The position numbers and the translations under genes were made by a program. Of a stretch of DNA of 64,000 nucleotides, positions 1-64,000 are shown piece after piece (positions within the stretch are counted from its first letter, which is position 1; each line of letters begins with the position of its first letter). The stretch covers positions 90,272,001 through 90,336,000 of the forward strand of contig OZ024747.1 in assembly GCA_964016885.1 (NCBI GenBank), given 5' to 3'. The DNA is from Eledone cirrhosa (Eukaryota). The notes beneath the pieces are model-generated. The model was not told the DNA's origin, ran no database searches, and worked only from the letters and a program-made list of their open reading frames with translations.

Positions 1-284
1 TCACCTCATCCTAACTCTGGCTACAACAATTCCACCACACACTTCTCCACAGATAAGTAGATCACATAAGCTGTCAACAACTTCTACTGAACATTTTGGT
101 TGATGAAAGATTTCATTCCTTGGCTGCTCTCATTGCTAACCACTTCAAATTCAGATATAGAAAAGAAGAGACTAGTTAGGCTGGTTAAATATATCAATAA
201 TGGATAAAAGAAAATAACCTGGGGAGAGGTGAGTGAGGAAAGTGTTCTGCATAATATATATTTATATATAATAATAATGATAAT

Positions 285-654
285 AATTGTTTCTACTTTA
301 GGCACAAGGTCAGCAATTACCCAGTACATTACTGGTACTTTATTTTATCGACCCCGTAAGGATGAAAGGCAAAGTTAACCTCGGCGGGATTTGAACTCAG
401 ACTGTAAAGGGACGGTACAGTGCTCAGGTGCATTACAACTTATCAAAGGTGCATGTATAGTACATATAATAATTGTTTCTACTTTAGGCACAAGGCCAGC
501 AATTACCCAGTACATTACTGGTACTTTATTTTATCTACCCCGTAAAGATGAAAGGCAAAGTTAACCTCGGCAGGATTTGAACTCAAACTGTAAAGGGACG
601 TAACTATGCTAGAAAGCATGGAGTCCAACCCTCTACCGATACTGCCAATTCACC
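285..654 (-). mobile_element. SINE family A, two copies (285-414 partial; 471-654)
   Basis: Reverse complement of the exemplar. Confidence 0.85.
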
Positions 655-1138
655 AATAATGTACAAATATCAGGAAAGTGAACAGTGTATGAGCCATGAT
701 ATACACACAGACACATGCGTGCATGTGTATGGAGGGGGAATATCAGGTGTAGTGTTGGCAAATTTCAGGAAGCATATATGTATGTATATTCTTTCTTTCT
801 CTTAGTTTTGAGTTTATTTTTGACTGGCCAACTTCCCGGGGGCAAGGTTGCAAGGAAAAGAAATTATCATTTTCTCTTGTGTAAGTGTTCATCCTTTGAG
901 ACCTAGTCCTGTTTCTTTTCTGACACACATCATATATATAAGATCAATCGATATTTGATTCCAGTTTAACATTTTGAATGACCCTTAAAAAGAGTTCTTA
1001 TCTTTAAATTCCAGAGATAATCTCAGTAAATTGAAGCTTTTCATTTCCTTACAAGTTATGTGTGAAACGCTATTGTTTTTAGTTGTTTGTTTTTTCCTAT
1101 TATAATCAGTTGATCACGTCCCGTTTCTTTTGACACAC

Positions 1139-1587
<449 letters not shown>

Positions 1588-2899
1588 GGATCAATTGATG
1601 TTTGATTCCTGTTTTTCAATTTTGAACCACCTTAAAAAGAGTTCTTATCTTCTAATTGCAAAGATAATCTCAGTAAATTGAAGCCTTTCATTTCCTTACA
1701 AGTTATATGTGAAACACTTGTTGTTGTTTTTGCATTTTTTCCTATCTATTATAATCAGTTGATCAAGGCTGATGCTGGATAGTAATAATTTCAATACAAG
1801 ATCTACTGACTTGCTTGAGCACAATGATATTCCTGTCTGTTCTGCTACTGGATACTTATAATTTTCCTTACTCTTCTCTGGTGGTATATTTTCAGTTTAT
1901 AGGAATATCACCTCAAACTTTCCTTAGTTATAGAACCTTGTATGAGTTTGGTTTTTCGTCTATCTCAGATCAGGATCTTTAAATTCCTGTCTTGTGAGTT
2001 GACCAAAGATTGTATTTGTATGTTTTGATCTCTTAATCAATATCTCCCCAATAGTTGCCTCAATTCCCTTCCAAGTCTTCCTATACTTCTCTCCTTTTCT
2101 CATAGAGAGATATAAAATCTCTCTACATTCTCAACCCCGACAACGATGGCCTCTTATCTCCTCAACCCAATAATTCCACCCCACTCCACTTAGCTGAACT
2201 TTTCCTTACCTGAAATTGCATTTCTTTTGCAGAAGAGGTTTATCAGCAAGTTAGAGGTGGTGGTGGCATTGATGGTGGTGGTGGTGGTGGTGTGTGTGTG
2301 TGTGGGTGTGTGTGTGTGTGTGTGGGTGTGTGTGTGTGTGGGGGGGGGCTATGTTCATAGGAATTGCCCCATTCATTCACTGAGATTGGAAGTCCTCCGT
2401 CATGTTCGATGTTTGTTGATCTAAGACATTTCTTTATATTTTATTAATGGTTAGATCCAAGTTATCGTTTGTCTAAAGAAAAATGTAAATTATCTATATA
2501 TCCTCTACTGAAGTAACATCAACTGTTGCTTCATTTGAATAAAGATGTTTAATTATGGATATAATCATAGTCTTTCTTTTAGTACCAAGTCTACTAGAGT
2601 TGAATAGTTTGTCATCTGTACAATAGGAAATCTGGATACCACACAGAAGTTAGCTTATAATGAGTTTGTGTATAGCTGAAAGGAAGATTGAAAAGAGCAT
2701 AAGGTCAATATGTTCCTGCCATATCCCGATTTTCACCTCGAACTGATCTGCTATGAAAAACTAGCTCTGCACTTCAGCCTTCATGTTGTCTAATAGAGGT
2801 TACATACATGATTAGGATGGATTTTCATAGGCAGTCAGGTTTAGGTAATGCTTTCTACAAAGACGCATAATTTATAAAATCATTATATATATACATATA

Positions 2900-3090
2900 G
2901 GGTGGTGGATTGGCAGTATCGGTAGAGGGTCGGACGCCATGCTTTGCAGCATAGAGTTACAGCCCTTTATGGTCTGAGTTCAAATCCCGCCGAGGTTAAC
3001 TTTGCCTTTCATCCTTACAGGGTCGATAAAATAAAGTACCAGTAATGCACTGGGGTAATTGCTGGCATTGTGCCTAAAGTAGAAACAATT
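2900..3090 (+). mobile_element. tRNA-derived SINE family A (exemplar; more than 25 full or partial copies in window)
   Basis: A box TGGCAGTATCGG, B box GAGTTCAAATCCC, body GCCTTTCATCCTTAC.GGGTCGATAAAATAAAGTACCAG (resembles the MetaSINE domain, from memory). Confidence 0.88.
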
Positions 3091-3715
3091 ATATATATAA
3101 GTTGATAATTACATACATGCACACATACACACACACATATATATATTATATATTATCCAATCTAATCCAATCCAGGACCTTCTCATTACTGTTGACAGAA
3201 CCCCTCTCTGGTTGACTACTGCTCTCTGTTTTTGGTCATGTCAATTGTGTAGCCATACTCACCACACTTGGCCAATTGTGGGCTGGTGAAGCTATTTAAC
3301 CCATAGTTGGAGTGGATGACCATTGACTCTGACGAGTTCATCCACCCTTTTAACAGCTCTTGAATTTTTGTGCTGATGGGTTTTCACTTACCCACCTAAG
3401 TCAGGTGGAGAAGCCTATTTAGTTGCCAACTATGTGACTATGAAACAGGCTGTATAGGGTTACATCATACCAGTAGCAGATAGAAGCCTGACCTGACATA
3501 AAATATATATATAATATATAGATACAATATATATATATATATATAAATGCTAAACTATGTATATATATTTATATCTATATTTTTAACAGTTGGTCTGTCA
3601 CTGATAAACATTGATTGTCAGCTAAATTAACTATAGGGATATAAAATATAGAGAAGCGAAAACCAATCCAAGCCAAACAGTGAGTGTTTTTTATTATTAT
3701 TTCTGGAAATATTAT

Positions 3716-3850
<135 letters not shown>

Positions 3851-3976
3851 ACGAAGGAAATGTGGTAAGGAACCGGTTTAACTACCCCTTCCCCTACCAA
3901 CTTGCCATCACAGATTTACTACTAACTTGTGATGTGACCAATCCTGGTGATTATCTCTTTGACCATATATGGAATT

Positions 3977-4070
3977 ACCCCTTGATAAGTTCGGCTATTT
4001 AAATACCAGAATAAATTTTCATTCAGTACATAATTATCCGTCGAAACGGCTTGAGCTCAGCCGTCGGGGT
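3977..4070 (+). ncRNA. Type I hammerhead ribozyme with U3-A8 compensatory core
   Basis: ACCCC-TTGATAA-G(long imperfect stem II, TTCGG...CCGT)C-GAAA-CGGCT(TGAGCTC)AGCCG-TC-GGGGT. GUC triplet. Confidence 0.72.
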
Positions 4071-4124
4071 CTTATTTGTTCCTATATATATATATATATA
4101 TATATATAATGGAAAAATTTGAAC

Positions 4125-4159
<35 letters not shown>

Positions 4160-4736
4160 TATATACAATATAGGCTCCCAAACTCAGTTACATTGTGAAA
4201 AGAGTTTGGCACGGCCAACAGGCCTGTCCCTCCTCAAAAAAGTGCCATCCAGTTCCATACTGTAAATGTGGTTGGTGTTAGAAAGGGCATCCAGCTGTAA
4301 AATGCCTAGCCAAATTTGCAGTCCCATCAGACCAAGGTATGGTGTGGCCAATTTTGGCCAGACTTGTCTCCCAACGTGGATGACCTGTCTAATCCATGCA
4401 AGCATGGAAAAACGGACACTAAAAATGTTGATGATATACATATGAGGATATATATATATATATATAAATGATATATATATAAGTGATGATATACATATGA
4501 TGATATATATAAATAAATAAATAAATATATATATATATATATAACTTGGAGTTACTGTAGGTTCACCCGGGTGAGCACTTGATGTTTAGGTTCACTTTGG
4601 TGTTGAGGTGTAGAGCTAGACAGAGTGTATTATAAAATAAAGTAAGGATGAGTGGTTACACTTTCATTACGTTTATTTGTTGGTGATGGGCGTTTATAAA
4701 TGTAATGAAAGTGTCCTTACTTTATTTTATATATAT

Positions 4737-4779
<43 letters not shown>

Positions 4780-4807
4780 ATAATAATAATAGTAATAATA
4801 AAAATAA

Positions 4808-4936
4808 TAAAGGCATGCTTGCTGGGAACAGCAAGAACCCTCCGATACGTCCTGAATATCTGAGGCTGCAGGTAGTGGCTTGATATTCATTTCAACAAAC
4901 TTTCCAGTTAACTAACATCAATGACTGAGACTCAAA

Positions 4937-4980
<44 letters not shown>
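4808..4980 (+). mobile_element. R4/Dong-like LINE 3' end with (TAA)n tail
   Basis: KACLLGTARTLRYVLNI*, short UTR, (AAT)n on both sides. Confidence 0.7.
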
Positions 4981-4983
<3 letters not shown>

Positions 4984-5059
4984 TTAAAGACTAAAATCCA
5001 AAGAGGGCTCGATAAGGATAAACATATATCAAATATATAAGAACCGTACAGCAACCGTT

Positions 5060-5110
5060 AGTTTCAGAAGATCCCGTTAAGGGTGAAAGCAGCGATTCTT
5101 TGCTTAAACT
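5060..5110 (+). ncRNA. Hammerhead-like motif, family R3
   Basis: Identical core to 62015-62065. Confidence 0.68.
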
Positions 5111-5125
5111 TTAATCTGTTATTTT

Positions 5126-5169
<44 letters not shown>

Positions 5170-5254
5170 AAAAGGTAAACAGAAATAACAACACAATCGG
5201 TACAGTATATGGAAGGGATATATTACGTTAACGCTTGACATAGCAGGAAGAGGG

Positions 5255-5290
5255 TCTCAACGTTTCGGACACTAGTCCTTCATCAGAAGA
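5255..5290 (-). ncRNA. Minimal (Penelope-type) hammerhead ribozyme
   Basis: Minus strand TCTT-CTGATGA-A-GGAC(TAGT)GTCC-GAAA-CG-TT-GAGA. Decayed mirror copy at 5319-5354 (GAAA>AAAA). Confidence 0.75.
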
Positions 5291-6384
5291 AAGAATATAT
5301 ATATATATATATATTCTTTCTTCTGATGAAGGACTAGCGTCCAAAACATTAAGACCCTCTTCCTGCTATATCAAGCGTTAACGTAATATATATGCGGTGT
5401 TATCCAGTTCTAGGCTCCAAAGCCGTTGGCCTCGCTATGAGATAGGCTTGTTGTGACCATCTGACCTGTCCCTCCTCATAAACGGTGATGATGATGATGA
5501 TGATGATATATACATTTATACATGTTTGCTTGTACAGCATATACATTCAGAAGCAGTCAAGATAATCCTGTTACTGTGGGGTTAGTTTAGAGAAAGTGCT
5601 ATGCCATCAAAATTGCCTTTCTCTGGCTTTAGCTAGAGATAATGGTTATACATATTCATGTGCGTGTCTCTATGTATGCGAGTGTTTGAATTTATGTGAG
5701 TCTATGTATGTATGTGTGTGTGTGCATGTGTGTTTGTGTGAGTGTGTATATGTGTGTTTGTTTTTTTCTAAGTGTCTCTGTGTGTATGTATGTATGTGTG
5801 TGTGTGTGAGTATATGTCTGAAAATGTGTGTGTGTGTGTGTATGTACATGTGTGTGCTTTATGTAAATACGTGTGTGTACGTGTGTGTGTGTGTGTGTGT
5901 GTTTTGTGTAAATATGTGTGTGTATGTGTGTGTGTAAATGTGTGTATCTACATGTGTGTATGTGTGTGTGGACGTGTGTATGTGTGTGTGTGTATGTCTC
6001 AAGTATGTGTGGCTGTATTAATTCTTGAGAATATGTGAATATGTCAGTGCAGGAAAGGTAAGCTTTCTTCGGCATGATGAAGGCAACTTGTCTGCAAGGA
6101 AGGAAACGCCAGAAGGAGGGAGGTCGGGCTGGGGGATGGGGTGGGGGATGAAAAGAAAAGAAAAAAAAACTATTAAAAAAACTTTTAAAAAATAAAACAA
6201 AAGTAACAACCAAAAAAATATAAAAACCAGCAAAAAAAAACCAAAAAACAAAAAAGAAAGGAAAGATAAAAGAAAGGAAAAAAAATGAAAATAAACAAAT
6301 TGTTTGATGTTGTGGAGAGGGAAATTGAGAAAAACAGAAATCAATGGAATAATAGTGAGCTTAATTAACATTGATTATTCCCTT

Positions 6385-6460
6385 GTTATTGTTGTTGTCA
6401 TTGTAGTAGTCGTGGTAACAACTTCAGCAGTATCAGGATTATTATTGTTATTATTATCCC

Positions 6461-6509
<49 letters not shown>

Positions 6510-6616
6510 GTCGTCATCATCATCATCATCATCATCGTTATTATGATTCTCATCAACGTTGCCATTATCATTATCATCATCATCCTCATAATCATCATAA
6601 TCATCATTATCAGCAT

Positions 6617-6655
<39 letters not shown>

Positions 6656-6680
6656 TCGTAGTAGCAATAGTTGTAGTAAT

Positions 6681-6712
<32 letters not shown>

Positions 6713-7120
6713 TAATAGTTGTAGTAATAGCAGTAATAGTAGTAGTAGTAGTAGTAGTAGTACTAGTAGTAGTAGTAGTAGTAGTAATAGTTGTAGTAAT
6801 AACAGTAGTAGTAGTAGAAGCAGTAGTAATAGTAGTAGTAATAGTTGTAGTAAAAGCCGTAGTAGTAGTAGTAGTAGTAGTATTTGCAACAGCATTTCTA
6901 AACAGCAGCTGCAATGACACTAACCACAACAGTACAACCATCAGCACCAGCAGCACCACCACTACCACCACCACCACCATCACCACCACCGCCATCACCA
7001 CCATCACCACCACCACCAGCACCACCACTGCCACCACCACCACCACCACCACCAGCACCAGCACTAGCACCACCAGCACCACCACCACCATCAGCACTAC
7101 CAGCCCCACCACACCACCAT
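6385..7120. repeat. Compound trinucleotide microsatellite (ATC/AGC/AGT/ACC)
   Basis: Direct reading. Confidence 0.95.
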
Positions 7121-7474
7121 TAACAATACCAATAGTTGAAACAGCATTAAAAAGAATCACATCAGCAATAATTGTTTAATAAAAATTAATTAATTAATTA
7201 TATTGGTCATTAACCAATTGGCTCTTGAGGGTACACTTACGTAATGAGGTTGTTTCTCAGGTTTTTCTAATATTTCTGGTACCAGTTCAGGTTAGAAATA
7301 TTATGACTTGTGTTTGGGTATGTCTCCTATAATTTCTACCTATATTTCAAGACATTTGAAATGCAGCACTTTCATGACAGGACAGACCCTAGAGTGATAA
7401 ACTACTGTTAGTATTCACTGCCAATATATTTACTTAAAATTAAAAAAAATTATCACAGGTCAAAATATTGAAAA

Positions 7475-7692
7475 TTAACCCTTTAGCATTTAAACTGGCC
7501 ATATCCAACCAGAATTTTCTCACCTCTTTCTGTTCAAACCAGCTGCTATACTTATATTAAGGTATTGTTCTCAAAATAAATGGTATCAAAATCTTCATAG
7601 ATTCGATATTATGTGAGATAATTATGTGAAATGAAGCCTTTACCATGGAAATATTATAATATATATAGAGTAATGTAAATGCTAAAGGTTAA
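7475..7692. mobile_element. piggyBac-type MITE
   Basis: TTAA|CCCTTTAGCATTTA ... TAAATGCTAAAGG|TTAA. Confidence 0.8.
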
Positions 7693-9044
7693 ACAAATTG
7701 TTTTCACATATTTCTTCTGTTGTGGTGAAAGTGTGTGACTTATTGGTCAGGGTGTTCAGATCATGAATTTGTTTTATGTGGATTGTATTGTGTCCTTGAG
7801 CAAGATACTTTATATTTCATATTGCTCCAATCTACACAGCTGGCAAACAATGAGTTGTATATGTAATTCAAAGTGCCAGCTTTGTCATACACTGTCATGA
7901 TGAATCTCTCTGAGAAGTTATTGGTCAGAGTGTTCAGATCATGAATTTGATTCATGTGGATTGTGTCGTGTCCTTCAGCAAGATACTTTATATTTCATCT
8001 TGCTCCAATGAGTTGTATATGTCATGCTGAATCGCCCTGAGAACTGCATTAAGTGTGCACATGTTTGGCATTAGGAAGGGCATTCAGCTATAGAAACCAA
8101 GCCAGATTAAGTTCTGTATGAGCAAAACATGGGCACCTGACCCAACTTGCCTCAAATGGGAAAACCCGTCTAACCCAGCACTATTCATTACAGAATGGAT
8201 TTATTGTTTAGCCCCAGATCACCTATGATCCAACAGACCTGTTGTTGTTTCATCCCAAATCACTCCTGATCCAGCTGACTTATCGTTTAGTTCCAGATCA
8301 TCTCTAATCCAGTAGACATGTTGTTGTTTAGCCCCAAGGTCACCCCTGATCCAATGGTTGTGTTGTTTAGCCATCAAATCACTCCTGATCCAGCAAACAC
8401 AATCAAAAGCATTTTACTATGATTATCTGCTTTTCTTTTAATATTAGACAATATATCAAAGAGTACATTGTCCAATGTACTCTTTCTTTTTCAAGATAAC
8501 ACTATATAATTTGAAAAGATTTGGCAACTATCTCTGAAAGGCTAATCCACTATATAGAAACTTCATTGTTGGTGTGAAATATGTAGGTAAAAGACTATGA
8601 AATAATTAGCAGTAGTTATTGTTTAGTTTTAAGTCAGCCCTGGTAGAGAAAATCTGTGATAAAAAGGATTTGAACTAAAATTATTCTGCAATTTTTTAAA
8701 ACAATAGTTTATCAATGTTACACTGTACTACACAATATATCTATAGATTTTTAGTGTAAGCTCTATGTATTGACAGATATAAGCATCTTGTCTTTATAAA
8801 CAATATTTTTGTTGACAAAATATAAAAATGAGTGTGAGAGCAGATTTCATCAATGCCTGAGCACCCTATTTAACTGTCAATAAAGATATTGCATATAAAT
8901 TCACTATTAATAAGAGCTTAAATAAACAGGGTAGAGTAGGCCAAGTTGTATATATAATGCATTCTTGGCAGCTACTTAAAAAATTACAGGTGAGGTATCA
9001 TTCTGACCAGATATTATAGATATGAGTGTTATGAGTGTATTGTA

Positions 9045-9244
9045 CAGGGTGGTCCAAAAGTCTTGTCACCCTTACATATTGTTTTAACTCTCATTATTTT
9101 TTGTTTTAATAATATAATATATGATATCATTAATTATAATATATAATAATTTTAATTGTTTAAGCCAACATTCGTCAACGAACTAAGCGATAACGACAGG
9201 GACAAAAGACATGGTAGGGGTGACAAGACTTTCAGACCACCCTG
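9045..9244. mobile_element. Tc1/mariner-type MITE
   Basis: TA|CAGGGTGGTCCAAAAGTCTTGTCACCC ... GGGTGACAAGACTTTCAGACCACCCTG|TA. Confidence 0.85.
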
Positions 9245-9499
9245 TATATATAAATTGATCTATCCAATTTTGTGAAGCCCATAGTAATAGTTGGTTTACA
9301 AGCAGTAACTCCATGGACAGTTACAGTTAAAAAGAGTACTGAATCACTGGTGAAATGTAAACAGAGTATTGAAATTAATCTAGTTGATCTCCTCAAACAC
9401 AAAAGTATTGTGTAAAAAGATATGTTTATGTCTGTCTATACATTAAGTGTTAGCTAGAGATCTATCTCTGAGTACAACAGATTTCTTCCAGAGAGAGGC

Positions 9500-10200
9500 A
9501 GAATTGACCCCAGTACTACACTGGTACTTTTTTTTATCGACCTCGAAAGGATGAAAAGCAAAGATTTGAACTCAGAGCAGAAAGCTGGAACGAATACCAT
9601 AAAGCATTCTATCTGATGTTCTAATGACTCTGCCAATTCACCAACTAGTAGTAATAACTGGAAATAATGATTTCTAAAATAGGCACAAGGCCAGTAATTT
9701 GGGTGAGAGGGGAAGGTTGATTAAATCAACCCCAGTGCATTACTGGTACTTTATTTTATCGACCCTGTAAGGTTGAAAGGCAACATTAACTGCGGCATGA
9801 TTAGAACTAAGATCGTAAAGGGCCGTAACTCTATGCCGCAAAGCATAGCGTTCGACCTTCTACCGATTCTGCCAATCCACCGCCCTTACATAACTGAAAA
9901 TAATGAAATTAAAGTGTTAACATATTTTCTTCCTATTTCTATTTTCAGTTCCCATCCTGCTTTGACAAATTTAACTTTACTGGCCTTGTGCCTATATTAG
10001 AAACCATTATTAAGATGGTATTGTTTCATGGCATAGTTACGTCCCTTTACATTCTGAGTTCAAATCCTGCCAAGGTTAATTTTGCCTTTCATCCTTATGG
10101 GGTCAATAAAATAAGGCACCAGTAATGCACTGGAGTTGATTTAATCAATTTCCCCCCTCCCCAAAATTACTGGCCTTGTGCCTAAATGAGAAGCCATAAT
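9500..10200. mobile_element. SINE family A cluster (two minus, one plus)
   Basis: Homology to the exemplar at about 9500-9640, 9668-9885 and 10030-10200. Confidence 0.75.
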
Positions 10201-12834
10201 TATTGTTGTTGTTGTTGTTATATTTTGATGAAAGCAGAGATGTTCAGACATTGCTATGTGGGAGAGTAGGGTTACTATGTTTGTACTTAATGAAAAATAA
10301 AAAAAAAATGTTTTTTATTATTACACTTTGCAACATTACTGGAAAGAAAAAAGGTTTATTGAACATTTTAGTTTTATTTTGAAATTATTTGTTTACTTGT
10401 AAAACAACAAGAATTGTTTGCTAGACTTACACCACCACCAACTCCACCATTAACCCAAGAATTGTGAACAAGATTTTGAACATTTTGTAAACGGTAACAT
10501 AAATAAAAAAAATAAAAATTGAGAAAGAAAAAGAAAAATTACAGCACTTAACAAGCAAATACAGACAGTTTTACAAATGGTAACCAACAATGAAAATAGT
10601 GACAAAGAGCAAATCATTTGCTACTGTTGTCAATGTAAAATAAATTTTCAATATTACTCAACACTCAGTAAAAAAAAAAAAAAGAGACTGTGGGACAAGG
10701 TTTGTGCCACATTATGGCCCTTCTGCCTGAAGATTTTAGCAAAGAAAGAGCAAAAAGGAAAGGGACATAACTCTGCCTATCGAAATGTGGAGAGGTTTAC
10801 AGTGTGTCCCCAAGAAAACAGTTGAAAGAATCCCTAGTTGACATATGGAGTATTGTGGTATCCCTCAACCAAGGAAGGGTATATGGAACTATATGCCTGG
10901 TCTTTAAGATGGAAGATGAGGTGAGTTGAAAAGCTAAGTTAGTGTACTACACTCTAGTCTACACATTCATGTGGCATTAATCGATTCACAGCCAGAGTCA
11001 TTGGTAATAAGATTAACCCTTATATACATACACCATCTCTAATTAAAAACACAGCCAACGCTCTACAGTAAAACTAAATGTGTGCATTCTGAACAGGTGA
11101 TTACAGCTGCATAACTGTAATTCACTAGATTTGTTGAGTGAGCTAGACGCTGACCGAAGGATGCTGTATTTATACCAGCGATCTTCGTTGATATTGCTAC
11201 ATACATATATATATCATCATCGTTTAACATCCATCTAGTGTGGAAGATGGACGTTAAATAATGATGATGATGATGATTGTTATGTTTGGGAATGGTCATG
11301 ATGATAGCATTGCCAATAGAAAGAAACACACATACCATATAATTTTCACTTCATCTTTATTGTTCATTATTCATTTGTTTATCAAAGTTCTTTTTGTCAC
11401 AAATTCTGAGACCTCCTCAATGATTATCTGTTTTATGCCTCATATTTTTCCTGATCTTAAACTTCAACTCCATCTTGTCTTTGTTTTGTGGTGCATTTTG
11501 CTTTTGTGTTTCATATCTGTGTGTGCATTTGTGCTTGCATCTCTGTGTGTGTATATGTTTTTGTGTTTGTCATGGCTGTGTGTGTCTTATGTGGGTTTAT
11601 ATTGTTTGTTGTTTGGCTGTTTGTGTATTTTTTTGTTTGTTCGTATCTTTATTATGTCTTCTTGATATATATATATATATCAAAGTAAGAGACATATATC
11701 ATAAGAACAGAGGAGAAAGAACTATGATATAACATGTTAAATGCCTATAGCCGAAGTAAAGTGTGCTCTATGCTTAGAGATGCAATGTTAAATATTATAG
11801 TGGGGTTAATATTTAATGAGAGTTAAATGTAGAAGGTAAGCAGAGCAGGTATAAACAATATATGGAGGAGAAGGCAATATATTATAATTGTACTTCAAGA
11901 TAAAACACAGTGTAAGAAGTAAATCTTGTTTTTAAATGTATTGCCTTCTCCTCTATGTATTTTTGATTATATATATATACACACTCACACACACACACAT
12001 ATATATATATATACATACAGACGCACACACACACATATATATATATGTATGTATGTATATATTTATTTTTTCTTTCACAACTAATAAATTTATTCAAAAG
12101 CAAAAAACAAACCTTATTTAGTAAGAAAACATTTTAAAAAAGGGAAACAAAAGGAAAGAATAGGGAAATATAAAAAAAAAAAGAAACAAAGAAGAAAAAG
12201 AACGGGAAAGGGAGGGTATGGCAAGAGTTCTGGTGTCGCAGAAGAGGAGTGAGGGGTGAAGGGGAAGGGTGATTGGGCTTTGGGCTTTGGGCTTAGGGCA
12301 AGGGGGCAGAAGTGCTGCGCTCCGCAGATAAGACGGCAAAAGCATTCCCCCAGTTAACAAAGTATCGTTTAAGGCAATCCAAGTAGAGCTTATGAGTACT
12401 CTGTATCGTGGATGGTTCTAACATTCGACGTTGTTGACTCAACAAGATCTTTACTTAGTTGTGATATTCGGGTGACTGATTCCAGACAGTTCCTAGGTAA
12501 GCGGTTCCAGGAGTATTAATAATAAAGGAATGAAGAATAACGCACATCGGTTATACAGTAGGGTTTACACCAAGTATAATACTTGGAATAAACCTTACTG
12601 TATAGCTTATCCATGTTACTCTTCACTCCTTTATTATATATATATATACAAAACCTGAGACGAGCTTACATACGAAGGCATATGTGAGGATCTTTCGATT
12701 CCAGAGTCAGGTTCAATCAATAATAGGTCATTCTCGAGCTGATCGATAATGAAACATATGTAATATGTTATTAAATATGTTATGATGCAACACTGATTCT
12801 TTATTCCTTTATTCTTATATTATATATATATATA

Positions 12835-13123
12835 TATAATAACTAGAGATTGATTAACATATAAATAAACATGAATAATCACAGGAGATAATTTTTACAA
12901 GTGTGTAACCACACATAGCTAGGTAGGTAACTAAATAAAGTTGACCAGAACTTCAAAAATAGATACCTTATAATATGATTAATCTTCCCTGGTATCTATT
13001 TTTGAAGTTCTGGTCAACTTTATTTAGTTACCTACCTAGCTATGTGTGGTTACACACTTGTAAAAATTATCTCCTGTGATTATTCATGTTTATTTATATG
13101 TTAATCAATCTCTAATTATTATA
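12835..13123. repeat. Near-perfect palindrome (about 133-bp arms, 23-nt spacer) abutting (TA)n
   Basis: 12835-12967 is the reverse complement of 12991-13123. Confidence 0.95.
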
Positions 13124-13608
13124 AAATGGTCGGACCTACTCGTTAGAATCTTAGAGCTTATTTTGCGGGTGATATGGCGCATGTCTTTCTGGCATGACAC
13201 CCATAATTTTGATTTAAATTCATTTGATTTATCTTAATTTTGGATATAGATATATATATGAGTAATGGTCTAACCAGTTTCAAACTGAATCCATCCTGAT
13301 TTATATTTATATATAAGTTAACTAGAATCATCATTTGCATTAACTAGATTGCAAACAAATTTAAACTAAACTCATGCTATCCACGAACTCAACTAAATGC
13401 AAATCATAATCCTACAACCAACCCTACCCACCATATACATACCACACCAGCTATAAACTAAATTCAAATATATTCCTCAAAACTATATCCCTACCCTCTC
13501 AGTAAAACAACAACCAACCAACTCCAGTTACTGGTATAGGGTTCATCATGTGTATACAAGCTCCATATTACATAGTTTCTATATTACTTTGCAGTGACTT
13601 CAAATATA

Positions 13609-13647
<39 letters not shown>

Positions 13648-13651
<4 letters not shown>

Positions 13652-14022
13652 TTAGCTTTAAAATTTGCTTCAAGATAGCTGTATACATATATGTATGTGA
13701 ATTTTGTATATCTAAAGATATACAATACGTTTAATAAATAAACATTTTGAAAGCCAAGCTATGAATATTGAAAGGCTGACTGCCAGCGCTATCTAGCGGA
13801 TTCCAGCAGAAGCAGTGAGGGATAACTGCCTGTATGTATTTCAAGCTGATGGCGCCATCAGGACAATGCTTCCCTGCTAGTTTCTGCTTGAACTTGATAA
13901 TAAGTGAGAATATATAGTATTTTCGCCTGTGTAGGTGGGCTGATTAGCCTCATTTGCACAAGAAGCTGTAGCAGCTGGCTCAAATTAAAAGTAAAATTAA
14001 AATTAAGCTTCTTCAACATAGC

Positions 14023-14088
<66 letters not shown>

Positions 14089-14226
14089 AATTTCGTATAT
14101 TCAAAGATATACAGTATGTTTAATAAATAAACATTTTGAAAGCCCTGCTATGAATATTGAAAGGCTGGTGACCAGCACCATTTAGCCAATTCCATCAGAA
14201 GCAACAAGGGATAACTGCCTATTCGT
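13648..14226 (-). repeat. Tandem about 390-bp monomer (about 1.5 copies) in (TA)n, probably a decayed retrozyme-like element
   Basis: 13706-13830 is repeated at 14095-14220. Shares AATAAACATTTTGAA with R2 and AGCCT.ATTTGCA with R1. Confidence 0.55.
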
Positions 14227-14644
14227 ATATATATATATATATATATATATACATCCTACTCACACAAAGAAATTTCCCTCACTGTTTAACTAAAGTGTGC
14301 ACTCTGGCCTACTGAGTTCGAATTTTAATAATACAAACTTAGATATCCATTGAGTGAGTGAGGAAACAGCCGAAGTTATGTCCATTCTATTCGACTTGCT
14401 TCGTCTCCTAATTATATATATATCTTCATCATCATCATCATTTAACATCAACTTTCCCTGTGGGTTGGTATTGAAGGTACCTATATTAGTAGTAGACAGA
14501 ATAAAATACAAATGAAATTTATAAAATTAGATCTGAAAATGTTGGCCTCCTTTGAAGTAATGATACAGATTAATGTTATACACTGATGTTTGGAATTACA
14601 GACTCATCAAACCCATGGTGGCATTGTAAAATAAATGTCATGAT

Positions 14645-14826
14645 GAATTGGCAGTATCGGTAGAGGGTTGGACACCATGCTTTCCAGCATAGTTACACCC
14701 CTTTACAGTCTGAGTTCAAATCCCGTCGCGGTTAACTTTGCATTTCATCCTTACACGGTCGATAAAATAAAGTACCAGTAATGTACTGGGTAATTGCTGG
14801 CCTTGTGCCAAAAGTAGAAACAATTA
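14645..14826 (+). mobile_element. SINE family A
   Basis: Homology to the exemplar. Confidence 0.85.
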
Positions 14827-15571
14827 TTAGTAATCAACTTTCAATGATGTATACCAATTTTGTTTTTATAACATTTAATAACTCTTCTGTTATAATATAT
14901 ATTCTATTTTCTCTAATCATCTTTATAAGGTTGTCACATTTTCAAACACATCTATTCACCAGCTCTCTGGTGATAAACTGAGTAATTCCAAGCGAAGATA
15001 AAAACATCCTCCTGTTATCTCATTTATTGTAAAACAGCATCCAAAATGATCAAATCCATGACTGGGGAAGAAATTTTGGCCATTATGCAGCAGAAATGAA
15101 GATTTTTCAGCATTCATTTCGTGTTTCTTTTCATCCATTTCTGTCCCTGTCTAATAAAAGCTATGTAACATCAGCAATAACAGCAACAATGGTGCTAATG
15201 GAAATACAACAACAATGAGAAGAATATGAAACAACACAGAATCCTAAATCAGATACGTTTTCCTCATTGCTTGTTATTATCGAACAAGCAGCTGGTGTTT
15301 GCTGCTTTAGAATCTTTGATATAACATTATTAATCAATAGATTCTTTCAGCATTAAGACATGGGTAGTTTCTTTTATCCATGATGCCAGACCAACAACAA
15401 GACCTGACATCAGACAGCGGAATGGCTTTCAATGCTCTGCTGTAAAGGCATCGATAGACAACGACAAATGCTGCATCATTACTGTACTGCAGCCATAGTA
15501 CAGACGACATACGCAACAAACCTATAGGAGATCATGCAGGTTCTTTAAATATGTATATATATATATATATG

Positions 15572-15623
<52 letters not shown>

Positions 15624-15894
15624 TATAAATACATATTTACAATCATGTATATACAATATATATATATATATATATATATACACATGTTTACATACATGTA
15701 TGTGAGTATCTGTGTGTGTGTGTCTGTATGTATGTGTATGTGTGTATATGTGTTTGTCTGTGTGTCAGGCTTGATGAGAGTCTTCTTTCTTCCCTTTGTC
15801 TGGCTTTGTCTTCCTTTCTTTATTTCTCTTATTCCTTTTTTCTTTTCTTAAATATTTCTTTTGTTCATAACAGTGGATTTGTTTCCTGCATATC

Positions 15895-16345
<451 letters not shown>

Positions 16346-16429
16346 ATTTTAGCTGCACAAGACCACTGTCATTTAACATGCAACTTTCAAGCCAATGTGA
16401 ACAGAAATGGAACTGACCCAAAGTGTTGA

Positions 16430-16917
16430 TTCTGTGATGAACATGTTGAGACCATTAACCGCCTGGTTTCAGAGGCGGCAAAATATTAGCTCTTCAGGAA
16501 TATAAAACATGGCATGATAGAATAGGGTATTACTTACACTGGGTAATGTGCAGGTTCTATGGTCTAAAAACAGAGGGAAAATGGTGTAACCATCATCCAG
16601 GCGCAGTAACCGGAGGGAAGAATGTGACAATCCTATAAGATTTCCCTGTGAACACTGACAGAACAATCAAGGCTAACAGACCTGATATAATTGTGAAGGC
16701 TATAAAGAGAAAACATGCTTCTTAATTGTCATGGTCATTCCATCAGACCATAACATCTTCTTAAAAGAGTTTGGAAAGCTCAGTAAGTATAAAGATCTAT
16801 AAACTGAAATTAAGAAAATGTGGCATCTTAAAGCTTGTACAATGATAAAAAAGGGAAAAATATTTGAATTAGCTACCTGGAAAGCCATCTCTGCAAGAAA
16901 TACAGAAAATAGTGCTT
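16430..16917 (+). mobile_element. R4/Dong-like LINE fragment (restriction-like endonuclease region)
   Basis: Remnants HDRIGYYLHW, TDRTIKANRPDIIV, KLSKYKDL, KKMWHL, LQEIQKIVL. Confidence 0.75.
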
Positions 16918-17628
16918 TGAACTCAGAACATAAAGGGCCATAACTCTATGCTGCAAAGTATGGTGTCTTAGCTCTACCGATACTGCCAATCCATAATAAT
17001 TGTTTTTACTTTTTGCACAAGGCCAGCAATTACCCCCAGTGCATTACTGGTACTTTATTTTATCGAGCCCGTAAGGATGGAAGGCAAAGTTAACCTCTGA
17101 GGGATTTGAACTCAGACCATAAAATAGCGTAACTCTATGCTGCAAAGCGTGGCATCCGATCTTCTACCAATACTGCCAATCCACCGCCAATTCATAATAA
17201 TAATAATTTTTTACTGACCACAATGACCTTATATGAGCATTAACAATTTAAAAACCTTACAAAGACATTTATTGTTGTTTGTGCCCTTGTGACATCATTT
17301 GAATGACAATTGATTGTAAATGTGTGTATTAACAAATTCTACCACAGGTGTCAGGTTTACACTCGGCATGATATGGGAAAGAAGCAGAATTCAAAGGAAG
17401 TTTAAAATAAAAATAATTGTTTCTACTTTTGTCAAAAGGCCAGCAATTTTAAAGGGAGAGGAAAGTCGAGTAAATCGATCCCCAGTGTATTACTGGTACT
17501 TTACTTTATCGACCCCGTAAGGATGAAAGACAAAGCTAACCTCAGTAGGATTTGAACTCAGAACATAAAGGACCATAATTCTATGCTGCAAAGTATGATG
17601 TCTTAGCTCTACCAATACTACCAATCCA
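16915..17628 (-). mobile_element. SINE family A cluster (three copies)
   Basis: 16915-16995, 16997-17188, 17413-17628. Confidence 0.8.
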
Positions 17629-19207
17629 TAATAATAATAATATTTTACTGACCACAATGACCTTATATACGAAACAAAAGTTACATTATACATGAGTATT
17701 ATGAAAATATGTTAAGATTGACAAGACAAGAGAAGGTGTAAGGACATGATGCAATGTTCATATTTAAAAAAAAATTGATATAAATGAATACTACAGAATA
17801 AATATATAATTATACAAAACACAATAATTATAAGATATCTATAAACATAAAAAACACTGCCTGTCTGTGTATTTGTCCATTGTTGCTGCTGATATGTCAG
17901 CTATGACAAATTACATATCACACAGTATTAGTTTTAACTGAGAAATCAATTGTGTCAGTACGTGTTCAAAATACCGGCTTGGCTATAATGAAATGTTAAC
18001 TTTAATAAGCAATTCAATACCCAGTCAGGTTTTTTTTTTTTTTGGTGGGTTTAGGTCAGAGGTAGTTTATTGTGGTTCTACTGATTGTGTATGAGTGAAA
18101 TACCATTTTGCAGTGATGTCACAACTGATTTCTACCTGAGTGAACTGAAGCAACTTGAAATAATGTGTCTTGATCATGGACATAACACATTGCCCAGTCT
18201 GGAAATCAAACTCACAACCTCATGATTGTGAATCCAACACTCTAAGCACTAAGCCTTCACGAACTCATATATATATATCATCATCATTATTTGGCTCTTT
18301 ACCATCCGAGTTCAAATCCCACCCAGGTTAACTTTGCCTTTCATCCTTGCGGGGTCGATAAAATAAAGTACCAGTAATACACTGGGATACTTGCTGGTCT
18401 TGTGCCAAAAGTAGAAACAATTATTTTATCTGTTTATCCTGGTTTTTAGAATAGCTGCATGTCATATGAGGTGACTAAAAGGTTTAGTGTCAGGAAGGAC
18501 ATCCATCTTTAAAACTTTGTCTCGAAATATCCTGTCTAACCCATGCCAGCATGGAGAGGTGGACTTAAAAGAGATGATGATATTTCTGTGTGTTTGTGTA
18601 ATATTCAATTGATATATAGCTACATAGATAATGCATTGAAAATAATATATTTATGTGTATGGTGTATAACATGCATATGATATTATATAGCTATCCATTT
18701 TATTTAAGCTACAATATTTTAAATTAAATTATCAGAACATATTTTTGTAGAAATATTGGGGACAGGAGATGGGAAGGGTAGGAGAGGGGGGTTGAGGAGG
18801 GGATAGGGTGAAATGGAAGGAATGTTTAAGTGTAAGGAAATGAAAAACGTGGTGGAAAAAGATGGAAAGATATATGGTATGGAAAGATGGAAAGATATAT
18901 GGTATAGAAAGGAAAGAGAGATTGAGAGAGAGAGATAGAGATAGAAGGAGAGAGAGAGAGAGAGATAGGGAGAAAGGGAAAGAGTGATAGAGAAAGAGAC
19001 TGAAAGATACAGATAGGAGATTGGAAGAGAGAGAGAGAGAAGCACTCTGGCAGACAACACAATGGTGGCAGCCGATTGTTTCTGTTGCCTTAGCAATAAT
19101 AAAAGTTGCTTTGTTTTTCTTTCACTCCTTCCTTCCCACTCTACAGGCATACACACACCATATTCACACACCAAACATTATATATACATACACACACAAA
19201 CACACAC

Positions 19208-19254
<47 letters not shown>

Positions 19255-19256
19255 TA

Positions 19257-20110
19257 TCATCATGATCGTTTAATGTCCATTTTCAACGCTAACATGGGTT
19301 AGGCAGGTTGTCCCATTTGAGGCAAGTCAGGTCAGGGGATCGTGTCTTGTTCATATAGGACTGTTTCTGGCTAGGTTTTTTACGGCTGGATGCCCTTCCT
19401 AATGCCAACAACTTTACAGAGTGTGCTGGGTGCTTTTGTCATGACACCAAACACAACCACTTTACAGAGTGTGCTGGGTGCTTTTGTCATGACACCTACA
19501 CAACCACTTTACAGTGTGTGCTGGGTGTTTTTGTCATGACACCTACACAACCACTTTACAGTGTGTGCTGGGTGCTTTTGTCATGACACCTACACAACCA
19601 CTTTACAGTGTGTGCTGGGTGTTTTTGTCATGACACCTACACGACCACTTTACAGTGTGTGCTGGGTGCTTTTGTCATGACACCTACATGACCACTTTAC
19701 AGTGTGTGCTGGGTGCTTTTGTCATGACACCTACACAACCACTTTACAGTGTGTGCTGGGTGCTTTTGTCATGACACCTACATGACCACTTTACAGTGTG
19801 TGCTGGGTGCTTTTGTCATGACACCTACACAACCACTTTACAGTGTGTGCTGGGTGCTTTTGTCATGACACCTACATGACAACTTTACATTGTGGGCTGG
19901 ATGTTTTGTGGTACCAACATAACTTTACAAAGTAAGGGTGGTAGGGAGGTGTAGGGTGTGTATTGGATGAAGGGGTGCCTACAAGGCAGGTTTTCTGTAT
20001 TACTGCATAACTCCAAAGATCTCGATCCTGTGCCATTGTCTTAGAGAGGTTCGAGTGTGTAAGGTCTGCTTTTATCACCGCATTCCAGGGTTTTCTGGGT
20101 CTACCTATTA
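19257..20110 (-). mobile_element. RTE 3' fragment with 47-bp minisatellite (about 10 copies) in 3' UTR
   Basis: ORF tail GRPRKPWNAVIKADL...QDRDLW. Unit GACACCTACACAACCACTTTACAGTGTGTGCTGGGTGCTTTTGTCAT over about 19405-19900. Confidence 0.88.
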
Positions 20111-20125
20111 ATTTTGATCGCCCTG

Positions 20126-20161
<36 letters not shown>

Positions 20162-20359
20162 TATATATATGTATACGTACATACATATATGTATACAGAC
20201 ATACAGTAGTATGTATATATATATACATACATGCACACATATATATATGTACGCATAGGTTTACCAAACATTTATTATAATGTTCGGATTGTTTGTAAAA
20301 AAACAGCCCGAATTAATCCGTACAGTGTTCAGCAACCATCGTTGCTGTTTTGTTCAACA

Positions 20360-20428
20360 CTGACACAGGAACGATGTACTAGTTTCAAGCTTTTTAGCTA
20401 TCGTCAGCATCGTATACCTTCCTGTCAG
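20360..20428 (-). ncRNA. Type I hammerhead ribozyme, family R1 (inverted partner)
   Basis: Minus strand ACGATG-CTGACGA-TAGCT(AAAA)AGCTT-GAAA-CTAG-TA-CATCGT. Confidence 0.87.
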
Positions 20429-20733
20429 CTGATTGAATGTTCGAAAGTATATACTTTCCTTATGCATATTAACAGGTGAGCAGCCTAATTTGCATATCGA
20501 GTGAGTTAGTTGGCCGGGCGTACCGAAAACGATAAATGGAAAAAAATAAAACGAAATTTCATACTTATATTTACGTATCAGCCATACTAAGAGTGAGAAA
20601 TGAAATTTTGTTTCATTTTTTTCCATTTATCGTTTTCGGTACGCCCAACCGACTAACTCACTTGATATGCAAATTAGGCTGCTCAGCCGTTAATATGCAT
20701 AAGGAAAGTATATACTTTCAAATGTTCAATCAT

Positions 20734-20802
20734 CTGACAGGAAGGTATACGATGCTGACGATAGCTAATAAGCTTGAAACTAGTACATCGTTCCTGTGTC
20801 AG
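20734..20802 (+). ncRNA. Type I hammerhead ribozyme, family R1
   Basis: ACGATG-CTGACGA-T.AGCT(AATA)AGCT.T-GAAA-CTAG-TA^-CATCGT. 6-bp stem I extended by CTGACAGGAA/TTCCTGTGTCAG across a GGTAT bulge. GUA cleavage triplet. Confidence 0.88.
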
Positions 20803-21140
20803 TGTTGAACAAAACAGCAACGATGGTAGCTGAACACTGTACGGATTAATTCGGGCTGTTTGTTTACAAACAAACCGAACATTATAATAAATGTTCGGTA
20901 AACCCATGCGTACATATATATATGTGTGCATGTATGTATATATATACATGCTACCGTACGTCTGTATACATATATGTATGTACGTGTACATACTTATATT
21001 TAAGTATCAGCCGTACTAAGAGTGAGAAATGAAATTTCGTTTCATTTTTTTTTCATATATACATATAGATATATATGTATATATGTATGTATACATATAT
21101 ATATATGTATATATGTATATATACACATATATATATACAT

Positions 21141-22436
21141 ATATTGTTATACTTTGGGAGGGTCATGTTGCCAATAAGAAACACACGCACCAGTTGCTTT
21201 CACTTCAATTTAATTTATTAAATATTTATAAATTTACAAATTTATAAATTTATAAATTTCTGGTTGGTTGGTTGGTTCCACAACCAGATAGTTGTTTATA
21301 TATATATAGTCATAGTTCTTTCGTCACACACTCTGTGACCTCTTCAGTGACTGGGGATTTCTTTCTTCGTTTCTGTGCCTTTCCTTTCTTCTATCCTACG
21401 CCATTTTGTTTGTGTGTGGGTTGCGTGCTCAGTTTGCGCATGCGCCACATCCGGGTGTCTGTGTGTGTTTGTGTTCATTTTTCTATTTTTTTATTTATAT
21501 TTTTCTATTTGTTTGTTTATTTATTTATTTATTGTTGGTTGGTTGTTTGTTCTATGTGTGTGTGTGTTTTCATTTTGTCTTGTGTGTGTTTTCATTTTGT
21601 GTGTGTTTTCAATTGTAAGTTGTTTGTTCTATGTGTGTGTGTGTTTTCATTTTGTCCTTAATTGTAAGTTGTGATGTTGCTGTTCCACTCATATTTTCTA
21701 TTTAATTTTGGTTTTAATTCTTTTATGCTTACTGCCTCTGTAATTTGCCTAAACATTGCGTCTTTCTTGTGTGTGGATTCTATTTTTATTTCTATGCTCT
21801 CTAATTTACCCCTGTGTTCTATCTTAGCATGTTGGTAGAGCACAGATGATTCTTTACTATCTTGGAGGTCTCGCCAGTGTTCATTTATTCGTTCCCCTAT
21901 ACTACGAGCTGTCTCACCTATGTACACTATATTTTTGTTTCTACATTGTCCTTCAGTACATCTTATGCTATATACTACATTTCTAGTTTTACAGTTAATA
22001 TGGGGGCTTATTTTACAGGTTATACATTTCTTATCTATACATGAGGGTCTTTGGAACGGGTATGTCTTGCTAATAAGTGTTTTTACGGAGGTACCAGGTC
22101 TTTCTACTATCTTAATATTGAGATTATGTTTCTTTAGGGCCCTTCTAAATTTGTAGGCTAGTTCGCCTCTAGGGGTTGTATTGAGGAACATTACACTCTG
22201 GTATTTATTGCTATCATACCATGAGTTTATTCTATTGGCCTTGTTCTTAGTTCTTTCTATTCTATTCCAAAATTTGCTCCTATACAAGGGGCAGGTCCCA
22301 TTTATGTCATTATTTACCATTTTTTCCCATTTGGTTCTGGCTCCTTTATACACTCTGATTCTATCTCTCTGATTGTAGCCAGAGAACTGCATACGGTGGA
22401 TGAAGTGTTGTATGTGTCTCTCTAGTTCTTCGGGGT

Positions 22437-22440
<4 letters not shown>
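21141..22440 (-). mobile_element. 5'-truncated Penelope-like element (RT thumb, Cys-rich linker, GIY-YIG endonuclease, 3' pLTR with HHR)
   Basis: ORF 21658-22440: ...MQFSGY...RPSCIDKKCITC...NCKTRNVVYSIRC...VYIGETARSIGERINEH...SVLYQH...RQITEAVSI...PKLNRKYEW. Both ends abut (TA)n. Confidence 0.9.
21308..21352 (-). ncRNA. Minimal hammerhead ribozyme in Penelope pLTR
   Basis: Minus strand AGTCA-CTGAAGA-G-GTCACA(GAGTG)TGTGAC-GAAA-G(AA)C-TA-TGACT, about 300 nt downstream of the GIY-YIG stop. Partial copy at 23059-23097 (+). Confidence 0.82.
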
Positions 22441-22484
<44 letters not shown>

Positions 22485-22491
22485 CGTATGT

Positions 22492-22529
<38 letters not shown>

Positions 22530-22542
22530 GTATATATACACA

Positions 22543-23008
22543 TATCACCATCATCATCATCATCACCGTTTTACGTCCGTTCTTGCACGCTAGCATGGGT
22601 TAGACGGGTTGTCCTGTTGTGGGCAGTGTCTGGTCGGCTGACCATGCCTTGCTCATACAGGAACTGATTTGGCTTGATTTCTACAGCTGGATGCCCTTCC
22701 TAACACCAACCTCATTTACAGTGAGTGCTGGGTGCTTTTTCGTGGCGCCTACACGTCCATTTTACAGTGCGGGCTGGGTGCTTTTTTGCCGTGGCACCTC
22801 CACGACCACCTTGCGGTGGGGGGTGTGGGAGCATATTGTCTATATGCTTCAGCTTGTACCCATGGGAGGTCGGGTACTCTGTATTACTGTGTGACGCCAA
22901 AGGTCACGGTCGTGTGTCATTGCCTTTGAGAGGTGTAATTGGGTAAGGTCGGCTTTTATCACCTCATCCCAGGTCATCTTGGGTCTCCCCACTCCGCGGT
23001 TTCCATCA
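22543..23008 (-). mobile_element. RTE 3' fragment (second subfamily) inserted in (TA)n between the Penelope body and its inverted pLTR
   Basis: (ATC)n tail, GGATGCCCTTCCTAACACCAACC UTR motif, ORF tail. Homologous to 30515-30990. Confidence 0.85.
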
Positions 23009-23058
23009 ATATATATATATATACATATATTTCGTTTCTGAATTTGTTTAGCAAGATT

Positions 23059-23250
23059 CTGAAGAGGTCACAGAATGTGTGACGAAAGAACTTTGACAAT
23101 ATATGAACAACCGCCCGGTTGTGGAACCAACCAACCGGAAAGTTATAAATTCTTAAATTTATAAATTTAATTTATAATAAATTGGAATGAAAGCAACTGG
23201 TGCGTGTGTTTCTTATTGGCACCATGACCCTCCCAAAGCATAACAATATA
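23059..23250 (+). mobile_element. Inverted pLTR copy of the Penelope-like element at 21141-21347
   Basis: Reverse complement of 21141-21347 with scattered substitutions. Begins at the HHR core CTGAAGA and ends in (TA)n. Confidence 0.85.
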
Positions 23251-23287
23251 TACATATATATATATATATATATGGGTGTGCTAAAAC

Positions 23288-23632
23288 ACCCCCAGTGCAT
23301 TACTGGTACTTTATTTTATCGACCCCCGTAAGGATGAAAGGCAAAGTTAACTTCAGCAGAACTTGAACTCAGAACATAAAGGGCCATAACTCTATGCCAC
23401 AAAACCTGACATTTGACGCTCTACCAATACTGCCAATCCATCGCCCTTCTTTTTATAGTAATAATTGTTTCTACTTTAGGCACAAAGCCAATAATTTTAG
23501 GGGGGGGGAGTTGATTAAACGACACCAGTACGTAACTGGTACTTTATTTTATCGATCCCCGTAAGGATGAAAAGCAAAGCTAACCTCGGTGGTATTTGAA
23601 CTCAGAACGTAAAGGGCCGTAACTCTATGCTA
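23288..23632 (-). mobile_element. SINE family A, two tandem copies
   Basis: Homology to the exemplar. Confidence 0.8.
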
Positions 23633-23776
23633 CAAACAAAAATAATAACAATTTCTTCCCATTTAAAATATGTCAATTACAAATGCTGTTATTAATGATT
23701 CTTATATTTTACTTTTCAAATGAATATAATTTTTCATACCTATAACATTATTGAAAACTTAATAATTTATAGATAT

Positions 23777-23786
23777 GTTGTTATTG

Positions 23787-23817
<31 letters not shown>

Positions 23818-24596
23818 TTCTGTTGTTGTTGTTGCTGTTGTTGTTGTTGTGGTTGTTGCTGTTGTGGTTGTTGCTGTTGTTGTTGTTGTTGTTGTTGTTG
23901 CTGTTGTTGTTGCAGTTATTTTTGTTGTTGTTGCTGCTACTGTTGTTGCTGTTGTTGTTGTTGTTGTTGTTGCTGTTGTTGTTGTTGCTGTTGTTGTTGT
24001 TGCGGTTGTTGCTGTTGTTGTTGTTGCTGTTGTTGTTGCTGTTGCTGCAGTTATTTTTGTTGTTGTTGCTACTGTTGTTGTTGTTGCTGTTGTTGTTGCT
24101 GTTGTTGCTGTTGTTGCTGTTGCTGCAGTTATTTTTGTTGTTGTTGCTGCTACTGTTGTTGCTGTTGTTGTTGTTGTTGTTGCTGTTGTTGTTGCTGTTG
24201 CTGTTGTTGTTGCTGTTGTTGTTGCTGTTGTTGCTGTTGTTGTTGCTGTTACTGCAGTTATAGTTTTTGTTGTTGCTACTGTTGTTGTTGTTGCTGTTGT
24301 TGCTGTTGTTGCTGTTGTTGTTGCTGTTGCTGCAGTTGTTGTTGTTGTTGTTACTGCTACTACTGTTGTTGTTGTTGTTGTTGTTGTTGTTGCAGTTGCT
24401 ATTGTTGCTGATTCTACTGTTGTTGTTGTTATTGCAGTTGCTTTTGTTGTTGGTGTTGCTGCTGTTGTTGCTGCTGTTGTTGTTGTTGTCGTCGTTGTTG
24501 TTGCTGCTGCTACGGCTTCTCATGCTGTTGCTACTGCTGACGTTGTAGTTGTTGTTGTTGCTGCTACTGTTGTTGCTACTGTTGTTGTTGTTGTTA
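23777..24596. repeat. (GTT/GCT)n compound microsatellite
   Basis: Direct reading. Confidence 0.97.
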
Positions 24597-25260
24597 CATT
24601 TTTGGTGTGGAGATTACTTTCATATTCTAATTAGTTCAAAGGCTGAAGTTTTCTGCTACCCATCTTATTTTTTGTTTGTTTTTTTTTGTCTTTATTCAAA
24701 CCAATCAAATATCCTGATTAATTGAATTTTTATTTTTGTATTTTTTTTTTTAAGTAATAAAATATTTGTTTATTCAAACTGAGTTGATTGGAAGTTTGAA
24801 CAATTGAATCCTATATTTTCTCTAAAACAAAAATTATAATTGTTTTTGTTGCCATTAGTTTGTTATAGTGAATGACAGACAGATTTTTTTGTTGTTTTAT
24901 ATTATTTGATTATTTTTTTTTTTTTTTAACAAAATTTTCATGGTAAAAGGAGTGGGAGGTAACTTTTCTGTGTAGTTTTCAATAGTTCAAATGAAAAAAA
25001 ATAAAAGTGTTTCGAAATATGGCTTGACCTCTTTTAAGTGAATTATTGAATATTTCTTTTTTTTTTTAAATGTCTCTCTCTCTCTTACAATGTGACATCA
25101 ATTTAGGGAGGGTCATGAGAGTATATTAGAGTCTGGGCAAGGGGCTGAGAATAAAGGAACAGCTGAGATGAATTGTACTGTGCCTGTTGTTGTCTGGAAT
25201 AGTAACAAATATAAAATAATAAGTGCACAGCAGAAACAATAATAATTCTGTGAATTTGTA

Positions 25261-25489
25261 TTAACCCTTTAACATTTACATTACTCTATATTTACTATAG
25301 TGTTTTCACGGTAAAGGCTTTACCTCACATAATTACTGCACATAATATCGATTCTATGACATTTTGATATTATTAATTTTGAGAATAATACCTTAATGTA
25401 AGTATGAGCAGCTGGTTACAGCCAGTTTGAATAGAAAGAGCTGAGAGAATTCTGGCCAGATATGGCCGGTTTAAATGCTAAAGGGTTAA
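25261..25489. mobile_element. piggyBac-type MITE (opposite orientation)
   Basis: TTAA|CCCTTTAACATTTA ... TAAATGCTAAAGGG|TTAA. Confidence 0.85.
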
Positions 25490-25587
25490 AGTATGAAAAC
25501 CAATAGAACACTTTATGTTCTGAGTTCAAATCTCACAAAGGTTAGCTTTGCTTTTCATCCTTATGAGGTCGATAAAATAAAGTACCA

Positions 25588-25808
25588 TTAACCCTTTAGC
25601 ATTTAAAGTCCCCCATATCTGGCCAGAATTCTCTCACCTCTTTCTGTTCAAACTGGCTGTAACCAGCCACTCTTACTGACTTTAAGATATTGTTTGCAAA
25701 ATAAATATCAAAATCTCATAGCTTCGATATGTGAAATAATTATGTGAAATAAAGTATTTACCATGAAAATACAAAAAATATAGAGTAATGCAAATACTAA
25801 AGGGTTAA
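25588..25808. mobile_element. piggyBac-type MITE inserted in a SINE
   Basis: TTAA TSDs. The SINE sequence AGTACCA|TTAA|TGCACTGG resumes after it. Confidence 0.85.
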
Positions 25809-26145
25809 TGCACTGGGGTAAAATTATTTCGTTTTCCCCTTCACTTCAAATTGCTGGCCTTGTGCCAAAAGTAGGATAAAAAAACGTATGTATCAAAACC
25901 AACAGGAATGACAGCAATAACAATAACAACAACAAAGAAGCCCCTCAGTGCCGGACACTGTGTAGTGACACATTTGTGTGCCAGGAGTGTTTGTGGTAGG
26001 TCAGAAAATGTCAGCAAATTTAGAAAACCTGAATGCTTTTAATGCATTGAACTGGTGCATATGAATTCATTTGTGGCAAAAGATGCATGTACACGTCTTT
26101 ATTTTTAAAACAATTTTAGTACTGTATATATATATATATATATAT

Positions 26146-26372
<227 letters not shown>

Positions 26373-26443
26373 CATGTGTGTGTATGTGTGTATACATATA
26401 TAAACACACATATATATATATATATATACATATGTATATACAT

Positions 26444-26783
26444 GGAGGCATATGGCTTAGTGGTTAAAGCATTGGGCTTGCAATCGAAAGGTTGTGAGTT
26501 CAATTCTCAGACCTGGTGATGTGTTGTTTCCTTGAGCAAGACACTTTATTTCACATTGCTCCAGTTTACTCAGCTGTAGAAATGAGATGATAGGGACTGG
26601 GGTCCATATCATTCCACTGCAAAGTGGTCGTGGAGGTGCCACGGCAAAAAAGCACCCAGCCCACACTGTAAATGAGGTTGGTGTTAGGAAGGGCATCCAG
26701 CTGTAGAAATCAAGTCAGAATCAGTTCCCGTCCCACCCTTGCAAGCAGAGAAAAGCGGACGTAAAACGAAATGAAATGAATGA
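26444..26783 (+). mobile_element. tRNA/CORE-type SINE family B with RTE-derived 3' tail
   Basis: A box TGGCTTAGTGG, B box GAGTTCAATTC, CORE-like CCTTGAGCAAGACACTTTA, tail GGTTGGTGTTAGGAAGGGCATCCAGCTGTAGAAA...GCGGACGTAAAA shared with the RTE UTR. Confidence 0.85.
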
Positions 26784-26952
26784 TATATATATATAATTGT
26801 TTCTACTTTAGGCACAAAGCCAGCAATTACCCAGTATATTACTGGTACTTTATTTTATCGACCCCGTAAGTCAACCTCGGCGAGATTTGAACTCAGAATG
26901 GCAAGGGCCATAACTCTATGCGTCAAAGCATAGTCCAGAAATAGCCGTCTCT

Positions 26953-26994
<42 letters not shown>

Positions 26995-27420
26995 ATATAT
27001 ATAATATAATAAAATTTCAATAAGTTGATGTTTTGTTGTAACACTTTGCGCATCTTATTCAACGTATCACTGATGAAAAAAAAAATGGTCACTGTATATG
27101 GTCAGATGATCTGTTAGAAATAATAGCTCAATCTTCCTCATTAAACAACAAAATCTCGTATTAGACAATGTAATCCTGTATACCCCCTACAAAGAATTTC
27201 GAAGAAAATAGGGTAGTGGTAAATATCTTTATATAAGCTGATATTATTTTGGATAAATATCACTGAAGATAGATGAAAATCCCCAAATACTAGTGGTTGG
27301 CATTCTCTCATGGTTACTGAGGTAGCTGTGACATTATCACAGCTTAAAATACCCACAGTGAGATTTATGTATGTTTATTATACATAAATATACTGTGTAT
27401 GCTTTCGAACATTATTCTAT

Positions 27421-27827
27421 GTAGTGGATTGGCAGTATCGGTAGAGGGTCGGACACCATGCTTTGCAGCATAGAGTTACGGCCCTTTATGATCTGAGTTC
27501 AAATCCCGCCGAGGTTAACTTTGCCTTTCATCCTTACGGGGTCGATAAAATGAAGTACCAGTAATGTACTTGGTAATTGCTGGCCTTGTGCCAAAAGTAG
27601 AAACAATTATTCTATGTATTATACATGCACCTTTGATGAGTTGTAGTGCAACTGAGCACTGTACATAATAATTTCATTATTATTATTATTATAGTTACGG
27701 TCTTTGCCATTCTGAGTTCAAATCCCGCCGAGGTTAACTTTGCCTTTCATCCTTACGGGGTCGATAAAATAAAGTACCAGTAATGTACTGGGTAATTGCT
27801 GGCCTTGTGCCAAAAAGTAGAAACAAT
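27421..27827 (+). mobile_element. SINE family A, two copies
   Basis: 27421-27608 and about 27690-27827. Confidence 0.85.
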
Positions 27828-28622
27828 TATTATTATTATTATATACAACTCAATTCTGAATTACACTGTGTTAGTATTACTGCTAATTAATATCAATTCA
27901 TCCAGTCAGCATCTCCATTAATATATTATTTACAAAATTCTCTATACAAGCTGATAGCTTATTTCGCCTCAGTACCAAGTGTGTAAACGTCACTGAAGAT
28001 GAATGGAAATCCTGAAATACTAGTATTTAGTACTCTCACATGGGGACTGAGGTAGCTGTGACATGGTCACAGGTTGAACTAGCGACAGTGAGGCTTATAT
28101 ATGTTTATTATACATCAACATACTGCATATATAATTCTATTATCTCATGTATATATTTGAAGGCACAAGTGCTGCTACAAGGTGTTAACTATGATAGCTG
28201 ACAACAAAGTAAAGAAATAAAGAAAATATTAGTTTATGAACTTTTGCTGAACTTATCTGTCCGCCAAATTCACAAAGAAAACTCCCTCCAAAGATATCAG
28301 ACAGTTTTTCTGTTTATTTACTAGAATAGAAGTGGTTCATTTTATCAACTAGCTGCTGTAGAGAGAAATAATTTGCATTCAATAAAGAGCAGTAAGGATT
28401 TGGAGTTTGCCATACCTATCTTTATCAATCTTATTTACCTGTCTAATTATTTTTCATACTTACATATACTTTTATATCTTATATTATACACTCACTATCT
28501 TTATATGTGTGCTGTGTTTTCTTTGTTGCTCTTGTAAGAATAAAAATAATAAAGTTTCATTATAACATCCTCATACTGTTAACAATATGTTGTTGTTATT
28601 TATAATGTAGTATAAACTGAAG

Positions 28623-28812
28623 AATTGTTTCTACTTTTGGCACAAGGCCAGCAATTATCCCAGTGTATTACTGGTGCTTTATTTTATCGACCCCGTAAGG
28701 ATGAGAAGCAAAGTTAGCTTCAGCAGGATTTGAAATCAGACCATAAAGGGGCACAACTCTATGCTGCAAACCATGGTGTTCGACCCTCTACCGATACTGC
28801 CAATCCACCGCC
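28623..28812 (-). mobile_element. SINE family A
   Basis: Homology to the exemplar. Confidence 0.85.
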
Positions 28813-30352
28813 TGAAGAATTAATAATGTACCAAACAAATTGTCCCGCACATTTTTGTTGTAGAACAATGTGTGCAGTAGGTTTCTCTTAATTATAATAT
28901 TTAACATTCTTATTACAGATTTTATTTGAAGATATCAAAGGCTAAACTCTGTATCGAAAACATATAAGAAAAACTACCCATTCATTTAAATTTAGAGAAA
29001 AAAAGAAAAGAAAAAAGAAACAAAAAATTAATTAATAGGATAAATATGGCCAACAAGATATAACAACTATTTTGTCAATTTGTCACTTCTTACAGTCAGT
29101 TTCTGACTAGCTTAGAATCTTTGTAAAAGATTAAATATTTACTATAAGAAAATTGAATTAGCTCTTAAACAAGGCTTTAGGCTTCATGAAATACGATAAT
29201 GCTATTAACTAATTCTAAATCTGATGCCAAAAGCTATCTGAAATTGAAAAACATATCATGTGATTCATATATTTGAATTAATTTTTTATATTTATAAAAA
29301 GAAAGAATTCTTTGCATTTAAAACAAGCCTTTAGCAAAAGTTGAAAATTATAGACTCTTCTAGAAAAGTGTTATTAGTATGAAAATAAAAAGGATATCTT
29401 ATCGTCAGATAATAGTATATAACTAAATTTACTCTTTGTCTATAGTCATATTGTTTTGCACTTATCTTCAAACTCTGTAATTATTGTATATTATATCTAG
29501 AATTTCTCAATTAAACAATATAGAAATCTTTCATTGAAACAAATTATTGTCAATTATCTTCTCATGTTGTACCAACAGCTTTGACTTCAGTTTAATTATT
29601 TATTAAATGTTTTGATAGAAAAACATCACTCCACACTAAATTATTTTAAATCATTCTTTTGCAGAAAGCAAAGTGATATATGGTCTAAGTAGCAACATTA
29701 TACAGATTTTTAAATTAATATTTTTCTTTAATTAATATTTTTTAATTACATGATGCGTTTGAGATATATATTCATCATTTTCAGTGTATTCAAGCCACCG
29801 CTGTTTGCTATTTCATATTGTTATTGACTTGTAACTGAAATGTAAATGAAAGCTTTTGTGTTAAACAGAAGACACTTCAAAGATACCTTCTGATATCATA
29901 TATATCTTCCATTGTATTCTTTTAAATACACAACATTTCACAATGTTATAGTAAAGCATAGCTTAGTATATTTTCTGTTTCTTTATTTCTTTCCTATTAA
30001 ACTTTTACTGAACATTACCTTTTAAGTTAAAGTTTCCACACCATGTGTGATATATCTTTCAAAGTTCCAGATTAATTGTACTAACAATAACACTCTCTAT
30101 ATTTCTGATCTAAAATTGATCCATAGACTACAGACAATGGACAATGGGGCATCTCCCTCATAAAGAAGGTTAGAAAATATTCCTAAATAGAAACATGTTT
30201 GGTCACTTGAGTGAAATCAGCAAATATTACTATTTGTATTGCTTTGTTTAACTAACAGTAAGTTACAAATGAATCCTACTCTGTGATAAATTGGCAGGTG
30301 TTTGAAAGACAGCAACCAATCTATCATAAACTTATAGAACAGCTGCCTGAAT

Positions 30353-31790
30353 ATCATCATCAACATCATCATCATCATCTTCATCATCATCGTTTAACGT
30401 CCATTTTCCACACTAGCATGGGTTAGACGGGTTGCCCCATTTGAGGCAAGTTGGGTCAGGTGGTGATGTTTTACTCATATAGAACTGTTTCTGGCTAGGT
30501 TTCTAGGGCTGTTTCATCATCATCATCATCACCATTTTACATCCGTTCTTCCACGCTAGCATGGGTTAGATGGTTTGTCCTGTTGTGGGCAGTAGCCGGT
30601 CGGCTGACCATGCCTTGCTCATACGGGAACTGATTCTGGCTTGATTTCTACAGCTGGATGCCCTTCCTAACACCAACCTCATTTACAGTGAGTGCTGGGA
30701 GCTTTTTTCCCTGGCGCCTACACATCCACTTTACAGTGTGGGCGGGGTGCTTTTTTGCCGTGGCACCTCTATGACCACTTTGCAGTGGGAGGGTGTGGAG
30801 CATATTGTCTATATGCTTCAGCTTCGGCTTGTACCCGTGGTGAGTCGGGTCTTCTGTATTACTGCGTGATGCCAGAAGTCACGGTCGTGTGTCATCATCT
30901 TTGAGAGGTGTAATTGGGTAAGGTCACCTTTTATCACCTCATCTCAGGTCTTGTTGGGTCTCCCCACTCTGCGGTTTCCATCGACTTCTAATGCTCTGCA
31001 CCTTTTTATGCAGTTGTCATCCTTCATATGCATCACATGTCCATACCAATGCAACCTCCTCTCCTGCACACAGCATTTGATTCCTCTTATGCTCAGTCTC
31101 TCTCTCAATTCGTTTATGCTTTGCCGTTCACGTATATTACTATTACACATCCATCAGAGCATGCAGGCTTTGTTTCTTTCTAATCTATGCAAGTCTTCCA
31201 CAGACAGCGCCCAGGTCTCACTACCATGTAACATTGCTGTTCGTATACACGCATCATACAGTCTGCCTTTCATTTTGAGTTAAAAGCCTTTTGCAGCTAG
31301 CAGTGGCAGTAGCTCCCTGAACTTCTTCCATCCCTTCCTAATAACAACCATATTTATAGTGTGTGTTGGGGGCTATTCATTGTCACTCCTACATGACACT
31401 TTACAGTGCAGGCTGGGTGCTTTATGTCAAGACACCTACACAACTACTTTACATTGTGGGTTGGGTGCTTTATGTCATGACACCTACACAACCACTTTAC
31501 AGTGTGGGTTGGGTGGTTTTATCATGACATCTACACAACCACGTTACAGTGTGGGCTGGGTGCTTTTTGTTGTGACACCTACACAACCACTTTACTGTGT
31601 GGGATGGATACTTTTTGTCATGACACCTACACAACCACTTTACAGTGTGGGCTGGGTGCTTTTTGTCATGACACCTACACAACCACTTTACTGTGTGGGA
31701 TGGATACTTTTTGTCATGACATCTACACAACCACTTAATAGTATGTGCTGGATATGTTTTGTTCACAGTGTAAGGGTGTTGTAGACAGGA
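30353..31790 (-). mobile_element. Nested RTE 3' fragments; 47-48 bp minisatellite at about 31395-31760
   Basis: ORF remnant MCNSNIRERQSINELRERL...RRLHWYGHVM (30944-31150). Two (ATC)n tails (30353, 30515). Confidence 0.85.
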
Positions 31791-32030
31791 GTGAGTGTTA
31801 AATCTATTTCTGTTAAGACTAATACTGTAAAAAATATATCACTGAGGCTAATTATTCAGAGATGTTATCCATAGGAATAATTAATCATTTCATTAGTGTT
31901 AACATAATTAATGTAGTGAATACAAAATATCTAAGAGATACTGATATGCTGAGGAAAAAATCAACATTATCTTAATGATTCATAATATTTCAATTATTTG
32001 GGGGAGTATTGGAGACAATACTGGACATGA

Positions 32031-32700
32031 TCTTCTTCTTCTTCTTCTTCTTCTTCTTCTTCTTCTTCTTCTTCTTCTTCTTCTTCTTCTTCTTCTTCTT
32101 CTTCTTCTTCTTCTTCTTCTTCTTCTTCTTCTTCTTCTTCTTCTTCTTCTTCTTCTTCTTCTTCTTCACTCATATATTCCTGGGAGGGAGGGTTGTGGAG
32201 GCAGAGTCCACAATCATACCTTCCAGAAGCAACCATCTCCAACGGCTGGATCCATAAGTGTGACCAGCCAAGAACTCATGGATTTTATCCAACCATTTCA
32301 CTTAGGGTCTATCCCTGGGTCTTCTGCCATTCACTCTACCTGGAATGACTCTCTGATTTCCAAGCTATGCACTCTATTGAGTAATGTTAGTCCAAGGATC
32401 CTTTGGAGGAACCATATTTCAGCTGCTTGTATTCGTGATCATATTATTTTGGTCACTGCCCTAGATTTATGAGGATAGGCAATGGTTGGTACGAATACTG
32501 AATTGAAGATAGCAAGTTTGTATTTTACACATACCTCTCTTCTGCTGATGACCAAATGTACCAGTTCCTGCAATTCTTGCACTTTATTCAGCCTCCTACC
32601 TTCCATCACTCAGGAACACAGCCCCAAACTTTTGGGGCTACCATCCTCTTCTCGGTCACTTAATATCCTCAGCGTCCCCACCCCTATTTCCTGAGAGACC
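32031..32700 (-). mobile_element. Degenerate RTE-type 3' fragment with (GAA)n tail
   Basis: Minus-strand remnants KLAIFNSVFVPTIAY and GRVNGRRPRDRP. (CTT)n at 32031-32167. Confidence 0.55.
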
Positions 32701-32740
32701 TGCCTACAAGCAAATTGTAAATAATATATAATAAATAAAA

Positions 32741-33266
32741 TCTTTAATCTATATATATAAAACTGAGGATGTCTGTCTGTGTGTGTGTGAGTTTGAATCC
32801 CTAAAACTAGAGAAGCACCCAACCGACTGTTTTCAAACTTTACACATGTAATACTTATGTATGTTTCAGGGAGTGTTCTGAGCAAAAGAAATTTCAAATT
32901 TTCGATGCCCTAGGGACCGCATTAGGCGATTTAGCGATCTCTCTCTATAATTCTTAGTCTTTCTCTTTTTAGATAGATACATACATATAACGTTGTACCC
33001 TTATAATATATGTCTGTATGTCTGGCTGTCTGCTGCCTCCGGTTATTCTGCCACCCTTGCTCAAGACAAATCTCACACTCGTTCCCCAAACAGTTGGTAA
33101 GTGCACACAAGTTCTTCCTCACGTTTTAAGCCACACTGTTGCTTACTTACGTACCACCAGACCCTTACTTCTTTGCCAGCTGTGGTTGTGGCAATACTAA
33201 GCTTAGCTAAGGCGGTTATATATTTCACAATACCTTATCCCATGCAACACCGGGTACCACTGCTAG
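32741..33266 (+). mobile_element. Non-autonomous Helitron-like element
   Basis: 5' A|TCTTTAATCTATATATATAAAA...(GTCT)n; 3' CCCATGCAACACCGGG hairpin then CTAG|T. Confidence 0.7.
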
Positions 33267-34011
33267 TAAATAATATAATATATATATTATGTATAAATAA
33301 ATAATTGTCATTTCCAAAATATGTAAACATCCGTTTGTATTCTGAGTTCAAATCCTCCCAAATGAAATAAACCAAGTAAACTCCTCTCCCATACATTTGT
33401 GACATTGTGTCAATATATGAAACAAATAATATTATAGTGTATCAAAATAGCAATATTAAATATAAAATCTTATGCTTTATAGAATATTTTGTATTTTAAA
33501 CACAGGGATAAAGAAAAATCTATGTAAAAAAAAAAAAAACTGCTCTAATTATACTTATTCAGGTAACTTTAGTACACATCACTATTTATAACAGCGATTA
33601 TAGAAGTCAGATCTGCAGCTTATGGAAAGCAAGTAAAATATTGACAGATCTTAAAATAGTGACAATTCCCAAAATAGTGACAGTTCTCAACGTTTTTGCT
33701 AAATCAGCAGCATCTGGCAGTCTTCTTTGCATTCCCTAAACAATCTGAGAAAGGCTTCACACATTTCTTCTTTTTGTTATATATATATAATAAATATAAT
33801 ATTTTTTAAAACTCTTTATGCGACCTAGATTCTAATCCTTAATCACTCAAGTAAATCAAATGCCACCTTTTTTTATTATCCCAAAACACCTCATAGTTAT
33901 CTACAAAGTTTTCAAACCAGTTTGCTACCATCTACTAATCATAAAATACATATACATGACTGCCTACTAGTTAACGACTGTATACTGCAGTAGTGAAGCA
34001 TATAAATAACG

Positions 34012-34068
<57 letters not shown>

Positions 34069-34072
<4 letters not shown>

Positions 34073-34367
34073 TGTGAGTTCAATTCTCAGACCGGGTGAT
34101 GTGTTGTTTCCTTGAGCAAGACACTTTATTTCACATTGCTCCAGTTTACTCAGCTGTAGAAATGAGATGATAGAGACTGGGGTCCCTATCATTCCACTGT
34201 AAAGTGGTCGTGGAGGTGCCACGGGAAAAAAGCACCCAGCACTCACTGTAAATGAGGTTGGTGTTAGGAAGGGCATCCAGCTGTAGAAATCAAGCCAGAA
34301 TCAGTTCCCGTCACACCCTTGCAAGCAGGGAAAAGCGGACGTAAAATGATGATGATGATGATGATGA
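34069..34367 (+). mobile_element. SINE family B (5'-truncated) in (TA)n
   Basis: Near-identical to 26489-26783, with (GAT)n tail. Confidence 0.85.
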
Positions 34368-34380
34368 TATATATATATAT

Positions 34381-37687
<3,307 letters not shown>

Positions 37688-40600
37688 ACAACCCATCATC
37701 CCTCCCTCCCGCCCCCACGCACCACCATTATTACGTGGACCAATCATAAGTCAGAGGCCCATACTATCGCTTAACTGGTTGCTTTTCGATATGATGGATG
37801 GACTACGGAATTCTGGAGAGTTGAAGAGAGAAAAATGTGGACGCTCAGCGACAATGCCAAAGATAAAGCCAAATTCACCTCGTGGACGAGAATGCAAGCA
37901 CTCCTCCTTGTTTCGGCCCAGGATGGCTAACATAACCCCATCCCCCCCCGCGCCCCACTGCTCCCACCCTCCAAAAGCAATCCAAAACTTCAGAGTTGGT
38001 ACCACGAATGTAGGCACCTTAAAGGGTCGCTCTAACGAGGTTGTAGAAATGCTTGAACGTAAGGAGGTCGATGTTTGTTGTATTCAAGAGACCAGGTGGA
38101 GGGGAGGGTCGGCTAGATTCATCGTGGGTAAAGAGCGATGCTATAAGCTTTTCTGGGTGGGAAATGACAATGGGTTGGGTGGGGTAGGAATCATGGTAGC
38201 AGAAAAGTGGGCAGATAAGATAATAGACGTAAATAGAGTGAACGACAGAATAATTAAAATAAGACTTGTCCTCAATAAAACTACGGTGACAGTAATATCT
38301 GCGTACGCACCCCAATCCGGACTGCCCCGCGCTATAAAAGACAGATTCTACGAGACACTGATGCTCGCTACCTCCCAAATAACCGACAGTGACTATATAG
38401 TTATTGCAGGCGACCTAAATGGTCACGTTGGACAACATTGTGACGGCTATGACGGAATCCATGGAGGCTATGGGTTCGGTACTAGAAATGAGGAAGGCTC
38501 CAGAATCCTGGAATTCTGCGACGCAAATAACTTAACTATCTGTAACACTAACTTCAAAAAACGAGACAATCACTTGATCACCTATAGATCGGGGGAACAC
38601 ACAAGCCAGGTAGATTATATCCTTACCAGAAGACGTGACAGAGTGTCTGTTGTTAACACTAAATCCCACCCCCATGAAGAATTCACCTCCCAACATAGAC
38701 TGATAATTAGCGACCTCATAGTCAGGACGAGACGTACTAGACAGCGGAAGAGGACTATCCTCAGGAGAAAAATATGGAAGCTAAAGGACCCCATAGCCAG
38801 AAATAAATTTCAAAGCAAATTACTTGACGCTTTCGACAGTAAGGAAGAGCAATTAGAGTCGTATAATATAGAGGAACAGTGGGAATTCCTGAGAGCAAAC
38901 CTGCTGACGGCGGCAGACGAAGTCTGTGGCTGGAGCAGGCCTGTAGGTAGGAGGAGAGTAACATGGTGGTGGAACAGTAAGGTGGAGGAGTCAATTAAGG
39001 CCAAAAAGCAGGCTTGGAAAGTATGGCGGGATGGGGGAAGTAGAGAAGACTATCAAGTGGCCAGGAGGGAAGCTAGGAGACAAGTGTACTTCGCAAGAAG
39101 GGAAGCAGAGGAAAGAAAGTTCAAGCATGTTCTACAACGTGAGGACCAAAAACGTGAGGTGTTCAGGATTGCCAGGCAATGTGTCAAGGAAAACCGTGAT
39201 ATTGTCGGGGACAATATCACGGTTTTCCTTAACATCGTTAAGTGTGTACTTAACGATGATGGCATACTTGCCATCACCGACGCTGATAAGAAGGTAGCTT
39301 GGAAGTGTCACTACGAAAGGCTTCTAAATGAGGAGAACAAATGGGAGAAAGACAGTCTCCCCCAGATCGATCCAATAGAGGGACCAGCAGTGTTAGTTGA
39401 AGGTAGTATAATAAGTAAGGCAATCAAAGATATGAAGACGGGTAAGGCGGCTGGGCCTTCGGAAATAGTTGCTGAGATGCTGAAGGCATCTGGTTCGGTG
39501 GGACACACCATGGTCACCCGGATAGTTAACCAAGTCGTACAGAATGGGGTTGTTCCGAAGGAATGGCGTAGCAGCATCATCGTTAACTGCTATAAGGGAA
39601 AAGGAGATGCCCTAGATAGGAGTAACTATAGAGGCATTAAATTAATCGACCAGGTCATGAAGGTCACGGAAAAAGTAATAGCGCAACTAATCAGAGAGAG
39701 AATTGATCTAGATGAAATGCAGTTCGGGTTTGTGTCAGGCAAAAGTACCACAGACGCTCTTTTCATTGTACGACAACTACAGGAGAAGTACCTAGCTAAA
39801 AGTAAACCCCTATACTTAGCTATTGTCGACTTGGAGAAAGCCTTCGACAGAGTCCCCCGTTCCATTATCTGGTGGTCTCTTAGAAAACTAGGTGTTGACG
39901 AATGGCTTGTGAGAGCTATACAAGCCATGTATAAAGAAACAGTCAGTAAGGTTAGAATTAACAACGAATATAGTGAAGAGTTTAGCGTAAAAGTTGGTGT
40001 CCATCAGGGCTCTGTACTTAGCCCCCTACTATTTATTATTGCCCTTCAGGCTATAACAGAGGAGTTCAAGACCGGCTGCCCATGGGAACTCCTATACGCA
40101 GATGATCTAACGCTCATAGCTGAATCAATGACCGAACTAGAGAAGAAATTCCAAACGTGGAAGCACGGCCTAGAATCAAAAGGCCTTAAAATTAACCTGG
40201 CTAAGACTAAAGTTCTAGTTTGTAGGAAAGAAAATAAGGCGGCGGTCCCATCGGGGAAATGGCCATGCTCAGTGTGTAGGAAAGGCGTAGGTAGAAACTC
40301 CATTTTATGTCCCAAATGCAAAGTATGGGTGCATAAAAGATGTAGTGGGATCACAGGTAAGCTAACTAAGAACATAGATTTTACATGTGGCCGGTGCTCT
40401 GGTGCAATAAGTAGCAGCAAGTGCCCACAAAATACTAGCTCTTTCAATTGCGCAGAGGGTTCTATAGAAATAGTGGACAGCTTCCGTTATCTGGGTGACA
40501 AAATCAGCAGTGGGGGAGGGTGCTCTGAAAGTACAGTAGCTAGAGTCAGAACTGGATGGAAAAAGTTCAGAGAGCTTATACCACTATTAGCCGCTAGAGG

Positions 40601-41557
40601 GTTCTCCCTAAAAATGAAAGGCAGGTTATACGATGCCTGCATACGAACAGCAATGCTGCATGGCAGTGAGACCTGGGCATTGTGTGCAGAGGATATACGC
40701 AGACTAGAGAGGAACGAAGCTTGCATGCTCCGCTGGATGTGCAATAGTAATATACGCGAACGGCAAAGCATAAACGAACTAAGGAAAAAATTAGAAATAA
40801 GAGGGATCAGATGTTGTTTACTCGAGAGAAGGCTACGTTGGTACGGTCACGTGATGCGCATGAAAGACGACAGCTGTATAACAAAGTGCAGGGCAATAAA
40901 GATAGACGGTAGCCACGGAGTAGGCAGACCCAGAAAAACATGGGACGAGCTGATAAATTCCGACCTCACACGCTTACACCTCTCCAAGACAATGTCACTG
41001 GACCGAGACCTTTGGCGGTACTCAGTAATAGAGAAGACCCGCCTTACCTAAATACAAAGTAAAAACCTACTACAGTCAGTAGGCACCTCTATCAAAACAC
41101 ACCCCCGTCCCACCACCTCCACCCCACCCACACCGCCCCTTTCAATGTAAAGTTATGTTGGTCCCACAACATCCAGGCCGAAACAAATGAGATCGTGTAG
41201 GTGTCACGACAAAAAACACACAGTCCACGCTGTAAATGTGGCCGTGTAGGCAACACGGTAAAAACCTCCCAGCCCCACACTGTAAATGTGGTTGGTGTTA
41301 GGAAGGGCATCCAGCTGTAGAAAACCCGCCAGACAGTCCACGCTGTAATGTGGCCGTGTAGGCAACACGGTAAAAACCTCCCAGCCCCACACTGTAAATG
41401 TGGTTGGTGTTAGGAAGGGCATCCAACTGTAGAAAACCCGCCAGACAGTCCTATGCGAGCAAGACAACCACTCTTGCCTCAAGTGGGAAAACCCCCGTCC
41501 AAACCCATGCAAGCGTGGAACACGGACGCTAAACCTGATGATGATGATGATGATGAT
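37688..41557 (+). mobile_element. Near-full-length RTE LINE (copy 1) with 3' UTR and (GAT)n tail abutting (TA)n
   Basis: ORF above, about 500 bp 3' UTR ending GGACGCTAAACC(TGA)n. The 5' end is fused to a tandem array. No TSD visible. Confidence 0.92.
37791..41051 (+). CDS. RTE-clade LINE ORF: AP endonuclease + reverse transcriptase with internal PHD-type zinc finger
   Basis: Uninterrupted 1090-aa ORF (first ATG 37791). APE motifs TTNVGTL, CIQETRW, ISAYAPQ, AGDLNGH, SQVDYIL, SQHRLII. RT motifs KAAGPSEI, NYRGIKL, QFGF, DLEKAFDRV, GVHQGSVLSPLLF, LYADDL, FRYLG. RTE-type C-terminus RRLRWYGHVMR...GRPRKTW. Confidence 0.96.
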   Translation: MMDGLRNSGELKREKCGRSATMPKIKPNSPRGRECKHSSLFRPRMANITPSPPAPHCSHPPKAIQNFRVGTTNVGTLKGRSNEVVEMLERKEVDVCCIQETRWRGGSARFIVGKERCYKLFWVGNDNGLGGVGIMVAEKWADKIIDVNRVNDRIIKIRLVLNKTTVTVISAYAPQSGLPRAIKDRFYETLMLATSQITDSDYIVIAGDLNGHVGQHCDGYDGIHGGYGFGTRNEEGSRILEFCDANNLTICNTNFKKRDNHLITYRSGEHTSQVDYILTRRRDRVSVVNTKSHPHEEFTSQHRLIISDLIVRTRRTRQRKRTILRRKIWKLKDPIARNKFQSKLLDAFDSKEEQLESYNIEEQWEFLRANLLTAADEVCGWSRPVGRRRVTWWWNSKVEESIKAKKQAWKVWRDGGSREDYQVARREARRQVYFARREAEERKFKHVLQREDQKREVFRIARQCVKENRDIVGDNITVFLNIVKCVLNDDGILAITDADKKVAWKCHYERLLNEENKWEKDSLPQIDPIEGPAVLVEGSIISKAIKDMKTGKAAGPSEIVAEMLKASGSVGHTMVTRIVNQVVQNGVVPKEWRSSIIVNCYKGKGDALDRSNYRGIKLIDQVMKVTEKVIAQLIRERIDLDEMQFGFVSGKSTTDALFIVRQLQEKYLAKSKPLYLAIVDLEKAFDRVPRSIIWWSLRKLGVDEWLVRAIQAMYKETVSKVRINNEYSEEFSVKVGVHQGSVLSPLLFIIALQAITEEFKTGCPWELLYADDLTLIAESMTELEKKFQTWKHGLESKGLKINLAKTKVLVCRKENKAAVPSGKWPCSVCRKGVGRNSILCPKCKVWVHKRCSGITGKLTKNIDFTCGRCSGAISSSKCPQNTSSFNCAEGSIEIVDSFRYLGDKISSGGGCSESTVARVRTGWKKFRELIPLLAARGFSLKMKGRLYDACIRTAMLHGSETWALCAEDIRRLERNEACMLRWMCNSNIRERQSINELRKKLEIRGIRCCLLERRLRWYGHVMRMKDDSCITKCRAIKIDGSHGVGRPRKTWDELINSDLTRLHLSKTMSLDRDLWRYSVIEKTRLT

Positions 41558-41600
41558 TTATATATATATATATATGTATATATATGTATATATATATATA

Positions 41601-41694
<94 letters not shown>

Positions 41695-41755
41695 AGTATG
41701 TATGTATACGTACATACATATATGTATACAGACGTACAGTAGCATGCATATATAT

Positions 41756-44597
41756 ATCATCATCATCATCATCATCAACGTTTAACGTCCGTGTTCCACG
41801 CTTGCATGGGTTTGGACGGGGGTAGTCCCACTTGAGGCAAGAGTGATTGTCTTGCTCGCATAGGACTGTCTGGCAGGTTTTCTACAGTTGGATGCCCTTC
41901 CTAACACCAACCACATTTACAGTGTGGGTCTGGGAGGTTTTTACCGTGTTGCCTACACGGCCACATTACAGCGTGGACTGTGTGTTTTTTTGTCGTGACA
42001 CCTACACGATCTCATTTGTTTCGGCCCGGATGGCGCGGCACCAACATAACTTTACATAGGACGGGGTGGTGTGGATGGGGTGGGGGTGGTGGTGGTGGGA
42101 CGGGGTGTATTTTGTTAGAGATGCCTACTGGCAAGGCGGGTCTTCTCTGTTACTGAGTACCGCCAAAGGTCTCGGTCCAGTGACATTGTCTTGGAGAGGT
42201 GTAAGTGTGTGAGGTCGGAGTTTATCAGCTCGTCCCAGGTTTTTCTAGGTCTGCCTATTCCGTGGCTACCGTCTATCTTTATTGCCCTGCACTTTGTTAT
42301 ACAGCTATCGACTTTCATGCGCATCACGTGTCCATACCAACGTAGCCTTCTCTCGAGTAAACAACATCTGATCCCTCTTATCTCTAATTTTTTCCTTAGT
42401 TCGTTTATGCTTTGCCGTTCACGTATATTACTGTTACACATCCAGCGGAGCATGCAAGCTTCGTTCCTCTCTAGTCTGCGTATATCCTCTGCACACAATG
42501 CCCAGGTCTCACTGCCATGCAACATTGCTGTTCGTATGCAGGCATCGTACAACCTGCCTTTCATTTTTAGGGAGAACCCTTTAGCAGCTAATAGTGGTAT
42601 AAGCTCTCTGAACTTTTTCCAACCAGTTCTGACTCTAGCTACAGTACTTTCAGAGCACCCTCCCCCACTGCTGATTTTATCGCCCAGGTAACGGAAGCTG
42701 TCCACTATTTCTATAGAACCCTCTGCGCAATTGAAAGAGCTAGTATTGTGTGGGCACTTGCTGCTACTTATTGCACCAGAACACCGGCCACATGTAAAAT
42801 CTATGTTCTTAGTTAGCTTACCTGTGATCCCACTACATCTTTTATGCACCCATACTTTGCATTTAGGACACAAAATGGAGTTTCTACCTACGCCTTTCCT
42901 ACACACCGAGCACGACCATTTCCCAGAAGGGACCGCCGCCTTGTTTTCTTTCCTACAAACTAGAACTTTGGTCTTAGCCAGGTTAATTTTAAGTCCTTTT
43001 GACTCTAGGCCGTGCTTCCATGTTTGGAATTTCTTCTCTAGCTCGGCCATTGATTCCGCTATGAGTGTCAGGTCGTCTGCGTATAGGAGTTCCCATGGGC
43101 AGCCTGTCTTGAACTCCTCTGTTATAGCCTGAAGGGCAATAATAAATAGTAGGGGGCTGAGAACAGAGCCCTGATGGACGCCAACTTTTACGCTAAACTC
43201 TTCACTATATTCGTTGTTAATTCTAACCTTGCTGACTGTTTCTTTATACATGGCTTGTATAGCCCTCACAAGCCATTCGTCAACGCCTAGTTTTCTAAGA
43301 GCCCACCAGATAATGGAGCGGGGGACTCTGTCGAAGGCTTTCTCCAAGTCGACAAAAGCTAAGTAGAGGGGTTTACCTTTAGCTAGGTACTTCTCCTGTA
43401 GTTGTCGTACTATGAAAAGAGCGTCTGTGGTACTTTTGCCTGACACAAACCCGAACTGCATTTCATCTAGGTCAATTCTCTCTCTGATTAGTTGCGCTAT
43501 TACTTTTTCTGTGACCTTCATGACCTGGTCGATTAATTTAATGCCTCTATAGTTACTCCTATCTAGGGCGTCTCCTTTACCCTTATAACAGTTAACGATG
43601 ATGCTGCTATGCCAGTCCTTCGGAACAACCCCATTCTGTACGACTTGGTTAACTATGCGGGTGACCATGGTGTGTCCCACCGTGCCAGATGCCTTCAGCA
43701 TCTCAGCAACTATTTCCGAAGGCCCAGCCGCCTTACCTGTCTTCATATCCTTGATTGCCTTACTTATTATACTCCCCTCGACTAACACTGCTGGTCCCTC
43801 TATTGGGTCGACATGGGGGAGACTGTCTTTCTCCCATTTATTCTCCTCATTTAGTAGCCTTTCATAGTGACACTTCCAAGCTGCCTTCTTATCAGTGTCG
43901 GTGATGGCAAGTATGCCATCATCGTTAAGTACACACTTCTCCCCGACAATATCACGGTTTTCCTTGACGCATTGCCTAGCAATCCTGAACACCTCACGTT
44001 TTTGGTCATCGCGTTGTAGGACATGCTTGAACTTTCTTTCCTCAGCTTCCCTTCTTGCTAAGTACACTTCTCTCCTAGCTTCCCTCCTGGCCACTTGATA
44101 GTCTACTCTACTTCCCCCATCCCGCCATACTTTCCAAGCCTGCTTTTTGGCCTTAATTGACTCCTCCACCTTACTGTTCCACCACCATGTTACTCTCCTC
44201 CTGCCTACAGGCCTGCTCCAGCCACAGACTTCGTCTGTGGCCAACAGCAGGTTTGCTTTCAGAAATTCCCACTGTCCCTCTATATTGTCCGACTCTAAGT
44301 GTTCTTCCTTACTGTCGAAAGCATCAAGTAATATGTTTTGAAATTTATTTTTGGCTGTGGGGTCCTTTAGCTTCCATATTTTTCTCCTGAGGATAGTCCT
44401 CTTCTGCTGTCGAGTACGTCTCGACCTGACTATGAGGTCGCTAATTATCAGTCTATGTTGGGAGGTGCATTCTTCATGGGGGAGGGATTTAGTGTTTACA
44501 ACAGACACTCTGTCACGTCTTCTGGTAAGGATATAATCTACCTGGCTTGTGTGTTCCCCGGATCTATAGGTGATCAGGTGATTGTCACGTTTTTTTT

Positions 44598-44603
<6 letters not shown>
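41756..44603 (-). mobile_element. RTE LINE copy 2, 5'-truncated, inserted in (TA)n
   Basis: (ATC)n tail at 41756, 3' UTR homologous to copy 1, (TA)n on both sides. Confidence 0.93.
42115..44590 (-). CDS. 5'-truncated RTE LINE ORF (end of APE, RT, PHD finger)
   Basis: 797-aa ORF nearly identical to copy 1. The frame extends upstream to RDNHLITYRSGEHTSQVDYIL. Truncated at the element's own A-tract (poly-T 44590-44603). Confidence 0.94.
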
Positions 44604-44636
<33 letters not shown>

Positions 44637-44640
<4 letters not shown>

Positions 44641-45070
44641 CAGGTACACATACATATATGCACGCATCAGTTTAGCGGACGCTTATTATAACGCCGCTTT
44701 GTTCGTTTGTCAACAAACTGAACAGCCTGAATTTATGCCATACGGTGTTAAGGCAACCACGTCACCTTTTTGTTCAACACTGACACAGGAACGATGTACT
44801 AGTTTCAAGCTTGTTAGCTATCATCAGCACCGTTTACCCATCTGCCAGATAGTTGAACGTTCGAAAGTATATACTTTCCTTATGAAAATTAACGGCTGAG
44901 CAGCCTAATTTGCATATTGAGTGAGTTAAATCGGTCAGGCATACCGAAAACGATAAGTTGAAAAAAAAATGAAAACGAAATTTCATTTCTCACTCTTAGT
45001 ATGGCACTTACTTAAATGTAAGTATGTATGTATACGTACATACATATATGTATACAGACGTACAGTAGCA

Positions 45071-45114
<44 letters not shown>

Positions 45115-45473
45115 CAGGTACACATACATATATGCACGCATCAGTTTAGCGGACGCTTATTATAACGCCGCTTTGTTCATTTGTCAACAAAAAAAAAAAA
45201 AAAAAAAAAAGGTGACGTGGTTGCCTTAACACCGTATGGCATAAATTCAGGCTGTTCAGTTTGTTGACAAACGAACAAAGCGGCGTTATAATAAGCGTCC
45301 GCTAAACTGATGCGTGCATATATGTATGTGTACCTGTATGTATATATATATATATATGCATGCTACTGTACGTCTGTATACATATATGTATGTACGTATA
45401 CATACATACTTACATTTAAGTAAGTGCCATACTAAGAGTGAGAAATGAAATTTCGTTTTCATTTTTTTTTCAA

Positions 45474-45476
<3 letters not shown>
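44637..45476. mobile_element. Retrozyme-like element R1, locus 2: tandem (474-bp period) + inverted copy
   Basis: CATACAGGTACAC at 44637 and 45111; 45211-45476 is inverted. A further piece lies at 41691-41755 on the other side of LINE copy 2. Confidence 0.8.
44791..44833 (-). ncRNA. Type I hammerhead ribozyme, family R1 (second locus)
   Basis: Minus strand ACGGTG-CTGATGA-TAGCT(AACA)AGCTT-GAAA-CTAG-TA-CATCGT. Changes are confined to N7, loop 2 and a G.U wobble. Confidence 0.86.
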
Positions 45477-45548
<72 letters not shown>

Positions 45549-45551
<3 letters not shown>

Positions 45552-45822
45552 CACACAGCTTAGTGGTTAGAGCATTAGCCTTGCAATCGAAAGGTTGTGA
45601 GTTCAATTCTCAGACCAGTTTACTCAGCTGTAGAAATGAGATGATAGGGACTGGGGTCCATATCATTCCACTGCAAAGTGGTTGTGGTGGTGCCACGGCA
45701 AAAAAGCACCCACCACTCACTGTAAATGAGGTTGGTGTTAGGAAGGGCATCCAGCTGTAGAAATCAAGCCAGAATCAGTTCCTGTCCAAGCAGGGAAAAG
45801 CGGACGTAAAATGAAATGATGA

Positions 45823-45824
<2 letters not shown>
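45549..45824 (+). mobile_element. SINE family B (internally deleted) in (TA)n
   Basis: Homology to 26444-26783. Confidence 0.8.
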
Positions 45825-45868
<44 letters not shown>

Positions 45869-46042
45869 TAAATCATGTCCCTAGAATTATTAGATAAAAT
45901 ATATACAATTTCCTCTCCCATATTATTACTATATATATATATATATATATAGTAATAATAATAAAGATGAAGGTTAAAATCCGAAGAGGGCTCGATAAGG
46001 ATGATATATATATATAAATATATAAAAACCATAGAGCAAATA

Positions 46043-46090
46043 TTCAGAAGATCCCTTTAAGGTTGAAAGCAGCGATTCTTTGCTTAAACT
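46043..46090 (+). ncRNA. Decayed hammerhead-like motif, family R3
   Basis: CAGAAGA-TCCCTTTAAGGTT-GAAA-GCAGCGATTCTTTGC-TT-AAACT. Stem I 5' arm truncated. Confidence 0.5.
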
Positions 46091-48088
46091 TTAATCTGTT
46101 ATTTTAATTTATATATATATATAGAGAGAGAGAGAGGGAGAGAGAGTTTACAGTGCTGAGACCGGGTAGACCACTAATCATAGGAGTACTCAATGCATAG
46201 GAGATACAGAGTAGGTATATGAGATGTAAAATCCTGTGATTTTACATCTCTCTTTCTCTCTCTCTCCTTCTTTCTCTCTCTGTCCCTCTCTCTTTCTCTC
46301 TCACTCTATAAATATATATATTGATTGATTGGAACCACTGTCCTCATAGACAGGCTGGGGATTGCATCTCACCTGGATTCACTCCAGCACTCTACAGAGT
46401 CCACCAGGTGTATTTTAATATGACAGAAGCAGTAGGGAGATTGTAATGTCTCTGTCACAACTGAAGAGTCAAAGATTGTTGTAGATATAATCCATCCTTG
46501 ATATTCTTATCAATGTCAGATTAAAAAGTGATGATCTGGTTAGTTGAAAGGACCCGGTTCCAGTGCAATTTCTTTGAAAATCTTTATAGTGAAGAACCAT
46601 GCAAGATGCTGCCACCACCACCACCACCATCATCAGCAACTTCATCATCATCACCATCATTATCATCACCGTTTAACGTCCATTTTCCATGTTAGCATGG
46701 GTTAGACAGATTGTCCCATTAGAGACAAGTTGGGTCAGGTGACTGTATCTTGCTCATATAAAACTGTTTCTGGCTAAGTTTCTATGCCTGGATGCCCTAT
46801 GGCAGGATGTCCTAATGCCAACCACATTTACAGAGAAATTAGTTAAACCAAGCTCATCACATCTATTAAAATAATAAAATTAACAATACTAAAAATTTAA
46901 TGTTAACATTTTTCATCATTGTATGCTACTGTAAAATACTAACATTAAAAATTTGAAGATCCATCCAACCTATGCTTGTATAAAAGCATCTACTTGATAT
47001 GGAAGACGAAATAAGGAAATGGCAAACCAAATGTGATGTGACAACTGAGTAAATTTATCTTTTATATCTAAGTAAGAAACTCTAAGGTAAACACAACAAA
47101 GATTGCTAAGCTAGCGGCAGTAACATCTAGAACAATCAATGATATCTGTGAAAGAAAGAATAAAGATGAAACAAAGCAATGTCTGAGAGTTTTAAATGCT
47201 AACAAAATAAAACAAAATTCAGAAGAATAAATTTAAGGTGTTTTCATTTATCCTTACTCTTTTCTCTATCTTTTAGGCTGTTGTTTACAATCTTATTCTA
47301 GTGTATTTTTATTCAACCTATTTTCTATGCATCAGAACAACATAAGTAATAAGGATTGGAAGAAAGCTCTTTGAATTTCTTCTACTCATTACATTCCTTA
47401 TCTATTGTACTTTTGCTGCTTCATCTACCTTTGTTGTTTACTTCACTAAAGAATATTTCCATTACTGACAACAGTCTCTTCATCAAAAGCCAGTATTTCC
47501 CTTGCTAATCTATTTAGGGAACTAAACTGGCTTGTGAATTTCTTTCATATGATATTTGCATTGTCTGACAGCTCGTTGTATATTCAAGTGCATTTTTGAT
47601 GCAGTTGATGCTGAGAATTGAGTACTTACATATATATTCTCCCCTAAACAAAGACACTGCTACTTCATAAGATATTCTAAGGTCATATATCAATCATTTA
47701 TATCTTATTTCTCTTTTATAAGGTTTTGAAATTTTACTTTTCTTTCTTTGAAAATGATAATATTTTGATATAGTTACATTACATAAATATAATGGTTTCT
47801 GGTCTAGGCAGAAGGCCAATAATTTAGCCAGAGGGAAAGTTGATTAAATCGACCCCATAAGGATGATAGGCAAAGCTAATCCCAGCAGGATTTGAACTCA
47901 TAATGTAAAGGGATATAACTATATGCCACAAAGCATGTTGTCCAATGCTGTACCGTTACTGCCAATCCACTGTCCTTTTGTTATATAACAATAATAACCA
48001 CTACACAAAAACATACACATATATCTATAATAATTGTATGGAAAGTCTCAGATTCACTTTTGCTGGTTTATTATATCTTAAACGATAT

Positions 48089-48276
48089 TGGTGGATTGGC
48101 AGTATCGGTAGAGGGTTGGACACCATGCTTTGCAGCATAGAGTTACGCCCCTTTATGGTCTGAGTTCAAACCCCACCAAGGTTAACTTTGCCTTTCATCC
48201 TTACGGGGTCGATGAAATAAAGTACCAGTAATGTACTGGGATAATTGCTGGCCTTGTGGCAAAAGTAGAAACAATT
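48089..48276 (+). mobile_element. SINE family A with TSD
   Basis: Homology to the exemplar. TTATATCTTAAACGATATTG is repeated on both sides. Confidence 0.88.
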
Positions 48277-48879
48277 ATATCTTAAACGATATTGTTTTTA
48301 TTCTTTTCAACAGTAATAAGATTAATCTTTGTTTAAAAAGAGGTAAAGTTGATTGAAAAAATACAAGTGTATTGCTGTTTTGTTTTAAATTGTATATGCT
48401 CTCATATTCAACACCAATTGGATGAAATACAACATTTTTTCTGTTCATAGAAAGATTAATGAACAAATGTGTTTATATTTGTAATAGTGTTTTCATTATA
48501 CATATACCAAAAAAAAAAATCAAAAAAAAATAGTAACATCTAGGACACTAGATATTTTTTGTAACATATTCAAGTTATCCAACTCTGCTGTTTGGTGTAT
48601 TATTTAGTTAAGTTCTCAAAGGAGCACTTATTTACGAAAATCGGGTTTATAGGTTTAAAACAACCATTTGATTTAAAAGCTCTAAACAGCTATTAGCTAT
48701 ATATATTTCCGTATCCAGGTGTAAGGCTTCTGAGGAAAATCCTAAGACCAAAACCAAATTTAGTCAATCTCTCCCCACTTTTTTCTTTGCATAGAATTGT
48801 TAAGTAGGTTTTAACATAAGGATTCCTTGTGATATTGTCTCCACTATTATAATCTTAGATAACTGTTGTGTATATTCCT

Positions 48880-49628
48880 GGTGGTGGTCGTCATCAACAT
48901 TGTCGTAGCAGTGGTTATAATGGTGGTGGTGGTGGTCGTAGCGGTAGTGGTGGTGGTCGTCGTAGTGGTGGTAGCGGTAGTGGTGGTCGTCATCAACATT
49001 GTCGTAGCAGTGGTTGTAATGGTGGTGGTGGTGGTCGTAGCGGTAGTGGTGGTGGTCGTCGTAGTGGTGGTAGCGGTAGTGGTGGTCGTCATCAACATTG
49101 TCGTAGCAGTGGTTGTAATGGTGGTGGTGGTGGTCGTAGCGGTAGTGGTGGTGGTCGTCGTAGTGGTGGTAGCGGTAGTGGTGGTCGTCATCAACATTGT
49201 CGTAGCAGTGGTTGTAATGGTGGGGGTGGTGGTGGTAGTGGTAGTGGTGGTAGCGGTAGTGGTGGTGGTCGTCAACATTGTCATAGCAGTGGTTGCAATG
49301 GTGGTGGTGGTGGTAGTGGTGGTGGTGGCAGTAGTGGTGGTGGTCGTCAACATTGTCATAGCAGTGGTTGCAATGGTGGTGGTGGTGGTAGTGGTGGTGG
49401 TGGCAGTAGTGGTGGTGGTCGTCAACATTGTCATAGCAGTGGTTGCAATGGTGGTGGTGGTGGTGGTAGTGGTGGTGGCAGTAGTGGTGGTGGTTGTCAA
49501 CATTGTCATAGCAGTGGTTGCAATGGTGGTGGTGGTGGTAGTGGTGGTGGTGGCAGTAGTGGTGGTGGTCGTCAACATTGTCATAGCAGTGGTTGCAATG
49601 GTGGTGGTGGTGGTAGTGGTGGTGGTGG
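48880..49628. repeat. GGT-based minisatellite, periods 99,99,99,81,75,75,75,75
   Basis: CAACATTG at 48895, 48994, 49093, 49192, 49273, 49348, 49423, 49498 and 49573. Confidence 0.93.
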
Positions 49629-51318
49629 AGTTAATAAATATGAGAAACCTTTTATACATTTCTTATTTCTATCAAACCCTGCAGAATATATGAGAGAAGT
49701 ACATTGAAACAGAAGTTGAATGTAGTGTAGTCATATTTGCCAAACTAGAATTATTGATTGATAGAGAATTATGGTTATTCAGGTTTACTGACTATATTGG
49801 TCACAATAGTAAGAAATACATTGTTAAAAAGCCTTGATGCATACGAGTTAATCCATTCATTGGTGGATAGAAGCATCTAAAACTGACCAATAATATTTGA
49901 TGCCAACTGAAGGGATCAGTTCACAAGACTATCAACTTAATATTGGCAATAGTTAGAAAATGAGATGAGATAAGAAATGACAGGGAATTTTCAGTCAATC
50001 TTTATCACTTATGAGCAGCTGACCAATAATTCTTCTTTCTATCATGTTGTTTGAACAATTCTTTTAGATTATAAAGATGGTTTAGTTATTCAAAGGAAAG
50101 AGTGAACTAAACAGTTTAGATATATTTGCTTTTGGCAGTCTGTCAACAGCCTTGTCTTGGGTAAAGTCAGGTTTTTTCAAGTGTGAAGAAGCAAGCTAGT
50201 TTGACTAAATTGCATGCAAACTTAGTGAAAGACAAGATGATGCAGCATGCAATAAATCTTGTGTAATATCACAAAATAACAATATTTTTAGCTAACGTCT
50301 TTTCCTAATGTTTGTTCTGAACATTTCACTTCCAACACAAACACCAAACACAGTAAGTTTAAAGTATAAGCAGACACACATTAAGAATCTACATTGTTAT
50401 AAATAATAGTTTTAACAGAACTTGTAATTGCTTCTTTAGCTTTCAAACCTAAAGCAAAAATGTTGATTTTATAAGAACTCAATTTGAATGCTGAGAAGAC
50501 CAAAAGTTTGTGAGTTCAAATCTCTCATCTCTCTATGTAGAAAACTCATTACCTAAGGGAATGAATAGTAGCTGTTCATATTAAAAAGACAGATATTAGT
50601 CTGGGAAAATGGAGGTTACTATGACTAAAGTAAATGAATGACATTAGGCTAAATTGACTTTGTCCCTAGAGGTTAAAAGTGTAATAGATCATTAACTTAA
50701 ATTGGCAAAGATTTAGTTAAGTTATCTCTGTGTTATGTTCGACAATAATTACCAAAGATGAAATTTTTCAAATTTATAAGGAAATAAATAAGTCATATAT
50801 TCCAAGGCTTTAACTATTCATATCCTACATATTCAAAAATTATTATCTGAAGGACCACTATTTCTATGAAATGGTGTACACTACTGAGTCAGATATATGT
50901 ATACTACCTATTAAAGTACTGTCCAGTGATAGACAAGTTTAAAATGTAGGAATGCGGCTGGAGAAAAGGAATATAAACTATTTATTTTATTCATACCTCT
51001 AAACAAGATAGCTTCTATGACACTATATTATGGCTTACACCAGAATAAAAGAAAGTCAGTGTTAGAAGGAGTTGCCATTAAGTGTTGTCTGTCTCTCTAT
51101 GAAGAATCTAGCTGTGAGTCATATATCTAAGATAAAACCCCTGTAAGTAACACATCTGTTCATTCCATTCGATGATACCAGTTATATAATAAAAGAAGAG
51201 GGGATACAGAATTATAATCTTTCTAATGGTATAAATCTCTATAATTTAAGATTTGATCAAATCCCTGGACCCTTATTTAGAAATAAGTTATCTCTTGAAG
51301 TAACTTTTCAACCTGTAA

Positions 51319-51635
51319 TAGGTAAAGACTCCCTTTGGTCATGAATGACCCTGGGATTTGCACCTAGAAAGTTCCCTTTTAAGGCACAAGTCTGGGAAAA
51401 TTTGTTTGTGGAAGACAGCAGTCGCCCATGCGTACCAGTCTCTCCTCGCCATGTCACCAATGTTGCCCAAGGGAAAAGCAATGGCTGATACAGCTTGGCA
51501 CCAGTGATGCTGCAACCCATTTCTATAGCTGAGTAAACTGGAGTAATGCGAAATAAAGAGTCTTGCTCAAGGACACAACGTATCATCTGATCCAAGTATC
51601 AAACTCACATTCTCATGATTGCAAGCCCAACACTG
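51319..51635 (-). mobile_element. CORE-type SINE family C
   Basis: Same head/CORE with a different tail. Homologous to 56655-56994. Confidence 0.75.
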
Positions 51636-54600
51636 TGCCTGCTGATAAATAGCAATGTCAATACATAGTAAAAGCAATTTTAGAGGGTCTTAAGCCTCTC
51701 TGTTAAGTGTTACTGACACTTTTATAGTGAATCTTTAATCAAGACAGACACAGGGTAATATGAAATGTCTATAGAAATAAATATGCATGGTAATTGGATA
51801 GAAGCAGGATTGTAACTCAAGATGCAAGAACACTGACTTTAACCCATTTAGATTTCATAAATAAAATATCAGACTAGAGGACAGTGCATTGACAGAATTG
51901 TTAGAGTGTCAGACTTGTGGTATTTGCTCCAGCTTTTTCCATTCTGAGTTCAAATCATGCCGTGGTTTACTTGGGTAATAGACTTACTCTGATTCTTGGT
52001 TTAACACAACCATCTGGACCTTAGCTGCCACTAGCAGATTCCTTGCTATTGTAAGTATTTGGGTCAGGTCTCTGGTTTGTGGATACTTTTCTTCCCCTAT
52101 TCTTCTGCCCTTCAATCCGACAAAGTGATAAAAAAAAAATGCCACAAGTGTAATAAGTATAAGTAGGTCAGGATGTAGGTAAGTTGGCTTTGCTCTAGTT
52201 GCTATAATATCTACAGCCAAAACATGGGCTGTTTGTTTAAATGTGTCAAGCTCAGGTCTATTACCTATGTTTGGCACAAGATACATTGATCTTCTTGCAT
52301 CATCTACTGAGTTACAAAATAGTAATCTAACCTTTTATTAGTTGGAAAAATCTAAAATTATTTTGAAACTGCTCTCTCAATACAATTTTATCTAAACTAT
52401 ACTAAAATAAATTAGAAGTGAAATAAAAATAGGAAAAAATATTCAATACAATTTCTTTTACTGACCAATATTTAAAGATTGCTTTCAATTAATGTTTCAC
52501 CATAATGACACCCTTGGAATGGATATAGAAAATAGTGAAAATATCATCACTAAAGCTGTATTACTGTTAGATCATAGTAGTCAAGCAGAAATAGTCATGC
52601 TTGGATAGCAATGAGAAAAGTACTATAACCGTCAAAGTTAGCAGTTAGTTCTGCCTTCTATTTTATGCAACATAAAATGACTATCAACCGAGGAATTATA
52701 GTTATGATTCAAGTTGAGAACTTTTAACAATTCTTTCTTCTTATGTTTCCATTTTTTTTTTTTTCTGTCATTTAAAAAATTTTTTTTTTTTTACAATATC
52801 CAGTATTTTCTTAGTGATCCAAAGTGATTTTTATTGGAATTCAATAACAAATTCTATTTTCCAATTTTATATATTTTTGGTTGAATAAAAATATGTCTGG
52901 TAATCATGAAAGTTTGGCAAAATAAATAGATATAACAAAAATAGACGAATATCTTTTAGGAGAGATCTATGAATGAAAAAGAAATTACATCTGAAGAAAT
53001 ATAAGTTGTCTATTTTCATATTATAGACAGCATGAGAGACTGTCAAGTATACTTAGAATTTCTATCCACTAAAACGACAGAAAAGTTTACAGCATAAACT
53101 GAATAGAATGAAAAAAAAAAAAACAACTATAAATGAACCGAAATAAGCTGTAATGTATATTAAAATAAATATATTTTAAATTGATATACATCTTTTCTGT
53201 TTAATTAACATTATTGTTCAAGTGAAAAATATCAGTAACAGTGTGTCTACTGTTCACAGCCTTCCCCAGCATCAACACATTCTCATACTTTGGCTAATCA
53301 AACATATTTGTCACCACTAAATAAATATCAAATATAGTATGCTTATTTTCATCCTTCCTATTTTAAAATCTTCCTTTTTTATCAACTAGGATAAAAACTC
53401 ACGTATGTTTATATTGTCATCATAGTGGACTTAGACTGAACTTTGGATCTTTAAATGATAAATAAATTGTTATATTTGCTTGTTTGAATTTCTTTAGGTG
53501 TGTAGGTAGAGGAAGCATTTTAAAATATTATAAAAAATAAAATTCTTTTCAAACTTTTCCTTATATGAATTTAAAAAAATGAAGTTGGGAGAGTTAAGTA
53601 CAGAAATAATCCTATTAGTCTCGTTAAATAGCAAAACATTTTTCATGGTGAAAAAAAAAAGAGAGAAATTTAAGAAAGTTAAAGTAAAAATGAAAAATAA
53701 AAAAAAAAATTGAAATAAATTGTAATGACGATTTTGCAATTATTCCCTAAAGCCATAGCAGTCTTCTAGATTTTCCCAGACATTCCCCCTGCATCTGTAA
53801 GAATTCAATGAATATAGTTCGAAAGAGCAGTTGAAGCATATAAGAAGACATGTATTTGTAAAAGATGTACTTGCTCTGCACAGTGATGTATGTAACTAGG
53901 TATGCAATAAATCATCTATTGTTTCATTGCTGCTGTTACTGCTGCTGTTGCTGTTAGTTCTCTTGGCCGTGTGGGTATCAATTCTTCACTGTGCATCTTG
54001 TCATTTAACAAATAGTGCAGTCAAGTGTAGTGATTAACAGTTACTTGTTCTGCTGGGAGAGCTATTGATTAAGTATCAAAGCAGTCAAGAGAAGGGCATT
54101 GAAATGAAGATAAACATAATTACAAAATCTAAATAAAATGCATGGTCAATTCAAAGGTGAACCTTAAATAGGAGACTCAAGTTCGATTTTAGTGTAACTT
54201 ACCTGTTCAGGGATTTAAATTTGCTGAGTAGTTGCAAAGCACTGGACTGGAATTGAAATGCTAGAAGCAATTATAGAAAGGCCAAAAGTTCAGGTAACAA
54301 ATAACTGTTCAGCTTATCAATAACAAGAATGATATTAGAACCTTACTCATAGAATCTCTGTAACGGGTTATTATTTAAAATGTGTGTTTACTACTAAGTG
54401 TCAAGAAGATAAGGTATATAATGGGAAAAGAGATAAAGTGAGGTGAGGTGTTAAAAGATGAGATAAGAACCACTAGAAAGGAAAAAAGAAAGGATTATGA
54501 GGTAAAGAATGAAAGGGAATAGATAAAAGATAAAAAGTGATAAGAAAATGCAAAGGAGTGTCAGAAGTGATAGAAAGTGTCAGAGAAAGGTAAAAAATCC

Positions 54601-54699
54601 ATTAGGGAGAACACTAAAAGAAGAATTTATATTAGGAATAAAGACTATAGAAACTGTTTTTCTTAACTTTTTAGTCTGATTGGTTCTAAGTATTGAATA

Positions 54700-55670
54700 T
54701 TTATATGATATAATATAATATAACATAACATAATATAATATATAATATAATTTAATATAAAATATAATATAATATATCATCATCATCATTGTTAACATAA
54801 TATAATATAACATAATATAAGGTATAATATATAAATCTAAATCTAAATAAAATGTATATAACAATATAAATATCAATATAATATAATATAACATAATATA
54901 ATATAATATAATATAATATAATTGTTTCTACTTTTGGCACAAGGCCAGCAACTACCCAGTACGTTACTGGTACTTTATTTTATCGACCCCCCATAAGGAT
55001 GAAAGGCAAAGTTAACTTCAGCGGGATTTGAACTCAGATCATAATATAATATAATATATCATCATCATCATCATCAACATAATATAATATAATGTAATAT
55101 AATATAAAAAATATATCTATCTAAATATAAATAAATATTTATATAATATGACAATATAAATATCAATATAATATAAATATGTTAATATATTATAACATAC
55201 TATAATATAATATAACATAATATAATATAATATAATTATTTCTATTTTTGGCACAAGGCCAGCAATTATCCCAGTGTATTACTGGTACTTTATTTTATCG
55301 ACCCTGTAAAAGCAAAGTTAACCTCGGTGGGATTTGAACTCATAATATAATATAATATAAAATATATATATCTAAATATAAATAAATATTTATATAATAT
55401 AACAATATAAATATCAATATAATATAAATATGTTAATATATTATAATATAGTATAATATAATAATGATATAATATGACAATATAATAATTGTTTCTACTT
55501 TAGGCTCAAGGCCAGAAATTACCCAGTGCATTACTGGTACTTTATTTTAGCGACCCCGTAAGGATGAAAGGCAAAGTCAACCTCGTCGGGATTTGAACTT
55601 AGATTGTAAAGGGACGTAACTATGCTGGAAAGCATGGCGTCCGACCCTCTACCGATACTGCCAATCCACC
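54700..55670 (-). repeat. Tandem triplication of SINE A 3' half plus (AATAT)n spacer
   Basis: SINE tails at 54920, 55234 and 55487, each preceded by the same AT-rich block. Confidence 0.75.
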
Positions 55671-56654
55671 AATATAATAATACCAACATTTTATACAAAA
55701 CCTAAATATTCAAATTTAATTCTTTTAGACATATATATTTTAAAACATTTTACTATTACCCTATTACTATGTCTTAGGGGGGTTTTCATCTTGCCCTTTC
55801 TAAGACACTTAGTAAAAAGACAATGTAAATTGTGCACTCCTAAAGGTCATAGGCAATATAATGAATTTATCATCATCCATCATCATTTGCATCTTTTTGT
55901 GTTGAGAATTTGATTTCATTCAATATATCTAAATATGAATTAATATATATTGTAAGCATTTACTTGAAAGCTACAGAAGAAAGAGATAGTTGCTGCCTTT
56001 GTCTCTCCCGGTCTCCCCATCTTTCACTATGATGCAATTGGGGGCCCATGCGCTGGCCACCTCACGACCCTGGCAGTCAGTATAGAGAAGGCGTTTCCTT
56101 GTAGGATGGTGAGAGAGACGGGCTGGAAGAGCTATTCCAGCTGGTGAGACTCACACCTGCGGGTAGCCAACTCGGTACCAATGGTGGTGAGTAGGGAGGT
56201 GGCCCAGGGCCAAGGACACCAGAAGTCTCCACTGTGTTCTAAAATGACTGTACTAACCTATTTTTTTTTATCTAAAAGAACACATTAGCACTAGAAAGAT
56301 TATTATATCCTAGACAAACTCAAAGAGTCTTGTATACTTTATGTTTACATCTATTCAATCATCAACCATTTTACTGAACCTTCGTATGTTTATTATTCTT
56401 ATTGCTTCAGGGTGGTAGATTGGCAGTATTGGTAGAGCATCGAACAACATGCATATAGTTACATCCCTTTACATTCTGAGTTCAAATCCTGCCAAGGTTA
56501 GCTTTGCCTTTCATCCTTACAGGGTCAATAAAATAAATCAGCAGTGACTCACTGGTGTTGATTTAATTGACTTTTCCCTCTCCCAAAATTGTTGGCCTTG
56601 TGCCTACGTAAACTTGGCCTTTCATCATTTCAGGGTCAATAAAGTACCTGTCTT

Positions 56655-56994
56655 AGGCTCATGGTTTAGTACTTAGAGCATCAGGCTTACAATTGTGAGG
56701 TTGTGAGTTTGATTCTCCAACCAGGCTTTGCATGGCGTTCTTGAGCAAAGCACTTTATTTCACTTTATTGTTCCAGTTCACTCAGCTGTAGAAATGAGTT
56801 GTGACATCACTGGTTCCAAGCTGTATCAGCCATTGCTTTTCCCTTGGACAACATTGGTGGCGTTGAGAGGGGAGACTGGTATGCATGGGCAATTGCTGTT
56901 CTTCCGTAAACCACCTTGCCCAGACTTGTGCCTCACAGGGCAACTTTCTAAGTGCAAATCCCATCGTCATTCATGACCAAAGGGGGTCTTTACC
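56655..56994 (+). mobile_element. CORE-type SINE family C
   Basis: Homologous to 51319-51635. Confidence 0.75.
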
Positions 56995-59720
56995 CTAGGT
57001 AGTGAACTGGCTGAATGGTTAGAGCATCAGGCAGGATACCTTGCAGTGTTTGTTCCTACTCATTGTGATCTGACTTCAAATTCCGTTGTGGTCTACTTTA
57101 CCCAGTACCCAGTTTAACACCATCACTAAGCATATGTGTATGTTTATTATAGACACTGTCTATGGTTTTTAAATAATTAAGACATTGGAGGAAAATTGTG
57201 ATATCACTAACTTTCTTATTAATTATTTGGTATTTCAGAGTGGTGGATTGGCAGTATTGGTAGATCATCGGACAACATGCTCTCTAGCATCGAGTTACGG
57301 CCCTTTATGATCTAAGTTCAAAACCTGCCGCATTTAGCTTTGCCTTCCATCCTTATGGAGTCAATGAAATAAAGTACCAGTCACACACTGGGGTCGATTT
57401 AATTGACTTTCCCCTCCCCTAAAACAATTTGCTGGCTTTGTGCCTAAATCAGAAACCATTATCTATGGTATGTGGAACATAACTTAAAGGTTCCTATATG
57501 CTGGAGAAGGTGAGGTAGTTGAATATAAACACTTTAAAATAAACATTTCTATACCATGGAATAATTGACAGTTTCTGTTACTTTAGTATTAAAATGTTTA
57601 AAGTAGTAGAAATAACCTTATTTCTTCATGTTACATTTTTTAATTATAGAATCAGGGGCTGTTCCAGGTGGTTTGATATCAAAATAGTTACCTGGTTACA
57701 GACATTAGATTATTCATGAGATTTCTTGCAATAGAATTCCTACAGATATTCCCAATTTCCATATCATTTTGAAGTCCTTTCATAATTGTAAGTATGGTTC
57801 ATTACTTTAGGCTTACCCCTCAAACATTCCTTATTCCAGCATCTATAACAAAACTTCTTAATTTGTTTCACAGAAAAATTCCTTCTGCCTTTTATGTTTC
57901 CTAAGAGTCCCAATTTTGTGCTTTCTTACAAAGTTTATAATTTTCACAAGGATTTTAATATTAGATGTTTTACTATACTTTCAAATCTCTGAATATATCT
58001 AGATTGATTTAAATGGAAAAAAAAAAAAAAATGTGAGAATTCAATAAAATATTATAGATGAATTTACTTTCTGTGATATTTCTGCAGAATTATTCCTGTC
58101 AACAAATGTAATTTTAGTTGTTGTTGGTGTTGTTGTGGTGAAATATCTAGCAATGTTCATCCTCCGTATTGTTTGCGATTTCATGTTGCTGAGAAATGTT
58201 AATGTTTTGCTACTTTTATGAGAAATCTCATTATGAATTGCAAATCATGTTTTGAGATAAAACATTTAGGTAACTAAAATATATTACAGTTTAAATGGTC
58301 AAATAGTTTGAAACTGAAAGAAAATATATGCTGTTTGTTCTATGACACACTTCAAAGTTTAACCAGAATTTCACATTTCTGTACATTTTGGTTGGCAACA
58401 GGGAGTCAGGCAGCTTATGCTAAGGTTATATATTTCATTTAACTTCATTGCAAAATGAAAACATTTCTCATTTCTTACAGTTTTCTGCATTTTTAAGAGT
58501 CTTTATACATACACACATACATACAAACATACATGTAGACACATATACACAAACATACATATAGACACATACATACATACATACATACATACATACATAC
58601 ATACATACATACATACATACATACATACACATAGACACATATACACATACGTACATATTCACTCATACATACATATAGACATATACACACATAGATATAT
58701 AAATACATATGCGTAGACACATACACACATATATACATACATACATTCATTCATACATATATACATACATTCATACATACATGTGTATGTGTGTTGTGTG
58801 CCTATATGTGTGTATATATATATTTTTACATTTATATGCAAATCAATACACATACACACACACACACACATACACACATATATATATATATATATGTGTG
58901 TATATATATATATATATATACACATATATATATATATATAAACTGCTTTAACAAAGTTACATTCTGATATATATTTTATTATTGCATTTATATGTTAAAA
59001 GAAAAAAAAAAATGAGAAGCTAGATTCCATTTTAGAAATTAGGTAAGTCAGAAGATGGATAAAAAGAAAACATATCAAATAGAGGTTTGTTTAATCTTTG
59101 AAATATGTATATGACTGAATTGAAAAGAGACTAAACCTAGAGAAGATTGGAAACAGGAAAGTAGTTAAATTAGGTAAAATCAGATCTTTATTTGATTTTT
59201 CATATGACATAAAACTGGGTAATGTATTTCCACGTTCAAATGAATAACTTGCTACAGTGAAAAAAACAGAAGCAATAATAAAAACAAAAATTTATTATTC
59301 AATATTCACTTGCATGCGAGAAGGGGAATAAATAAGCATGAGACAAGTTGTTGGAAGGTTTAGAGAGGTTCAATTTTTAGTAGAAAGGTGATGTTGTGGA
59401 TGACGGATTGTATGCTAAATATGCCATAGACTATGTTATGTCTGACATCTTATTGTAATCTCTCTCTCTCTCCCTCCCTCTCTCTCGCTCTCATTCTCTC
59501 TCTCTCTCTCTCTCTGCTTATATATATATATATATACACATTTTCATCATTATCATCATCGTTTAATAATGTATATATATATATATATATAGATAGATAG
59601 AGAGAGAGAGAGAGAGGTAGAACACTGGAATATAATATCCGTTGTGGTAGAGCACTCAGTCCATGGGACGAGTTTGGTAGAAGTAGTAACACAACAGTGA
59701 ACTAACTGTTGTGTTACTAC

Positions 59721-59780
<60 letters not shown>

Positions 59781-59819
59781 TCATCTTCGTTTAACGTCCA
59801 TTTTCCACGCTACCATGGG

Positions 59820-59900
<81 letters not shown>

Positions 59901-60048
59901 AGGATTAGAATACTGGAGCGTGTTTGAGTCAAACACCCTCTTCGTATTATAGAAATGTCAGTAAAAGGTATAGCTCAATGCAGTTAAACAGAGCTGAAAA
60001 ATTAAGAGAGTAAAACAAAGAATCCTTTAATACATCAAAAGTTTTTAT

Positions 60049-60090
60049 TAGCCGACAATGTTTCGTCCTATTAAGGACTCATCAGGGCAA
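60049..60090 (-). ncRNA. Minimal hammerhead ribozyme
   Basis: Minus strand GCC-CTGATGA-GTCC(TTAATA)GGAC-GAAA-C(ATT)G-TC-GGC. Fully canonical core, GUC triplet. Confidence 0.8.
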
Positions 60091-61168
60091 TCAAAACAAC
60101 AAGAGGTAATTTCGGCAGATACAAGCCAGAAACTCTGGAGAATATGGAGTTTACATACACTAATGTCTTACAAAGATATACGATAATAAAAATGAAGATA
60201 AAAATAATAAAATTATAATAACTAAGGATGTAGATAACATTAAGAACCATATTACAAATATAGTCCAAAGTCACCAACTTGAATTTAAACAAATTTGGTT
60301 ATATAGAGCAGGAATTATATATAACACAGTATAATACATTATAATAATAATATATCTATACCAACATTAAAATTCCAAATTAAAAATCAAAAGGTACAAT
60401 ATATACATGTATATATGTGCGCACACACACACACACATATTACAATACACATATCTATTTTCTATTACACAGAAATTAAGCCCTATTGGAAGTTTGAACA
60501 TCAAAAATATCAAAAATAAGCATGGTAATAGTGAAAATAATGCTAATACATCTACCCAATATACATGAGGCAATAATTACAAGAAACACTTATAATAAAT
60601 AATAAACAACAAAATTATATAATACAATACAATATAATAAAGTAGAATATATATAATCTCCGGTTAATTTACAGAAACAATATAGATGTCACAGTGAAAT
60701 ACAATGATAAATTGTTAACATTATATTAACAATTACCATAAACAATATGTACAACATGATTCATACTGGGTTACATAATAAATGGGGAAATATCAATCAT
60801 ATAATATAATACAATAATACTCAAAAAAACTATATTGGTACAGGGAACAATTATGATGTTACAGAAAAAATATGTTGTTACAGAAAAAATATAGACATCT
60901 AACATGATATGTAAAGTCTAAATACCATAATGTTACATATTACAATATTAAAATATTAAAATATTAAAAAAATATAAAGTTTAACTATCTTAATGTTATA
61001 TATAATAAACGGTAAGTAATAAGGATCTATATCATAATGTAATATATTTTAAAAATTGACATATAATATATAAATAAATACTTATAATTTCAAGGTTATA
61101 TATATATATATATATAAAGAGAGAGAGAGAGAGAGGAGGAGGAGAAAGAGAGACAGAGAGGGGAGGAG

Positions 61169-61206
<38 letters not shown>

Positions 61207-61335
61207 AGGAGAAGAAAGAGAGAGAGAGAGAGAGGGGAGGAGAAGAAAGAGAGAGAGAGAGAGAGGGGAGGAGAAGAAAGAGAGAGAGAGAGAGAGGGGA
61301 GGAGAAGAAAGAGAGAGAGAGAGAGAGGGGAGGAG

Positions 61336-61380
<45 letters not shown>

Positions 61381-61508
61381 TTAGTTCTTGTATAGCGAAA
61401 TAACCATAAAAAAAAAGAACTCTTGAAAACGACTTAGACAAAAATTTAGATCAAAATTTAATCCCAAAGAGAGAAAATTGGAACATTATCCACTGAAAGT
61501 TCCTTAAA

Positions 61509-61544
61509 CCCTGAAGAAGGGACGTTTAGGTCCCGAAATATTGG
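61509..61544 (+). ncRNA. Minimal hammerhead ribozyme
   Basis: CC-CTGAAGA-A-GGGAC(GTTTAG)GTCCC-GAAA-TA-TT-GG. Stem I is only 2 bp. Confidence 0.62.
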
Positions 61545-61658
61545 ACAGAAAAAAGAACAACAACAAAAAACAAAACAAAAATTACAAGGTAACTTACTTT
61601 TCCTTACCTCATCTTACAGTCCATTTTGCATTGTTTAGCCTTCTATCTCTTTCAACAT

Positions 61659-61689
<31 letters not shown>

Positions 61690-61697
61690 TAAAATAA

Positions 61698-61771
61698 CAG
61701 ATTAAAGTTTAAGCAAAGAATCGCTGCTTTCACCCTTAACGGGATCTTCTGAAACTAACAAAGTCAATCTG
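61698..61771 (-). ncRNA. Hammerhead-like motif with A4 core variant, family R3 (inverted partner)
   Basis: Reverse complement of 62000-62073. Confidence 0.7.
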
Positions 61772-61999
61772 TAAACGCCTCAGTTGAGCACTCTATTGAC
61801 TTATATTCATCATGCAGAAACAACATCTGAATATTTCTACAAAGAACTACCCGTACCTAGCAGGAAAACATACCTAAAACTCCTGATACAGATTCGTTTT
61901 TTCCCGTTCTTTGCCAGGGAACGTTTCCACGAACCAAAGTATCGTCTTCCTGTCTTCCTCCGGTTACAACGTTTTTTGAAATATCCACTTCGGCGTTTA

Positions 62000-62073
62000 C
62001 AGATTGACTTTGTTAGTTTCAGAAGATCCCGTTAAGGGTGAAAGCAGCGATTCTTTGCTTAAACTTTAATCTG
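62000..62073 (+). ncRNA. Hammerhead-like motif with A4 core variant, family R3
   Basis: AGTTT-CAGAAGA-T.CCC(GTTAA)GGG.T-GAAA-GCA(GCGATTCTT)TGC-TT-AAACT. Stem I extended by CAGATTGA/TTAATCTG. Confidence 0.7.
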
Positions 62074-62172
62074 TTATTTTAATAAATATTTGCTCTACGG
62101 TTCTTATATATTTGATATATATTTATCCTTATCGAGCCCTCTTTGGATTTTAGTCTTCAAATTTATTATTAT

Positions 62173-62206
<34 letters not shown>

Positions 62207-62209
<3 letters not shown>

Positions 62210-62619
62210 AAGACAAACATAGAATATTCGAAAATATTCTGTATGTTTATAATAAACATTTTGAAGACCCAATCGCTATAGAATAGAATACGTCATGTAT
62301 TACAATTTCAGATTCTCGACAAAAGTAAGGGAAGTAATCTACGCATTTCATTCTTGTTAGAAATCATCAGGATTACATATCCAATACTTTTATCGAGAAC
62401 GACACAGCTAGAGACTTATAGAATACTTAGCTGTGTACAGGAACTGGTTTGATAGAGCGGTAGCCGGTCCGGCAGAAATTAGAATTTGGATTTAATGCTC
62501 TGAAATAGTGATATATATGTGAAGACAAACATAGAATATTCGAAAATATTCTGTATGTTTATAATAAACATTTTGAAGACCCAATCGCTATAGAATAGAA
62601 TACGTCATGTATTACAATT

Positions 62620-62620
<1 letters not shown>
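62207..62620 (-). mobile_element. Retrozyme-like element R2: about 1.3 monomers of 312 bp in (TA)n
   Basis: 62207-62308 is repeated exactly at 62519-62620. One HHR per monomer. Confidence 0.78.
62313..62399 (-). ncRNA. Type I hammerhead ribozyme, family R2
   Basis: Minus strand GTAATC-CTGATGA-T.TTCT(AACA)AGAA.T-GAAA-TGCG-TA-GATTAC. Stem I extended by TTCTCGATAAAAGTA/TACTTTTGTCGAGAA beyond a TAT bulge. Confidence 0.85.
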
Positions 62621-62677
<57 letters not shown>

Positions 62678-62869
62678 TTGAAAATATCAGAGGCCAAATG
62701 CAGTTGTTTTAAGTTTATTTATATTTCCAAGATATATATTTTACTGATCTCATCAGATGGTAGTATAAAACCCTTTAAAAACTTTCCTTGAAAGTTTTTT
62801 CATTTCATGATACAGGGGATGGCAGAATGAGTTGATGTTGTTTCCATGCCAACCAGCCCCAGTATCTAC

Positions 62870-63400
62870 ATAGATACAGGTTACTGACAAGAATTGTAGC
62901 TGGAGCTATCACCTGTGTTGGCAATAAAAGTTTTCTCTCTGCGAAAGAGAGGCTGGCTATATGTTACCTATGTGTGATGCTTGGTGTTGCATGACAGTGA
63001 GACATGGGCAGGGAATGGAGAGGATATACAAAGGCTGGAGAGGAATGAAGTGAACATGCTTCATGAAGTGAACGAATGTGTAATGCTAATATGTGTGAAC
63101 AACAAAACGTGGATGAGCTGAGAGCAAAGCTGGTTATAAGAAATATAGTGTGCAGGGGAAAAAAACTGCTCTGGTATGGACATGTGATGTATATGGATGA
63201 TGATCATTGAGTGAAGGTGCCAAAATATTTCAGTGCAGCAGGGGGAGACCAAAGAAATTGTGGTAGAAGTTGTGAAAGCTGATCTCAAGTCACTGAATTT
63301 TGCAGATGAGATGACAAAAACTGCAGCAAGTGGAGGGATGCTGTGCTGTACAATTCCTATCCAACACATATAAGGATGGAGATTCTGCTGTTAAATAATG
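62870..63400 (+). mobile_element. Degenerate RTE 3' fragment
   Basis: Decayed matches to ...SETW...RLERNE...WYGHVM... of the intact LINE. Confidence 0.6.
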
Positions 63401-63556
63401 ATATATGTCTCTATAGTTGTACGGTGTCTCTAAACTCAGAAACCCAACAACAGCCACATTGTCTCTGCCTCTGTGGGTAACAAGGACTTCCAACAGCTGA
63501 GAAGTTCAAACCCTCACTGTGGTGGACAAGTGTACTTGTCTCAATAAAAAATAAAA

Positions 63557-63590
<34 letters not shown>

Positions 63591-63594
<4 letters not shown>

Positions 63595-63915
63595 CGATAT
63601 TAACAAATGGAAACTATATTTATAAAACCATATTTATTTCATTATACATATTTCAAGGACACCAACTTAAATTATGGTGTGCTTTCATCAAAAAATGCAA
63701 CCATTACTGTTGGAAGCTCCCGGATAACTATCCGGGAGCTTCCAACAGTAATGGTTGCATTTTTTAAGAGTATGTCAATATTTATTTATAAAACTGATCT
63801 ATATTATATTTTATCTGATGAAAGCACACCATAATTTAACTTGGTGTCCTTGAAATATGTATAATGAAATAAATATGGTTTTATAAATATAGTTTCCATT
63901 TGTTAATATTGTATT
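63591..63915. repeat. Nested palindrome: about 100-bp outer arms plus perfect 37-bp inner hairpin
   Basis: Outer arms 63591-63690 / 63816-63915; inner arms 63690-63726 / 63729-63765. Confidence 0.93.
63811..63864 (+). ncRNA. Degenerate hammerhead motif
   Basis: CTGATGA-AAGCACACC(ATAATTTAACTT)GGTGTCCTT-GAAA-TATG-TA. Stem I register imperfect. Inverted copy at 63641-63691. Confidence 0.5.
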
Positions 63916-64000
63916 TTTACTCCAAATATTTGTTGAGTGCTTTATATCAGTTATAAAAATATTTGCTTGTTGTATCCCAACAATTTAAATAGAACTTTTA

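What the first reader, a model, noticed from the sequence alone, without database searches (positions are those of the whole stretch)
20170..21054. Family R1: 429-bp monomer with a complete hammerhead, candidate circular-RNA retrozyme
Seen: an intact HHR in both arms, with a 6-bp stem I extended over a GGTAT bulge, a 4-nt loop 2, palindromic CTAG stem III and a GUA site. The right arm runs beyond one full monomer (period 429), i.e. it is circularly permuted. No credible coding capacity. Known: bulge-loop 2 tertiary contacts accelerate type I HHRs, and palindromic stem III allows dimeric cleavage. Inference: more-than-unit-length copies fit reverse transcription around a circular RNA template.
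Basis: partly seen in the sequence, partly recalled or inferred. Interest (0 to 1): 0.85.

Follow-up and report, generated by a model that had tools for sequence, protein, structure and literature searches.

The report
Hammerhead retrozyme with Penelope insertion footprint
This is one old back-to-back copy of a roughly 430-base non-coding repeat whose predicted self-cutting hammerhead motif occurs about 25,000 times in this animal genome; its copies end at two fixed points inside TA microsatellites, as a Penelope-like retrotransposon of the same genome does, whose kind of enzyme likely copies them from a small RNA circle.

Summary
Confirmed: 20170-21054 is two head-to-head arms of a 429-bp non-coding unit, each with a type I hammerhead core. 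The core occurs 24,587 times genome-wide, often in tandem arrays: a non-LTR retrozyme family. The proposed random permutation is half wrong: 5' ends are scattered, but 3' ends sit at two fixed sites about 60 nt apart, nearly always running into (TA)n, and two-armed insertions pair one long with one short end (53 of 61). A very young Neptune-like Penelope element in this genome shows the same footprint (17 of 19, 60-nt tail). Copies read through the cleavage site, so the template is a circle or an uncut multimer; substitutions fixed across whole young arrays favour a circle, but some arrays disagree. Cleavage, expression and circles are untested; the ribozyme looks weak (U-U at stem II, one-pair stem III). 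This locus is a dead end: one sense hammerhead per strand inside a 350-bp hairpin. The scan noted similar elements before, here and in other genomes. New member of a known kind, with a testable mechanism.

The parts
20126..20169 (.). (TA)n-rich target run at the left outer end
20170..20562 (-). Left arm, about 0.9 unit, 5'-truncated, ending at the SHORT fixed 3' site next to the TA run
   Evidence: locus L001
20377..20407 (-). Hammerhead core of the left arm (loop 2 AAAA); predicted cut between 20377 and 20376
20560..20562 (.). 3-nt microhomology at the head-to-head junction of the two arms
   Evidence: (overlap 3 in L001)
20560..20988 (+). One full 429-nt unit of family R1 (right arm); as a circle it folds at -126 kcal/mol, z -8.1 (AT-palindromic tracts inflate this)
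20743..20795 (+). Type I hammerhead: 3 bp, UAU/U internal loop, 6-bp stem I (20749-20754 with 20786-20791), core 20755-20785, U-U plus 4-bp stem II, one-pair stem III with CUAG, predicted cut 20785|20786
20906..20988 (+). Internal TA/CA-rich hairpin-forming segment; its length varies between subfamilies (unit 419-538 nt)
20989..21054 (+). The 'tail': start of the next unit, ending at the LONG fixed 3' site
21055..21144 (.). (TA)n-rich target run at the right outer end, shared with the 3' end of a neighbouring Penelope-like element
21152..22440 (-). Neighbour, not part of R1: 5'-truncated copy of a very young Neptune-like Penelope element (PLE-A): endonuclease-end ORF 21661-22440, own hammerhead-like motif at 21347, short 3' end at 21152; candidate supplier of the enzyme

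Best explanation
R1 is a protein-less tandem repeat with a conserved type I hammerhead core whose copies end at two fixed sites in TA microsatellites, and it is likely a non-LTR retrozyme copied in trans by a Penelope-like reverse transcriptase-endonuclease, likely from a small RNA circle. Steps: (1, inferred) tandem arrays are transcribed and neighbouring hammerheads, probably as a dimer because stem III is one base pair, cut out a monomer that a host ligase closes; (2, inferred from footprints and from PMC11167929) the Penelope enzyme cuts both strands of a (TA)n target and each 3' end primes reverse transcription inside the RNA, one at the short site and one at the long site about 60 nt further 3', 210-270 nt downstream of the ribozyme cut; (3, shown as DNA pattern) the two cDNAs run for variable lengths, through the cut site and often for several units, and are joined head to head by a few bases of microhomology, giving an inverted repeat with one long and one short end. 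The window copy is such a product, about 2.6% diverged per arm, and is a dead end as a circle source. The best candidate enzyme is the Neptune-like PLE-A lineage (inferred, weak).
For: 24,587 exact cores, control 0; arrays of 2-7 units in the first 22 Mb of C1, 14 of 59 clusters with two or more same-strand cores. Helices covary between subfamilies and with sister family R2. Two fixed 3' ends into (TA)n; long+short pairing in 53 of 61 two-armed insertions among 142 loci (binomial P 3e-9 against 0.5), 55 of 60 with a second parser; 5' ends scattered over the unit (186 arms in 108 loci). Autonomous PLE-A (1,278-aa frame, tandem period 4,286) shows the same rule: 17 of 19 pairs, ends at +26 and +81 to +86 from the ATG; R2 shows it too. 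Copies starting at the cut site are rare: 2 of 30 loci examined from 187 matches and 5 of 30 from 167 matches. In the 308-nt R2 subfamily (77 matches, all 9 loci examined) 3 loci carry a private substitution in every full unit, and a 9+4-unit array shares its substitution only with a 2-unit locus; among 22 loci of a young R1 subfamily, arrays of 21, 8 and 3 units carry such fixed substitutions and a 15-unit array is invariant. Published retrozymes of coral, mussel and axolotl form circles, and axolotl ones have the same weak features and cut better as dimers (PMC7229834).
Against: No cleavage, transcript or circle was observed. Rfam does not score the motif and the 81-nt fold alone is barely better than shuffles (z -1.6 and -2.1). 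Eight of nine Xenopus retrozyme dimers did not cleave in vitro (bioRxiv 10.64898/2026.07.22.740005), and for the anole Penelope element uncut RNA was the dominant template (PMC11167929). Several arrays carry variants shared by only some units, sometimes across arms (L196, L245, L194, L238, A330, L061), and L086 has an ABAB pattern best read as DNA duplication; a single monomeric circle does not predict these. 'Private' variants could come from source arrays absent from this assembly, and for R1 only 22 loci from the first 100 of 279 matches were examined. R1 has no clear homology to the ends of PLE-A, PLE-B or PLE-C: one 14-of-15 match for one subfamily (P 0.003, one of 9 comparisons, spotted by eye first, not at the same distance from the long end), not significant for the window's own unit (P 0.13).
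Confidence: 0.6

Rival explanations
1. Same family and same Penelope enzyme, but the template is an uncut linear multimeric transcript of a tandem array; the hammerhead is slow or dispensable for insertion, and long arrays are kept up by DNA-level duplication.
For: Every unit has both start sites, so long+short pairing and read-through of the cut site follow equally. Variants shared by some units only, and higher-order blocks. Weak ribozyme anatomy. Ribozyme mutants did not affect insertion by the anole element in vitro (PMC11167929).
Against: Needs a parent array at least as long as each daughter arm; arrays with a substitution in every unit have no such parent among all 9 loci of the R2-308 subfamily. 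Does not explain why hammerhead helices covary across subfamilies and families unless cutting matters at another step.
Confidence: 0.3
2. R1 copies are only the pseudo-LTR remnants of heavily 5'-truncated autonomous Penelope elements.
For: Same ends, target and inversion pattern as autonomous elements; retrozymes in Xenopus are related to pLTRs.
Against: The sequence upstream of each tail is the same 420-540-nt unit, repeated up to 19 times in an arm, not an ORF; I saw no R1 unit serving as the 3' pLTR of an ORF in the loci read, and full-length PLE-A and PLE-C have other pLTRs. Ancient descent from a pLTR remains possible.
Confidence: 0.04
3. Monomers cut by the ribozyme stay linear and the enzyme jumps from one to the next (or to itself) at the cut ends.
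For: Also gives a monomer bottleneck and homogeneous arrays.
Against: Predicts copies that begin at the cut site and scars there; neither is enriched.
Confidence: 0.05
4. A DNA-transposon MITE or foldback element with long terminal inverted repeats.
For: The locus alone looks like a 350-bp inverted repeat.
Against: The two ends differ by about 60 nt, arm lengths vary from 30 to over 3,000 nt, many copies are single-armed or tandem.
Confidence: 0.01

Closest known systems
Animal non-LTR retrozymes (Cervera and de la Pena 2020, PMC7229834; Li, Clavereau and Pollet 2026, bioRxiv 10.64898/2026.07.22.740005)
   Same: Non-coding tandem unit of a few hundred bases, low GC, one type I hammerhead per unit, thousands of copies as monomers and multimers, self-paired predicted circle; U-U at the base of stem II as in axolotl HHR_Amex2 and one-pair stem III with palindromic tetraloop as in HHR_Amex1.
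   Different: Combines both weakening features in one ribozyme; unit (419-538 nt) is above the 170-400 nt of the 2020 paper though inside the 51-972 nt of the 2026 preprint; in the parts I read neither paper describes fixed twin 3' ends, long+short pairing or (TA)n targeting for retrozymes; RNA circles not tested here.
Penelope-like elements, Neptune and Hydra clades (Craig et al. 2021, PMC8557442) and anole Poseidon PAc (Frangieh et al. 2024, PMC11167929)
   Same: Partial tandems, inverted 5'-truncated copy, a tail present at one end only, two internal reverse-transcription start sites, AT-rich or (TA)n targets, no discernible target duplication.
   Different: No ORF; tail about 60 nt rather than 30-40 nt; ribozyme has full stem II and loop 1 rather than the minimal PLE form.
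Non-autonomous Chlamys elements such as MRC1 (PMC8557442, passage)
   Same: Non-autonomous Penelope-type elements that make pLTRs and head-to-tail multicopy insertions.
   Different: Those resemble their autonomous partner at the 3' end, and most Chlamys lack hammerheads; R1 has a hammerhead and no clear partner homology.

Membership tests
Animal non-LTR retrozyme | Short non-coding unit in tandem repeats, each unit with a type I hammerhead | tested here: met
   38 cut-to-cut monomers of 419-538 nt; arrays up to 19 units in an arm; no ORF
Animal non-LTR retrozyme | At least two consecutive intact hammerheads in one orientation (the 2026 preprint's 'active' criterion) | tested here: met
   Met by the family: 14 of 59 clusters on the first 22 Mb of C1. 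Not met by this locus, which has one per strand
Animal non-LTR retrozyme | No LTR, primer-binding site or polypurine tract | tested here: inconclusive
   No LTR architecture in the loci read; PBS and PPT were not searched for
Animal non-LTR retrozyme | Highly self-paired predicted circle | tested here: met
   66-71% paired, z -7.8 to -12.3 for six R1 units, 30 shuffles each; AT-palindromic tracts inflate z
Animal non-LTR retrozyme | Self-cleavage and accumulation of circular RNA | not testable with these tools
   Needs in vitro transcription and RNA from the animal
Type I hammerhead ribozyme | CUGANGA, GAAA and NUH core around three helices, ends in stem I | tested here: met
   core columns invariant in the 17 rows, which were picked with a core pattern
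Type I hammerhead ribozyme | G-C pair at the base of stem II (recalled consensus) | tested here: not met
   U-U in R1 and R2; a natural U-U variant is described for axolotl HHR_Amex2
Type I hammerhead ribozyme | Match to an Rfam hammerhead model | tested here: not met
Type I hammerhead ribozyme | Loop 1 - loop 2 tertiary contact | tested here: inconclusive
   UAU/U loop and UAA-N-AA loop 2 kept in both R1 and R2 while helices covary; the contact itself was not modelled
Penelope-like element (autonomous) | ORF with reverse transcriptase and GIY-YIG endonuclease | tested here: not met
   for other loci
Penelope-mobilised element (footprint) | Two fixed 3' ends (tail), partial tandems, inverted 5'-truncated arm, microsatellite target | tested here: met
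   internal control PLE-A
Penelope-mobilised element (footprint) | Sequence shared with the 3' end of an autonomous partner | tested here: inconclusive
   One 14-of-15 match to PLE-A for one subfamily, otherwise none, three PLE families compared
MITE / foldback DNA transposon | Fixed, equal terminal inverted repeats and a target duplication | tested here: not met
   Unequal ends, variable arms, single-armed and tandem copies; duplications cannot be read in (TA)n

The most novel reading that the evidence does not exclude
The genomic arrays are fossils of double rolling-circle reverse transcription: a dimeric Neptune-type Penelope enzyme primes both cut strands of a TA target on one retrozyme RNA circle, at two fixed sites 60 nt apart, and both active sites roll round it, so that a variant in one RNA molecule is fixed in every unit of both arms. 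With an intact, near-identical-copy enzyme (PLE-A) and invariant young arrays in the same genome, this would be a directly reconstitutable case of a ribozyme circle used as a retrotransposition template.
Probability: 0.35. Interest if true: 0.72.

Novelty: new member of a known kind. Interest (0 to 1): 0.48.

Why it matters
That Penelope-like elements mobilise animal retrozymes, and that the circular RNA is the template, are stated as hypotheses in the papers read (PMC7229834 Discussion; bioRxiv 10.64898/2026.07.22.740005, which lists the mechanism as open). This family supplies a mechanistic footprint: the same twin fixed ends, paired long with short, as an autonomous element of the same genome, together with a candidate enzyme with an intact frame and exact predicted start sites. 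That turns both hypotheses into a simple in vitro assay. Secondarily, thousands of such two-armed insertions form perfect hairpins of several hundred base pairs if transcribed, a large potential source of double-stranded RNA. The single locus itself is ordinary and probably inert.

Tried and rejected
Rfam: no hammerhead hit (the E-value hits are TA-repeat microRNA models). Expression: no RNA holder listed; three contig sets of one sample were laid, no piece spans the locus, so they neither confirm nor question the assembly. Random permutation at both ends: rejected for 3' ends. Linear self-cleaved monomer as main template: no pile-up of 5' ends at the cut; the scaling to about 40 such copies genome-wide is rough, because only the first 30 loci of each list were read and one satellite-like array on C3 fills about half of the first 100 rows. 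Dimeric circle for the ABAB array L086: rejected, the 5'-most unit differs at 4 sites, which fits a later DNA duplication. Collision of the two cDNAs after one turn: long arms cluster loosely at 410-500 nt but the sample is selected and small, so no conclusion. A 2.7-kb spacing between two cores (L083) is not an ORF flanked by R1. R1 versus R2 whole-unit BLAST: only TA-run matches in the part of the output shown, which was cut. Pfam did not score PLE-A or PLE-C frames; clades were assigned from motifs in PMC8557442 (CX4CxxC linker and CCHH for PLE-A, Neptune-like; DKT, RWR, CxCX5C for PLE-C, Hydra-like), not from a tree; homologue search of PLE-C gave unnamed relatives only. Left open: whether any R1 arm is joined head to head to an arm of an autonomous element, which would name the partner directly. 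A-to-I editing as source of the array-wide variants: those in the R2-308 subfamily are A>G or T>C, those in R1 arrays are not all so, numbers too small. Literature searches for a prior description in cephalopods or of the long+short rule found none; the library lacks most subscription papers, and the supplements of PMC8557442 and PMC7229834, which list families by species, were not read and may bear on this.

Full report
Observation. The stretch is an inverted repeat (arms 20216-20562 and 20600-20946, 347 nt, 95% complementary) with a 63-nt direct repeat at spacing 429. Each arm has a hammerhead core with a GUA site (20755-20785 on +, 20407-20377 on -). The arms differ at 18 of 347 sites, so the copy is not young. 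No frame of 120 aa lies in the unit. The genome G000 has 3.0 Gb; no call names the organism.

The ribozyme. Stem I is 6 bp, followed by a UAU/U internal loop and 3 more pairs; stem II has 4 bp over a U-U mismatch; stem III is one A-U pair capped by palindromic CUAG. On 15 R1 and 2 R2 sequences, 99.6% of cells pair and 9 of 14 pairs change on both sides, against 0-2 for slid controls; the rows were picked with a core pattern and most two-sided changes come from R2, with one inside R1. Rfam does not score the motif and the isolated fold is only z -1.6 and -2.1. In PMC7229834 (parts 2-4 of 6 read) one axolotl ribozyme has the U-U mismatch, the other the one-pair stem III; both are weak as monomers and cut better as dimers. 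PMC6765202 (passages) says the same of palindromic short stems III. Activity of R1 is therefore inferred, and probably needs two ribozymes in one RNA.

The family. An exact 31-nt core pattern matches 24,587 times (control 0). The first 100 matches form 59 clusters, 14 with two or more cores on one strand; scaled, about 14,500 loci (an extrapolation from 22 Mb). Cut-to-cut monomers measure 419-538 nt (38 cases) and fold as well-paired circles. A young subfamily (279 matches) has arrays such as 8+8 and 19+3 units, one with no difference among 15 full units. A sister family R2 (310 nt, 8,712 cores) has the same ribozyme plan with other helix sequences. This is the anatomy of animal non-LTR retrozymes (PMC7229834; bioRxiv 10.64898/2026.07.22.740005, parts 1-3 of 5 read).

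Ends. 3' ends fall at two sites, a short and a long one 57-62 nt apart, nearly always followed by (TA)n, about 210 and 270 nt downstream of the cut. Among 142 loci (16 overlapping duplicates dropped) 182 of 216 called ends are clean short or long ends into TA; 61 head-to-head pairs were found, 53 long+short, 6 short+short, 2 long+long (P 3e-9); several exceptions are long ends with damaged tails. A second parser gave 55 of 60, with a few false or duplicated pairs. Junctions mostly show 0-4 nt of overlap; here it is 3 nt. 5' ends are spread over the whole unit (186 arms, 108 loci).

The same footprint in autonomous elements. Next to the finding lies the 3' part of a Penelope-like element (21152-22440, minus). 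Its family, PLE-A, has a 1,278-aa stop-to-stop frame, tandem period 4,286 and copies 0-0.6% apart; its linker and endonuclease motifs fit the Neptune description in PMC8557442 (passages and sections 11 and 15 read). In 20 loci picked as minus-then-plus pairs, 19 gave both ends and 17 pair an end at +26 with one at +81 to +86 from the ATG; one ran off the region and one was an anchor artefact. The tail is thus 55-60 nt, like R1's; the Hydra-like PLE-C has a tail near 90 nt and copies 1.7-3.7% from the reference copy, R2 one near 37 nt. PMC8557442 describes an inverted 5'-truncated copy and a tail often at one end only; PMC11167929 (parts 1-2 of 4 read) shows in vitro that the anole enzyme cuts and extends both target strands, is predicted to be a dimer, and starts at two internal RNA sites that define the tail. 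R1 therefore works like a Penelope substrate. Which family supplies the enzyme is not shown: equal tail length, youth and one 14-of-15 match (P 0.003 in one of 9 comparisons) point weakly to PLE-A or its relatives; other PLE families in the genome were not compared.

Template. If cut linear monomers were copied, inserts would begin at the cut. Patterns designed to catch these gave 187 and 167 matches; 2 of 30 and 5 of 30 loci read lack the upstream ribozyme, the rest are point mutants. So cDNAs run through the site: the template is a religated circle or an uncut multimer. A circle predicts that a variant in one molecule fills the whole new array. In the 308-nt R2 subfamily, all 9 loci examined, three arrays carry a private substitution in every full unit (6; 2+2; 2+1 units) and a 9+4 array shares its substitution only with a 2-unit locus. 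In 22 loci of the young R1 subfamily, arrays of 21, 8 and 3 units do likewise, and many arrays have their own constant microsatellite signature in both arms; privacy there is only among the loci read. Against: L196, L245, L194, L238, A330 and L061 have variants shared by some units only, and L086 shows a two-unit duplication, so multimer templates or later DNA exchange also occur; source arrays may be missing from one assembly. I put the circle at about 0.6 and the uncut multimer at 0.3.

This locus. One sense ribozyme per strand cannot release a monomer, and a transcript across it folds into a single hairpin of -644 kcal/mol that buries both ribozymes. It is a dead-end daughter.

Comparison and novelty. 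It is a new member of a known kind. What I did not find in the parts of the papers read, or in searches, is the twin fixed end with long+short pairing for a retrozyme, or variant-based evidence for a monomer bottleneck; supplements were not read. Notes of this scan (read after my reading was formed) report the same pattern for the 310-nt family and a 420-nt copy in this genome and for elements in other genomes; they are unchecked notes and add no independent support. Interest 0.48: known class, inert locus, but an open mechanistic question made directly testable.

Noticed in passing
window 44603-45545: Second R1 copy, another subfamily (about 82% identical), two-armed, one core at 44827 (minus); its minus arm stops in the internal TA-rich segment against the 5'-truncated end of an RTE-like element.
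   Followed up: partly
window 62200-62620 (minus): Copy of sister retrozyme family R2 (310-nt unit, 8,712 cores genome-wide, arrays up to 27 units), tail to tail with the long 3' end of Hydra-like PLE-C in one TA run.
   Followed up: yes
window 21152-22440 (minus); G000:C3:66543500-66553400: PLE-A: very young Neptune-like Penelope element with a long Asn/Thr/His-rich low-complexity stretch in its 1,278-aa frame; over 100 copies identical at protein level over 260 aa; Pfam does not score it.
   Followed up: partly
window 23011-23237: Miniature two-armed insertion of a PLE-A relative: a 38-nt arm with the long end joined head to head, inside the hammerhead-like motif, to an arm with the short end.
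   Followed up: partly
window 62020-62050; L209: PLE-C (713-aa frame, Hydra-like motifs) has a hammerhead-like motif with CAGAAGA in place of CUGANGA and again a U-U at the base of stem II.
   Followed up: no
window 63815 (+); L004, L005, L040, L041, L043, L109, L010, L105: At least six further hammerhead-like motif families with palindromic stem III loops in the loci read; their carriers were not characterised.
   Followed up: no
window 37689-41051 (+) and 42115-44601 (-): Two RTE-like LINE frames (endonuclease, reverse transcriptase, PHD finger), 1,120 and 828 aa, facing each other.
   Followed up: partly
window 19250-20120, 22550-23000, 31397-31754: RTE-derived short elements with 47-48-nt tandem repeats; one forms the left flank of the finding.
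   Followed up: no
window 34268-34986 (+): Fragment of another Penelope-like endonuclease region, related to PLE-C.
   Followed up: no
G000:C3:12272000-12324200 (L151): Satellite-like R1 array of over 50 kb whose units mostly carry GUG at the cleavage triplet and are 2-4% diverged: DNA-level amplification of a probably inactive variant.
   Followed up: partly
window 280-414, 466-654 and about 15 other places: Very abundant short repeat family of 130-190 nt; a tRNA-like head at 26446-26515 belongs to another abundant short repeat.
   Followed up: no
L210:1500-2300, L098, L046: R1 3' ends directly followed, after a short TA run, by 5'-truncated PLE-C in the same orientation; nested insertion or template switch was not resolved.
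   Followed up: no

Follow-up and report, generated by a model that had tools for sequence, protein, structure and literature searches.

The window, the whole 64,000-nucleotide stretch analysed here, is microsatellite-rich animal DNA with open reading frames (ORFs) of RTE-type LINEs and fragments of Penelope-like elements (PLEs). Two near-identical LINE ORFs lie in opposite orientation at 37689-41051 (plus strand) and 42115-44601 (minus strand); the former spans 1120 aa from stop to stop, with endonuclease, reverse transcriptase (RT) and PHD-finger matches, and immediately upstream of it, at 36065-37774, are repeated blocks of several hundred bases with a strong C skew. A GIY-YIG PLE fragment (about 21658-22599, minus strand), 60% identical to an Octopus vulgaris protein and unrecognised by Pfam, is flanked by a pair of hammerheads at 21347 (minus) and 23059 (plus). 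The 60% identity, which holds over 21658-22440, makes an octopod host likely. Lunse and colleagues reportedly described hammerheads in the pseudo-LTRs (pLTRs) of PLEs in 2017. Further canonical PLE-type hammerheads were seen at 5234-5375, 60047-60091 (minus), 61511 (plus) and 63815 (plus), and at least 10 motifs in the 64 kb carry the consensus U at core position 4 (U4). Those at 20250-20910, 44827 (minus) and 62370 (minus) have a U10.1·U11.1 mismatch and a bulge in stem I, and their stem III loops (CUAG, UGCG) are palindromic.

Among these motifs lies a family, R3, whose core reads CAGAAGA instead of CUGANGA in all four copies, as the initial annotation had reported, with starts at 5065 (plus), 46045 (plus), 61751 (minus) and 62020 (plus). 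Compared with the 62020 copy over the 66 nucleotides from the core onward, two of the other copies are identical and the third has 2 differences. The four cores belong to only three insertions, however, because the 61751 and 62020 copies form the two arms of a single insertion; both have a G at 61992 that is lacking in 99.9% of the sequencing depth of the family. In the 62020 copy, an inner stem I of 5 bp (AGTTT at 62015-62019 with AAACT at 62061-62065) leads into C3-A4-G5-A6-A7-G8-A9 at 62020-62026, with C3-G8 intact and A4 at 62021. The U10.1·U11.1 mismatch follows, then a 3-bp stem II (CCC/GGG) closed by a 5-nt loop. G12 to A15.1 occupy 62040-62043, with G12-A13-A14 present (GAAA) and the A15.1-U16.1 pair formed with 62059, and stem III has five pairs, four Watson-Crick and one G·U. 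The cleavage triplet is CUU, as first described, with U17 at 62060 and a predicted cut between 62060 and 62061; CUU is tolerated under the NUH rule. The extension of stem I had been given as 8 bp and is in fact 9 bp (61999-62007 with 62066-62074), lying beyond a 7-nt bulge. This bulge and the 5-nt loop are suitably placed for a putative contact between stem I and loop II, and two of the bulge bases vary (12% and 24% of depth).

R3 thus has three helices of 5, 3 and 5 bp plus the 9-bp extension around the core, with stem I open as in a type I hammerhead, and departs from C3-U4-G5-A6-N7-G8-A9 at position 4 only, the other six bases being canonical. A relaxed descriptor recovers three of the four copies (5065, 61751 and 62020) as complete type I folds, the 46045 copy failing because the 5′ strand of its stem I is lost. 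The full fold survives in two of the three insertions. The 5065 and 46045 copies are both partly damaged: the former lacks the 5′ strand of the stem I extension, and the latter nearly all of the stem I 5′ strand as well as one stem II pair. The fold is not a product of chance, and none of 30 first-order Markov resamplings of the window, searched on both strands, contained a comparable non-U4 fold (stems of at least 5/3/4 bp). Within the R3 element there is no other CUGANGA register and no antisense hammerhead. Across the window, a wider descriptor found 14 motifs, namely the 3 R3 folds, 10 with CUGANGA and one with UAGAAAA; the last, at 30171, is a weak match that we took for chance.

Standard tools do miss R3, as had been predicted. 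Rfam gave no hammerhead match on 61985-62090 at E ≤ 10, and over the whole window it placed a single hammerhead (60047-60091) among the best 150 of 173 matches, the rest being mostly microsatellite noise. A U4 sister received only a weak HH9 match below the gathering threshold (E = 0.017), and so the Rfam test has little power. Folding energies were likewise rejected as evidence, since they do not tell A4 from U4. The hammerhead of the 62020 copy is not its minimum-energy fold (z = -0.16), nor do the window's U4 hammerheads score any better. The hammerhead takes a computed share of 1.05% with A4 and 1.2% with U4, and seven of the window's U4 motifs give fractions from 1.6e-7 to 3e-3; with equal shares for A4 and U4, misfolding adds no argument against activity. 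In the minimum-energy fold of the genomic sequence, A4 pairs with U11.1 and sequesters G12 to A15.1. As the U10.1·U11.1 mismatch is common to several U4 families, it is ordinary in this window.

The insertion at 61.7 kb displays the anatomy of the element most fully. It begins with an inverted, 5′-truncated arm on the minus strand (61682-61779), a perfect reverse complement of 61992-62089 that includes a full hammerhead fold (61697-61772, C3 at 61751). There follows on the plus strand a separate piece (61780-61891) at about 1% of the ribozyme depth, to which single-contig joints lead from 62168 back to 61811/61812. This piece probably represents the 5′ untranslated region and the opening codons of the parental ORF (ATG at 61812, MQKQHLNISTKN), with the frame broken in this copy. 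The main repeat body 5′ of the ribozyme (61892-61998, plus), delimited by a depth step at 61892-61894 and by loose contig ends, is a probable 3′ untranslated region or pLTR. By eye, L/F-H-R-S-K/Y and then stop codons can be read in contigs extending upstream of 61892, an ending that may resemble the C terminus of a PLE endonuclease. The type I hammerhead fold occupies 61999-62074 (plus), from the 9-bp outer stem I to the CUU site with its predicted cut. The next stretch (62075-62089, plus) closes at an internal end point, 62089, where the inverted arm meets (TA)n in all three insertions and after which 143 contigs of sequencing run X1 exit the element into (TA)n; 62089 is likely an internal start of reverse transcription. 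The 86-nt tail (62090-62175, plus), which ends in ATT repeats and then (TA)n, is present at one end only in all three insertions, and its end, at about 62175, is likely a second such start.

The other two insertions follow the same plan, which, read towards the tail, runs from (TA)n through an inverted arm (beginning at the 62089 equivalent) and a junction to a sense part that closes with the 86-nt tail, and on to ATT repeats and (TA)n. The second (4966-5135) consists of a reverse-complement tail (4966-5054) that stops at the equivalent of 62090 and a plus-strand hammerhead arm (5057-5135) that begins at the equivalent of 62012, with C3 at 5065. The third (45942-46114) joins a reverse-complement tail (45942-46044), stopping at the equivalent of 62085, to a truncated hammerhead arm (46043-46114) with C3 at 46045, in which the loss of the stem I 5′ strand and the damage to stem II make the full fold impossible. 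In both, the sense part is the tail alone, whereas at 61.7 kb it runs through the ribozyme to 61892. All six insertion ends are flanked by (TA)n or (TAA)n, and the arrangement of the 46045 copy recurs in X1 in opposite-strand contig joints, 62022/62023 to 62099 among them. The end of the R3 tail (ATT repeats and AC beside (TA)n) also has a reverse-complement match at 4767-4789, 200 bp to the left of the 5065 insertion, and a similar match at 45921-45939 faces the 46045 insertion.

Inverted truncated copies, a one-sided tail and AT-rich targets are features of PLEs (Craig et al. 2021, PMC8557442; this and the other papers so marked are cited in part), and R3 shows an inverted 5′-truncated copy beside the pLTR and a one-sided tail in all three insertions, in microsatellite or AT-rich targets. 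The tail of PLEs has been explained as the span between two internal reverse-transcription starts (PMC11167929, in part); tails reported in the covered literature are usually 30-40 bp, against 86 nt in R3. Translations of R3 gave no significant match to the PLE proteins collected or to those of the window (best E = 0.17) and no RT or GIY-YIG domain is linked to it, so its PLE membership rests on anatomy. R3 is a young, very high-copy repeat that likely forms the 3′ pLTR of a Penelope-like retrotransposon. Its parent probably had the layout pLTR-ORF-pLTR, with the probable ORF start at about 1% of the ribozyme depth. We consider it very improbable that R3 is instead a stand-alone small element, be it a non-LTR retrozyme, SINE-like or palindromic and MITE-like. 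Its copies are indeed mostly short and non-coding, 61682-62089 has 98-bp inverted arms, and there is the lack of a protein match. Yet the three window insertions, solo or inverted, show no tandem array of hammerhead-bearing (type I) units in head-to-tail order, and only single-contig joints in X1 lead back; the arms differ in length between insertions, the tail is one-sided, and some contigs extend beyond 61892 on the upstream side or from the tail end to 61811/61812. The same arrangement with an inverted arm is found in the U4 sister family at 20250-20910 (the 20.4/20.75-kb pair), which serves as a natural control, and animal retrozymes have themselves been proposed as derivatives of PLE pLTRs (bioRxiv 10.64898/2026.07.22.740005, in part).

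The frequency of A4 among genomic copies had been put forward as a check on R3, and sequencing runs bear it out. Among the runs listed, 20 of 24, from 16 studies, contain part of the stretch, with no RNA run among the matching ones; four runs were aligned to R3. In X1, which may be the window's own sample, at least 80% likeness to 61790-62168 is found in 18,512 contigs (6,089 at 99% and above, 7,137 at 95-99%, 4,273 at 90-95% and 1,013 lower), counts of contigs rather than reads, weighted by depth, to which relatives less than 80% alike are invisible. No core base, 62021 included, is found among the best 40 of 43 variant rows at a 2% threshold (34 of 37 places). By the tally of X1, an A>T, a C>T and a G>A make up the three further rows; these would fall in the thinly covered stretch near 61848 (where the A at 61849 fits) if the rows are ranked by depth, and would stand at 2.0-2.2% if they are ranked by share. 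U4 is thus absent or at about 2% of depth at most, and A4 makes up about 98% or more. Unphased variants at 12-19% of depth occur at 61925-61927, 61954, 61960, 61985, 61998 and 62008, which suggests a subfamily differing at 7-9 upstream sites. Because its share exceeds the ceiling of about 2% for U4, this subfamily must also carry A4. These shares show A4, at the level of sequence, to be older than the split of at least two subfamilies, and the original proposal that the source elements already had it, so that it did not arise by decay after insertion, is upheld by its presence in three insertions, throughout the family and in the 12-19% subfamily.

Given that CpG decay amounts to about 3-7% per site, the family is young. 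A rough bracket for its copy number is 5,000 to 250,000, with 3 insertions in the 64 kb of the window, the depth of X1 not being readable as copy number. Runs X10 and X20 gave 12 contigs and 1 contig, all with A4 where covered, mostly of read length and at depth 2-8, so that foreign DNA could explain them. In the raw reads of organism E a single partial read was found in 1,938 million letters, and hence that sample lacks the R3 family; another run under the same label holds 48% of the words. Pattern scans for relatives of R3 returned none from metagenomes, viral contigs or GTDB genomes. The sole match of a looser metagenome scan, on contig L001, was rejected as chance, having neither the 5′ part of the core nor stem II; L001 carries at 1060-1720 canonical minimal PLE-type hammerheads in an inverted arrangement and is probably DNA of a host animal. 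We give next to no credence to post-insertion decay, sequencing error or chance resemblance as the origin of A4. That the hammerhead is not the minimum-energy fold and goes unrecognised by Rfam would suit such an origin, but three independent insertions have A4, which also makes up about 98% or more of depth (barring the case that the further A>T row is 62021 at a high share), chance folds were absent from 30 resampled windows, and the position is the correct one for a PLE-type repeat.

Our preferred reading, to which we assign a probability of roughly 0.57, is that R3 carries a strongly attenuated ribozyme on a successful PLE family and that cleavage is predicted to be functionally negligible. 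Fixation in the family demonstrates only that the source copies were mobile, not that the ribozyme is active. U4 contacts the phosphate backbone between A6 and N7 (PMC3088659), and a purine in the CUGA uridine turn would cripple catalysis, judging from published mutagenesis. In a complete scan of single and double mutants, CUGA-turn mutants had low activity except for the C3G/G8C swap (PMC9901934, in part); the scan concerns a different, type III ribozyme, and its text and supplement, in the parts covered, give no value for U4A. All three insertions keep the sequence 3′ of the predicted cut, and the family depth in X1 has no step there (2.96e6 at 62050-62062, 2.74e6 at 62063-62075, 2.11e6 at 62076-62088 and 1.6-1.8e6 in the tail), so the copies were likely reverse-transcribed from uncut RNA. 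Priming of such RNA would begin at 62089 and at about 62175, both internal and 3′ of the ribozyme, with the two nicked strands of a (TA)n target as primers. The inverted arm and one-sided tail would both follow from this, and the tail copy of two of the three insertions stops at 62085-62090, in agreement with twin priming. A cut at 62060 would part both priming points from the body of the template, and for that reason the loss of cleavage might cost the element little or even help it. The fold and tail may then be kept mainly as a loading and initiation site for the PLE protein. Ribozyme-dead mutants of an anole PLE insert normally, cleavage not being required in vitro, and no RNA-seq reads end at its cut site (PMC11167929, in part); Naiads without hammerheads outnumber those with them (PMC8557442, in part). 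The U4 families are also copied from uncut RNA, so this mode of copying does not single out A4.

The pattern of variation bears on whether the ribozyme is still selected. In stems II and III, three pair-breaking variants outside CpG reach 4.5%, 2.2% and 4.0% of depth, and two other non-CpG stem variants, 62047 G>A and 62064 C>T, keep or improve pairing. The other core positions have no variant of 2% or more among the best 40 of 43 rows, a weak signal (P = 0.17 under random placement). Subfamily variants above 10% occur at none of the 60 nucleotides of 62015-62074 and at 9 of 123 upstream (p = 0.03, or 0.10 if the triplet is one event, with boundaries set post hoc). This region therefore looks constrained, though the tail, with 1 of 94 positions above 10%, is as quiet. 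R3 appears to work like a PLE pLTR, and continued function of its ribozyme is doubtful.

Two alternatives would keep the ribozyme at work. A4 might lower the cleavage rate enough for most RNA to persist as template; the PLE protein or the bulge-loop II contact would still allow some molecules to cut, and so free the element from read-through transcripts. We regard this slow but used ribozyme as possible, if rather unlikely: the other core bases, C3-G8, the three stems and the bulged stem I are all kept, none of the major subfamily variants falls in the junction, metazoan PLE hammerheads cleave slowly in vitro (PMC4209133, in part) and that of the anole cuts only with its protein (PMC11167929, in part); the stable stem III would permit monomeric cutting and could favour a brake elsewhere. 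It has to contend with the low activity of turn mutants without second-site rescue (PMC9901934, in part), with the pair-breaking variants at 2-4.5% in stems II and III, and with a tail that has no catalytic role and is equally constrained. A near-normal rate is a still weaker candidate, one we judge quite unlikely, in which A4 together with A7, U10.1·U11.1, the long stem III and the 7-nt bulge would rebuild the turn. Fixation across subfamilies with the rest of the core perfect speaks for it, as does the activity of other natural core variants through peripheral contacts (PMC3088659). However, the complete pairwise scan found no second mutation that rescues turn mutants (PMC9901934, in part), U4 is present in all 56 PLE-type family representatives of PMC4209133 (in part), albeit with a descriptor that required it, and in 10 of the 11 other descriptor matches of the window, and efficient cleavage in the 3′ pLTR would cost the element its priming sites. 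That a purine in the uridine turn, which is regarded as precluding cleavage, is rescued by the bulge-loop contact, the long stem III or the element's own protein, is active and has been selected as a protein-gated switch in 10^4 to 10^5 copies is likewise an unlikely proposition. Between the attenuated ribozyme and the working natural variant, the two options that the initial annotation had left side by side, the evidence leans towards attenuation.

Judged by sequence, R3 has a hammerhead fold of the PLE type, itself known, in which a single core base departs from the consensus throughout the family. Like the PLE hammerheads of Cervera and de la Pena (2014, PMC4209133, in part), it is of type I topology and lies in a pLTR-like repeat; in both, pairs on opposite strands are 100-700 bp apart, most copies are solo and truncated, and the consensus families are large. 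It differs from them in its uncompensated A4 (U in 56 of 56, Fig. S3), in a stable, non-palindromic stem III where theirs is a minimal dimer-type helix, and in U10.1·U11.1 where theirs have an extra base and G10.1-C11.1. The green anole element Poseidon (Frangieh et al. 2024, PMC11167929, in part) similarly has two end points 3′ of the ribozyme that define its tail, AT-rich or ATT targets and copies from uncut RNA, whereas its core is canonical and cuts with protein help, and the R3 tail is 86 nt. Naiad PLEs without canonical hammerheads share (TA)n targets, inverted truncated copies and very high copy number with R3, which, unlike them, retains a complete fold one base from canonical; cephalopod Naiads have been described as old remnants (PMC8557442, in part). 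Natural core variants (U4C, CYGANGA, U3-A8, A6C, U15.1-A16.1 and U10.1·U11.1) likewise have one change in an otherwise full core. Natural U4C is active enough in a viroid in vivo (Ambros and Flores 1998, via PMC3088659), CYGANGA has been reported from deep-sea RNA viromes (PMC13481778, in part), tolerance of the U10.1·U11.1 mismatch is already published (PMC3088659), and U3-A8, with about 1,300 matches in Schistosoma, is a precedent for a family-wide core variant (PMC4209133, in part). R3 is set apart from these variants by a purine at position 4 and by its fixation across thousands of genomic copies instead of in single genomes. Full-text literature searches, with partial coverage of PLE core variants and alignments, found no natural U4A hammerhead, and the term CAGA is absent from the covered text of PMC11014351 and PMC13481778.

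The function of hammerheads in PLEs has been called still unclear, and they may only parasitize the elements (PMC8557442, in part). R3 offers a natural experiment on this point: its thousands of copies, one base off canonical in the core, share their genome with U4 sister families. Should the ribozyme be dead, R3 would provide in vivo evidence that an element can lose cleavage and yet amplify strongly, in agreement with the in vitro result from the anole. If R3 cuts, it would contradict the mutational maps of the CUGA turn, and CUGANGA descriptors would be missing abundant animal ribozymes; an active U4A would widen the core consensus to CNGANGA and point to a hidden class of animal ribozymes absent from descriptor searches.

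A transcript spanning 61682-62089 would form a perfect 98-bp hairpin that buries both hammerheads, and it would likely be a substrate for A-to-I editing or small-RNA production. A-to-I editing is unable to restore U4.

Follow-up and report, generated by a model that had tools for sequence, protein, structure and literature searches.

In the accessible parts of the literature, animal non-LTR retrozymes are characterised as multi-copy repeats of 150-450 bp that have a GC content below 50%, contain no ORF and carry one type I hammerhead per unit, with a self-paired fold and copies longer than a single unit (PMC7229834; bioRxiv 10.64898/2026.07.22.740005). Retrozyme RNAs are described as cleaving as dimers and being closed by RtcB-type ligation (PMC7229834), while the priming of animal retrozymes and the enzyme that copies them are stated to be open questions (PMC7229834; PMC7761336). 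The textbook type I hammerhead of animals has a 6-bp helix I, a 4-bp helix II and a tiny palindromic helix III (PMC4209133). In the pseudo-LTRs of endonuclease-bearing Penelope-like elements the reverse transcriptase (RT) start region lies ~85-140 nt past the hammerhead, and AT-rich or (TA)n targets, partial tandems and inverted copies are reported (PMC4209133; PMC8557442; PMC11167929). A (TA)n bias is known for the Naiad Penelope-like elements, and the telomere-attached Athena/Coprina elements place a hammerhead beside a tract complementary to the target repeat (PMC8557442).

R2 is a repeat at positions 62207-62620 of the window, the whole 64-kb stretch of Eledone cirrhosa DNA analysed here. 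By its testable sequence features it belongs with the animal non-LTR retrozymes, a published class, whose traits given above it shares. It is unlike them in that its single hammerhead falls short of what is called an ‘active’ element in bioRxiv 10.64898/2026.07.22.740005, and it is known here from DNA alone; its (TA)n junction is also recurrent and its 3' module is common to families, whereas the accessible text of PMC7761336 describes animal retrozymes as lacking a conserved motif that would indicate a helper. With the pseudo-LTRs R2 shares the position of its candidate RT start region, and the R2 group shares their targets, partial tandems and inverted copies; R2 differs from them in having no ORF and a canonical hammerhead (full 6-bp helix I with an internal loop) rather than a minimal one. 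As in Athena/Coprina, the hammerhead is accompanied by a target-complementary tract, but this is (AU)n for an internal microsatellite and not a telomeric repeat (PMC8557442). The features of the locus are as follows.

62089..62175, no strand: unrelated neighbouring repeat whose end bears the left TA tract; likely pre-existing target
62176..62206, no strand: left (TA)n tract; last 8 nt match the unit's internal ATATATAT; putative priming side (RNA 3' end)
62207..62308, minus strand: terminal redundancy, 3' copy; holds the 3' module (two predicted hairpins) common with family R3
62207..62518, minus strand: full 312-nt unit, circular permutation; fold z = -4.35
62313..62399, minus strand: long stem extending helix I and enclosing the ribozyme motif (structure prediction)
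62330..62382, minus strand: type I hammerhead motif (descriptor match); predicted cut after A at 62340
62511..62518, minus strand: internal AUAUAUAU tract, equivalent to +134..+141 past the cut site; candidate RT start
62519..62622, minus strand: terminal redundancy, 5' copy; stops 3 nt before the equivalent of the long-stem base, then merges into (TA)n
62622..62674, no strand: right (TA)n tract (microsatellite listing)

Self-comparison of the window yields an exact direct repeat of 110 bp at an offset of 312 (62199-62308 and 62511-62620). Eight of the 110 repeated bases are ATATATAT, which is internal in the right copy and fused with the left (TA)n tract at the left; the 312-bp monomer with exact 102-bp terminal redundancy described in an earlier note on this DNA is borne out, and the redundancy becomes 110 bp if these 8 nt are counted. 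Past the repeat the first mismatch is 62309 C versus 62621 G, followed by 1 further matching base, and at 62309 the sequencing reads described below carry the base found at 62621. With a length of 414/312 = 1.33 units between the (TA)n tracts at 62176-62206 and 62622-62674, the element also agrees with the ~1.3 monomers of that note. Both flanks are (TA)n, and hence any target-site duplication is masked. The neighbouring repeat has two other copies in the window (near 45950-46044 and 4966-5054), each with a (TA)n or (TTA)n end although R2 is absent there; the left TA tract therefore likely predates the insertion. The GC content is 0.30 over 62001-63000, which includes the 312-bp unit; no ORF of at least 120 aa overlaps the locus, and the window, AT-rich and dense in microsatellites and repeats, holds one R2 copy.

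R2 carries a standard type I hammerhead motif, a predicted ribozyme, on the minus strand. Stem I pairs 62376-62371 with 62339-62334 (6 bp), the core boxes are CUGAUGA (62370-62364) and GAAA (62349-62346), and stem II pairs 62362-62359 with 62354-62351 (4 bp) under an AACA loop. After GAAA come UGCG and then the GUA site that the earlier note had recognised, with the cut predicted after 62340, and outside helix I lie a UAU/U internal loop and a 3-bp outer stem. The supposed 4-nt stem III is actually a helix of 1-2 bp with a palindromic loop, written A(UGCG)U. The conjecture that this loop is properly CGCG was correct: the window copy has UGCG, and ~99% of reads restore CGCG (1141/1151 and 1194/1196 in one set of restriction-site-associated (RAD) reads, 885/889 and 941/941 in another). 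The CUGANGA and GAAA boxes with an NUH site are those of a canonical animal type I hammerhead, as is the layout of a 6-bp helix I, a 4-bp helix II and a palindromic-loop helix III of 1-2 bp. The usual G10.1-C11.1 pair is missing; at the stem II base R2 and family R1 both show a U.U mismatch, which was absent from the first description.

Within the window a strict descriptor of this motif picks out R2 and three R1 copies; it matches 0/2000 dinucleotide shuffles of the element, so that the match is not a chance one. No hammerhead family of Rfam reaches its gathering threshold (best HH9, 18.4 bits, E 0.09, threshold 52). The 101-nt hammerhead region folds with z = -6.30 and the closed (circular) unit has a fold energy below all 60 shuffles, while the 141-nt 3' part, taken by itself, is no more stable than its shuffles (z = -0.05). 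The strand cannot be told from folding energy (-75.9 for the opposite-strand circle versus -68.6). The minimum-energy fold mispairs the core (-12.4 versus -1.4 kcal/mol for the hammerhead fold), a point against the reading preferred below.

The palindromic helix III of R2 and R1 is predicted to pair between two molecules, which fits the published dimer model (PMC4209133). Compared by published description, the axolotl HHR_Amex1 has the 1-bp helix III and palindromic tetraloop seen in R2, and HHR_Amex2 has the U.U at the helix II base; both perform better as dimers (PMC7229834), and R2 and R1 combine these two weak features in one motif. A weak helix III together with U.U at the helix II base suggests that cutting would occur mainly in the dimer. 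As a monomer, the U.U hammerhead of the axolotl shows weak cleavage (PMC7229834), and 8/9 predicted retrozyme dimers of Xenopus stayed uncleaved in vitro (bioRxiv 10.64898/2026.07.22.740005), so activity of R2 cannot be assumed.

Is R2 a unit in its own right? It was mapped in four of 23 listed sequencing runs, as contigs in X1 and X4 (organisms A and B, respectively) and as RAD reads in X21 and X22 (both organism A). R2-like material comprises 443 contigs in A, 2397 contigs in B, 8796 reads in X21 and 6588 reads in X22, contig depth sums not being taken as copy number. All 30 unit bins are covered in 4/4 runs, and contig pieces among those listed span the unit junction and the AATT restriction sites; the 312-nt unit is therefore continuous from end to start. 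The R2 family is abundant, multi-copy and circularly continuous in two other organisms. As to tandem arrangement, two hammerheads in one array did not turn up: the window copy has one, the contigs are short, and the reads are restriction-cut and too short to span two. Pile-ups of read ends at 62304, 62480, 62486 and 62619 were rejected as element termini, being the four AATT sites of the element (RAD restriction ends), and loose ends at AATT sites were set aside as likely ligation chimeras. An octamer-like promoter word in R2 was dropped, as it has one mismatch and further changes in the reads.

These data bear on the reading of R2 as the partial-tandem pseudo-LTR of an autonomous Penelope-like element, a truncation by-product rather than a self-propagating 312-nt unit. 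Retrozymes are described as akin to pseudo-LTRs (bioRxiv 10.64898/2026.07.22.740005), and one outside locus, L020, has the hammerhead subtype of R2 (U.U/CGCG) after a GIY-YIG ORF (E 1.8e-07). However, depth is high round the whole 312-nt circle, the share of X1 and X4 contigs (which are short) that continue into dissimilar sequence is 0, and among the loose ends listed no exit into a longer body dominates, all of which makes such an origin unlikely.

The same reads show how the ribozyme region varies. Twelve read variants were checked: 6 fall at paired positions and all keep the pair, 5 affect loop 2, the bulge region or N7, a free position of the core, and 1 lies in an internal mismatch; N7 is the only core position to vary among the listed variants. 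The pair 62386/62326 is U-A in the window copy and C-G in the reads, pairing being kept only by the double change. Some alleles of the window copy are those of organism A and others those of B, so that it represents a variant distinct from either. Differences from both organisms are listed at 8 places of the unit (in ~90% of reads or more), 1 in the duplicated part (at both ends) and 7 in the 210 single-copy bases. The private base in the duplicated part (62296 = 62608) is present in both R2 ends and absent from both read sets. Were the differences to post-date insertion, the chance of identical ends would be 0.0003 (4% decay) or ~0.001 (7/210, by hand). Identical ends with a shared private base, despite 7/210 single-copy differences, point to one template for both ends and a recent insertion.

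The earlier note saw the best internal evidence for the fold in covariation with R1. Across R2 and three R1 copies (4 rows), 8/15 pairs are changed on both sides and 100% of cells are paired, against 0-2 in slid-alignment controls. The covariation is real, but it is a single comparison of two lineages, on which R-scape is probably underpowered, and any two canonical hammerheads would differ as R1 and R2 do. To call stems I and II of the two families ‘unrelated’ is too strong, with 2/4 pairs identical in stem II and 1/6 in stem I. Likewise the layout is common to both, U.U included, but the AACA loop occurs in 1/3 and the TAT bulge in 2/3 R1 copies. The read variants within the family and the unrelated loci described next give better evidence. 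In the window a covariance model built from A1 detects nothing beyond the 4 copies on which it was trained. The R1 3' region is not significantly similar to R2, scores as high being reached by 11 and 435 of 500 shuffles.

A search with a pattern of the U.U subtype yielded 95 metagenome loci and 1 viral locus, with 35 distinct stem II keys, L043 and L012 sharing one key. Helix I is complete in 6 keys, of which 5 show UA at the bulge, 5 an opposing U, 5 at least 3 stem II pairs and all 6 a palindromic loop; among the other 29 keys, 2 have UA at the bulge and 19 a palindromic loop. When the 4 window rows are aligned with 7 outside loci, double changes occur in 13/15 pairs, and in this 11-row alignment the outer stem is 87.9% and stem II 84.1% paired; only these two count as tests, because helix I was the selection criterion. 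Patterns specific to R2 and to its module, run against viral and prokaryotic genome collections (41 and 98 loci), matched only over the seed or the hammerhead core. L020:464-1494 (minus strand) reads as the terminal part of a Penelope-like element: a CxxC linker and a GIY-YIG domain, then the U.U/CGCG hammerhead. The L006 and L043 contigs have terminal direct repeats with periods of 1075 and 987, resembling ~1-kb units in tandem or circular form.

How R2 meets its flanks is seen in several of the data sets. Directly before 62511 stands (TA)n in 275/8796 X21 reads, 231/6588 X22 reads and 7/443 X1 contigs; most reads at 62511 run through (internal form), and among the loose ends listed for organism B there is no (TA)n junction. 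The consensus beyond the junction TA run is mixed (agreement 0.67), and this suggests that several loci contribute junction reads, although in RAD data a single locus can be read repeatedly. Three 5' ends were found, at 62622 (window R2), 62251 (one X1 contig) and near 14226 in helix III (a copy of family R3); all differ and each abuts (TA)n. The RNA 3' side, unlike these varied 5' ends, joins (TA)n at one recurrent place, which is the polarity expected of target-primed reverse transcription. The AUAUAUAU tract varies in organism B, at 62513 in ~18% and at 62517 in ~36% of contig depth.

The spacing of this junction extends to the sister families. R3 (13649-13890 and 14086-14226) aligns with the 3' module of R2 with scores of 59 and 47, the maxima of 500 shuffles being 30 and 29. 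From the predicted cut to the first AU run past +90 the distance is 129-139 nt in 6/6 window copies of R1, R2 and R3. What is new here is this AU tract 129-139 nt past the cleavage site in three window families, and the repeated joining of R2 copies to (TA)n at that place. R3 lies on the minus strand and has a decayed hammerhead (read by eye) with the same spacing as R2; its second copy is truncated inside helix III, between (TA)n tracts. R1 (20158-21002 and 44620-45478) has a period of ~429 bp and inverted duplicates; its ribozyme has an ATGCAAAT word upstream, and its AU tract follows a hairpin whose loop is of the UUAUAAUAA type.

Could the insertion be a DNA-level event, in which a 1.33-unit satellite piece was patched by microhomology into a break at the TA tract with no RNA step? 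There is TA microhomology at both R2 ends (8 nt and 1-3 nt), and TA repeats are known as fragile sites repaired by MMEJ (PMC13645644). Against this stand the fixed 3' junction with its variable 5' ends, a hammerhead-to-junction spacing that is alike in three families, and the conservation of the RNA pairs, and we regard repair of this kind as very improbable.

Our preferred reading, in which we have good though not full confidence, is that Penelope-like enzymes put R2 into a pre-existing TA microsatellite as 1.33 units of a 312-nt hammerhead repeat; this repeat, multi-copy and non-coding, is most likely a non-LTR retrozyme. Tandem source copies would be transcribed on the hammerhead strand, and the predicted ribozyme, cutting mainly as a dimer through the palindromic loop, would free 312-nt monomers that a host ligase could close. 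A GIY-YIG endonuclease would nick (TA)n, and the RT would start internally at the AU tract ~135-140 nt past the cut, behind the two hairpins. It would then run through the cut site and past its own start and halt on its second pass at the base of the long stem (a single case), which is proposed to give the exact terminal redundancy. Because the cut site lies within the copy, a linear cleaved monomer was not the template; a circle and an uncleaved linear multimer fit the data alike. A circular RNA is therefore a plausible implication of R2, the 1.33-unit form fitting an uncleaved linear tandem transcript equally well. Having one hammerhead only, the window copy itself likely cannot release unit-length RNA and would be a dead end.

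The one Penelope-like RT studied in vitro, that of the anole, has uncleaved linear tandem RNA as its main template (PMC11167929). Its element is cut 26 nt, and reverse transcription starts 111-118 nt, into the ORF, so that on RNA still unprocessed synthesis begins internally, ~85-90 nt beyond the hammerhead cut (PMC11167929). The RNA at which this enzyme begins has no homology to the target (PMC11167929), which counts against a need for AU pairing; the candidate start site of R2, by contrast, matches the target repeat. A search of the 64-kb window with the L020 ORF (tblastn) gave no match to an autonomous partner, and no ORF with RT and GIY-YIG domains is attached to the R2 repeat at the locus.

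The only intact RT in the window is that of a LINE, and a LINE rather than a Penelope-like element might mobilise R2, using the AU tract for priming in the manner of a SINE tail. Among possible helpers PMC7229834 lists LINEs, and the one at 37689-44601 is intact, with RT, APE endonuclease and PHD finger; however, self-comparison reveals no similarity of the R2 region to it, and internal initiation, copies longer than a unit and the inverted duplicates of R1 (20158-21002) are traits of Penelope-like elements (PMC8557442; PMC11167929). We give this route hardly any credence. The same LINE takes the form of a 2.8-kb inverted duplication with 93% identity, with ORFs of 1120 and 828 aa.

Other neighbours in the window deserve mention. 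A tRNA-like match at 26446-26515 (Rfam 32.7 bits) directly follows a long (TA)n and has related copies near 34068-34379 and 45560-45620, which suggests the head of a SINE. A repeat at 61682-61787/61984-62089 (inverted pair), 5057-5158 and 46043-46123 has, in the copies viewed, a hammerhead-like core CAGAAGA and not CUGAAGA, with a long helix III, a (TA)n end and an inverted junction to a second repeat; it is possibly a core variant or a dead ribozyme. A loose pattern scan finds the window dense in minimal Penelope-type hammerhead-like cores, at 5286(-), 21347(-), 23059(+), 60085(-) and 61511(+).

Within the reading of R2 as a retrozyme copied by Penelope-like enzymes, a further and more doubtful idea is that retrozymes may carry their own targeting guide, a telomerase-like module of hammerhead, spacer, hairpins and repeat-complementary tract that pairs the RNA with the nicked target and whose tract can be swapped. 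(TAACCC)n is found ~60 nt past the cut in L006, L011, L047 and L088 (a near-duplicate of L047); it is absent past the cut in L043 and L062, and L012 ends before that point. On this idea (AU)n would aim R1-R3 at TA microsatellites and (UAACCC)n, ~60 nt past the cut, would aim L006, L011 and L047, which have the hammerhead subtype of R2, at telomere-type repeats. Against it, the tract may simply be inherited from a former target, and pairing is dispensable for the anole enzyme. Several GTCACGTG words accompany (TAACCC)n in L006:753-900, L011:997-1116, L047:1001-1200 and L088.

We found no prior description of the R2 family or of AU-primed retrozyme insertion in the literature searched, mainly openly accessible papers and, for PMC7229834 and the bioRxiv preprint, the main text. 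The class is already published and R2 by itself adds one family; its value is that of a test case. Together, the fixed junction, the conserved spacing and the 3' module that R2 has in common with R3 indicate a definite start site, which can be mapped across copies. If the idea of a targeting guide were true, the exact 1.33-turn copy would be the footprint of rolling-circle reverse transcription of a circular RNA.
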